A stretch of DNA of 64,000 nucleotides, taken from positions 2,418,001 through 2,482,000 of the forward strand of contig OZ234493.1 in NCBI GenBank assembly GCA_965153455.1, written 5' to 3'. A model generated the notes under the pieces. It saw nothing but the letters and a program-made list of their open reading frames with translations. It searched no databases and was not told where the DNA came from. The position numbers and the translations under genes were made by a program. The stretch is from Sphagnum compactum. Its lineage: Eukaryota. Shown here piece by piece: positions 1 through 64,000 of this stretch (position 1 is the stretch's first letter; each line of letters begins with the position of its first letter).

Positions 1-3000
1 TTATGTCAATGGAACTAAAGGCAAAACAACATCACCATTCTTTCAATCCAAAGGCCCCTACACAAGGGAGGACCATAGTTGATTCAAAATTGAGTGATTT
101 GCAAAAGTGCAAAGGCATAGTATTGAATAACCCCAAGGGCGATTTGTGATGTGAGTCAATGGTGGGAGCAACCTTGTGATGTCAATCAACAATGCAAAAC
201 ATTGGTTACATTTTTGAATAGGCCTTAATGAAACACATTACCACTTAATGAAATAACATTTCACCCTTTTAAGTTCAATACATTCCTAGGTGGAACAAGT
301 TGAACTATTTATGTACCCACCTACATAGCTATTCCACTTACCCACTTACTTAGGTATCTAACTAGGTAGTGTGAGGTGGAAGTATGAAGGTTTCCAGGAT
401 AACTTACCAAAGTGGCATGTTGGTAAAATTAGTTTTGGTTCATCCACAATGGAGGCATAACCAATGTTGGGCGGTTTTCACATTTTTGTGAGAACTAGTG
501 GTTTTGGTTTTTTAATAAAGCTATAATAACTAGCCTACTTTTTTACACGTTTTTTAAAAAATAGTTTTATGAGAATCATTTGGGGCATCAATAAAATTAT
601 TTAAAGATTTTTAGCCCGTTTTAAAGTTATTAGTTTTCACAAATGTAAGACCAATCAATTATTTTCAATGGCTCTCACAACTAGTTATTGAATTTATTAT
701 ACTCAAACATTGAAATGTGCAATGTGGATTTAAGAACGTGCATTCAAGAGATTATCCAATTTAGCACTTTGTTTCATATTATTTGCCCAAAAATGTGGGC
801 ATGTATTATGTAGAGGTGAGCTAAAGGGAAGCCCTTCTCACATTATTGTGTTGGTACCAACGCATTCAAGGAACATTAAAAACAATGTTAATCAGTGTGA
901 TTCATTGAAATAAAAAAATTGAGCTTTGAGATGCACCCACATTTTGATACACTTAAAAACCAATAATATAAAAAGATTGCATACTACCTATCCCTAGAGT
1001 AGGTAGCCCTTTAATTCAAAACCTCAAAAATTGAAAATTGCCTTTGGGTTTAATACCTTGGCTGATTATCATTTTTTCATTTTTTATTTATAGGATCATT
1101 ATCAAGTTAAAATGAGAATTGAGGGGATGGGTTTCAATGTTTTTCACCAATGATGGTACTTGTTGAGTTTTTTGCAAGATACTAGCTAATACTTGACCCA
1201 AATTTGAAGCATTGTCTCATACTTGCCCAACATTAGTCATAACAATTTCCAATGGATTATGCATTGGTGGGTGCCGGGTCACATGCATAATCCGCCATGC
1301 TCCACCTAGTATAATAGGTGGAATGGGCATGTTCCATAATACAAAATTTTGATGCAACCACATATCATTTCCACTCACAATATATGAATTTTTAAAGGGG
1401 TCAATTATGTTTTCATTTATTTAATAATGGATTTACATATTGAATCATTGGCATCACAATTATTATAATTTGTAAGCCAAATTATTCGCATATTCACAAT
1501 TTTGATTTTATGTGTACATTTGTGACCAAATACATTCCACACATACATACCTTAATAACCAAAAAGGAAAGGGCTTGAAATTTAACACAATAAACAAAAA
1601 TCATGTGGGCAACATCATCACACTTAAACAACATATTGTCTGAGCAAAGTACATTTTATTGCTTACAAAGGAACCCAACAACACCACCATCAACCATAAA
1701 AAGAAAACTATTGTTATGCCCGCAATAGCCTACAAACACACAAACTTTTCCCATGGAGATGGATTAGACTTTCCATTATCCACCTCTCCAATCTTCTTCT
1801 CTAAGTATCATCTCAATTTTGCCAAGCTCCTTGTAACTTCATCTCTCAAAACATTTTTTTTTTTGCGTGGAGTCTTTGTAAACATTCCTCTATTTCCAAA
1901 CCCACAACCCAGAAATTGTTGGTCATTTTCAAATTTGCACCAAACTTTCAAGTTCCCTCCTCATATACAAAATTGCCAAACAACAACATCCCCATTCCCC
2001 AACAAACAAATTTGATTCATGAGTTTGCAAATACACAAATTAGCACACACCAACATAGTGGCAACAACATCCCCAAGCCCCATTATCTCACTTTATGTTT
2101 TCTTGACAATAATTGGGAGTTGATTTCCATGGACTTAGACTCAAGCATAATCCCCATCCCTCATGCCACTATTAAGGAAAACAACTATATTTTTGCATGC
2201 ATAGTCATGCATCATGCACAACGGGAAAAAATTTATAGACCATTAGCTTCAGATGTTCCACACCAAAAGGATAACAAACTTATCTCTACACACTCGCACA
2301 CAAATTTGTTCCAATTTTTCTTGTCGCCTCATACTTTGTGCCATTTATTTTCTTCCATCCACCTTTATCTCCATCACTATCTTCTCAATGCCAACATCAT
2401 CATGAGATTTCTAGCCACACACAACACCAACCATAATTTTTTTTAAAAATTACAACTATGCATGTAGCATCCTTAAAGAAACTCACACAGTATAAGACCA
2501 CCATCACCAAAGTTACAAAAACTCCAAAAGTCACTATCACCAGTAGACTTTGCTGAAACCCGAAAACCCTAAAGTGTTCAGCAATCGGCTAGACTCTTCT
2601 TAAGTCCACAACCCATCCTAAAAATAATGTTTCCAATTCCAAGGGTAGGTTAAATCACACCTTGTACACTGGCCTCCACCACTGTCTATCACATCCAACA
2701 TAGAGTGTTAATCGTTTCTGCAGCAACACCCATAAACAAGAAAAATTAGACAGTACAGATGGGCCTTCTTGAAACCATTGTAACCAGTTGTGCAATTTGC
2801 ACACTATTTCTACTTCTTTCATCCACTGTCCAGGCCCTTTTAATGCTGCCAGTGGACCTGCTCCAACTAAGCACAAAGCAATTTGAAAAGCTGACAAGCT
2901 AGCACAATACATTCTTGTGGAAAAGCATGATTTGGATTTATTTGTTGTTCCAAGTGACTGAACCTCTGCCTCTAAAATTCCACTTTTGGGATGATTTCAT

Positions 3001-4475
3001 TTTGTACACACTGATGAAAACATTTTACTAACAAAAAGCATTTGTATACTTCCCACTAGACTATTAGATGTAGCATCCTCAAAATCATATGTGAAAATTG
3101 CCACCATAACCCCAGCCCCCAAAAAAACAAACCTGCTGCAAAGCTAATATAACTGATAACAGATCCACATGCAATTTCATTTGTTCTGACATTTTGTTCA
3201 AGTACAATGACATTGCTAACTCAAACATGGAATCAAAGTGGTAAAACTTCATCACAGTAAGAGTAGTCACAGTTTGTACAAGCTGTTACATACAACTTCA
3301 CAGCTCTTAACCTATGCTCTCCGCTCTACAACTTGACAAAAGATGCACATGAACAAGATTGACAGGAAGCGTGTCCTCTTTTCTAATATCAAACTGTCCT
3401 TACTCACTGCATTGATACTGAAATAGGCTCAATCTAAATGGTTATTAGGCCATCAAACTCTACCATGAGGTAATACTGTACATAAAGGGTCTCCATGGCC
3501 ATTTCTGCCACTTTGCCCGTCTACCTGGATGGCTGAACTGGCAGCTGGGCAGAATCCACCTTCCTGCTGATTCTTCTGTTCCCCTCCCATTCCCCTCGCA
3601 TTCACTTCTGCCCTTTATTGTAGGGAGCAGGTAGAGCCTTGCAGAATTTACCAGGCCCCACCTGTCCTCTAGTCCATTATTGTTCACGTTCTCTGCATAA
3701 GCAACCATGCATTGTGCATCTACTTGACACACCCACAAACCCAGATTGAACACAGCAAAGAATGCTGCTCAATTCAGGAATAGCAGTAGAAGAGCAGGAA
3801 GACAAAAGAGTGATAGATACTGTCTTTCAGGTGGCGTAGTATCCATAAATGTTCCTATCACATATCATGAAGGAAAGAACCCAAATCACAGCCATTAGGA
3901 ATGTCAGATAACAAGACACAAATATGGGTGGTAAGATCACAAATATCTGCCTCCTAGGAAGAAAGCCACACTAGAACTTTTTCTGGTCTCCAATAAATAC
4001 GTGCATGTTGGCACATAGTTTGTTTGATTCTGCTACACATTTGCTTGTCTCAATGCTGAAAAATATGATCTGCAGCCTCAGATCTGTCTAATTTCAATGG
4101 AACAGACTCATCCAAACAATAGGAGAGATTCGTACCCACATACAACAGTGAAAAGCAAAGACTAGGCAGGGAATGATTGGATGCTCCAGCTGACTAACGT
4201 ATTCTAAGACAACTAACCTAAAAGCCCAGCAAGCCATACACGTTTCCATCTACAAATTGGTGTCATTGGAACAAATGATAGAAACAGAAAAGAATCAGCT
4301 GCAGGATAAGCATCCAATTATCTAAAAACCTATGAGATCTTGCAAAAAAGACCACTGAATGATTTGTTTCTACTAATCAACCCCAACCTGCAACCGCATT
4401 AGGTTTACAACCTCTCGTGTGATCCACACCTCAGAGAATAATTATAAAGTTGAATTTGCCTCCCCTCTTTTCAGA

Positions 4476-4489
4476 CTAGGCAGCAACTC
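4476..4489 (-). CDS. Alternative terminal coding exon of the hnRNP gene. Splicing from 5354 to 4489 gives ...RQTQRGVAA* (502 aa)
   Basis: Acceptor on the minus strand reads TACTAAC-ACTTGTTTCTCTTGTGTTTTTCCAG|GA GTT GCT GCC TAG (branch point 4521-4515). Phase 1 matches donor CGAG|GTTCTG at 5353. Confidence 0.8.
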
Positions 4490-5300
4490 CTGGAAAAACA
4501 CAAGAGAAACAAGTGTTAGTAACTTCAACCTATGTTCATGGGTGTAATTATAACAATCACAACTCAATTCATCAGAGTGTATCTGTCTCTTTGACACCTA
4601 GCAAAGTACTCAGGTGAGCAATGACCACAAAAGTTCTCTGCCTGATTCACAACCCATGCCATTATTAATATGGATGACAGCACTGAAGGAACAGAAAAAG
4701 AAAATCTTGATCATTATTACACAATGTTAGCAGCCATTCCAGTATATCTCTTCATTAGATTCTGTACTGACAAACAATATAGCCTTTTGGTTTCTACATT
4801 GCAACTTATGATTGACCATCACTAGTGTGATAAAGAATAAATATAAACGTATCACCAACCTGGACAAAACAACTGACACAGACTTACTACAACAAATGCA
4901 TAGACTATGCCAAGCCTCTAAATAGTCAAGTTCTACATGCTTCTCACACAAAAATCACCAACAAACACATGAAGGATGAATGTGAGATCCATCCAGGACT
5001 GCACAGAATAACAAGACAATCACACGAAACTAGAGTCTATCGCATTTGACTTATTTCTCCCCCTATATTGACCGACTGCAGACCTATTCATTGTTGGAAA
5101 AAAAGCTGTATACCACCAACAACTTCATAGCACCTCCAGAATTGAATAAGCTTCAGTTTACTAGGATGCTATCCAGCACGACAGACTGACCTTCTACTCA
5201 AACCTCTGTGTCGACAACTACAACAAACTTGTTTATTAAGCAGAGAACCTTATTAACAAATGGTGCCCCTAAAAGCCTGACACGTGAACACATGCAGTCA

Positions 5301-7067
5301 CTAGCCAGTTCGGTCACCGTCAGCAGGGTAAGGCCTGAAACGTGCATCAGAACCTCGCTGTGTCTGTCTGCCTGCTACACCATAGCCCCCGCCGTAGCCT
5401 GCACTCCCAGCGCCTGCACCTTCTGCAACCCCAGCTCCTGCCCCCATGCCATAACCCCCACTTGCTGCACCCCCTGATCCAGATGAGCCTGTGTTATAGG
5501 CATCAGCTCCTGCAGATCTCCATGTGTTGTCTGCATATCCCGAGGAGTACATGTCCCCATAACCCCCACCATAGCTCCCACTACCAGTACCTCCTGCAGC
5601 AGTTCCATACCCACTGGATCCAGTCCCATAGCCGCTTCCTCGACCTCCATAGCCTGCAGCAGATCCATAACCACTTTCACTGCTGCCATAACCGTAGCCA
5701 GAACTGCCATAGCCTGCACTGCTTCCAGTGGCTTGACCTGCTCCAGCCCCACCTGAACCCCATGCTGCATTCCCATAGCCAGCCATACTGCCACCACTGC
5801 TGCCTCCATAGCCTCCTGAGCTACCTCCTGTGCCATATCCCCCTCCTCCACTTCCCCATGGGCTACGCCCACCCACAGGGCCACTTCCATAACCTCCGCT
5901 CCCAGCCCCTGCAGTGCCATATCCGCCACCACCACCATACCCACCCCCTACTGGAGTGTTTCCATATCCTGCACCGCCATAGCCACCTCCTCCTGCACTC
6001 CCGTAACCCATGCTCCCACCATATCCACTCCCGCCATAACCTCCATTCATTCCTCCACCATACCCTGCAGCACTGCCATAACCAGCAGCTGCTCCATATC
6101 CTGCTGCGCCATAGCCTGCATAACCTCCCCTACCCACGGGAGAGGGGCCATAGCGGCTGTCAGCCCGACCACCATAGCCAGCTCCAACAGGACTTGTGTT
6201 GTAAGCTTGGCCAAAGCCAGATCCATAGTTAGTGCCTCGGCCTCCACTGAAGCCACCGCTGTTGTTGCGCCCGGCAGCAACAGAAAGCTCCTTTGGAACA
6301 GCCCTTTTGACCTCCACCATCTTCTCGTTGAGCTCATGGAACGGTTTCAGCAGAACATTGTCCACTGCATCCTCAGAATCAAAAGTGATGAAGCCAAACC
6401 CACGAGGCCTTTGAGTATTGTGGTCATACATTACAACCACATCTGTAATAGTACCAAACTGCGCGAAATAGTTTCTGAAGTCATCTTCAGTAACAGTGGA
6501 AGCTAAACCTCCCACAAATATCTTCTTTGTCCTAGTGTGAGATGCTGCTGGCCCTTGGCCCCCGCTGCTGCTCCTAGGCACATTCTGCTGCTGCTCATCC
6601 CTGGGCACAGCTTTTTTCGCTTCCACCTAAATATACCAATTAAGAGAAAGACAGACTTAAACTAGTTATTACTCCCAGTACATACCCTGCATTGCACCAC
6701 ATCCACACGCACGCAACATCCCACGATCCATCCCCTCACAGCAGCAGACACGACAACCTTTCCCTATAACCCTTATTAGACATCACATTCAACCCCACTC
6801 GCATTCCAGCCCTAAAAATCTCCGCCTTAAGTAACTGAGGCTTACCGTTCTGCCATCGATGGTGTGCTTCTCGTTTACCACTCGATCAGCCACAGCCGGA
6901 TCCGCAAAAATGACAAATCCAAAACCTCGCGCCCGTCCGGTCGCTCTGTCCTTCATGATCACCGTTTCCGTCACTTCCCCGTAAGCTTTGAAGTAGTCCC
7001 GCAGTTTCTCCTCCGTCGTCTCCCACGATATTCCGCCTATGAACAGCTTCCCCTGATCGGAATCCAT
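5301..7067 (-). CDS. RNP1: hnRNP A/B (Musashi/RNP1-like) RNA-binding protein with two RRMs and a Gly/Tyr-rich low-complexity tail. Exons 7067-6846 and 6626-5301; 515 aa isoform ending RFRPYPADGDRTG*
   Basis: RRM1 has RNP2 KLFIGGI and RNP1 RGFGFVIF; RRM2 has KIFVGGL and RGFGFITF. Intron 6845-6627 has donor ACG|GTAAG and acceptor TTAG|GTG in phase 0, joining DGRT to VEAKKA. The N-terminus MDSDQGKLFIGGISWET resembles plant RNP1-family proteins. The symbol is family-level; orthology was not tested. Confidence 0.95.
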
Positions 7068-7267
7068 TCCCCCCTATCTCTGCTGGATCTAAAACCACCA
7101 CTGCGTGCAAAACAAAGAGCAAAACCCCAAGTTCTTCTAACGGAACCAAAGACACAAATCCCTCCGGATGATTCTTCAACCATAAAATCAAAAAACGAAC
7201 TAAAAAAACAAAACAAAAAAACAAAAAAAAGAGAGAACCGAACTCAAAAGATGCAAGTCCTCTTCTG

Positions 7268-7385
7268 CTCCTCCTCCTCCTCCTCCTCGCCGGAAGGACA
7301 AAAACCCTCCCGTAGATCGATCGCCCGGGAGGACAGAACAGAACAGAACAGAACAACACACACTCCGTGAGAGAGAGAGAGAGAC
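7268..7385. repeat. Microsatellites (TCC)n, (GAACA)n and (GA)n in the presumed 5' UTR of the hnRNP gene
   Basis: Directly visible runs at about 7268-7287, 7333-7355 and 7369-7384. Confidence 0.85.
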
Positions 7386-8899
7386 GAAGTGCGCGAAAAG
7401 GAACAAAACAGCGAAGCGAACAAACCCACCCGCAAACAAACAAAATTAAAAATGCGTTACTGACTTACACCCCCTTGTTCCCGCATCCACGGCTGCAGTA
7501 GATTAGAAACGAAGATGGACGGCACAGATCGTGTCCCATCCCCCCCCCCCCCCACCACCGGCACCGGGGGTGAACTCACTATTTCTATTATTGCTTGGGC
7601 TTCGCGCTGTTTCATAGTAACAGTGCCGATCAATTATATTATATTATATTATTATTATTATTATTTAAGCGCAATTATTCCAAAAGTAAGGGATCACATA
7701 AAAATATAATATAATATTTATTTATTTAAAATTTCACACGATAAGGTTGAGTGTACACAATGAGACACGTAGTTATTATATTTATTTAGGTAACTACATT
7801 TTTTTAAAAAAATATTTTCAAAGCATTTTTGTTCAAAATTCCCAACTTATGAATTTTGGATGAAACTCATTAGCCTATCACTCAACTTCCCATGTGTGTT
7901 GCTTCTTCACAAAAGGGTTAAGTAGGCTTAAATTATAAATGTATCATGATTTAAAAAAATAAAATGACCTATGTATGTTTGTTAGTTAGTTATTAACCTA
8001 AAAATTAGGAACTTTTTCCGTTACTCATTGGAAGAATCATGAAATGAAAAAAACATTTTGAAAACGGAACATTGATTTAATGGCTTTTTTATGAGTTGTT
8101 TTATCTTTGTGTTTTCATTTTTAAGATTTATTTTTTGAATTTGTTAATGTTAAACATCAACTTAGCACACATTTAATTTAATGTTGTGTGCCACTTAACA
8201 TTTCACCTAAATTTTGATATTAATTAACATCCTTGATTTAAATAGAAAAAACATTTGTCTTTCTTAACATCAAGTTAACATTAGGTTAGGTGTGATCATT
8301 GTAGACTTAGAGAGTTAATTGTCAATATGGCATTTTCACATTTGTGAGGTTATGTGCTTTGAAGAGTCCTTGGTTTGTATAGGTGACATAGATTCCAAGA
8401 CATAGACTAAAGATGGAGATCACTTGTGTACTAACATATTGGGTGCTACATGTGATTAGATTAAACATAGACGTTATTGGTTTTTTTTTGTTTTTGCCAA
8501 GTTTTTGCATCCTAGCAACCAAAAAAAAAAAGAAAAAATTAATGTGATAAATACAAAGGTTTTAAAAATAAAAATGGCTCAAAATAATCACATTATGATA
8601 ATTTTTTGAACTTGCAAGAATTACATAATAAGTCTTATTGTGTCACCAAAATATAACATGATTACTAGACAATTCTACTTTCCTTTCTAACATGTAACCA
8701 AATTTGGCTAAGTCCTATTGCCAGAACACCTACCTCACAAAATTGAAAAACAAATAAAATCCATCAATTGACACAAGCTAGTAATTAAGGCTAGTAATTT
8801 CATTTACTTGTGTCTTAACCTTATATCCTTAACTTTATGTACATTCAAAAAACTAAAGCCTTAATTGGTGGTGTTAAACAATTATGTTTTTATTTGTCC

Positions 8900-9950
8900 A
8901 GCAACAAGTCAAGCATGTTAGAGTCATTGCATATTGTGGGTTTCCTTATCAAGATGACATCTTTTGATGTTTAAAAGTTAAACAATATTGTGAAAAAAAA
9001 CGCTAACATCATGTCGTTAGAGCAAATATGATTACATAACCAAGTTTGAGAAATGGAAATTCCATGGCTTAGAGTTGTCCTTCACTTCATCTATAACACA
9101 TTGCATTCCAAAGTGAAATAAGGCAACTCATTGATTTATTCTTGACAAATTAAAAAAGTTGATGATCAAATGTACTAAAACAAAACCCACAAGAAAATAT
9201 GAAACTACCAAATTTCAAATGATCATGTGTTAACATGTGATCCACTTTATAGGAATTGTGGCTTGAACAATGAAAATACTAAAAGGAAATCGATATATTA
9301 AAATACAGGTAATTTAAAAAGAAGTAAAACCTTTGGGTCAATGGATAGTAGATGCCAATATACATGGGGTAGATCACACAAATCAAGATTATTAGGCTTG
9401 TGTGGCATTGTCCAACATCACTTGCACAACCTACAAACACCACACCAATACTAATAACACATATATGTGTACACATCCATTTGATGGAGTACAACTATTA
9501 TGTTCATGAACATTGTATAGATGGTGAAATACATCATGCATCATATGCTTTTTGATGAAAAGTTGACATTAGTTGTCGATAGTTGCAATTGAACTTGTGC
9601 AAGCCCCTTTGGAAAAGTCTCAATAAACTTTATAGAAGTTCAAAATTATTATCAATACACGTGCCGTACTCCTTGGAAATCCATTTCATTGATGAATTAA
9701 TTACATTGAAATCACTTGATTCATAATTATTGTTATGAACAGCATAGATTTAACCTCTAGTGTAACTTTGAAGTTGTAAGACACAAATGGCAGCATTCTT
9801 AAATCATGCAAAATTTAATAAGGTTGAGAAAATGCAACAAAGAGTACCTTAGCTTCCAGCTCATTAAACACATGTCTAAGCCTTCACCAAAACTTACAAT
9901 AATTGAATCATACGTGATGTAACCAAGAGAATTTCAACTAAGCAAAAATT
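8900..9950 (-). mobile_element. Highly decayed DNA-transposon coding remnant, possibly hAT-like
   Basis: Minus-strand peptide ASDVGQCHTSLIIL resembles the TDxAGQCxxARRIL segment of some hAT transposases. Many stops; boundaries approximate. Confidence 0.3.
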
Positions 9951-12900
9951 TTCTAATGTTCTAACATGGATGGAAATGACAACATTTGAAATGGTCAAAA
10001 TAGGGGGGTTATTCACATAAATGTTTGGGTGTTTTGGAAAATGTTTTCAATAACAACAATCATTTCCTACACAACATAATTGACCTTGAATTTGATCAAA
10101 TCTAAAAATACATTAATGTAATGATTAAAAACTTGTTCTAGTTTGATGGCACACCCCCCTATTGCATGCAATGCCTTCCACACAAAATCCACATCCACTT
10201 CTATTGCATATTCCTTGAATTCTGTACAAAATTAATCCATGTGTAAGAGGAATCAACATTTCCATAATTGGTAAGGATTTTTCAATCATTGGGATTTAAA
10301 AGAACCTAGAAAGAAATATGAAACAATAAAAATATATTTGATACTTAAGATCTACCAATGATACGAAAACAAATAACTACAAGCATGAAAATGCAAACCT
10401 CAAACTAGAAGAAATGAAAAAACCAAACCGCATGAAAATAAAATTGAAAATGGTTTGAACAATAGCAACAATCAAATCCATGCTCGTGGACTTTTATTAA
10501 TACAGTTTGACCCCCATTAAATAATACTCCCAAAATTGATAACCTCTTTAATTTGATAAAAAAATTGTCTATGGATGTTGTTCCTATTATCATGAATAAA
10601 TATCATTTGAGTTTTAATATCTAATAATTTTCTTTTATTTTTTTGGATAAATATAAACATTTGTGATGAACCAATCATGCAAAGAAATTTATTTTATATG
10701 TTGATCCCAAAAATTATGTTGAAGTTCTCAGCGCACCTTATGTGCATCCCGTTGTGATGGTGGCATGGACAAATCTAACAATGGTTCAACTAAGGAAATG
10801 GCCTTTGACTTTTCAACTATGGTGGTTGTGGTATGACTAAATTATTGGTACAATTAATTAAGATTCATAACTTTCTAATGCGCATTGCTAGCCAACACAA
10901 GAATACCACATAATTTTATCACACATTAATGTCTTTTTTGTTCAAAATCTTAACTCCAAAACATTAACCTCTCTTATTTGATAAATATCACTTATCAGAG
11001 GACCTCGGTTTCATAACATCCCTCACTAATTGATATTATTTTGGTCCACAAACCTTATCATTTAATGGAGGTTAGATTGTAGCATCGTGTATGGTGTTAA
11101 CCACATATCATGACATCTCCCCATATGTAACAGGAACTTAGCTTTGTCTACACGAAATGTCTATTAATGTGCTAATGTGTAAAGGACAAACGTATTATTA
11201 ATATTGGGAAACATGGTCAATGTTGTAGTTTGAAATAAGTTTGATCATTATCTCTATTGAGTTTTTCCATCTTCACGTAGATGGGATTGATGTACTTATA
11301 GGAAAATACTTATGTCAAGGGTATTTAGTGTGCTTGTTGTGAATGGATCAAAAAACACAAAAAGAAAAAAAGGATAGCCATTGCATACCTTCCCAAGCTA
11401 TACTAGTAAGTGCAAATATGACATTTGTGAGCAAGAAAAGAATGGAGAAAGATAATGGGAAATGGTTAGAAACATTGAAGCATTTATGGGTTGATACATA
11501 TATTTTAAAACTTCAAAACATCTTTCACATAAAGTGCCCATCTAAACTAATCGTATCATGATAGGATGGTTTAATTTCATGGACAACAATCCCAAATCAT
11601 TGCTACACAATGAGATTGATGTTGCAAAGCGCCACGTATTGGATTTCAAGTTTTGTTGATAACATGGTAATGAGAGGAGGTGCCAACTAATTCTTAAATA
11701 GATTACAACATTAGTGCTTGTGATTAATTCCATTTGTTGCAAAATTATTTATAACTTGATAAGAAATTTGAGAAAAGACATTAATACATTGTCCATATGA
11801 ATTCCTTATGTTAATTCATATTGACTTTGCATTAAACACATAATTTTCATACTTCATAAAAAAAATTGTTATTTACTAAGAACTTAAGCATAAGAAATGA
11901 GCATGTGAGCCCCATGGCTAAATAGAAAATATGGATGAAAATCATATGAAAAAGATTGAATGAAAATGGTATTATGGATGAAAATGGATGGAGTGTGAAT
12001 TTTTTTAAAAATGATTAAACTCCTATGAAAGGTGGATGAATGAAAATTTTGGATTATTTAATATTTTTAAGGTACACAACCATGCACGTGGGTGCATGCA
12101 CCTCAATTTTTCCAAAAATAGGGTGCATAAGTATAAGGCCCATAGGTGACTATGACATGGCACACATGATTACATGGAACAACCTCCAAAGAAATGGTTC
12201 ATGGACTTTGTTTTAATTTGCTTTTATAAGGTGTAAATTCATCTCTTGGAGCACATAATAGGTGGTAGTTTCTTTCATTAACATTCCACTATCTGGAAAA
12301 GCTTGGATGCGCAAACTATAAAAATCATGGTTTATTTCATAATTTTCAATTCACTTAAACATACTCACTTTCACCATATTGCACTTGATTTTCTCAAATT
12401 TTCAACCCTTGACCTCATATGTGCAATTTTTCTTTTCCCTCCCATCATTTTTTGAAAGATGGCAAGCCAATGAAGTATAGGTGAGAAGTGCACAAGTGAG
12501 TTGAGTAAAGATTAAGATGAGGAAACATTAAAAACATGTGAAAGTTATAGTCAAGTTTGAGTAAATCAAACATTCAGAATTTTCTTCAACACATGAACAT
12601 GATATCTTTCAATTCTAACAATCTAGAATAAACCATTGACATTTTCAATATAAAAGGTAAAGAAAAGATTCAATAAATATTTCATTAGTTTTGAAATGCT
12701 AGGGAAGGGAAACCATGATGCCATACTCTAGAGTGTTTGGTTCATGGGTTGTGTTGTGACTAATCTCTTTGGGTTGCCAAGCTTAATGTGTTCATAGTGC
12801 ATCCATTCACTTGGTAATTCTCATTGCCAAAACATAAGGAATTGTATTGAATAAATTGTACTTTGGATCACCCAAAAAATTGAATTGTAGTTTCACAAAT

Positions 12901-15900
12901 CAATTTCTTTTCCTTCACATTCCTTCACAAGAATTGATTTTCCCGATCCATAAAAAAAATTACTAAATATTCTCAAGCACCGTGAAATTTGAATTATAAC
13001 TCCTTTTAGGTAATAGAATGATCAAAGTGTATTTAAAAAGAAAATAGAGTAGGGGTAGAATCATGATAAAAGAGCCACTTGACATGTAACCATAAGTTTT
13101 AACAATTAGTTGGGTGTTTTTTCATCACATTTCATAAATGTTTTATGTTTTCCGAGTGGAATATTCAAGTCTTATAATTTGTTAACAAGTTTCAAAATGT
13201 TGAATGATTTATTAAAATTAAGATATAAAAACCTAAAATATTTTACCATTGTAGAACCAAGCTTTTATGTGCTTAATGTGTGTTTATTGGGCAAGGGTTA
13301 TTGCAATTTGATTCAATTTCAAATGCTTTAATTTATTGTTGATTGCAAAAATGAATTATTTCACATTCCTATTAAAGGTTATTTGATAAATCATATATTT
13401 GAACTAAATATGGTTGTTTTATAATTTACGTATCTTGAAATGTGTTATATTATTATGGAGGTTCTTCAAACTTGGTGTAAATTCAATTAAATTTTTTCCA
13501 TAATAATTTTCAAAGGCATCAACACATACACCTATGTTATGTCAACACATACATGAACTAATTGAACTATTAATTCAAATCTGGATGGAAATATGGATAA
13601 ATCGATGAACTATACAATTGTCTATACATATAATTGTTCATCATGATGGACCATTTGATACAAAACAAACTATGAGCCATTGGATCTAAGGTAAATATAA
13701 ATTTTAAATGAAAACTTAATGGTCTATGTGCATTGTGTCTTTCATGGTGCCATAGCTTGAATAGTGGCTCTAGTAGGATTCTTGTTTAGTTAATCCTAGG
13801 TGAAGTTTTGAGATCCTTGACCCAACAATATTAATCATGAAAATTTGAAAAAAAAAAAATGTGAAGGGAAAAGAAAAACACATTAGTGAAAATGTGTGGT
13901 GCAAACTTTGAAATGCATTTGCATTATTAGAGAAGTAGAAGAAGAGGATTTTGAGGTATTCTTCCCTGGCCCCCACTCCCCCCTAATAGTGCCCCCCTCC
14001 AAGTCATGAACACACTAGATATAATGAAAGTCCACCAAAAAGTGCATTAGAGTTATGTGGTGATAGGAAACATGTGTTTACTCCTTACAAATAACTCATG
14101 TTGAATGTGCACGAGAAGACCATACATGAATTCTTGAATCTTAAACCTTATTAGTATGGTACATCAAGTTTTGTAGATAATAACAATTTTTTTTCCATTC
14201 TTTTTAAGTACTAATTACTTTCATTCTTTAAATGGAATTCCAAAGTTTTCAATGAATCTTCATAGCAAATTGAAATGGTTGAGCACTAAGAAAGAACGTT
14301 TTGCCCTCAAGGTGTGTCGTATTCTTTTTTTGTTTGGATCTTGTTTTGTTTTATTTAAATCATGTTGGAGTAAGTTATGTTGTTGTATGAACTAAAAGGA
14401 GTTCACTTTGCTAATAAGTTTGTGGAAAAAATTGTCTTGGTAGATCTTGTTTACAAGTGATGGAAATCACAGGAGAATCAAGATTAAATGATCCGATAAA
14501 AATAATCATGACAAATGACAACAATGGTGAAGGTCATTGGGAATGGTACATCAAAAAGAAGAAAGTTGACAATTTATGAAAAGGTGAAGTTGTATAAAGA
14601 TCATAAGTTCAAGCACAAGTAAAAGTAAATAATATTGAAAGTTTATAAGTGCTAAAGGTGTTCCAAGGAAGTCAATTGATTATGCATGTTAAACAAAGCT
14701 AAAAGATAAGTACACAAATCATTAAAAGTATAATGGTGTATGTCGTAAAAAAACAAAAGGGTTAAGATGAAAGGCTCCAACAACTTGGGTTTGAAAATGT
14801 CTTGGGTCATTATCTTCTAAAAGGAATGTTGCTTATATATTTGTTCAATATTTCTATTGTGAAATGAAATTAGGAGGTGGTGGATAACTTAATAAAAGGA
14901 CTAACCACCCATATCCTTTATTCATGGAAAACCAAAATTATAATGACAAAAGATATTTTGTGCATTCATTAGTAAAAAACACAGTTTGTTTGATCAAGAA
15001 TTTTAATCACAAAATATCCCATATAAACAAAAATTTAAAAAGTCCCTCATCATTTTGGACAAGTCGATTTTAGCATGTTCGTTATGACTTTGTGGTCATT
15101 TTGACTAGTGAAGTAATGGATAATTTGATTGGTCAAATTAAAGTAATTTATTTATAAATACATTTTCAAAAATAAAATTACAATGGTAGGTAGGCTGAAA
15201 AAGGTATGTAGTTAAGTGGTAGCCTAGCCTAGGTACCCCTATCCGAAACCCTTGGTGATTCTTTCACAACTTTCGAAAAAATTACACAATGAGGTTAAAC
15301 GCCAACATCAAACCTTGCGTACTAGTGAAAAGGTCACTACCATTCACTACACTAATACATGGCATATAAGATTGAAAAAAAAAATTACGTTTATAATCCA
15401 AACCACCATGTATGATCAAGCATGACTACATGACCATGTAGTTTTAAACATCATTGTCAGAACTGTCATTTGTGATTGTGACTTTTGTGATTATAATCAT
15501 ATTTGCCACATTCATGAAGCATTTATCCAATGGTTAAAATTTAGTATTTAAAATATAACTTCAAATTTTTTATTAAATTTTTACTCCCAAATCGCAACCT
15601 AAGACACATTCATGAAATTTATTGAAAATTTATGAATTATCACATGGTAGCTTATAATTGCATTACGCCAAAATGCGTCCTAGTTCACTTTGGGTTTCAT
15701 TAAAATTTGAGTGAATTTGGACATTTTTTCCATGGTGAATTGGTCAACCCCCTAGTGAACAGGGATTAGTTGCTACAGATAGTGAATTGGTTCACTAGTA
15801 CCTAGTGAAACAAGGTTATTCTCAAGTGAAATACAAATTTACCAGGCCATTCACTTGCTAGTTAATTAATCAGGTAACATGTAAATTAATTAAATTTAAA

Positions 15901-16479
15901 TTATTTAATATATAATATTATTGATAATTTCATGATTTTTAGCCTATGAGTTATTAACACATGTCGCTACCTAGGTTACATTTAAAACCTAACCTAGGTA
16001 CATTGGCCACATAATCAACATAAACACCTAATCGTAGGGAATTAGATAGGAGAATATTCGGTCAACTTACCATTGTTGACCATACACACACCACTTGTGA
16101 AGTTTGATCTATTGACCTTTCAAATGGAAGCAAACACCCCTACAATTAAGCCACCCCACTTGGTGTGATAATATATTATGTTGCATTTTATTTATCAAAT
16201 ATTTTATTTTAAATAATAAAAAAAACACAAAATTTGAAAATTCATATCTTATTGAGATTTTGTCCAAATGAAATGATTTGAGTTTTTTTTAAAAAAAATT
16301 CAATAATGTACATAATTACATTTATTTTCTTTTGAAAGTGTAAAATCATTTGAACAAATTTTTTTTTGAATGTCATTATTCAATAGCATTTCAATGACCA
16401 TTCCCTTGGAAAAAAAAAAGTTTAATAAATGGATAAGATTTTTATTAATATAATAATATTACATATGTTAAGTTACTTT

Positions 16480-17760
16480 CAGTTATTATAGGGTTATTTT
16501 TCATTAATCTAAATTATTTCACCTTACATTATTCACGGCTATTCTCAATTACATTTGGCTATTTTTTATTATTTCACCTTAGGCTAATTTTGGTTATTTT
16601 ATGTTATTTTTGGCTATTTTAGCCTATTTCACCTCAAGCTATTTTTGGCTACTGTAAATTATTTTTGGCTATTATGTGTTATTTTCTAACTATTGTAAAT
16701 TATTTCACTTTAGGCAATTTGCAAATATTATATAATTTTGATTATTTTAAGCTATTTCATCTGAAATTATTTTCGACTATGTGAGGTTATTATTAATTAT
16801 TTTATGCTATTATTGGTAATTCTACGCTATTGTAAATTATTTCACCTTAAGTTACTTTTATCTATTGTAGATTATTTCAGCATAATTTTTTTTTGACAAT
16901 TCTAAGCAATTTTAATATATGACTATTGGTGGTTATTCTATTGGTGGTTATTCTATTAATGGCTATTGGTGGATATTAATGGCTATTATATTAATGGTTA
17001 TTGGTGGTTATTATATTAATGGCTATTGGTGACTAAAATACCATAGGTTATGAATGGCTATTAGTGGCTATTGGTGACTATTGATGGTTATTTTATTGGT
17101 GGTTATTGATAGTTATTTTATTGGTGGTTATTAATGGTTATTTTATTAATGGTTATTGGTGGTTATTAGTGCTTATTTTATTAACGATTATTGGTGGGTA
17201 TTCTAGGTTATATTACAATTATTGGTGGCTATTGTATTATAAATTATTATTGGTTATTTTATGTTATATTATGACTATTACTGATTATTTTATTATAAGT
17301 CATTGTTGGATATTTTAAGTTATATTATCATAAGCTATTGGTAGTTATTGTAAGTTATTCTAAATTATTTTTCATGGGCTATTTATTGATTTTTCTAGCC
17401 TATTTTACTTTAGGTTATTTTATTTTATTTTAGATTATTTTAAGTTATTATGTTTAAGATAAAATAACTTAAAATAAAATATAGTATAATGACCTTGAAT
17501 AACCTAAAATATAATTTGAAATAATATATTAACTTAAAATAAAATAACCTAAGGTTAATTTGAATAATTTAATTTAAAATAACTTTAAAAACCTATAAAT
17601 AAGTTAGCTAGGATACCTTAAGGTATAATAATGTATAATAATTTAAGGTATAATAACTTATAATAACTTATAATAATGTAAGGTATAGATTAAAATAACT
17701 AAAGTAACCTATAATAATATAAGGTATACCATAAAATAACATATATATAGTATTTGAAAC
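16480..17760. repeat. Degenerate short-period satellite of GGYTATT / TATTGGTGG units, followed by TAACYTAAAA-type units of opposite strand bias
   Basis: Dozens of GGCTATT/GGTTATT motifs at 16480-17450, then TAACCT/TAACTT-rich units at 17460-17760. Confidence 0.8.
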
Positions 17761-18249
17761 AACATAAAACTAAACATATTTACTACAATAAATTATAATA
17801 GTGAATTATGTCAACTAATAGTGAAACATGATGTTTACATAGTGATATTATAGTGAAATAACTTTAACCAGGGTGAAATCACTAAAATGCAATGAACTTA
17901 TTTCACTTTTAAGGTCCCATAGTGATTTGAGCTAATGATTTGCACCCCACATTTGTAGTAATGTTGGGACATTAATTCTTTTGGTCCCATTGTGTGATGC
18001 CATGTGATACTCAAAATTTAATCAAATAACATTAGGTCAGATTACCTATGCTACCTCGCTTCAAAAACTTAGCTTAAACAAAACCGCATAAACTAAAAGG
18101 CACTAAGGTTAAATTAACCACCTAAATTAAAAGTCTATGTATTATTTAGGTTGTAAGTGGGAAAACTTGATCCTTTCACCTCCACATAGTACCACAACAT
18201 ATTTATGGTAATATAATTAATTATCATAAAATTATAAACAACGATATTT

Positions 18250-20120
18250 TTTTGTCTAGGTTAACTCGGGATGACCTAGGTTCATTTAATAAAACTTAAG
18301 CGCATTTTGGTGAACTAGGTTAAATCATGTTAAATTATTGTCACATAGGCCAAATTAAACTAGATCAATTGTTGTTTAATTAGGCGAAACTAAATTAATT
18401 TAAATTACACTAAACTAAGTTATTAAGGTTAAACTAAGTTAAATTAAATTAAATTAAATTAAGTTACATCATGATATTTAGGCTAAATGGGTGAAAGCAC
18501 ACTATAGTGACCTTCTTTGGGGTGTCACATTACATACTATTTTTTAGAGGTGTGCATGTTAGGGTGTATCCCACCTCAAACTTTTTTTAAAAATTCATAA
18601 TTTTTTCATATTATGTTAGAATATAATATAGGTAATATATTTTTGAAAATATTTTATTTCATTTTATAAAGTGGGAGATTAGAATATATTTGTGAAAACA
18701 AACGTAATGTACCTATGTACTCAAAAACACAAATATATTCCAAAAATAATTTAAATGATTTTTAATATTTATGAAAGTTGAAGATATATTAAACCATGTC
18801 ATTTTAAATAGTTTGAACCATGTTTAGATACCATGTGATTGATTTGAAATTTTTCATCTAACAAAAATTGCGTTTTTTTAGCAAAGATGTGATATGTGTG
18901 TGCTAAATTGAAATTTTGACAAGTAATCACATTCACATGGAAGATGACAAGCATAACTAAATGGGCCATATTTTAAATTTCATAAAAATTGATTTTTTTA
19001 ATGACTAATGAAACCCTAAAATTAGTGCAGTCAAAATGAAACAATGACCCTATTATACCAATGTATATTATAAATATACCCATAGATCCCTCAATATAAA
19101 TAATGAAATTTATTATTTTCTTTAAAAAATTACATAACATTAATTTTGTAAAAATTATAGTTGTAAGGCCCAAAAACCAAAGTTGATATCCAAAATTGAA
19201 TGTACCATACTTTTGGAACAATTATATTGTATGTACTATTATACTACACCTAAATATTGCTCCAAAGGGAATCAAGTAGTGTGCTTTCACCCAAATTTGG
19301 TCATTTAGGCTAAATTAAGCTATTTCTGTTAAGATATGTTAAATTAAGTGAAAGTAAATTAAACAAGGTTATTTAGATTAAACCAGGTTAAATTAAGCTA
19401 AACAAATCTACTTATGTTAAATTAAGCTACTTAGGTTATATTAGGCTATTTATGATCAATTAGGCTAAACTAAATTACTTTGACTAAATTAGGTTAAATT
19501 AAACTACTTTGGCTAAAGTAGGCTACTTTGTGTTAAATTAAAGCAACTTAGGTTAAATTAGGCTAATGCGGTTAAACTATTATAAATTAGGCTAAACTAG
19601 ACCATTTAAACTAAATTAAGCTAAATTATTAAGTTATTTTGCTAAACTTATCAACTTATGTTGTATTTTGTTATTTTGGTTGAATTAGGCTAAACTAGGT
19701 TATTTAAGTGAAATTAAATTAAATTAAACTACTTAGTTAAATTATATTACTTAGGTTAAATAAGGCTAAGTTAAGTTAAATTAGGATAATGAAGTTAAAT
19801 TAGGCTATTTAGGCCAAACTAAATTAAATCAAGTTAAACTAGAACTAGGCTACTTAAGTTAAATTAGGCTAAACATGGGTAAATTATAGGTTAAGCTAAG
19901 CTACTTATGCTAAACTATGTTAAATTAAGCTAAAATAAATTAAAATAAATTACTTATGTTAAACCAAGTGAAATTATGTTAAGTTAAACTCAACTAAGCT
20001 ATTTAGGCTAAATTATGTGAAATTATACTAAATGAGGTTAAACTACATTAAACTTGGTTAAATTAAGTTAAAGTAGGTTATATTAAATTAGATTATACTA
20101 CTTAGGCTAAACTAAGTTAT
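18250..20120. repeat. Degenerate ~10-bp tandem array (consensus ~TTAGGYTAAA), interrupted by a TIR element
   Basis: Repeated TTAGGCTAAA/TTAGGTTAAA/TTAAGCTAAA at 18250-18488 and 19300-20120. Confidence 0.85.
18489..19292. mobile_element. 804-bp non-autonomous TIR DNA transposon (MITE-like) with a 4-bp TSD; Sola-like ends
   Basis: Perfect 16-bp TIR GGGTGAAAGCACACTA (18489-18504) / TAGTGTGCTTTCACCC (19277-19292). Flanked by AAAT at 18485-18488 and 19293-19296. AT-rich interior with no recognisable coding sequence. Confidence 0.85.
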
Positions 20121-23100
20121 ATTTGTTTACATTGGGCAAAAAGTTTGAAAATTGTTGTTGAAAAGTAAATAAGATTTTCATTGTAAGTTTGGAATGATTA
20201 ATATGACAAAAGAGAGAATTTGAATTATACTTTTGGAAGAAGATTTGAATTAATATTCTTCCATGAGGAATTTCATGAGGGGGAATTGGTGAAGAAAGGG
20301 TTCATTAATATTATATGATTTCAAATACATAAGGAAGGAAGAAGAATAACCAAAACATCAAATTCTTTTGGATTTTGTTTTTAAATTAATGCATGTTCAT
20401 TTCATATTAAACAATAAAGAGTAATATGAATTTTGTTGCATTTTTATAATGATTGTGTATGTGAAACAATAGGATTAATGATACAATTATAATTGTATTA
20501 TATCTATTGTTCATTCTATAATATTTCATATGTAAAGATTGAAGTCTAGATTCTATGGTAAGAAAATTCAATTTAGGAACTACAAAATTTAGTACTTACC
20601 AATCGTATTTATACAATTAGTTCAAAAAATTCCAAAAGAATTCAAGACCTCATCTAAATTTTAAAAATTAAAAAAAATCTAAGACCTTGTGTAGATTGAT
20701 GACACATACATAAAGATATGTTCATTTTCACAAAGGTGCCCACAAATAAGGTCAATTCCAAATCAACACAACTACTAATCAACTAGTTGCATTTAAAATC
20801 ATAATCACTTATTATCATACTTATAGTCTTGTAGTCATAAGTTTGATCATATTCAAAAAAATCTTCCCAACTTGAGATGAAATATAACTACATGACTACA
20901 CTAGAACAACATATGGAAGTTATTTTGATCATCAAATCCATATTTTAATGTGGTGACCACTTCCAATGGTTCCGCCACCACTATCATTTTTGCTTCAAGT
21001 GGCTCCATTGACACTCCCACTTTCATTTGTTGAATTAGTATTAAGAGTTATCAATGTCCCATTAATTAGAACCATGATCATTCCAATGATGGAAACATAG
21101 TTGGGCAACCAATATAGTTGCTATTGTTTGATTTTTACCTTGTGGGCACGCATAAATTCATGGTAATCATCCATAGGTGGCCTTCCAAATGTCGGAACAA
21201 ATTACCCTTCCATGTTATGAAAGGAGTGAATAGTTAGGGATTGTGCAAATATTACAAATCACATTAGCTACCAAACAATTGGCTAAAATAATTTAGTTCA
21301 ATGGTGTTAACCACCCATGAATACAAATATGGCCATTTGGTGGTTGCATAAATGACGTCCATGTTTCACAACAATGGTGGGGTGATTAACCGTGAGGGTG
21401 AACTTGCCTTGGAATATGAGAAATCCTTTTTATATACAAATAATGATAATGTGGGTAGTTCAAATCACACCCCTTAATGCCATGTAACCCCATTGATACC
21501 TATCAAAATATCCCCTATTATGGAATTTTGTGTCACCTCTATGGTGAACCCTAACCTTAAATATTAAGTAATTAACCAAACCTTCCCCCTAATTGGGATG
21601 TTGGACCTTTGGGGTTACCTTAACCTTAATCCATGGCGCTTGGATCACAAAGACATTTCACAAGGCCAATAAACTTGGGCACATTTTAAACACAACAAAT
21701 GTGGTTTATTAGCCATCAAGTTGATTTCACCATCACAAATAATCAATAAGACAATTGGTGATAAATCTAAAATATCTGCAATATCATCAACACCATCACA
21801 ACTTAACTTTTCCCATTACTTTAACATTATTCAAGGAAAGTGCATAAATTGAATGTGGTTGGCAAACCCCCAACATGATAATTTGTGTTTTGAAAACTTG
21901 TCATGGAATAGTAACTATCCACATGGTATTTGAAACTTGCGTATTGAAACCTTCTTATGGAATGTTAAGCCCAACGATGTGGTATATGAAATTCATACAT
22001 ACCGAAACTCATCCCAAAATGCCAAGCCCATCCATGAACAACATTTCCCAAACGGAGGGAATTAAAACACAAACATAACCCAAGATTAGAACAACACAAA
22101 ATGATAATAAACTTTCATGCAACATGATTTTCAATTTTGTAATTCTTGTTAGGAATTATGATAGAAATTCAAATATTATTTTTTATTTGTTGATGGCATG
22201 ACACTCCACCATTGTAGGGTGTAGTTTTTTGGGCTTATTATTACTAATGTAAGTTGTTAGTAATTGTCGTGAACTTGTCCCGCACACCTTGCTAAAAATG
22301 ATTTCCATAAATGTATGATTTCAAAAGGTCTGAAAACTTGCACACACTTAGTTTTCCTTTCCTAGAACTCAATGGCAAATATGGCACTTAATTTTGCCTC
22401 CATATGTGCACAACATGAAAATTTGAATAAACTTTAAGTTAAAGCAAAAATTAGGTATTTTATGAAAGGTAATTACATTTTACTATGACAAACACCATAA
22501 AAGGTTAAATTGTAGAAACCTATAATAAGTTGGCAAGATGAGCCATACCTTAGTTAGTTAGTTGACATGTGCAAATCCATATACATAGTATAACAAACTA
22601 ACTATTAGTAGCATACTGACATGCTCATGTTTTTTAGTAAACAAGCTGAACTAGAACTTATTTACACAAGAAAAAATCTTGTCTTTTTCCACTATCCAAA
22701 TTCATTCGGTTTTTAATGAAAAAGGACAAAATTGACTAATATGCAATTTGTATGCATTTTGGTCAAAAAAAGCTAGTTGGTTATGACATTTTTAGTGAAA
22801 TATTTTTTAATCTTTTTGGATAGTCACATGTTGCACTAGATAATTTTTAATTTAAAAATTATGACATGGATATATGAGGTCCCAAGTTAGTATGATGCGG
22901 AATAATGTGCATCATTGTACAAAAAAAAAAAAAAAATCTTTTTCGGATCATGGAGTCACGGATTGCATTTTTGTCGCAACATGTTGTGACAAAATTATAT
23001 GTCATGAAAAAAAAGTTTTCAAAAAAAAAAATTCAACAATTTTTTTTTCATGTGATTCACCATGATGTATGTATAAGGTGTGTTAATGCACATATCCATC

Positions 23101-25019
23101 AAGGATTAAACCCAACACCTCATGGAAGCACAATGAGGCCTTAACCACCAAACCACTTCAAAACTTTATTAATAAAAAAGAAAAAAATTAACTTTATTAT
23201 GTTTGGTATGAAATTGTTTAGCAAATTCAAACTTTAACATACATTAAAAAAAAACTTTATTCAAATGTTACAAATGAAAACATGATCTTGAAGCTTATTC
23301 AATAATGTATTCAAAAAAATTATTATCATTTAAAAAATTAAAATTTAAGTTTTAAGAAAATTGAAATTGCATATCATGAATAAATCTACAAATATTTTCA
23401 TAAATTTAATGTAAACTCAAAAATGCATTAATTAAGTCTTACAATTTTATTTTCATTACATAAAAGATGTCCAATTTTTATAAAATTAAAAATTTTAATT
23501 TTCCCCAATATAATTAGGTAAATTTATTTATTTATTTTTGTGATGTTGTTAAAATGGTAATCATCCATACAAAAATTGCCACATTTGGTTATAGACAAGT
23601 AGTGTAATTGGAATTTATTTAAATCCTTTAATATTATAATTATTTATTATGTTTTATTGTAAGAAATTGATAATATACATTTTAAATTTGACAAAATATC
23701 AATTAAAAAATGTTATTGCCCTTTTAAATTGGCAAGAATTAGCCACAAGAAGAAACATTAATTAAGTAGTCAATGTAAACATTTAATTATAAAGATCATA
23801 TTTGTTTAGTAAGATGAATCATACAATAATACAAGTGATAATTACATAATTTTGAAAAAAACTGCAACATTTTATTTTATTTTTAGATTAGAAATATATT
23901 TTACTTTTTTTCCTTTTAAAAAGTAAAATAAATTTAATTTGATGAAAGTTTGGATTTAAATAGTTAGATTACCCACCCCCCCCCCTCACCCCTTGCGCCC
24001 CCTGTCCACAACCAACATGTTTTTAAAATTTGAATTTCCCTAACTTGGCAATTCTTGTTGGGAAAAAAATGTAAAAAAAGAGAAAATTTCCAAAAATTGA
24101 GATCACAAATTTCAAAGAAAAAAAGTTACTCCTAATGAGTAAAAGTTTAAAAAATAATTCTAATAATTCCAACATTAAACACATAAAAAATTTCCAACAT
24201 CAAATTTATTTGAAAAAATTTAAGTTTAATATTTGAGATCATTATAAATATTATCCAATTAAAAAAAAATTACGATAAATATTGATGATGTAATTGAGTT
24301 TTTCTTTCTTGTGAATTCCACCATTTGGGAACATAAAAAAGATTGTCACCATCAACAAAAGATTAATTTTTTAAATATTTTTTTACATTTAAAAAAATGA
24401 TATAATGGGTTTTAAGACTTGTAACCAAAATATATAAATATTTAACAAATTTGTACCTCCATGTATGGTTTATAGCCAAAACATGGCTTAATTTTCTTGT
24501 GCATGATCTTGAAAAAATTACAAAATTAAAAATATTAAAAAATTAAAAAAATCATTGATGTCATTATTATTATAACCACTTATAATTATTATTTAAAATT
24601 TTTATTTAAATGAATTTTTAAAATTTCATCTATAAATATTTAAACATAAACACCTAACATAACAAGTTAAAAATTTGATAAACCATGCTTAAAATAAAAA
24701 TAATAATCATAAATAGTGATAATTTTCATAATAATAATATATATAATTTAATCATTTTTTAACATGGAATTTTTTTCATACACGAAAGAAAAAAAATGGA
24801 GAAAAAATTAGGGATTATTTGTGGGACTTTTTTTGGTGTGGTGTCATGAACATTCATAATAATAAACTTGTCCATGATACCTAAAACAAACTAAGGGAAA
24901 AACATACATTCTAATTTACATAAATGTACAAAAATTTGATATATGAAAAAATTATAATTTAGAGGTTTACGTGCATCCTAAACTTTGCATGTATGAACAT
25001 TTTCACGTAATCAATAACC

Positions 25020-25870
25020 CATGCAAATATAAATGTGAGACTTCCCAAGTTTTTATACATCCATTTAAAAAAATTATGGTGAGTGCAAAATGCAATGCAT
25101 GAGTAATGGATTTAACAACATTCAAAGTGAATGATTCAACTCATATGCAAATGTTAGTAATTCAAAAAATGCGAAAAATTTCACTAACCCATTCAAGTAT
25201 AAATGTGAAACATTAAATTGTTATGTGCGTTTCAATATATACTAGTAAGTGCAATATGCAACATTTAAATAATGATTTCAATAAATTCAAAGTGGATGAT
25301 TCAACTCATGTAAAGATGTTGATAGTTCAAGAAATGTAAAAAAATCATTAAACCATTCAAATATAATTGTAAAATATTTAGTTGCATGTTAATCAATCAA
25401 TTACACTTGGGTGCCCATCAGGGAGCAATTCACACCCTGTAGCACCCGCCGGCTGAGGCTTGCCTCAGCTGGCCTTAATGGCCCACATTGCGTTGATTAG
25501 GCCTTTCCAAACTGCCCTTTCCTGGGCGCTGTCTTAAAACATCTGGCCTTCGTTAGTTGCATGGAAGTGTCCACCCCCCGTTGTGGACGTGGAAGCTACA
25601 TCATCCCTGTACCCCTTCTGGATAGATAGTTGCATGTGTTTTGGTATATTATAATAAGTGCAAGATGCAATTTCTAAGTAATGGTTTTAACATATTAAAA
25701 GTGAATGGTTCAATTTTGATAATTGAAGAGATGTGAAAAAAATCATTAATTCATTTCAATATAAATGTGGGGTTTAAAATTGTTACATGTGTTTTAATAA
25801 ATTATGGGAAATGTAAAATGGAACTCCTAAATAATGGTTTCAACATATTAAAATTTAATGGTTTCAATAT
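25020..25870. repeat. About four degenerate tandem units of ~165 bp; the third is interrupted by an RTE insertion
   Basis: Recurring TAAATGTG...AGTGCAA.ATGCAA...TAATG...AAAGTG.ATG.TTCAA blocks starting near 25030, 25200, 25364 and 25762. Confidence 0.75.
25390..25626 (-). mobile_element. 5'-truncated RTE-clade non-LTR retrotransposon (or RTE-derived SINE), 237 bp
   Basis: GC-rich island with 11-bp TSD TAGTTGCATGT (25379-25389 and 25627-25637). The minus strand encodes AQERAVWKGLINAMWAIKAS*, like the RTE C-terminal AQDRxxWR motif. It has a stem-loop at 25449-25472 and an (ATTG)n-type tail instead of poly(A). Confidence 0.8.
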
Positions 25871-26499
25871 TATTTTTTCATAGAATATCAAAACATATCT
25901 CTTTATTTCATGTATTTCATAAAATACATAAAAACTCATTTCCCTTGGATGGTATCACATTTTTTTGGTTTTTAACACTTCTTTTCTAGCTTCTATTACA
26001 CATGCTTCTTGTTAAAGCCGCAAATTGTGTACATCATTAAACTTTTCACTTCAACTTTCATTCTATTTACTTTGGTATTTTTGTTTTCAATCTACATGTC
26101 ACAAGTTGTGAACAATATAACTTGAATGAAGATGTTTATTTATGTTGTCATCATCACACTACTTATATGGTGGTTGGTTTCATTGTTGTGAGTTTTTTCA
26201 TTGCCATCATCACCTTTGTAATCATAGTCATAAAATAAAAGTTTTGGATCTTCAAAGTTTTGTGAGGTTTCATTTCTTGAAGGTTTCGGGAGATTTCATG
26301 TCTTCAATTTTTATTTTTCACTCTAGGTTTATGGACTTCGATACTAAATGTAACATTGATTATGAAGCATGTGATGGGAACATGGAAAAACTTATTGTCA
26401 CGAACATCACTAACAAAACAGTGTAACCACCTATAATCATTGTGGACAAACACAGATCGTAAAGCTAGTGAGTAAGGAGGTCAAAGCCAAATGAAAAGC

Positions 26500-27380
26500 A
26501 TTTTGAGATCTTCAATTTGTAGAATTGTAAAAGAACTAGAGGTTTTGGCATCACAACCAAATCACACCTCCTTGGGCATTCTTTCCATTCAACAATCGAC
26601 TTGCAACAATCTATATGCAAAATTTTCATAGTATGAGGTGCATCATATGTCACCCATAGGTCAATTTCCAATAGTAACAACATGACACAATCCAAGAAAG
26701 ATATTGTTTATTAGAATCGTTCACATAGCATCACAAGCATGAAAAAACATGTTACTTATGAGCATTAAGTTGTTCTAGTTTGGTACAAAGAGAAAAAGAA
26801 GTTGACATATTAAGCTAAAGGTGGTCGGTTGAAAAGGGGAAAAAAAAGAAAGACAATGACTCCTACAACAATTCTCAAGTTTTTTAGCCAAAACCTTTAC
26901 AAGCCCAATGACCCTTGTCAATAAGGGTTCATAGAAGATTTGGTGTCAATGATTGCTTAAGGGGTATATGCCAATATTCGTGGTTGTAAATCCTTGATTG
27001 CGACTTCAAGATGTAGCAATGTCATAAGGTCAGATTTTAACAGTCAAGCAAGGTGTCAAGGAGCATATCCCAACTATGATGACTAAAGTGATGGAGTTGT
27101 ATGTGCTACCAACCATGACACATTGTGCAACAACCATTAATGCTATGTTTGACCTCTGGATGTCCAGAATAAAATTTTGACACATTTGCTCATATCGTTA
27201 ATGGTGAGTGGGTTTACAGTTGCCATGTTGTTAAGGTTGTTTGAGGCTCCCAGCACCTCTAAAACAACATTAGCAAAGCATGTGAAGTATCTTTCGACCG
27301 ACTATCAAAGTTCACAAACAAGATCATAGCTTATGTGAAAGGTGAAGGCACAAATTTGAACACCCTTGCTTCTTGCATTG
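26500..27380 (+). mobile_element. Decayed hAT transposase fragment (BED finger region plus N-terminal DDE region)
   Basis: Plus-strand peptides WAFF, SITSMKKHVTYEH, FIEDLVSMIA/KGYMP, MFDLWMSR, FDTFA and KIIAYVKGEGTNLNTL, interrupted by stops and frameshifts. Confidence 0.75.
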
Positions 27381-28257
27381 CCAAGCATATAATGTAAAAG
27401 GTCAAAGCCACTTCTGGGGCTCAAATCGACTACTTTTGGACTATATTGAAGTGCTTTCACCAATTGTCCTTAGGGGTTTAAGAACTATATCAGCAAAGTA
27501 CAACTATGTCAGAGAGCACCATCAAGGAAGCAAAGATGGTGCATCGGCAATTGCATCCATTTAATGCACTAATAAACTCATCCCTTTAATATGGTCATAA
27601 ACTATGGCTTGAGTATGGTCATAGACTACAGCTTTGAATATTCAACCACTGCACAGAAAAGAGAAGTTCAAAACACCATGCAGCCTGCAGTAAGACTCCT
27701 TGTACCCTTTTTGTGAATGCACTGTGCTTGGAAACTTCATCTGTTTAAATAGATGAAGCATGAAGTACAAGTCTCTACACTTGTGGGATGGTAAGAATTG
27801 ACAGCCACATAACTCAGATGAAGCTGGAATCTCTGCCTACCATGTACATGTACACACATGCATGGGTTCCACAGTCAATAAGATAAAACTTTCTAAACCA
27901 CCTATGTGACTGAACATCCAGAGCAAATGTGCTACATTGCACGCACCTCCGCACCTTGAGACATGAGGTTAATACTGCTGGCATCCTCAACATGGTCCCC
28001 TTTTGCTCACCATGTGATGGAGACCAATCTAATTCTTCCACAAAAGAATTCTGCTACATGGAAGAAGGCTTGTTGGCTCCTTAACAAAGCCCAATTTATG
28101 TACACTGCCCAGCAAAAGTATACACAGGCTTCTTATTCTCTCTGATGCCAGTCAGCATAGCTTTGAAGTCAGCAGACAGAAGTGGGAGGATTGTCTAAAA
28201 GAGTCCCATCAATCCAACAACAACCAATGTCCTTCCAGATGGTTGTTGTTACCGATG

Positions 28258-31200
28258 TCACTGGTTCGGTCCCCGCCTTTGAAGTACATATGTACCAATC
28301 ACGATTGCAAATCCAGTGATGGCAAAGGTGAAAAGCAGTTTATGCCGAGAGGTTGAAGGTGGAGAGGTCCGAGAGGGTGCTGACTGTGGTGGAACTTCCA
28401 AATAAGCAAGGCTGCCAGGTCCAGTAATACACTCCCTGAAAATGCAAGGCATAGTCTGGTCAGAACATAAACTTGCAGTTGCTGCTCAAGGCAAACATTT
28501 AGTTTTGGCTTTACTTTGCTAGTGGGATTTTGCAGATTGTATGTCTCAGTAGGTGTCTAGAACAGTCACCCCAAAGCCTCAGGTTCCATTGTTGTTAACA
28601 CCCGATGCAAAAAGTTCTGATGTATCCTGAAGGAATTTTATGGAAGAGATGAAAACAAACCTTGTAGAATCCTCATTTCCAGAAATTTCACCATGAAATT
28701 GCAAGTCATGGGCAATCTTCTCTCGAAGTCTCACATACTTCCCACAAGGTATGCACATCTCAGTTCGACTTCCACAATGGTCCTGTGGCAAAAGATTGAC
28801 AGATCAGTACATAGATCGTATCAACTGCAAGGAAGAAACATGCAATTGGCAAATGAAGCAGGAAATGTTCTCTTGGATAAATCCTGCTATTCCAAGCAAT
28901 GAGCCTGAACAAGAGATCCATAATGTGAGTCCTTGTGGTCTGAACACAATAGCAACTTTTGCAGCAAGAAACCTGGCCAGCTACATGGTATTTTCTAGAA
29001 TAACTATGGAAATCAGTAAAGCATCCCCATATCTAATTGTGAAACAGCACAAAATCAAAGGATACACCCATGATTATCAAAAGTCGGGGTTTCTGTAGTA
29101 TGCTAATTACAAGAGAGCTTGTGCAACAAAATAACCAGGGCCTCACACTGGTTATTGCATGTCTGAGATTTCAAGAGAAAAAGGAAAGGATCACTCTATA
29201 TCCTTGCTGTAATGTCCAAACTTGGAAGTGAAAAGATCTTGCATACATCCTATGTCAATGGCTCTAGAGCTAGGAGTTGCCATGTAACATCTTGCTACTT
29301 ACAGCATCCTATGTATTTCTTTAGAACATGTTGTCAAGGAAAGGGCAGATGAACGCACAGAGTGGGCATGCAGGTCAGCAGCAGATACTGGGAAATCACA
29401 ATAAACACATGCCACCATCCGCTGTGGGCATTTCTCATTCTCATGAATATACAACAATTCCCGTTCTATGCCAGCTCCACATTTAGAGCATGGAACCTGG
29501 ACATGAGTGAAGAGTTAACCAGACAACATCATACATTGACTCACACATGAATCTCTCATGTATCTATATTTGTACACTAATATCAAAATTTCAAAGTGTC
29601 AATGTATGGATGCTGAAAGAATACACATATGGCCAATACTCATCAATAGGCAATAACTGCATGTAGACTCTGCCCAAAACCATTGGTAGTAAGCTCACTT
29701 GTTGCTCTGCAACAACCTTAGAAGCACAAACTCAATCTCAACTAAAGATCTAGCCCTGAATAGAATACAGCTGACCCATGGGTGTAAAGTTTCCTGTACT
29801 GTGATCCTTGGATGCATGATGTGAGTACAAACAGAGCAAATAAAGGTTACAGAGAGGGGAAGGAGGGGTGGAGGGGAAGAAATTAACAAGGGCATGCAGC
29901 TCATTGAAATGCTCATCTGCACAAGTGCGGGCCACCATTTCTCCACATACACTGCAGCGCTCCAAGTTGCGCTTGCAATGCAAAGAATGCAGATTAAAGT
30001 TGGCTGTTGGCACATCCCTCTCACTGCCACCAATCATCACAGTGTGAATAATGGCAACTGCCAAGGTACCCTAGTGTAGAGCATCACCAACATGTCCTAA
30101 TACAAGTCTCTCATGGACATCTCTAGCAACTGACAACATGAAACAACCCACTAAGCCCCATGTGTGTTTCTGTAACAAGACAAACATAAATCTTCTAATA
30201 CGATTTGGTCCAAGACCATCTGGTGCCTGGTGGAAAACCCTCACCAACATGTCCTCATGCAAGCCTGTCATATACATCCCATAACATCAAACCACCCACT
30301 AAGCCCTGTGTGTATTTCGGTAAGAAAACAGACACAGATTTGAAAATATGGCTTGCCCTAGGTCATCCAATGTCTGAGTTCATGGCCAGAAACTGATGAT
30401 CAGATAGGAACATGAAGACATATGTATCCACCATGCACTGATCTTTTTGATGGACTGAAAGATGTTCTCCAAATCTCTACAATCCTATTATAGTGAGAGG
30501 TGGCAACACACAATTGGCAAACATACAGATTTGAATTAGACATGCTTGATTCAGAGAAACTGCTTGATGCACATCCTCATTTGTCCTGTAACCTCAGAGA
30601 CTTCACTAAACCACAAAATAAGCAGCTAGTTCCTCCATCAAAACAGATCCCAACTCCATCACTCACATCTGCACAATGGAGGTTTTACACAAAGCAATGG
30701 AGGACCACAGATCTGCACACAATCTAACCTAACCTAACTCATCACCAACCAAGAGGGGGGTTACTCATGAGAGACAGAAAGCTCAGGCAGTCATTCAAAA
30801 TTTTTAAGAGAAGATAAGCTGAAATGACAACAGTCGCCAACATACATTGCAGCTTGTATCCTATACCCTGTACAAAATTAGCTTTCAGACTTGTGAGTAT
30901 AAATGGCATGCAGTCTTGTAGCTATTATGCTTGACACTAACTACTAATCTCTGGCCCCCATGAACTTGCAATTTCAATCTGGGAATCCACATGCTCCTCC
31001 ACACAGTGATGCACTAAACTGTTGTGGTGCACATATACACCCGTCCCAAATTTTTTTGTTTTGCACGTCAAGATTGCAAATAGACGTTGATGGGCCGGCC
31101 ATATTTTTTTCTGGATTATAAGTTCAAAAACTACTTGGAAGTTCAAGAAATTCTCAATACCACGACGGATGCAAAAGATCAAAAAACACAATCCGCCCGA

Positions 31201-31464
31201 TCCTCGAGATATTCCAAGCCCTTAGACCAAAAGGAAAAAACAGAGGGAGAACACCGGGAATACGCAACCGGATGCAAAATTAGGCTTCTGAGGAAACCTA
31301 CACAGACCCCAGAAATCCAGAAGAAAAACACAAAAAGACAATCGAATATAGGAAAAGCTTAAGCCGGCTGTGCCAAGGTTTTTTGTATGTGATGCACATC
31401 GGGGGGGGACATACCAGTGGGAACAGAAGACAAACGAGGCAGTGTCGACGTCCTTGGGAGCCAT
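28258..31464 (-). CDS. TRAF-type / XIAP-associated-factor-1-like zinc-finger protein with a C-terminal transmembrane anchor, 207 aa. Exons 31464-31415, 30023-29888, 29496-29359, 28782-28661, 28435-28258
   Basis: All junctions are GT-AG and in phase (624 nt total). Spliced protein: MAPKDVDTASFVFCSHCERDVPTANFNLHSLHCKRNLERCSVCGEMV...VPCSKCG...HENEKCPQRMVACVYCDFP...HSDHCGSRTEMCIPCGKYVRLRE...KLLFTFAITGFAIVIGTYVLQRRGPNQ*. Recalled similarity to Arabidopsis At1g09920-type proteins. Confidence 0.92.
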
Positions 31465-31726
31465 GGTCCTTGCTTTACCTATTCTCCTTTCCGATGATAG
31501 CTTCCCCCGAAAGGACGGATGGACGGACGGGCGGACGATCTCCTGAAGAAGAAGGCAGCAATATCTCTAAGTAGGCGACTGGAACAGTGTGGTCGCAGAA
31601 GACAAGCGTGGGGCAATTGAAGAGGCCTAGAGAGAGCCAGCCAAAAAAAAAATTTTTGGCTTCCCGTGGGTTGTTGCTCTTCTCCTAGGTGAGAGATATG
31701 TCTGTTGCGGTGTGGGATTTTGCTCG

Positions 31727-31770
31727 CGTGCGTGCGTGCGTGCGTGCGTTGTGAAGAAGAAGAAGAAGAC
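31727..31770. repeat. (GCGT)n and (GAA)n microsatellites near the 5' end of the zinc-finger gene
   Basis: Directly visible. Confidence 0.8.
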
Positions 31771-32519
31771 ACCAATGGGGGGAGTTGAAGAATGTGATCC
31801 ACACTACGCGGCGTCTTCGTACTCCCCTTCCCACAACGCCTGTCTGACCGGGGCTTGCCCGGGCTCATCTACCCTGCCAGGGACCTGGACTTCAATCAAG
31901 ACCTGGGAAGAAATTTCGGCTAAAGGCTCTACTGCCCGGGAACCTGGACTTCAAGACCTGGAAATTTTGTGGCCCTTCATGTTTTTATCACGGCGGTTCT
32001 TACGATTCGTAAAAACCTTGGAGAAATTTCCTAGTGTAGGTTTAGACCAGCTGGTGACCAAAAACACAAACCACCAAACCATTACCAAACTCGATTTTTA
32101 AACATTCAAAAAATTCCTTGTATGTTACTCTGTTGCCATTGGAGTTCAAAGACAATCGAATTGTCGAACTCGACTTCAGATGATACTTTTATAACACTTT
32201 AAATCATCTAAAATGAATTAAAAAAAATAAAATGTTATGAGATTTGAAAGTAGGAGGGGTCCAAAGAGAAAAATAAATAAAAATTCAAAAAAACACGTTT
32301 TGTAAGTTGGAAAGCTTATTTTTTTTCTTCTTGTTATTTTTTCGTTACTCCTTTTGATTTGCACTTCAAAGATGATTTCAAAAGTTTTGGTGCTTCAAAG
32401 ATGATTTCTAGAGCTTGAGAAAGTTGGAGCTTGAGACCCCCTCTCCCCCCCCCCCCCTATTAAGGATTAACACATGGAAGGAACATTTCTTAGGGTTTAA
32501 TGCAATAGTTCTACAGTTT

Positions 32520-32975
32520 ACATAGAAATTGCTTCTTTGTTAGAGCCCCCCCAAAAAAAAAAAAAAAAGTTTAAATCACCACAACCTTGAAATTCTTTCA
32601 TGTAGACCCCCAAAAAAAATTCATCGCAACCTTTGAAATTGCTTACATGTATGTAGACACACAAAAATCTCATTGAAACCTTGAAATTAATTTTTTCTTC
32701 CAAACCCACCCCAAAATATTCGATTGCAACCTTAAAATTGTTTCATGTAGTAGCACTACTACTAGTACTAACAAGACTTCAAAAGTATTAATTATTTCAT
32801 TGGAAACCTTTGAAATTGTTTCATGTAGTAAGATCCCAAAAATAATTCATTGGGCACAAAAACCTAAAATTTTGTTTCATGTAGACCCAAAAATAATATT
32901 TAATTGGGAAAGCCTTTTGAAAAAAAATTCATGTAGACCAAAACTATTTCAGGCAACCCTGTGAAAATGTTTCGT
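32520..32975 (+). repeat. Degenerate tandem array of about 9 units, mostly ~45-55 bp (core CCTTGAAATTGTTTCATGTAGACCC-A(n)-TTCATTGCAA), upstream of the WD40-like gene
   Basis: The TTCATGTAG core recurs near 32597, 32742, 32820, 32876 and 32928, with related variants in between. Confidence 0.8.
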
Positions 32976-32980
32976 GAATT

Positions 32981-32995
32981 AACCCTAAACCCTAA
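32981..32995 (+). promoter_or_regulatory. Tandem telo-box (AACCCTA-AACCCTAA)
   Basis: AAACCCTAA at 32987-32995, about 100 bp upstream of ATG 33099. This is a known plant proximal-promoter motif; function here is inferred. Confidence 0.55.
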
Positions 32996-33098
32996 AAGTG
33001 GACCACCCCACCCACCACGCACTCCCTTGGTACCGGAAAGCCCGCCATACAAACTGGATCCTTTCTTTCTGATCCAGTTCTGAGAACTGTGGGGGCAA

Positions 33099-36000
33099 AT
33101 GGTGCGAGTACGCACCTTGCAGCGAGCTGCGCTGCCATCCGAGCTTCTCCATCACGTGTCACCAGCCTCTTCCCACTCCCGTCGTGTTGCGACAAACGTA
33201 AGAACACCCTAAACACAAAAACACAAGGAATTGGGTGGTGGATTTTTTGTTGCAGTTTCTGTGCACAGAAGAAGGGTATCCTGTTCCCCAGGAGCACCCT
33301 CACCAATTAATGTAACCACCTACCTCGCTTTCTGGTCAAGCTGAGTTCATTTCTCCGGTGGTGATGTGCCATTAGGGGTAACTGGCATGAAGACATGGTT
33401 CAAAAGACATGATGGGCCTCTCGACATTTCCCCTCTTGTGCATGAGTTATTTATTCATTGCTGTTAGGGTAGTTGTCACTGGGTAAGGTAAACATCTTGT
33501 GAAGGTCGAGTGGGTTTTTTGGGTCATTTGGGGGCTGCAGGTTGCAGAGAATGGGGAGGATTGCACTATATATATTGCATCTGGAGTGCATGTATATGGC
33601 ATCAAGGTATAAAATCATTCTTATTGTGTTATCTGGTAGTTTCTGATGCCATGACTGAGTTCATCATCTCCATCTCTTGAAAGCAGATAAGACACATACT
33701 GTATAGTTCAAAATTTTGGTGATGGGTATCCTGATTAATGACTATTTTAGAGATATGTTGGATTCTGTTTTCAGTTCTTAAGGAATTTGCTTGCATACAG
33801 ATTGAGCTCAGAGAGACCACTGTTGAGGCAGGCAAGGAGGACATGCTGATTCCTGTTGATGGCCAAGTATGGCACCTCCTTTCTCTCAACTTGTGTGCTG
33901 TAGATCAGCGCCAGGAATGCAGACATGTTAAATTGCAGAACTGTTAGTCATTTGAAATCTTGGAATTGGCACTCATAGCAGATAGTAAGCTAGACTTTTG
34001 AAAAGTCTTTGAACATTGAAGACCATTGCTGTGCCAATCTTTTTATGGCAGCTATGTCTTTTAACAAATATGTGCTCTTTGGCAATTTGACAAGAATATC
34101 ACTTCCTTGGGGATGTTGTAATGTTGGGGTCTTGATGTTGGGGCCTGATTCTTGAGAGAGTTAGAGCTCATGTTTGCACTGCAGAATTTGGCAGTGAACT
34201 TGCATGGTTGACACGAACCCTATTTCACATTAACACGAGTTTTCAAACTTTGATTCTAGGTAGCAGATGCATGGCAGTTGCAGCAGTGTCCTCATCGGGC
34301 TGAGATACAGAGCATTGCTCTGTCTGCATCTCAGAGTGAGCACCATTTGTAACATTTTCAGTATGGAATTTGTCATCACAGGCTCTGCTTCAAGACATTG
34401 AACATTTTGCATGAAGTATGGAACATGATTGTTGTTGGGAGTCCTATATAGTCTGAACTTCACAGACAATGAATCATTGCTCAAATGTTTTTATCAAATG
34501 ACATTTGGGTTGCATATTGCTAAGTCATATGGGTACAGAATTGTGAGCATATTCAGAATATTCAAACCACATCTTCAGAGGTCTTGTTTTTTTGGTAGCA
34601 TCATTCATTGACCTTGGTGAGTGTAGATGATGGAGGGGTCTTACTAGGCTCAGTTGACTCAAATGGCCACCTGGTTGTCACCTGCCTTGACTCCACCACC
34701 AGCAGAGGTACCATCTCTTGTGTGTCTGAAAACCTGTCTATTTAGTGGGAGTGGCTTGATTGTAAGTTAAGATGAAGATTTTTAGACAATGTTTTTGTAT
34801 TCTAAATTAAAGTTGAGGGAGACAAGTAGCCGTGGACCTCAATGTAGGAATTCAACCTTTGTTGTTTCACAACACTGCAGGAGCCTCATACACAGCAGGT
34901 CCTCAGGATGCAGGGATGGGTGAAGGCTGGTGGGCTGGCATTGTGTTCAGCCAGAGCCATCTGGGTTTGGTATGTATTTGGCAAAGTTCTGGAGTATGTT
35001 CTCAAGATTGATAATCATTGCTTAATTCATGTGCTGAATGCATGATGGCTTGAAGTATGGGTAAGATCTGTCAGGAATGCTGCTTGAATGATTTACCGGT
35101 TCATGAATGTTACACAGAGTGTTGCTATAGGGCATGCCAACCAAAGTAACTAGTGGCTATGATGCGTTATGATGCAGGCAGCAGTGGCAAGGGGCATGGC
35201 AAAAACTATTGATTTTTATGACAAAGACATCCATGTATGCACCTTGCGCACGTAAGTTTGGTAAGCTTTGGTCTTTTCTTTTTATGTAGGTGACATCTAA
35301 TCACTAAATCTGAAGTTGCAGTTTACTTCAACACCATTTGCTCATTTCTTTTTGTAAGTTTTTTATAGCATACCCTGCAACAAGTTTTTTGTAGATGAGC
35401 TTGGCGACTCACCTGCATGGTGGCAAATTTTAGTTCAGCTACATTGAGGTAAATACATTTGTGAGGACACTAGCAATTGTGTATAATTTTAACAGTCTGA
35501 TATTCTTGGTGAAGGATAACAGACTTCAGCATCCAACATCCTTAACATTTTTGTATGGGTCAGGCTCCGGTGACAATCCGCCACTGTTGGCAGTCACAGA
35601 AGGTCCTCAGGTAATTCAAGGACTTAGTTGAAGTGTGCTAATGGCTACTACATACATGAATTCAATCTCCTTGAACTGTCAACTGCTTTATCACAAGCTA
35701 CTCATCCAAACTGGGTGCAGAGTCCATGCAGCATGATCTCTGGTAAGCAAAGTCTATTGAGTACAATGTTTACACCTAGCTCAGTACTGCCTCTGGAGTG
35801 CCCCTCACATTGCTTAGAGGAGGCACTTGATTTTGCAGGTCAGTATTTGGGACATTAGGCAGGGGGAGCGAGGTGGTTGTGTGCACCGACTGTTTGGTGC
35901 TTCTTCTGGGGAGCCATTGTATGCCATTTCTAGTTCCTCTGATGGACTTGTTGCTACAGGGGGTGCTGAGCGCTCCATTGTGGTCTACGATGCCTACAAG

Positions 36001-37173
36001 TGAGAATTATCCTTGTTTAATCAGGGTAGATTACTTTGGCATCAGTGAATAACCATAAAATCATCCTGGAGTATGATGTGCTTTTGACCTATAGCAACCT
36101 TGTTTTTATTGGAGGTATTGCAATGTTTGAACAACAACCCCAAGAAGGATCTTATGCTCAGTAGCTTGGCAATCAGGTTTTTGGTATGCCAGTTGCTGTC
36201 ATATGTATGCAACACACCAATTGATTACTTCATCTTGCTGCGTCTGTAAATACAGGTGGACTGCGAGGTCAAGATGGACCAATTGCCTGAAGTACGAGGT
36301 ATGAGCTACTTATCTGATGACAAAGGCCCATAGTGATCACTTTATGGGATGTTTATTTCTGTGCAAATCATACCACTTCACTCTCACTACTGTCAGAGGG
36401 AGAATGTAGTATTCTACTATTCACCCATATACTTGCTGACTGGTTCAATCAGATAAATGGGCTCTTTTTCTCAACTGCTGATCCAGGCCTAATTTATGTC
36501 CATGGAATAGACTATGAGGTATGGTCCAACGCATTCACTTTGCTTCACCTTTAGGAGATATTAGTACCAGTCATGCATGGTCATCATTGAAGCTGTGAGG
36601 ATGTTGCTGTCCAGGTCTTTGCAATTGAAGTGAATTGAAGTTGCATTGATAGTGTTTTTTGTGTTCCTTTAGGTGGGATACTTGACTTTGATGTCCTTTT
36701 TGGTTAAGTGAAGCTGGAAATCCCCTGGTGTTACTACTTTTGATGATGCATTGTGAGTGCATACTCTTTTCTAGAGCAAAAAAATTTTGTTTTGTGAATG
36801 TGCTGTTGAGGCAGGTGCTTTGTGGACCATGGAATAGAGAAAGCAACCAAGGCAGCCTTGAAAGCACCTTCACATTCCGAGGTGACTCACGCTGGCTTGG
36901 AGTTGATAAAGTATGTGTGATCTCCCTTTCTGGAGTTCTTTCTAGAAACTGATGGGTTCTTCTGCTTTCCTTTAGTGTTGATTTCTGTGCATTCCCAGTT
37001 TTGACACAGGGATATCTCAATTGTTTAAGCAACATCCCCTGTAAGTACTACTTATTCTCATCCTCATGGGTCTACCCTGTATTGTGGTTTGCCAGTGTTT
37101 GAACATGGATGTACTAGCTGGCTGGTGCGAATCTGGCACCATTTTTGCAGGTCACATAGCGGAAGGAATATAG
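33099..37173 (+). CDS. Conserved plant WD40/beta-propeller-like protein, 360 aa. Exons 33099-33197, 33541-33606, 33801-33866, 34260-34335, 34627-34707, 34881-34969, 35178-35251, 35523-35610, 35839-35999, 36256-36298, 36453-36518, 36815-36910, 37096-37173
   Basis: All 12 introns are GT-AG and the phases close exactly (1083 nt). WD-like strands: CPHRAEIQSIAL, LLGSVDSNGHLVV, LAVTEGPQVSIWDIR, LVATGGAERSIVVYD, FRGDSRWLG, VLAGWCESGTIF. Confidence 0.9.
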
Positions 37174-38539
37174 CTTGGTCATGGGCTTGTGAACTTGCTC
37201 AGAGTTTGCAGAAGACCTTATATGATGGACCAAGAGGATGGTTGGGTAATGAGGAATTGAGGGCAGTGTTGTGTGACATATCATGCAATGCCTCTAATTG
37301 AAAACAAGGTACGCTGACCCTTGTTTTGGTAATGTGCCTGGCATATGAAGAGATTTTCAAGAGGATTTACAGCTTCCACATGGCAAATGGTCTTCCAAAG
37401 TAAAAGAGCATGCAATTTTTCAGTGAAGATTTCAAAGGATTATATATGTCATTTATGCAGTTGAAGAGTTTGAAAGTAGATGAGTACTCACAGCCAAAAT
37501 GTTGTGGGTTATTTTCCTGGACATCCACAGACATGCTTTTGTACAATATCTTACACATGCATACTGTCCATCTTGTCCAACTATGCAGTATAAATGTTCT
37601 TTGGTACTGCCACCTTCCTCCATTTTGCATCGATCTTTTTGGTCATGAACCATGCATACGCTGAGTGTAAACATCAGGAGACCAGACATTCCACAGAACT
37701 TTTCGAAGTATCTAATGTTTATTGTACTTTCTTGCATGATCTGCAATTGTTACTGTCACATGTACTTTACATTATTCTTTTTGACCTATTTCTGATGCTT
37801 GTTTTCTAGTAGAGCGTATTTTCCTGAGATTAGGTTCAAAGAAATGACACAGTAGCTTAGCTCTCAGAAGCATTTGCCAATCTGTCATACCTGTTGTCTA
37901 CCAGCTGAAGTAACTGTTCTTGCTGCAAGGAAGTTACTAGGAGATAAGACTTTGAATTGTTGATGAGTAGGTCAGTTGCGAAAGCATTGAACTGCGAAGA
38001 AGCATGAAATGAAGATTCAAGGTAGGCTTTTAGGTTGCAACAGCTTTGAATTGGCAGCTGGTTATGATATAGAGATGAGGAGTGGAACTAATTCTCACCC
38101 ACAACAATACTCTACAACCATTCCATACAAAAGCATGAGTGCGAGATAGAATGGGTGATTTACTATTTGGTCTAAGGTTTAGCTATGGTTTAAGATTAAG
38201 TGATCTTCCTATCCCCATTTCCTTTGAGCTGCAGGTGGCGATATCTTGATGTGAATAGGGGTCGTGATATATATCATAGTGAACTATTCGAGGTGCCCTT
38301 CAAGAGAGGGTTTAGTTTGTAGGTAATCTTGCTTTGGTTGTTACCTATGTTCATGCGAATTTGATCACCTTGATGTTGAGGAAGGAATGTAGTTCTTGCA
38401 AGTCTTTCATCTCAATGTTTTGCTTCAAAAGTTTTTTCAAATTAGAGAAGTTTGAATCACATTTTTCTTATGACAATGAAGCTATCAACATAAATGACTA
38501 TGTTTACACTTTTGTTACCTATCTTTTTCACATAGAGTG

Positions 38540-40410
38540 AAATCCACTAATGACAAGATATTGACCTATCTTGTTTAACCAAACTCAATGTGCAAGTTTG
38601 AAGTTGGACAAGATTTTCCTCAACTTGCAAGCCAAATTCAATTGTGTTTGATTCATGTAACTTGAAGATTTTTTTGGTACACTTCTTCTATATGTAGACT
38701 TCACGTCATACAAGGTTTTCCTTAACTTGCAAGCCAAATTAAGTTGTGTGTGATTCATGTAACTTCATGATTTTTTTTGTACACTTATTTTTACAAATCT
38801 CTATGCAGAATTGCATTCTTTACATTCATGTGATATAAGATCGTCCTTTTTGTTGTACCCATAGTGAAGATTATTGTCATTGGTACCATTCTAACAATTG
38901 AACTATGTGTCTCCTCATAATCTATGCCATAAGTTTGGGCACAACTTTTAGCAACCAACTTCGTGCATTTTACATGTTCATAAATCCATTTACACGTGTT
39001 TGATCTTGTACACCCATTATCATTCAATTGCTTTCTTGTCTTTGGACCAAAAGATCAATTCCCAAATAGCATTGGCATCCAATGTTACCATTGCCTCATC
39101 CATAGCATTGCCCCAATTAGGATTTTCAACTACCTACTCAAGATAGGTTTTACTTCTTGTATCACCCTAACCATATGTGCATAGTGACAAGTTGTAAATT
39201 CATCATATTTGAGATTCTCTACAAGATATTAAACTCGTGTGGATTTCACTACTTTAACATTGTTGTCAAGTATTTTTTTAAGTACTTCTTGGCCTTTGAA
39301 CTCTAATATTGACACTTGATAAAACTACCAGTTATTCATCAAGGTTGTTATCAAAGTCATTAAATTTTGCATCCACATGAAAAAATATCCAATTAATATA
39401 CTTAGGCATCAATCTAAGTAGTGTTAAAGTAGGTTACTCTTGATCTCATTTGTCATGTCCTTGGATTACCATTTGACCCCTGAATGAAAGGTTTTTTTGG
39501 TCCATTAGTCAACTATGTTGTTTTACATTTGGTGAAACGTCACCATTTTTAACCTCTCCATTTTTTGTTATTTCATTGATGAATATTAATTATTCATCTC
39601 ATCAAAAACATTTTTACTCACTTACAACTTATGAATGGAAGGCCCTTATTGTTCCAAAAAATATCCATTGAAAATGCATTTTGTAACTTTTGGATTGATT
39701 CTGGTTCTCTTTCCATCAAGGACATTCACATGTGCAATGCAACTAAATATTTTGAAATGTGGGACAACTAATTTTTTGCCTGTGAGTTTTTCCTTTTGTG
39801 TAATATCATGAATTATTACAAGTGGGTGTTTTGTTCATGATGTACACAATAAGCACTCTTGTTTCCACCCAAAAGTAATATGGCATTTTTGTCTCATTCA
39901 ACATGGCAAGCATTATTTTTGAAATGTGCATTTTTTCCTCTCAACAACACCATTCCATTGTGGGGAATAATTACATGAATAAATTTCCTCTAACTATCAT
40001 ATTTCTTAAAATACTAGTTGAACTCAATTGAGAAGTATTTTCTCCTTCCATTAAACCTTAGGCACTTTATGTTTGTGTCTTTTTTTCCAACCATGGTCTT
40101 GAGGTTCAAGAAATAATTAAACACTTCACATTTTGTGTTTCATGAAATATATTCATATTTTCCTTGTGTGGACATTAATGAAGTTCACAACGTATTTATA
40201 TCCTCCAATGGCTTTGGTTTCCATGGTTTACACATTAAAATGATCACCTTCAATGGTCTTTTGCTCACATAAGTTGTTCATGGAAATGCATGTTTAATTT
40301 ACTATGCAATAAGTTGTTCATGGAAATGCATGTTTAATTTACTATGCAATAAGTTGTTCATGGAAATGCATGTTTAATTCGCACATGCCTTCAACACCAC
40401 CTTTCTTTAA
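38540..40410 (-). mobile_element. Decayed Ty1/copia pol remnant (integrase followed by RT)
   Basis: Minus-strand integrase motifs YSPQWNGVVERK and MPYYFWVE (~39870-39980) lie upstream of RT motifs CKWIY, LVAK..AQTYGIDYEET and YHMNVKNAILHRDL (38791-39027), which is copia domain order. No LTRs seen. Confidence 0.85.
40269..40379. repeat. Perfect 40-bp tandem repeat, ~2.75 copies
   Basis: AAGTTGTTCATGGAAATGCATGTTTAATTTACTATGCAAT at 40271 and 40311, with a partial copy at 40351. Confidence 0.95.
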
Positions 40411-43400
40411 TATCATGTTAAGAAATAGGAAATCGTATGTGCTATTTATTGTGAGAAAACCAAACACATCAAAACATGATACTTACATTCACAAAACGTA
40501 AAATCAAGAACACATCACAAGATCCTTATTTACAATCAAAACATCACAACTTGCAATAATGTAGTGAGATTTCAAAACCACCAACATAAAGAGACTTAAC
40601 TGAAAAATCAAAACCAACAATAGACCAACTAAATTAAGTAATATAAATAATTAACCAAGTGACCTAGTTATTTCCAACTAACAATAAATAACAAAGTTAT
40701 CAAATTGAACTTGCATTATCAAGAAAAGGTTGTGTGTGTGTGTGTGTCTATATATATATATAATTTTATTTTATTAAACCTTAAAGTCAATTTCATCATC
40801 AAGTAACCTTAAAATAATGAAATGAATTTTTGTGAAAAAACATCATAATTATCACAAGATACAATATGAATAATTTCATTCCTCATATAACAATATCATA
40901 ATAAATCATGAAAATAATAACATTTTCAAATCTGAAACTAATTAATTTATTGAATTTTGTAAAATATCCATCTAATCAATGTTGAAGTGGCCCTAGGCTA
41001 TGGTATACTGTTACAACCTTATAACATTGTGGAACATAGTCTCCCTAGGTAAAGGATTGGTAACTTCCACAAACCCTAACCATTTCTCTTATATGCAATT
41101 ATTCAAAGCTTGTTAAATTAAAAATGCTTTGAGTTGGTTTCTTTCAAGTAAACCTTCTCCCCTTTTGTTCAAAAAATGGGCATGAAAACCACACAAACTC
41201 CTCACCCTTTTTCAACTTAATTATAACCCTAAAATGCCCCAACTTTCATATTTTTGACAAAGAAAATCCATAATTTTTCATGAACAAGGTGATCTTCTAT
41301 AACAACATTCATTCAAGTTACATGATACAAAAACATTCCTGCTAAACTTCAAAATCAATACCTAGCTAACTCCAAAAGTCTAACCATTCTACTTTCCAAC
41401 AAGTTTGAAATACAAAGAAGGTTTTGACAACAACCATTGAAAACTTGCATGCCTTGAAGTACTAAGAATTCTAGGATCACCTTGTGATTGGTGTTATTTC
41501 CCATACCCCACGGTCTTCCTCCCACAACCTTTAAATTGGGCTCCTCCCTTCACCTCCTCATAATGCAATCTATCAAAACGTTCGTACAATTATTGCTTGA
41601 GAAAAAAAAGTTTGTACAACATTTTGAAATGGAAAAAGGCATGGCCTATTACAAAAAGGTTTCATAGTGTGTACATCATTGCATGTTACAAGCATAAAAA
41701 TTTGTGAATTTGTGCTTGAGGAAATGGGAAATTTTTGTTTTGAACACTAACATTACAATATTTTTATGTTGGTCACATTTAAGACCATTGGCTTGTTCAA
41801 TGTTTTTCCTTATTGTTTTTCAAAGGGGTTTAAGTTGTTTTAACAGATGGCAAGAAAAAAAATTGTCCCACAATTTAAAAGGCTATTACACCAGTGAATC
41901 CTTTTTTTTAAAGGGCATTCAGAAGAAGATTCCTTACACACACACACACATTTGTTTTATAATCTTACTATAAATAAGGACAACTTATTTCTTATATTTT
42001 ATGTCCTACACTAAAGAGATATTAAAGACATCCGTAAAGTGAATTGTGACCTCCTCTCAGACCTTTTTCCATCTACTAAACTTTCTTTCAACCTATAAAC
42101 ATTGTTATCCATTAATTAATGAAATCTTATTAGTATGGGTATAAAATGTTAGAACTTATGATTCAATGCACGAGGTTCAAAAGTATTTATAACTACAGTA
42201 CACACAACAACAAAACTGATTGGTTGAAGGTAATCAAGAAAAAAAAGATGGTGAAACTCAAATTTAGCAAAATTTAGTGTTAATTTGGGGTTCAATCCAT
42301 GTTTAAACCCAATATATTTTTTTCAAGATTTTTAACAAATCTCACCCCCTTTATGACCAAATAGGGTACTAGTGTTGTGTTTTCCTTATTTTGTGGATAT
42401 TATTGAATCACAAACTTTCAAACTTTGAGGCAATTATCAACTTTTCAATATTTTTCGAATTTTTATTAAATTTTTATCCATGAATTACAATAATTTAATA
42501 TGGTGGAAGCTTGAAGAGTATCTTGTTCAAATCGGTGCAAAGTTGACAAAAGGTATAATTGTTTCATGTGATTATAACAAATTCATGCAAATGGGATTGT
42601 TGTCAACAAAACCTCATCAAAAACATTAAGAGGTGTACCTTTCAATTGTCTAATTTTTATATCACTTTTTGGTCTTGATATACCATTATTAGATTGGGAT
42701 TTAGCCTTCTACAAATGAATAGGGGTAAAGGTCAGAAGAATAATAGTTTGAGTTCTTGAAAACTTTTAATTTCGAAAAGTTTATTAGGCACAATTTGACT
42801 ATAAGTATTTTGTGATTGTTAATGTTTATAAACATTTTCAACAATTCATGAAATTGTATTCACAAGTTAAAAACATCGAGAAGTAACTTTTATTTCAAAA
42901 TTATTTGACTTATGAATGTTTCCCCATACCCATGGAACATCCCACATCAAGCAATTGTGCCATTTATAAGGAGCTAAGTTATTAGTATTTTAACTGACAT
43001 CAATTGCAAGAAGTCACAAAGTATTTAAACAAGGAAGTTGGGAGTATGTAGATGTGATTGGATGTTCAAGCTTGTGAAAAATGGATTTGTTTTCGATGTT
43101 GTTTTGGTACTTTTTTAAAAAATGACCATGTCTTAAATGGTGCAAATCACACTAAAAAGAAATATTGCAAAACATGCATTTTTAGGGTGAAATTTTGAAA
43201 ATTTAAAATGTAGAGTAAAACTTTATGAAAAGGGTTGTGTGGAAATAAGGGACATGCTCCAAACAAGAGCTACAATAAGTCTCATGCTTATACTCAACCT
43301 GTCTCCAAGGATTTTACTGAACTAAATTTTGTGCCCATGTTTGCCAACAAATGAAGAATCATAGTTTTCACACAAAAAGGGTTATAAAAGTGTGTGATCT

Positions 43401-46400
43401 TGCAAAAAAGGGGGTGAAAAAACATGAAATCTTGTAAGAGGCACAAAATTCCCTATCAACATTTATCAAAACGTCCCTCCCCTACAAAGTGGGAGGAGAC
43501 TAATGTTTAATACAATATGCCCAAATTAAAAATGCAATTTTTGTGGGCCAATTCTTAATGTTATTATAATTTTGCTACCAACTATGTTGTTCTTCAAACC
43601 ACCATGACCTTCAAAAGCATATTTTTCAACAATACGGAAATGGGTGCAAAGTTCAAATTCAATTGTCAATTCCACCATCTTGAATGTTTCCAAAGAAGGA
43701 GAAAAGGTTATGTGGTAGGTAAGGCCCTAGGGGGAGGGTGTTACCAGAATAAAATGGTTGGATGACGCACAATTAAACATTGCCCCAATTCTAGTAACCT
43801 CATGTAATAATCAATATAAAAAAAATTATTCTTTTATGTGTGATATTCAACAAGTATTTGTTGGGTATCATGAGAAAAAAAAACCCAAAAAATGATGTTT
43901 TGAAAATCATAATGCATTTTAGTTTTTGAAATGCCTTGCCTTGAATGCAAGAAATATTGATGTGAATAATTGTGTGTGTAGGTACATTAGAAAAACAACT
44001 TTAATGTTATCATAAGAAAAAAATAATTTACAACTAGTTTATCATGGTAGGTGTGTTAAATGTGATAATTGTTGTAGATATGTTGATGGTGAAAGTTTGC
44101 AAGTGATTATTACATTGATGCCAATAGGTTGCTTGTTGTGGCCATGTGCACATTATTTGGGGAACAATTGATATAAAAGCATCCTCATTGGTGTATTACA
44201 CAACAAGTTTTGAATGAAAAGAATAAATATTATGCCATTTTTGGGGGAGCAAAAACATTTGTGCACATGATGTTACTGTTGGCAAAAGATTTTACGAAAT
44301 CTAACACCTACTATTGATTGCCCATATTGATTGATTGGTTTAGGTGGTTTGCTATTATTAATTTCCTAGCTTTTATAGTTTCAATTTCATGTTTATGGTG
44401 GGGGCATGGGAATGAGTAAACCATCCATCTTGGATGTGAAATTTACTATTCGAAGCCCAAATGCAAATATAAATGGGGCTATTCTAACTAGTTTTGGTGT
44501 TTTAATAATGTATTTTTGCAAGCTTGTTTTTAGGTGGAACATGTGGTCATTTGCTTATTCCACTTTTGGTTCTCCCATTTTGACATGTGATATGATTAAT
44601 GCTGAGGAACATTGTATTGATGTGGATCAAAGATGGGGAACATTAGTGATTCTCCAAAACAAACCTTCATAAAACTTGACAAAATCACCTCTAGTCATAT
44701 TAAATTTGATTCACTACCAAGTGGAACATGCCCTACCAAGTCTATTCCATAATATGTTATTCACTGCAAAAACAACTGTTGGCAAAGCACATTCCTTATA
44801 AATGTTTGTATGTTGAGTGAATTGTTTGGTATACTCTTTTGATCACAATACATGCCATTAGTTAAAAGATTATATTAATAATTATAGTGATGTGAATAAT
44901 TTGTTGTTTTGTTGTTCAATAAAAATTGGTTGAATTTGTCACATCTAAATAAAACAATATTGTTTATGTGTGTGTGTTGTCCCACATTCCTATGTTAACA
45001 CCTACAACCAATGATGTCAACACACATGCAATATATAAATGCTTTGAATGGTTCAACACAAGAATCCAAGCCTAAAAAACACAATGCAAATCACACAATT
45101 AAACTTGCATAAACTATTGAAATCTTACAACAACAAAACATGTGTGTTTTGGAATTTCAAATCACCAAAAATGATTCGAGATCACATAACTTGAAATTAT
45201 ATCCCATACACTAAATATTTTGAATCACATTCACATTGAAGTTAATCCTAAATTAACTTACCTTAATTTATTTATAATAATTAGGATGAAAATATGTAAC
45301 AAATGGGCTTATTCAGGGTTGGGGTTCCAAACAAAGGAAAAATGATTATAAGACATTTATGGGGCTACTTTTTGCAAATAACATTTACTTGAAACAAATT
45401 TAAGTGAGAAAAATTGAATACTGCAATTTAAAATAATTCATGTGGTGGTGGTGAGTTTTCACATTCATACATAATTGTGCATGAATATTTTGATTTATAG
45501 CCAAAAACACAAAAATTCTCAAAAAGAGTTTCAATGGACAACCGAACATGTTATTTGGCAAGATTATTTCCTGCACATGTGACTCACACCTCAAGCTAGA
45601 CATTTTGAACTTGTTGAACATAATTTTTTTATCAAATGGTTAAAAAAATGAATCCTTTTCCTTGCAACCTTTTCTTTCAAAATTTCAAATACTTTGAAAT
45701 TTTTGTATAATTTAGTTTTTCATCAAGTTCATCTAATGAACATGTACTTTTATAGAAGGGGGCATGTTTTTATTGTAAAAATAGTTTGAAATCAATTGTA
45801 TGATTTTATGCCTTCTTTTTAATTCCTTTAAAAAAACATGCAGTTTCAACATTTGATATAGTTAATTTACAAGACTCAAAATGACATTTACATACTATCC
45901 AAATTATTTTAAAATACTTTTATTAATTTAACAAAACATCATTCGATCTATTTTCATACAACAATCCAATACAACTATAATGTTGTAAGGTAAAAAAAAA
46001 TCCAAAATTGTCCTTTGTAATTTTTAAAATACAAATCAATCTTTTTTGGTACCCCAATCATGAATACACCCAAATTAAAAACTCCTCACAATGTCTGTGT
46101 CCATATAACAATGAATTTAAAGATATTAAATGTTCATAAAATAACAAAATCGTATGATTTATTAGCAATACAAATAGTTTGCCCTAATGTAATCTAATGA
46201 AATCTCATATTTTGTTTCCACTATATTATTAAACTATGAAGGAAGGTTATTTATTTCTTTTGTTTATTTGACATGTTGAAATTTCACAAACTATGACACC
46301 TCTTGTCATGCTTTCAATATTCTTAGAAAGCCCTCAATGAATAAGGTTGTATCCAATTAGTTTCACAATGTTTTGAACAATGATGGAAAATTTATTGAAT

Positions 46401-47213
46401 ATTGAACATTTTTTTAATAAAATTCGTTACAATCACAACTCCAATTTATAAGGAAATTTGGTTGAATTTTTGATACATTAGGAAAGATCTCAATGAATAA
46501 GACTTGATGAACATAATTTGGAAAACACCTAGACATTAGTTGCAAATGATATTAAATTTTGAGTAGTTTTCATCATTGGAAGTTCAGTTAAATTACAAAA
46601 AAAGGTTTTGGAAGGATAGTTGTTGGGTTAAAAGTTCATTCCTAAACCAACAACACAAGCATTTATGATGGAAAGTCACATGTTTGCCAAAAAAAAACCC
46701 ATCCATCTGTTTGTAATATGGAACATTTTAATGTACAACATGTTGCTATACGTTTTCTGCACAATCTAACATGCGAGTTCGAAATGAGACATGATAATGT
46801 GAAGTTCCAGTAGATATAAAGCCAAAACCATTAAACAAATCTAATAGATGTCATGGTAACATGTCTCATATCAAACAATAATACCCAATGCACATCACAG
46901 GTGTAGGCTATGTGAAATCACCAGATTACACTACCTAGAATTAATTCACATATATCAAGTTAGTTGTCTCAAAGTGAAGTTCTATGAATTAAAGTGGTGT
47001 CCTCAGTATCCAGGACACCACTTTAGATAGAAGTTCTCAATACCCCTGACTGGCAGATTTCTCCACTACATTCAATATCAACAAGATGTTGGTTTTAAAT
47101 GCAACCAGACCGTGAACTTTAGTCACAGCAAAATGGCATGATTCCAGTAGATTTGATGGTAGGATAATAATGCAAAAAAGAAGAGACAAGTTTCAAAATG
47201 AAAAAAGAACCCA

Positions 47214-50200
47214 TCATCTCTTTCCCCCACAGAGATTAACTCTTCCCTGTGTAATCCTTTGCCTTAACTGGAACCTCTCAAACAAAAACTCATCAACATT
47301 CACAGCACCTTCATCCTTACCTCTTTCTCGCTTCATGCTTTTGCCCCACTTCACTGACTTCCAATCCCATGCCTTCTTCCACTCTGTCAAGTCTGCTGCA
47401 GCCTGCAAAATAATCAGGACTTGCGGTCAAGGCAATTGATCCCCACTGGCTGCAATGAGTTCTGCAGCAACACTCTGCCTGTCTAAAGCTGATATGATCC
47501 CTGATCCCTGAGAAACATATCAATTTCACTTGGAAGCATAACTTTCTGACCGGAACAGCTTGTGGTCCAAGTTGAAACAATATTATGAGAATGCAGCCAA
47601 GAAAAAAAGTGGTTGAAACAGCTGACCTTCTCAACTTGTTCTTTGCGGTTGAGGGTATCAACTTCTGGCTCCCACTCTAGCCAAGGCAGACACATTCCCT
47701 CATCATCTAGAGGCACACAGTCTTTGGTATTCCCAGCTGCCTTTCCAACAAGTAAAGATTCACCGAAGTTCTGACTACTTGATTTCCTCAAATGGTCTGG
47801 TCTTTGAGGAACTTCTTGTCTGTGAGCATGGCAAAGGACAGAGTCTGAGTCCGTCTCAACTGGCCAGTCGAATGGCTCCTCATTCTCAGTAGACAGAACA
47901 TCCCTTTCTTGGGAAACCATAAGGCAGTCTACCCCTAATGACTCCAACTTCTCAATGGAAACACAATCTTCAAAGTAACGCTGTGCTTCCACATCCAATG
48001 ACTCTCTCATAATATCCTTGTCATCCTGAAAACAAAGAATCCACAAGACCCTGCTGTTTTGAGCCATACAACTGATAGACATCAATGCATTGACTTAGTT
48101 CTTACAGCACTTCAGAGATGAAAACTCTGGCTGTTTGCTTGCTGATGTCCTTTGACATTCTGTTCCTTAATCTAGCTCCAGCCAGCAAGAAAAGAAAACA
48201 CATGCCTGAACTATTCTCAGAAGATCTGCTGACTGGTTGAAAACCTTGGACCTCCTTCCTGATGTAGTCTACCAACAAAAGAATTTCTGCTCAGCCCATA
48301 AAATTGGAAAGATGAACAAACTTACACTCAAAACCAAAGAAGATCTTCGCTGAGTTTGTAGGCATTCTTGTTGTCTTGAAACCAATTCCTTGACAATTCT
48401 AACAGTGTCAAAACACCTTTGCTCTTCAATAGCTAGCTGGGACCACAGTTCCTGAACCTTCCTCTCAGACTGCAAACGTCCAAAAAATACATCATTGTGA
48501 GTAGACACAGTTTTCAGTACATTGTCAAGCTCAAGGGATAAGTTACCTACCCACCACAGATGGTATTTGATGGCAAAACGGAGACCATTGGTGCTCATTT
48601 TTTGATCTGGTGCCCACAGCAGCACATAAGGTAAATCATACACCTCAACCCAAGATCTCAGATCAGGTGCATGAACTCTCAACATTGAAATTTAGTGGAG
48701 TTCCAGACAAACCTGCTCAAGCTGGGCTGCATAAACCTTCCATGCATCATTTGAAATTGCTTGGAAATTTCTATCTCCTGAGAAACTTTGGGCAGAAGAC
48801 TCTTTGCTTTCAAACTGTTAGACAAGCAATAAACATGTAGTTCAGTACCATCAAGTTTGATGGGTTCAATGGGTTCAACTTGGAACACATCTAAAAACTA
48901 TAGAATGAAGTTGTATCAGAGACAGGACTGGTGAGAAAACCTCAGAGACACACCATCATCAGGACACCAATCTGACAGAACCTGGCAAATAAAATTCAGC
49001 TGTAAAAGCTGAGTCCATTGAAGTAGTCCATATCTTGTCAGCAACCCTAAAGCATTTGATGTTGGAAAGCAAAGTAATCAGCCAGGAATTACCTTTTTAA
49101 GTTCACTGCATGCCTCTGCTACTGCTCGTCTAACTTCAGCTCTCATCACATCATAAACTTTGATGGCATCTGTTTCCCGTGATGGTGGCTCCATTGATTT
49201 TCCATGAAGCTGCCACACAAGATTCAGCAGTATGGATACATACATAGACATCCTCACTCATGTTCTTTGCACTCATATAAGCAAAACTACTGGCATCATG
49301 ATCCTTCTAGACGCACAACAAACCACCAAAGGAGAACCCAAGGGTGTGCAATGAACCACTTAAGCTTCACATAGACATACCTTTGCCTTGAGGCCAGTTC
49401 CTGCTGAGACAGAATCAGCTGACACTTCTGAAGACACATCATATAGGCAGTTGTAACAGAGGGTCTGAACCTTTGTGTGTGTGTGAACTGCTCGGATGGT
49501 CTTCTCTTCAACTTGCACCTCATTACCATCCTCTCTTTGGAGAGAGTCGTCCTTGAGCACATTTCCTTTTCTCTGGAAAGCAGAAATTAGGTTCTAAATC
49601 GGAGAGGATTGTACACATTTTCTAGCATTCATAAAATTCTTCTTCACAGGACCATGAGGACTCCATGCATAAGATGTCAGTTTAGAATGTATGTGGAGCT
49701 TACATAGTACACTGGAGTGCTGGGCTCCAACATGAGGTCAAGCTGACTCATGGACCTTCTCAAGCCGCCAATTGGTTGTCGATAAGAATGCTTGCTATGT
49801 CCATTTCGTTGCACGGATTCTTTGGAAGAATGGACAACAGCTTCGTTATCTGAGCCGTGATCACGCCTTCTCTGATCTGAACGCCTCATACTCCTTGGTT
49901 CTGCTTCACTCTGCCACAAACAGCCGTCACGATCCAATTGCGAAGAACTCAAGAGTAGCATGACTGCTGCATTATGATTGAAACGCATTTTCCTAGGATA
50001 TTAGGGTAGACGGAAAGAATGATGGAAACAGAAGGAGAAAAGCTAACCTCAGAGCCGCTAGGCAAATGACGAGCGGAAGATCTTAAGCCCGAGCTGCTAC
50101 GGAAACCACCAGGATTCTCCGCTACAGCTAGGGAGGAGGAATCAGTGAAGTAACGCGAAGAAGACAAATCCGCAAAGCTCCGCGTCCTTCTGTGCATGCG

Positions 50201-50425
50201 ATCATTCTGCTTGGCAAATTGCTGCTGCTTGGTGGGAGAGGCTGGCCGAGATCGAGATGTGGGAGAAGAAGAAGGCATCCGTTTCACAGGGCTGCTGCTC
50301 GGCCGTGATCGCCGTACGGGACTAGTGTTTCTGGAGTGCGGAGTTGATGGCACCTCCACTTCCACTCCCCGTATGTTGCATGTCCTTCTAGTCCGCGTCG
50401 TTGCCTTGAACGCCGCAACCGCCAT
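47214..50425 (-). CDS. Uncharacterised plant-specific Ser/Arg-rich coiled-coil protein, ~545 aa. Exons 50425-50048, 49910-49704, 49572-49471, 49209-49093, 48814-48713, 48469-48326, 48025-47627, 47402-47214
   Basis: All junctions are GT-AG, phase 0. Blocks recalled from a conserved family (At3g50910/At5g66480-like): MAVAAFKATTR, EEKTIRAV, VYDVMRAEVRRAV, YAAQLEQSERKVQEL..EEQR, EAQRYFED, LPWLEWE, EFLFERFQLRQRITQGRVNLC. The 3' end of exon 3 and the last intron are the least certain parts. Confidence 0.82.
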
Positions 50426-51090
50426 CTCTCTTCTTCTTCTCCCCGACTCCCTCTTCAAAAAATCCTCAACCTCCACAAAAACCAACTCTCGCACATTTCC
50501 AAACCACAAAAAAACAGAAAAACAAAAAAACAAACTCCCAAAAACGTCCCAAAACTCCTACAAATCCACGACAAAAATACACATAGACTCTCTCACTCTC
50601 TCTCATTCACACACAAAAGAAACTCGTGATTTGCACACAACACGGGAATTGCAAACAAAAGAAAGGGCAGCATTATACAAAAGGAAAAAACATTCAAAGA
50701 CACTAGACGCGGAGAGAGAGACGCAAGTAAAGCACTACCCCCACGGCTCCGAAACTTCCCGACGCAATCAAAACTGAGTGTGCATTTCCAAAGCATATAC
50801 CCGCACAAGAGAACACACATACACGCACACACACACACAGAGGGAGAAGTGGTGCACATGAGCAATAGCAATAATCGGACCCTTTTTAGTTCAAATCCTA
50901 AGTAGTTCAAAAGAACAATAAATGAGAGGAGAGAGAAGCGGCGGCGGCGGCCCAGCGTGTTTTTTTTTTATAATTTAAATTTAGTGGCGAGTTTTCGCCA
51001 AATGGAGAATTTGTTTTTCAACAGGACGGAAATTTTGTGGTTTTTTGGGGGTTTAGATCGATGTTTTTTTTTTTTTTTGGTCTCATTTTC

Positions 51091-51354
51091 ATATTTTTAA
51101 TCGCCAAATATAGCTAAATTTTCTAATGGATGATCGTCACTTCAGCTGCATCACAAAATTGAAAAAAAAAAAAAAAAGAAGCAGAAAAAATGATTTTTTT
51201 GGGCTTTAATCGCCAGCTGCTATCCTAATTCCTTGCAGTTGGTAGCCACGAAAATATATGGATGTCAGTTTTTTTCGTTTATATATTTTAAATCGTCAAA
51301 TATGGCTAAATTTTCTTATGGATGATCACCACTTCAGCTGCATCACAAAATTGG
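51091..51354 (+). repeat. Two copies of a short interspersed repeat (AATCGCCAAATATGGCTAAATTTTCT..TGGATGATC..CACTTCAGCTGCATCACAAAATTG)
   Basis: Copies at about 51091-51177 (with an A-tail) and 51283-51354. More diverged relatives lie near 8690-8750, 23535-23595 (reverse) and 24465-24535. Confidence 0.75.
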
Positions 51355-53819
51355 GAAATTTGTTCTTTTTTGAAATCGCTCAAAGCCAAACCCCCCAACC
51401 CCCCCTCCCAACGGCCCACACGCAGAGCGCCAATCCAGGACACAAACAAATAATAAAATTTAAGTAGTGTTGGTCTGGTATCAACTTCTGAACATACTAG
51501 CCTGGTCTTTGAATTTATGGAATATACTTTAATAGTTAAATTAATATTTAAATTTAAATTTTATGATCATGAGTGTAATCTTTTAAGCAAGGTTTTTGAC
51601 AAGGGTCAGGGTCCAATTTCTTAGGAACCAATTTGTACCTGATTTGAAGCAAATTGAATCCTTGAATTGGACTATACCTTGGTCCCTAGCCTGATTCTTG
51701 GTTCTCCAAATCAGGAGCTCTCCTTTCAGCACTGTTTTTTGGTCCCAACCAATTGGATTTTCCATCCAAAACAGGTGCCATGTAGGTTGAGCCTCAATTT
51801 GCCACTTTTTGGGTCTTAGACCCTCGTCTAAAGGCCTTGGGACCACCAATTTAAAACTTTCGACCAATAAGATTGCTTGAATTCATTGGTCCCTGGACCT
51901 TTGACCCTCGTCTAAAGTCACCCTAAGCAAAATCCCTCATGCGGCTGGCCTCTCCCTCATTTATTTTGGAAATTTTATTCAACCAATCATTAATAACAAT
52001 ATTATCATTGCGAAAAAGGATAGTATTACCTTTAGTCCCTACCAGCCCTGTCTATTACTGATATAATGCAAAATCAAACAAATTATAAGATAGAACTTTA
52101 AATTTAAAGAACATGGATGAGTTCTTTTGCAGAATTAATAAATCATGTTGAACCATGCTGCATGGTTTTATGCAGAAACTAGTTGTGTTTGGCCCCATAC
52201 ATGTGTGGTAAAACCCTAAAATCATACATGCATGTCTACTATCTTAGGGCAATAATAAATTTCTGTAACATAAAAACCAACAATAATATAAAAAAATTAA
52301 TTTCATTATGATTTTTGTTATTAAATTTTCATCAAAGCCTTGCTGAAGTTTTTAAAAATAACATCAAATTAATTTTAAAATTTTATATTTCAAAAGCAAA
52401 TTTTATACTAAATTTTTAATTTATTTTTAAATTGACAGGTTTTATTTTAATCAATTCTTGCATACTTTTTCAAATCAAATTTTTAAGAATCTCGTTTTAA
52501 TAATATTTAAAGGAATTGAAGCTAATTATTTGTATGTTTATCAAACAAATTTCATTTTGAAAATTATTCATATGACTTGTTTTCTACATTTCATAATGAT
52601 ATGAAATCTTGTGATACAAAAAAGCAAATGACAACCCAAAAAAATAAAATGATATAGAGGCATGATTAAATTAGATACCCAACATTCATATTTTGAAAAG
52701 AAACCCAACAAATAGATGTGTAGATTTCAAAACAACCCATCAATTTGATGGGTGCACCCAAAATCTACACATGTGCATCCATTAACTTGGGGCAATAACA
52801 TATATATATATATAAAAGGAACATTGCCAAACTTTTTTGCAAATTTTTAAAAAAAATGTAAGACCATGTTGTGTGGCTTTATGTAGAACCATGCAAGGAT
52901 GAAAAACATGTGCAAGAAGAGAAGCAAAATAAGTGTCGGACAAAGCTTGATAAGGGTAAATAGCATCTGGCCAAATACTTAAAAACTGCACCATTTGAGG
53001 TCCAAGTTGCTGGCCACATTGAACCAACACCCACCACTGAATGCCCATTATTACTCGGTTGTGGATGAACTTCAACTGAGTTAGTATTTGGTTTCACCTT
53101 GGTAACCAATTATGTAAAAAATAAGTCTTAGATATAGGTGGGTAGATAGGTAAATAAATAGACAACTATTGAGTAAGTAGATGGTTTACACATAGGTAAA
53201 AACTTGTTTTTACTACCTACCTACTTGCAACTTAACAAGGGAAAAAAAAACTACAACTGGGTTAACTATTGTGGTTAGCTAGGGAACTAGAACCCAGCAG
53301 AAAAATGTTTCGTGACCACTTACCATTCATCTTTCATGGTGTGTTAATAGGTGGTGGTTCAATGTGTCCCAAGTTGGTGAAGTTGGTCTTTTAGTTTTTT
53401 ACTTAGGCAAAACAATTATGTATGCTAGTAATTGGCCTAGTTGGAAATTTCCATGTGAAGTTTTGTGGCCTATTTTGGCTTGTATATGGTAGATGGGGAT
53501 GAGTGGTACCACCCCAATGTTGGGAAGGTACCTTCCTTTCATCTAATGTTGATCATATAGTTTTTTAAGCGTCTTAATAAGTGATTGTGACGAATGCAAA
53601 TGGGATGAAACCTTAAAGAGGATAGAACAATGTTGTCATTGTCGAAAGCAAAAAACAAGTTTTTGGGTGGTTGATGGTGATGTGAAAGTAATGTTTTTGT
53701 TGTCAATATAAATCATATAAACATGTGAATTGAACATCTTAAATTATATCAAAATAAAAATAATTATTATTTTAAATAATTAAATATTGAAACACGTGGC
53801 AACACATCATTTGCTTTCA

Positions 53820-54051
53820 ATAGTGACCAAAATAGTTGCATCTTAGTCGCATGTGACAATACATATACATGGAATCAAAGGATGAACTTGTATTTGTTGA
53901 TTTTTTTGTTCATCCAATACCTTTTGTCATTTGCGACTAATTTCACATGCGACTTATCCAAGGCGACTAAGGGGATTTTAGTCACAAATGTCACTTGTGA
54001 CTATAATTTAGTTGTAGAAACTAGTCAAAAATAGGTGTTTTTCTTCTAGTG
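53820..54051. mobile_element. One terminus of a CACTA (En/Spm) element
   Basis: TTTTCTTCTAGTG (reverse complement CACTAGAAGAAAA) ends at 54051. It is preceded by subterminal GCGACTAA/TTAGTCGC/TGTGAC repeats in both orientations. The partner TIR was not found. Confidence 0.7.
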
Positions 54052-54174
54052 TTTCCTCCCTTTAGGAAACCAAATCACAAAACCACCCAATTTGAATGAT
54101 TAAAGATGGTTGTGGTTTTGAGACCACAAGGCCCATCTCCATTGTTGCTCTCTTGTGTTTTCAATGGCCTTTAA

Positions 54175-57100
54175 TTAGGTCTCCTCTAGTTTTTCCAACT
54201 TAAATATTTTGTTGGTTAGTACTTTCATTGTGTTAGTGACATAGTACGTTCCTTGGTGAAGGTAGGTAATAGATATTTTGTAGGCATTAATGGGTACAAT
54301 CCATACACCAACTGGAATGGTGTGTGCCATGTGCTTATAGTAAACAAACAATATTGCCCCCAAATGTTCATCCCAGTCATTCCTCTTTTCAGTTACCAAT
54401 TTGGTTAACATGGTGCCAATTACCTTGTTTGCGACTATGCCTGCCCATTACCTTGAGGGGAATAGGTAGTAAAAGTATGTGTTGAAAAAATAATGGTTCA
54501 CCAAGTGGGAAATTGTGTCATTAATAAAATGCACGACTTGGTTCAAGACCATAGTTAAAAAACATCCAAACCTGGTCAAAATGCACTCATATTAGAATTT
54601 GGCTATAACTACTACCGTGTTGGAACATAACACCCTTGCTTCCACCCATTTGGTGGCGTAATCCATCGCCACCAAAATGTATTTATTCCATGTGTACTTT
54701 CCCATTAGTTTCATTGGTCCAATAAAGTTTAATCCCCATTTCATGATTGGGTTTGATGGTAATGCCATTATTAGTTTTGTTATAGTGGGAAAGGTCAGGT
54801 TTTTTGTTTTTTGACATTCATCATAAGATCTACAAAAATGCAAGGTGTCTTTGTAGATACTAAGCCACCAATAGCGTGCATCCAAAAAATATCTCATCGT
54901 AATTTCAATAGAGAAATGGTTTCCTCCTAGCCATTTGTGTAGTTCAGTGAGGATGATAGTGGCCCCATTAATGTCCAGACAACGTCTTAGTACCTTGTTG
55001 TAGCTTTAATAATGTAGGTTAAACTCTAGTAATGTAAAGCGCAGTGCTTTCAGTTCCATCCTCTCCTTATATTCTAGAGGGTAACTGTCAAATAATACCC
55101 CAGTATGAAGGTAGGTACTGACATTCGACAACTAGTCAGGCAATATCGTGAATAGAGGGGCATCTATTGTCTGGTCAAATACCCTTGTGGTTCTATGTTA
55201 TGAAGGAGACGAGATAAAATGTCTACCACCAAATGAATACGCCCTGGTTTATAGATGATGGTAAAGTCATTTTCCAAAAAAATAGTAACCATTGCGTAAT
55301 TCTACCCAAACATCTATGGTTTGTTGATGAGGTAGGTCAATGCCATGTGGTCCACGTAGAAGACAAATTTGTTGTTGAGGAGGTAGTGGTAAAATATATA
55401 TAGGGTGTAGACCATGGTTAATGCCTTTCGTTCTGTTGTGGTATAGTTTTACTTTGTTGAACTTAACAAATGCGAAACATATGTAATAGGTTGATCGCAT
55501 TTACAATTCCGAGTTTAGGCCAACATAACCCCTACCATTAAATTGGATGCGTCCGTATGTACATGGAATTCTCTTTCCCAATTTGGTGCAACTAGAATTA
55601 GGGCCTTCACGTATTTTTGCTTTATGGTCTCCCACGCATCTTAGCATTCTTGAGTCCAAATGAACTCCTTCGATTCTCACATTATTTTTGTGATGGGTGC
55701 CATAATGAATGCAAAAATTTTCACAAAACATTGGTAGAATTGGACTAAGTTGTTGAAGACTTGAATATCATGAAGGTTTTTGGAACGAGCATTTTTACAA
55801 TCGCTTCTACCTTTTTTGGATCTAGTAGTTTCCTGTCCTTGGAGACTATGAAGCCTAGTATCATGCTTGAGAATACCGTGAAGGCACACTTTTTCGGGTT
55901 TAGACTTATCCCATATTCTCGACACTTTTTGAAACACTTTTGTAGTTTGGATAAATGTGTATCCAAATCACTAAAGACCATGAAATCATCCAAGAAAAGT
56001 TTCATAAAGGCATCCTTGAATACCTTACTCACCACTCTTTGGTAGGTGGGTGGTGCATTCTTGAATCCAAATGGCATTACCACCCACACAAATGTTCCCC
56101 AATCCGTAATGAATGTTGTCTTGTAATGGTTTTTGGGGGCAATTTGAATTTGATGGTATCCGGAAAAACCATCCAAGAACAAGTACACTTCATGACCCAT
56201 TGCCTTGTCCAAAACCTCATTGGTGAAAGGTAAAAGGTACGGGTCTTTTTTTGTGGTGGCGTTCAATTTCCGAAAATCAATGCATATGCGCAATTTGCCT
56301 TTCTTTTTTGGTGCTACCACAATTGGTGATAGCCAAGTTGCTTGCTCTATCGGCTCAATGAAGACAGCCTCCAACAACTTATTAAAGTCTTGTTTAACAA
56401 TTATTACATAGTTTGGATTCATGTGGTAATGTGTTTGGTGTGAAGGGGGAATGGTAGTGTCAAACTCAGTTTTGTGCTCCACAATGTGAGGTGGGATCCC
56501 TTTGAGTTCCTTATAATTCCATGTGCCCACATCTTTAAATTCTTGCAACAGACCTTCTATTGTTGTAGTTACTGTACATGTCCCCTCCAAGTTAACATTT
56601 AACTTGAGGTATTTTGGGTCTTATATTATCCCCATATTGATTTTTCAAACCCAAGTGTTTTGGGACAAAGTCCATTCTGTAATTCTGAGATTTTTTACCT
56701 TTTCCATGGTAGGGGTTTCATCCACCACTATCGTTCGTGGTTCATGGTGAAATTGGATCTGTGGCTCAAATATTGCCTGATTAGGGAGGGTAATCATCCC
56801 TATGGAGAATAGGTTAAGCTCAGAGGAAAACGTGATTTTTTTTTCCTCATCTATTTTTCCCTCTATGAAATTGTAGCTGACTACCATTTGTGGTCTTTTG
56901 ATATTCCCACTCAAGTACTTGGAAACAAAAATTGTTTTGACAGTCCCATTACCCTCTATGGTGACCATATTGGTCCCCTAATCATGGACCACCTTGGCAT
57001 CCCATGACCATGGGCGTCCCAATAGCATGGAGTAGGGTCCACTGCTTTGTTATTCATCATTGTGAAGGTAACTATGTATAGTATGCCATGGATTTTGATC

Positions 57101-57312
57101 CTAATATTGGGAACAATTCCCAAGGGTTTATTGAATGAGAAATCAGCCATCGATAAGTTGAATGGATCTGGTTGGGGTGGTGGTAACCTTAATTTTTGCC
57201 TTAATCCATTTGTTATATCATTCACCCGTAACCTTCCATCTGAAAGCACATCATCCACCATGTTTTTTCTGACATGCACTACTATTACCACCATTTGATG
57301 GTTTACAACCAT
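54175..57312 (-). pseudogene. gypsy pol (protease-RT-RNase H-integrase), frameshifted
   Basis: Protease-like DVLSDGRLRVN (56956-57312). RT LRICIDFRKLN, LDGFSGYHQI, MPFGFKNAP, FLDDF (55745-56590). Integrase KWGLNFIGP, YILVAMDYATKWVEA (54592-54897) and DWDEHL (54175-54411). Confidence 0.92.
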
Positions 57313-57857
57313 TGCAACAATAGTGGCTTTGGCCTAGGAGGTAGTATCTTCACTAAGAGCAGATTGCTTACTACTTGTTAAGTACATATTGACATCAAGT
57401 GCTAACTTTAACAACTGGCCAATGGTGACGATAATTTTATTGTCCAATATTTGTTGTCCCATTTTTTCTTTGACTTCTAAAGTAATTGGGGCTGGCAGTA
57501 CCTTTAAATGCTCCATGGCGAGATGGTAACCTCACCCATTTAGTGGACCAAGATGGGTTTGGGATAGTAGCTACCTCCTATTATACTTCCTGTATTTCTT
57601 CATCCTTTTATAATTCATGGATAGTCTCTACCATTAATTGGCTAAACTTTTCCTCTTTTTGTCAATCTTAGGGTTCCTTCCCTTTGAGAGACTTTCTATC
57701 TTGGAAGACTACCTCCTTAGGCACCTTACTCATGGTTGTGACAACCATCACCATATTAATGGTGGTTTTCTCATTTTTCTTCTCACTAAGCCCCCCCCAT
57801 CGTTTTGTGGTCTTGTGCCTTCTTCCTTACCATTTCCTGGATCTCCTCCTTCCACGG

Positions 57858-58700
57858 GCAATTAGTGGAAGCATGCCCTAGTTGCCCACAAGTGTAGCAG
57901 GTAAAGGTGCTACTAATGGTAGTACATCCTTGTATCTTTCCTTTCCTCCAATTACTCTGTCTGGGCTGTTAGGTTGCCATTTCATTAACTGTTACCTCTT
58001 GTTTTTCCTTTAGTTTATTCTTTGGGTTATTAGCATTTCAAAAACACTTCTCTTCTTGGTGATTAGATTTCTTGCAATATTAGCACTCCTTCTCCCCTGA
58101 TTTGTTGGCATTGGTTGGGAGTTTCTCTACCTTTTTTTTTTCTCCCATCATCATTAGGTATACATCCAATATGACCCTATTACCATCAACATTTGTAGAA
58201 CCCTCCTCACAAATGACTACTTCCTCCAAGTGTTGGATTAAAGTTCCCCTCTCCATGCTGGCAATAGTCACTTGAAAGTAGGGTAATAATCATGCCCTAA
58301 AAAATGCATTTAACATATGGTTGTCCGTTGGGTGTTACAAAGAGTTTGCCAAGTTGATATTTCATTCATAATACTTTTCTACCCTCTCGTTCAGATTTTA
58401 TTTGACGATTCTCAAAGTCATGTAGATTTGCTCATCCATCTGAACCTTGCGGTACCTTTCTGCATATTGTTTAGGCAAATTCATTAAAGGTACAGTCTGG
58501 GTGGCTGTTCACAAAGTTAGCACCCTAAGCTTAAGCCATGTCCCGCAACGTCCATTGGAAGTACACAAATTTTGTACCTTCCTAGGTAACACCATTGATT
58601 TGTGTACTTGTTTGAACACACGTACATGGGCGTTTCGATTTCAATTTTTAGTATATTTTGGATAATTTAGGAGTTTCCTCCCCCCATCAGAATTTCCAGC
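57858..58700 (-). pseudogene. gypsy gag core with CCHC zinc knuckle
   Basis: Capsid-like AHVRVFK...FQWTLRD...HPDCTF (~58490-58650) and knuckle CYTCGQLGHASTNC at 57899-57858. Confidence 0.75.
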
Positions 58701-60488
58701 TACTACCATCATGGGTGGCATGGTAAGATACCATGGAAAATAAAAATTATAGTTTGGTGGCATTCCTCCCCATCTTGGTGGTACTGGTGGGAGGGTAGGT
58801 TGGCCCTTCCTACCATCCTCTCCTTCATTTGAATCTGATGGAGAGCTAGAAGAATCTATGTGGATTTCCCCCTTTACCCCCTTGTAGAAGAATGACTGTC
58901 GGACTGCCTTTTTGAAGGATCTTCCCTATTAGTCCCACGAGAAGTGGACCATCGTGAGTCCCCCCTTTTGCCAATTGCCTGGTTTAGCTGTGCTGAAATC
59001 CGCCTTATCCATTGATGTTGCCTCCTTAAGTTTTGAAGGTAGGGCAGTCGCTTGAAATAAGGGTAGTTGAAGTCCTGCCACTGTAAGGTACATGGCTAGA
59101 CTAATTCCATACAACCAGGGGCCCCATCTTGGACTCCCAATTGTAGAAGGCAGACCAACCCACAACACTTGAAAAGTTGGAGGGGTTACCTCCTGTAGTT
59201 CTTTTTTTGGTCTAGGCTACTTCATATTGTCTTTCAAAATGGGCTCCTTTATCGTCCTTCGTTATTTTTTCTTCATCAATCTAGTGTAGCTCATGTCCAT
59301 GTCTTCTCTAGAATCATTGGTCTGGTTTTTTGGGTTGGGTACCCCTCTATCATCTAGAATTGAAGGATGGTAATGACATCCTATTGCTTGGTGCCTTACC
59401 TCCCCACATAGCTTGCACCGTGATGGTGGGCCTCTGTCCACATACACTTCCCTTTTGTTTAGTGGTAGTAACCATCCCCCTTTTGTTCCAGGCATTACCT
59501 ATGAATTGAGAGGGTTGGGACATGTGCAAATTGTTGGATCTGTTTCTGTGAGGGTAAGTAGTGGCTATTCCCTCATCTAAAAGTCCTAGGGAAGTTAGTT
59601 CCGCCACTTTTGAAATCCTACCCCTAAATGGTTGTCTAAGTTTCTCAAGCCTCTTCAAGGCCTACTTTTTTTCATATTCTAAATTTGGTTCTACTGCCTC
59701 CACTTCAAAGGCAACTATGAATGGGACTCTCATGGTAGTCACCATAATGTGGGGTCCTGTGAAGTGTAAGTTGTTTTCCAACTGGAGAACGTTTATTTCC
59801 ATCCGCTTCTTCGTTGGAACTTTCCACCCTTGACCATGTATCCTTCCATCATGAGTGATATCAATAGGCGACATTTACTTCCTGGTCCTCTAGAGGTCTT
59901 TCCATTTTTATGGTAGGTATGGACGTGCCCACCACTATCATCCACGATGGCAGCATTTCTTTTGTTGTCCTTTTTTGATAGCTTGCATTCAATGCTTTTA
60001 ATTCCTCTTCCAAGATTTGTTCCATTTTTTTAATATATTATCTTGTTACTGCATGGCTCATGACTAAAATATACTTTAGGTCCTTTGTGAAAATATGACA
60101 TAATGACTTATCCTATTGGTTGACTAATGGTAGTTACCCTCCCTTTTAACGAACCCCTTGTAGCAAGATTGAAGAATGTGGAATTAGTGTTTATCTCACA
60201 GTTTATGGTTGGGTATTAAGTCCTAGGTCCTTTTTCTACCTTTCCAGGGTAGTAATACTTTCCATTCCTTATTCTAATTCTAGTTATTCTTAGATACCTC
60301 CTTTCAAACACCCTCTCAGTTTTATCTTATAGATTATAATCCATACCTTAGGATGGTACTACTTTGTCTACCAATATTAAGTTCTCCCTTGTTTACTTTC
60401 AAAAACCTGAAAATCATTCTCACAAATTCAACACTAATCCCATTGTATAAAAAATATTCCAAATTCGATCCACGGGATGGTCGACAAA

Positions 60489-61604
60489 TGTTAAAGGGAG
60501 AAATTGCGGCCCCCAATCATTACCCCTCCTCCAGGGGGTAAAACTAGGGGACAAGGTTGACACCTTATTACTTCACGTAAAGAATTGCCCTTCTTTTCTT
60601 ACTTTACTACGATTACTCAAGTAGTAAGTAGTAAGTGGAAATGGAGAAGGTAAGGGTCTATTGTCTAAAACTAGACCTACCCTTATATCAATTTTTTAGT
60701 CCAGGGAGTAGAGGGTAGAATGGAAAGAGGGCAAGATGAGAAAGAAAGAAAAAATGAGAATAATTACTCTCACTGGGTCAACGTCCCTCGAATACTGCCT
60801 AGGGGGTCTGCAGACCTTTATAATGCTACTGTCCCTTCCTTCCCCATGCTTGCAGGTTCTCTAGTGGTTTTGCCTGCCACCTACAACCCTTGACGTCCTT
60901 CCTTTGGACCTTTTCACATGCAACCCACTATCGTACCCCTTGCAGTTCCTACCTATTGCCTACTGTAGTGCCTTCCAACCTGTAAGAGGTAACTTGTTGA
61001 TCTATTACCCCCTAATTTCCACCACCATGGATTGGCTGTTACCCCCCTATGGCAGCCAATAATTTAGGGTTCCAAAAACTACCTAGGAGTTAACCCCTTT
61101 ATATTCTCTGTCCTAGAAGAAATGCAAATATACTAGCTAAAGGAAACATCCTATTTTTATCACCAAAACAATTCTACCTTCCACATTTTATAGAACATCA
61201 ATGCAAAATAAGAAACTCGAGTCCTTCAACCATCTTCCAATAAAATCACACACAAATTATATATTTCTTTCTCCATTCTTCTCCTTCCCACTCCAAGTAA
61301 AAGTTCTCCATCTCCCAAAAGTTTATAATGAATATTTTCCTCCTCTTCCTTTTTTTATACCCTTTCCCCACATACCACACACAAGGCCCACATTGACCCT
61401 TAGAAAATAAGGCCCTTATCGTAGTTCCTTCTTAAAAATCTCCTAGATGATTGGGTGAATTACCCCCAACCCCTCACTAACCCAAGCTACCTAATCCCAC
61501 TAGCTTCACCCCTTGGGTAAGAGACGGTAAGTCTACCACTACTAACTAGTAGTCACTAGAAGGGCTATGGAATTATTTACTCTATAGATTTCTACTTGTT
61601 AACA
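60489..61604 (-). repeat. Candidate 5' LTR (~1.1 kb) of the gypsy element, with an adjacent degenerate PBS
   Basis: Bounded by 6-bp inverted ends TGTTAA (60489) and TTAACA (61604). On the minus strand the CA end is followed by TT-TGTCGACCA, a one-mismatch TGGCGACCA PBS. No second LTR is available to confirm. Confidence 0.5.
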
Positions 61605-61687
61605 AAAATCTTTTCACATTCAAAGTTTCTCATATCTTTTTTTTACAAAAGTAAAAAAAATCAAAGGTCAAGTTACTTATGATTGAA

Positions 61688-62540
61688 TAATAAACATATT
61701 ATATCTTTGGAGAATTTCATTAACACAAGTGACAAAACTTTATATTCTAGTGTGGTGATATTATTTATGAATGAATATCTAATAAACATATTACATCATT
61801 GGAAAGTCTCATTAGCACAAGTGATTAAAGTTTTATTTCTAATAAGGTTGAAATAAAGCTTGTGATAAACATTCTTTTTCAAAACGTTCATGTATGAATA
61901 AAGGTATGCAATTTAGCACAAATTAATGTGGGAGTTAAAAGGATATTGTATTTTCTCTTCGAACAAAAGTGCACATATAAGAATCATTTATTTATATTGA
62001 AGGAAATCATTTTGAATCAATACATATTCAACCCATTGTAAAAATGTGATTACTTGAACCAGATGTGTGGAAGAACACTTTTTTTTTTTTGGTACAATAT
62101 ATAAACATATGTGAATTTTCACAACCAATGTGAAGGTATTTAGAACTTAATTTTACAAATCAAAGTAAGGGACCCTTCATTGCGTAAATTGGTTACTATT
62201 GTTTTTGTGAACTAGACATTCAGGAATTCTACCATTTTTTTTAAAAGAAAAATATTTCAATGTTTTATACAAATATGAAAAACTTGTGGTATTAAACTAT
62301 TTGGATTGGAACAAACTAATGCCTTTGTTGCCAAAACAAGGTTATTGTTACATTGGGAGTTAGAAGGGGAGAATGTCCAAATCTCATTTTGCAAGAAAAA
62401 ATATATGAATACTTGATTGATTATGGAAAATTAACAAAGCCTATTCACTTGGTTCAATGCAAGGGACATTCATTGGTTGGACTTGGTTACTATTGCTTTT
62501 GTGAATTAGACATGGAAATATTGCTACTCTTATTTTGGAA
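61688..62540. repeat. Local degenerate duplications (~92-bp pair at 61688/61780; ~70-bp core pair at 62177/62469)
   Basis: AATAAACATATTA.ATC.TTGGA...CATTA.CACAAGTGA occurs twice, and TTGGTTACTATTG.TTTTGTGAA.TAGACAT occurs twice. Confidence 0.65.
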
Positions 62541-64000
62541 CAAAAGAGATTTGAATACTTTCATGTGGATGATTTATAAAACCAAATAAGTCAAAATGAA
62601 ACAAATGAACTCGATTGCGTAGTTAAAAGAGGAGGATTCCAACTTTCATTTTGCAACAAAAGAGTTTTGATTATATTTGAATGTACCTGTAAGATTATAT
62701 ATTGGGAGCACATCGAAAACAAACTTGATTGCAACTTTTGTAGACTCTAGATGTGTGAACCTAATTTGATGGAAATGAAATTGGATTGATGGATGAAATT
62801 GGCCATATACATCTTTTGACCATGTTAACATGAAATTCAACCATGTGGATGACAATCTTGTTCACCTATAAATGCAATATCTACTATGTTGTGAAATTTC
62901 ATCATTTTATGACCATGTAGATGTCATATTTATCCACATATGTGTTAGGTTTACCTTTTGTGTTCAATTTCATTTTGAAAAATCAATTTTATCCATGGAA
63001 TTCTTTTCACCTATGTAATACAATGTCATTTGTGTGATCAATTTCATTCATGAACAAAATGTATAGATATGGCCAATAATATTGTACATGCAATTCCATC
63101 GACAAATAATATTATTCATTTGCATCCAAAATCATTTTTATTGAAATGTTCACATTTCAACCATGTATGACAATCACATTTTTGTGATTCGCATTTGTGA
63201 ATAACATTCATCCAACTTCATAGCTTCAATTTTTATGATTTAAAAATAAATTATTTGATTCATTTTAGATTCCATTCATTTGATAACATTTTTTTCTTTC
63301 CTTCCTTCCTTCCTTCCCACCCCCACCTTATCCCTATGCCTTTCCTTCTATTCCCTTGTTTCATTTCCCCCCTTCCTCCTAACCTTTTTCCTTTCTTCCT
63401 TCCACCAATGACCCCACATTGTTCCTTCACAATACTAAAGGATGGCAATTGGCAACTCCTTGTGGAAGGTTTTTTGTCTTTTCTCATTGTAGATCAAGAC
63501 ATTGAAAGAAAACATTTTCTCGATTTGGAGTTTGAACAAACTTATTACCATCTATTGATGTGCTTGTGGAACCTTTGCAAAATTGAAGATTAAACACAAT
63601 TATGAATATAATTAAACATATCCAATGTATGCGTTGAAGAACCACAAATTATTTTATATGTGTGGGGGGGGGGAGGAGGGGCGGGGCGGGGCGGGGGGGA
63701 TATGGAAGGCTTTTTGTGTTTTTAGTAGCACCTATAACCTTCAAAAGATACATGATAATTGAGAAAATTGATAATTTGCAACTACTTCCAAAGAACATGT
63801 AGGTGCAACAATCACTCAATTTGCTTCAGGAAGGAATGAGAAAAATGTTAGAAAATGTTCGATGATAGGTGCATGTTCAATGACGAGCGATTCTAACGTA
63901 TTGTTGTGCGAAAAAGGGGTTAGGGTATGTTAGGTGATTTTTACTTAGAATCAATCAATATACATGTCAACAACAATCACCAATGTGAGGATCTTTGATG

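Follow-up and report, generated by a model that had tools for sequence, protein, structure and literature searches.

Competing terminal splice donors give a Sphagnum Musashi-like hnRNP two C-terminal ends, one with a putative PY-NLS

Gene structure and protein family

The window analysed here is a 64,000-nucleotide stretch of Sphagnum compactum DNA. The gene of interest lies on its minus strand, starts at the ATG at 7067, and encodes a product that combines two RRM domains with a Gly/Tyr-rich region. The coding part of exon 1 (6846..7067) contributes 74 aa, most of RRM1 (Pfam RRM_1, E = 1.1e-17), and is followed by intron 1 (6627..6845), a GT..AG intron that is efficiently spliced out. The common part of exon 2 (5354..6626; Pfam RRM_1, E = 1.7e-15) encodes the end of RRM1, RRM2, and a low-complexity region of ~310 aa rich in Gly, Tyr, Ser, and Ala, and it ends with ...GYGVAGRQTQR and the first base of a glycine codon.

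This glycine codon, GGT (5352..5354), is split by a donor termed D1 (G|GT, in the context CGAG|GTTCTG): the exon ends at 5354, and the GT occupies 5353-5352. When D1 is not used, translation continues through the PY tail SDARFRPYPADGDRTG and the TAG stop at 5303-5301 (5301..5351 together), and the long reading frame, ...GRQTQRG-SDARFRPYPADGDRTG*, comprises 515 aa. The terminal intron defined by D1 (4490..5353) is retained in part. Its branch-point consensus, TACTAAC (4515..4521), precedes the acceptor AG (4491-4490) by 26 nt and leads into a pyrimidine tract; the paralogous A' copies have TACTAAT instead. Joining 5354|5353 to 4490|4489 places the start of the terminal exon, (G)GA GTT GCT GCC TAG (4476..4489), in phase with D1. 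The resulting G-V-A-A-stop closes a spliced frame, ...RQTQRG-VAA*, of 502 aa with its stop at 4478-4476. The remaining 3'UTR of the terminal exon extends over 4000..4475, an approximate end taken from the X22 read depth of ~80 at 4146-4427, 31 at 4005-4145, and 8 at 3864-4004.

Two further donors lie in the 3'UTR of the PY form. D2 (5280..5283; ACG[T/G]|GTCAGG) is cut at 5282|5281, and D3 (5247..5250; AATAAG|GTTCTC) is cut at 5249|5248. All three donors share the single acceptor 4490|4489 and are weak beyond AG|GT. Re-reading the sequence confirmed every coordinate that the original prediction had given.

The family of the protein was assigned with homology queries run exon by exon, leaving RRM1 (74 aa) out of the queries. 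The closest relatives in the protein search and alignment are Sphagnum proteins with 98-99% identity to the gene product. The next-ranked matches are named 'heterogeneous nuclear ribonucleoprotein 1', 'like AT3G07810', and 'RNA-binding protein Musashi', and the matches include an At3g07810-like Hibiscus protein and many 'hnRNP 1' proteins. Together with these named relatives, the two N-terminal RRMs and the Gly/Tyr-rich C-terminal region ending in RQxxRG and a short tail identify the product, as judged by sequence, as a Sphagnum-type member of the plant hnRNP 1/Musashi-like (MSIL) family. Arabidopsis MSIL1-4 (the At3g07810/AOG2 family, annotated 'heterogeneous nuclear ribonucleoprotein 1') have the same architecture of two N-terminal RRMs and a Gly/Tyr-rich C-terminal region, and the last intron of the MSIL family occupies the same position after ...RQxxRG as in the moss gene.

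The original prediction had described the protein as prion-like. In the 309-aa low-complexity region, G accounts for 41.7%, A and S for 13.3% each, and Y for 11.3%, and GYG occurs 26 times. By this composition the region resembles the FUS/hnRNP A type rather than Q/N prions, N amounting to 2.9% and Q to less than 1.9%. The description is thus apt in the sense of Gly/Tyr/Ser-rich low complexity but not in the Q/N-rich sense of the yeast prions.

RNA evidence for the two endings

The RNA evidence comes from one mapping of four public runs (X22, polyA RNA-seq; X1, X6, and X15). The reads stem from close relatives (mostly 95-99% alike), and they mix two or more paralogous copies, among them A and A'. 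The D1 joint, 5354->4489, is present in all four runs, with 25 raw reads at 18 start positions in X22 and contig depths of 73.8 (X1), 31 (X6), and 16.4 (X15). The predicted in-phase splice to RQTQRG-VAA* is therefore seen in RNA as well as read in the sequence. For comparison, the joint of exons 1 and 2 has 99 reads in X22, and another, frame-breaking acceptor inside exon 2 has 15.

The other two donors are also used. The D2 joint (4490/5283) has 6 reads in X22 and contig depths of 35.4 (X1) and 15.7 (X15); these joints match the A' paralogue, where 5282 is G, and D2 is a putative donor in the window's own copy. The D3 joint (4488/5248) has contig depths of 27 (X1), 16.7 (X6), and 4.9 (X15), and in X22 it corresponds to 4 reads recorded at 4491/5258 with 6 additional letters. 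As expected of alternative 5' splice sites, the joints 4488/5353 and 4488/5248 read CT..AC on the plus strand, the canonical GT..AG on the minus strand, and the D2 joint is canonical once read on the A' copy.

Retention of the terminal intron is represented by a contig spanning 4525-5276 (4525-5203 in X15), at depths of 30.6 (X1), 12.6 (X6), and 6.1 (X15), and by a depth of ~1.5-5 in X22. Intron 1 serves as an internal control for DNA contamination. In X22 its depth is 3.7, while the exons on either side reach 60-110; in the X1, X6, and X15 contigs it is 0, and because of this zero depth the terminal-intron signal does not come from DNA.

Both kinds of mRNA are produced in comparable amounts. 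The depths that keep the PY tail are 27+35.4+30.6 in X1, 16.7+12.6 in X6, and 4.9+15.7+6.1 in X15, leaving the VAA form at ~40-65% of transcripts, a rough share that pools A and A' and does not describe the window's own copy. The original prediction had proposed weighing junction reads 5354->4489 against reads that run through the donor, and this count found both forms abundant, the one through the D1 joint and the other through PY-keeping joints and intron retention. The anatomy that it had drawn, a single splice against plain read-through, holds in that both ends are made, but the picture is richer. With three donors sharing one acceptor, plus retention, the PY-coding mRNAs are mostly spliced within their 3'UTR and not simply unspliced.

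Conservation of the two endings

The PY tail is strongly conserved. The pattern G-x2-GRQxQRGxDxRFRPYP is invariant in all 12 aligned tails, which come from a zygnematophyte alga, bryophytes, a lycophyte, and ferns. This includes the residues R48, F49, R50, P51, and Y52 and the proline at +1 after the PY, beyond which the tail continues to a total of 9 residues past PY. This pattern is carried by each of the 14 matches of a search with the tail only and by 24/24 related metagenome loci, and gymnosperm proteins carry it in close variants. RFRPY is thus kept just past the donor in related species from alga to gymnosperms, as had been anticipated. The G|GT of D1 is likewise identical in 24/24 related loci.

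The VAA mini-exon is kept in all eight A/A' loci, a single synonymous GCC->GCT substitution being the one difference; the paralogues were taken from metagenome contigs. A divergent Sphagnum-type paralogue, group F, has the homologous GG GTT GCT GCC CAG TCT TAA (VAAQS*) in 4/4 loci, detected by pattern search and not by BLASTN. The pattern AG|GN-GTN-GCN-GCN was scanned for on both strands of the window and of 24 related loci, and all 13 occurrences in 405,246 bases fall at the expected site downstream of the PY tail, with no chance match elsewhere in the 405 kb scanned. The QRGIAA-like tails that the original prediction had attributed to angiosperm relatives are also borne out: 76 of 135 relatives have an end of the RG-[VIL]xx type (33 IAA, 12 IAT, 7 VAA, 2 VAAQSL, and others). 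The moss VAA ending is supported, on sequence grounds, as a homologue of the seed-plant IAA/VAA ending, and the MSIL-type angiosperm relatives end in the corresponding IAA/IAT. In the lycophyte Diphasiastrum, the annotated isoforms of one locus part exactly after RG, into VAAQSL and a degenerate read-through.

Compared with the A' copy, the body of the terminal intron has 33-95% identity per 40-column window, typically ~0.8, and the terminal exon 90-100%. Identity in the terminal-exon 3'UTR is 0.8-1.0, mostly at least 0.9, with dips to 0.47-0.78 below ~3960. In a BLASTN comparison of the window's downstream region with groups B, C, D, and F, the coding tail was the sole match. As read from the aligned endings, purifying selection on both of them predates the split between bryophytes and vascular plants.

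Not all copies have both endings. Groups B, C, and D carry the PY tail without a recognisable mini-exon, so PY-only copies coexist with the dual-ended ones and splicing is not the sole means of setting the balance. Relaxed searches found no recognisable mini-exon in groups B, C, D, and E, where L009, L012, L015-L018, and L024 offered 3-4 kb of downstream sequence; L010, L011, L013, L014, and L019 have less than 1.9 kb, and absence there is uninformative. A tree of the RRM region (74 rows, angiosperms thinned to 10) has 25 of its 61 inner branches unresolved and lost 12 rows missed by the anchor motif KLF[IV]GG, including fern and conifer PY proteins, and it supports no claim here.

The PY tail as a putative import signal

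The original prediction had read the tail as R-X(2-5)-PY after a Gly-rich region, and the sequence bears this out as R-FR-PY (R-X2-PY in the R/K/H-X(2-5)-P-Y rule). GVAGRQTQRGSDARFRPY has a net charge of +3 and lies in a Gly-rich low-complexity surrounding. The PY-NLS rule, as quoted in 10.1101/2025.07.20.665762, also includes an upstream N-terminal epitope, either hydrophobic (phi-G/A/S-phi-phi) or basic. The candidates in the moss protein are YGVA, 10 residues before the R, and RQTQR with two spaced basic residues, both of them loose fits. The tail shares with the hnRNP A1/FUS PY-NLS/M9 signals of Kap-beta2 a net positive charge and an R-X2-PY that ends a Gly-rich low-complexity region, but its upstream epitope is weakly matched and it has 9 residues beyond the PY.

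Import of PY-NLS cargo by TRN1 operates in plant cells (10.1101/2025.07.20.665762). The scan pattern of the same preprint (two basic residues, 3-20 aa, K/R/H, 1-5 aa, PY) is matched by the moss tail as RQTQR-GSDA-R-FR-PY. The validated cargoes that it reports, JAZ1, a PLA2-like protein, IAA34, BZR1, GIS, PABN2, and SKIP5, have basic-type signals and include no hnRNP-type cargo, and its main text makes no mention of splicing, isoforms, or RRM.

Angiosperm matches do not have the RFRPY tail, and read-through of their donor gives unrelated peptides (e.g., ...NRGKIFF...), whereas the moss gene can also make the PY-tailed form. MSIL proteins are reported as cytoplasmic translational regulators (PMC10541177; 10.1101/579714). 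Arabidopsis MSIL2/4-GFP are described as diffuse in the cytoplasm and as entering heat stress granules (PMC10541177), and At3g07810-GFP as non-nuclear (10.1101/579714). These localisations come from distant orthologues, which, like the loose N-terminal epitope, tempers a PY-NLS reading of the moss tail.

A comparable arrangement is found in human hnRNP A2/B1, also an hnRNP A/B-type protein with two RRMs and with splicing near a C-terminal transportin signal, putative in the moss. Its variants (exon 9 skipping, and an exon 11 removal that deletes part of M9) are reported to shift the protein to the cytoplasm and stress granules (PMC11954880). The animal gene uses cassette exons and its localisation has been shown by experiment, whereas the moss gene uses alternative 5' splice sites in the terminal intron and is known from sequence and RNA; homology of the tails is not claimed. 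A splice-controlled transportin signal is thus known in animals; the literature searched, outside subscription journals, held no plant report of one, nor any of a PY-NLS or of an alternative C-terminus for MSIL/hnRNP 1 proteins of plants.

Based on these observations, we propose that the three weak donors of the last intron compete for its one acceptor. Use of the in-frame donor at 5354|5353 drops the last 16 codons, and the encoded protein ends ...RQTQRG-VAA; with the donors past the stop (~5282 and 5249) or intron retention the frame stays whole and encodes ...RQTQRG-SDARFRPYPADGDRTG. If the RFRPY tail acts as a PY-NLS of the transportin-1 (Kap-beta2) type, the long form should enter the nucleus by import, and the VAA form, like the angiosperm MSILs that have this ending alone, would remain cytoplasmic and could serve in translation control and stress granules. 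We consider it probable, with moderate confidence, that the competing donors in this way yield a cytoplasmic VAA form and a nuclear, PY-NLS-bearing form of an MSIL-family hnRNP. The tail is a putative import signal, and the 'switch' may be a fixed mixture of forms.

The strongest alternative, which we regard as unlikely, accepts the splice choice and the function of both ends but takes RFRPY for another short linear motif (partner-binding, arginine-methylation, or tyrosine-phosphorylation) that tunes condensation or turnover, so that the isoforms differ in something besides import. The conservation of the tail exceeds what a PY-NLS needs, GRQTQRGPDARFRPYP being nearly letter-perfect over the 12 aligned tails, and the first PY-NLS epitope fits loosely. 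No PDB chain resembles the tail either: the 39-aa tail had no match among PDB sequences at E<=10, a search made uninformative by so short a peptide. On the other hand, Kap-beta2 signals have as their textbook setting an R-X2-PY that closes the disordered, Gly-rich region of a protein of the hnRNP A/B type, as reportedly set out by Lee et al. in 2006. The tail-less relatives are, moreover, reported as cytoplasmic (PMC10541177).

It is quite improbable, in our view, that the donors and retention chiefly set the amount of productive mRNA, by autoregulation through a retained intron and a long 3'UTR, with interchangeable VAA and PY proteins. hnRNP and SR proteins commonly direct the unproductive splicing of their own genes. 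The far greater retention of the terminal intron than of intron 1 (30.6, 12.6, and 6.1 against 0), the weakness of all three donors, and the use of the frame-breaking acceptor in exon 2 would suit such a role. However, both spliced forms are productive, the last exon holding the VAA stop and the junction lying only ~19-52 nt beyond the PY stop, and dosage alone does not require that two peptide ends keep their amino-acid sequences through such long times. That one form alone matters, the other being splicing noise or an annotation or assembly by-product, is highly improbable and largely refuted by the RNA: the Sphagnum, Riccia, and Calypogeia annotations list the PY form only and those of seed plants mostly the VAA/IAA form, but each form makes up about one third or more of the signal in all four runs, and the PY tail and mini-exon persist on either side of an intron that has lost all recognisable similarity.

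Returning to the proposed choice between a PY-NLS and a VAA end, a wider evolutionary scheme can be put forward tentatively, as possible but less than probable. The ancestral land-plant Musashi-like hnRNP may have been a dual-tail gene in which one alternative 5' splice site decided whether the product carried a transportin PY-NLS, a single locus thus supplying both a nuclear and a cytoplasmic protein. Peat mosses would retain this scheme, vascular plants would have split the isoforms between paralogues, and angiosperms would have lost the PY copy, so that MSIL1-4 would descend from the NLS-less splice form of a shuttling hnRNP. The PY-tailed copies of Picea, Wollemia, Cryptomeria, Ginkgo, and Taxus have RV in place of RG, and under this ancestry the PY-only vascular copies would have lost the donor by that change (RG -> RV). 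The VAA-only copies would have let the read-through decay, e.g., in Diphasiastrum (PHSFFNLDCFS).

If true, the proposal would offer a straightforward explanation, open to test, for the cytoplasmic location of angiosperm Musashi-like proteins despite their nuclear hnRNP annotation: the gene that carries, or separately encodes, the PY tail in mosses, ferns, and gymnosperms would survive in angiosperms with its short splice ending alone. It would also add an hnRNP-type RNA-binding cargo to the plant TRN1/PY-NLS pathway. The family is a possible case of alternative isoforms resolved into separate paralogues over ~450 million years, and for peat-moss biology it would offer a concrete handle on how one RNA-binding protein could serve both RNA processing in the nucleus and granules in the cytoplasm.

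The hnRNP 1 gene and its two possible endings

The gene lies on the minus strand, with exon 1 (7067-6846, 74 residues) separated by intron 1 (6845-6627) from a long second exon that begins at 6626. The translations of both exons contain an RRM (Pfam, E=1.1e-17 and 1.7e-15), and the ~310 residues C-terminal to RRM2 consist of 41.7% Gly, 13.3% Ala, 13.3% Ser, and 11.3% Tyr, with 26 GYG motifs. In a protein search, the nearest database relatives are Sphagnum proteins with 98-99% identity, followed by liverwort, lycophyte, fern, and seed-plant proteins that are frequently named "heterogeneous nuclear ribonucleoprotein 1", "like AT3G07810", or "RNA-binding protein Musashi". From these matches the window is peat-moss-like DNA, and the gene belongs to the plant hnRNP 1/Musashi-like (MSIL) family. 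Three Sphagnum orthologues (P0003, P0004, and P0005) are annotated at 481, 437, and 427 aa versus 515 aa here, and in the alignment the Gly-rich region (window 5400-6300) lacks one block in each, never the same one. Since no joint within this region is listed in the mapped RNA runs, the missing blocks may be gene-model introns in repetitive coding sequence and not true splicing.

The original prediction was that alternative splicing adds or removes an import signal at the protein end, and all the elements on which it relied were found when the sequence was re-read. The long frame runs through to ...GRQTQRG-SDARFRPYPADGDRTG and stops at 5303-5301 on the minus strand. A donor, CGAG/GTTCTG (5354/5353), lies within the Gly codon GGT (5354-5352). 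The motif TACTAAC at 4521-4515 is 26 nt upstream of the acceptor AG (4491-4490) and is accompanied by a pyrimidine tract. The mini-exon that follows is in phase (G/GA GTT GCT GCC TAG) and yields ...RQTQRG-VAA before the stop. Two more minus-strand donors are located past the long-frame stop, AATAAG/GTTCTC at 5249/5248 and, in the close paralogous copy A', ACGG/GTCAGG at 5282/5281. Three weak donors compete for a single acceptor, and use of the most upstream donor swaps a 16-residue tail, hereafter the PY tail, for VAA. Neither spliced mRNA looks unproductive, since the stop of the VAA form sits in the last exon and that of the PY form is only ~19 or 52 nt upstream of the junction. With a 3'UTR exceeding 1 kb, the intron-retained form may be unstable.

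Some further observations concern the gene and the window. A 49-aa JGI/IMG protein (P0145) ends ...RQTQRGSD-ELLPSLKRGEANSTL, which corresponds to the terminal exon in another frame. It implies a cut 8 nt beyond the main donor (GAT/GCACGT), with a would-be GC-AG intron (window ~5346 to 4489, minus strand), and such a joint was not seen in the mapped RNA runs (X22, X1, X6, and X15). The 5'UTR and upstream region carries (CT)n, (GTTCT)n, (GGA)n, T-runs, and a long G run on the minus strand (7193-7391 and ~7545-7560). The RNA depth is 0 above 7248, a position that does not fix the transcription start since the repeats at 7193-7391 were skipped in mapping. Elsewhere, open frames at 54592-56620 (minus) encode a reverse transcriptase domain (RVT_1, E=8.6e-24) together with an integrase zinc-binding domain (E=3.3e-08) and represent a retrotransposon remnant.

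Expression of the two forms

One polyA RNA-seq run (X22, raw reads) and contigs of three others from different studies (X1, X6, and X15) were mapped onto 3300-7500, and library orientation is consistent with minus-strand RNA. The predicted joint 5354 to 4489 is present in all four runs, with 25 X22 reads at 18 start positions and contig depths of 73.8, 31, and 16.4. The same acceptor is joined from the donor at 5249/5248 (contig depth 27, 16.7, and 4.9; four X22 reads). A further joint to it maps at 5283 with non-canonical ends (six X22 reads; contig depth 35.4, 0, and 15.7). In the alignment of related loci this joint is canonical on copy A', where a G stands in place of the window's T. The 5282 donor is thus assignable to A', and its use in the window's own copy is only putative.

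The terminal intron itself has contig depths of 30.6, 12.6, and 6.1. Genomic DNA as the source of this signal is ruled out by the depth of 0 over intron 1 in the same three runs, and the signal is therefore attributed to retention. As predicted, both mRNA forms are expressed, and the VAA form accounts for ~38% to ~two thirds of the summed signal (X22 ~two thirds, X1 ~44%, X6 ~51%, and X15 ~38%), shares that are rough since contig depths are whole-contig averages, most reads are 95-99% like the window, and two or more copies (A and A') contribute to them. In X22, the exon 1 donor is also joined to a second exon 2 acceptor, GATGCAG/TGG (AG 6366-6365, minus), in 15 reads versus 99 normal ones. 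This joint removes 262 nt and shifts the frame to a stop within a few codons (window 6364-6846). Either an unproductive variant or a paralogue could account for it.

Conservation of the two tails

The RFRPY motif past the donor had been expected to be conserved, and the columns G..GRQ.QRG.D.RFRPYP are invariant across 12 aligned tails (the window, Riccia, Calypogeia, Diphasiastrum, Adiantum, Ceratopteris, a Spirogloea-type alga, and unnamed transcripts). An RFRPY-type tail ends 26 of 135 relatives, a redundant set in which cluster members are counted. The last 52 residues used alone as query return 14 proteins, all with the tail, and a tail profile returns 10 proteins at E<=0.001 from 1.84 billion representatives. 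One cluster from the profile search includes a Picea sitchensis protein, and a query with the latter finds the tail in Wollemia, Cryptomeria, Ginkgo, Taxus, and Araucaria. No angiosperm protein with the PY tail is among the listed matches of these searches, a sensitivity-limited result that is not proof of loss.

The short ending also recurs among the 135 relatives. The QRGIAA-like tails named in the original prediction are real, as 76 relatives end right after ...RG with a three-residue tail or VAAQSL (IAA 33, IAT 12, VAA 7, and others). Several angiosperm models switch to unrelated peptides precisely after RG, as expected if a conserved donor were read through. In Diphasiastrum, the isoforms of one locus end in RG-VAAQSL or RG-PHSFFNLDCFS, those of a second in VAAQSL, VQSDY, or FYIRF, and a third locus has the PY tail only. 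Some seed-plant proteins (P0097, P0249, P0217, P0222, and others) end at or just before RG (...GRQSQRQ, ...RQAQQH) without either tail, which points to a third mode of termination in another subfamily.

A tail-profile scan of metagenome contigs identified 24 moss loci in ~6 gene groups, each locus with the PY tail and with G/GT at the Gly codon. Group A is ~96% identical to the window, and A' ~82% over non-coding DNA. The acceptor and mini-exon are kept in all eight A/A' loci, the sole change being a synonymous GCC to GCT. In 40-column windows, A versus A' identity does not fall below 0.93 between the coding tail and ~5245, both 3'UTR donors included, ranges over 0.33-0.95 (typically ~0.8) in the intron body, and climbs to 0.9-1.0 at the branch-point region, a level kept across the terminal exon as far as ~4040. 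Group F is the most divergent, and its non-coding DNA does not align to the window. All four of its loci carry cag/GG GTT GCT GCC CAG TCT TAA at +794 (G-VAAQS and stop), a near-match to the lycophyte VAAQSL, and AG/GN-GTN-GCN-GCN does not occur outside the expected mini-exon sites in 405,246 bases scanned. No mini-exon was found within 3-4 kb in groups B, C, and D, which suggests that PY-only copies exist alongside dual-tail copies. On each of two independent metagenome contigs, two PY-tailed paralogues, of groups C and D (L015/L018 and L016/L024), occur in opposite orientations, ~2-3 kb apart by fetched ranges.

The donor Gly is replaced by Val in one gymnosperm group (...QRV-xDARFRPY...; Picea, Wollemia, Cryptomeria, Ginkgo, and Taxus) and by Ala in one cluster of unnamed transcripts, and neither residue has a codon that retains the GT required by the donor. 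In lycophyte VAA genes the read-through has decayed. It looks as if an ancestral dual-tail gene had its two isoforms parcelled out to paralogues, a question on which the gene tree is too poorly resolved to bear.

A candidate import signal

The PY tail is a candidate PY-NLS of the transportin-1 (TRN1) type. It fits R-X2-PY, has a net charge of +3, and is placed at the end of the Gly-rich region of an hnRNP A/B-type protein, with only a loose match to the upstream epitope. TRN1 is described as importing PY-NLS cargoes in tobacco and Arabidopsis, although the validated cargoes presented in the part of that study considered here include no RRM protein (10.1101/2025.07.20.665762). Arabidopsis MSIL2 and MSIL4 are reported as diffuse in the cytoplasm and as entering stress granules upon heat stress (PMC10541177), and At3g07810-GFP has been reported as non-nuclear (10.1101/579714). 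The IAA ending is found in angiosperm family members among the matches, including an At3g07810-like protein. By an analogy that spans distant plant lineages, these data fit a short ending that would lack an import signal.

Among known mechanisms, the nearest is that of human hnRNP A2/B1, which is reported to shift to the cytoplasm and stress granules when exon 9 is skipped or when exon 11 is removed along with part of the M9 signal (PMC11954880). The device is of the same type but belongs here to a plant family, uses alternative 5' splice sites of the terminal intron, and has a predicted effect on localisation. A literature search found no report of such splicing for plant MSIL/hnRNP 1 genes. 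The splice alternative is confirmed as real, abundant, and ancient, and comparison of the sequences shows the VAA and PY products to be both old and under selection. By analogy, a functional split between a nuclear PY form and a cytoplasmic VAA form is plausible.
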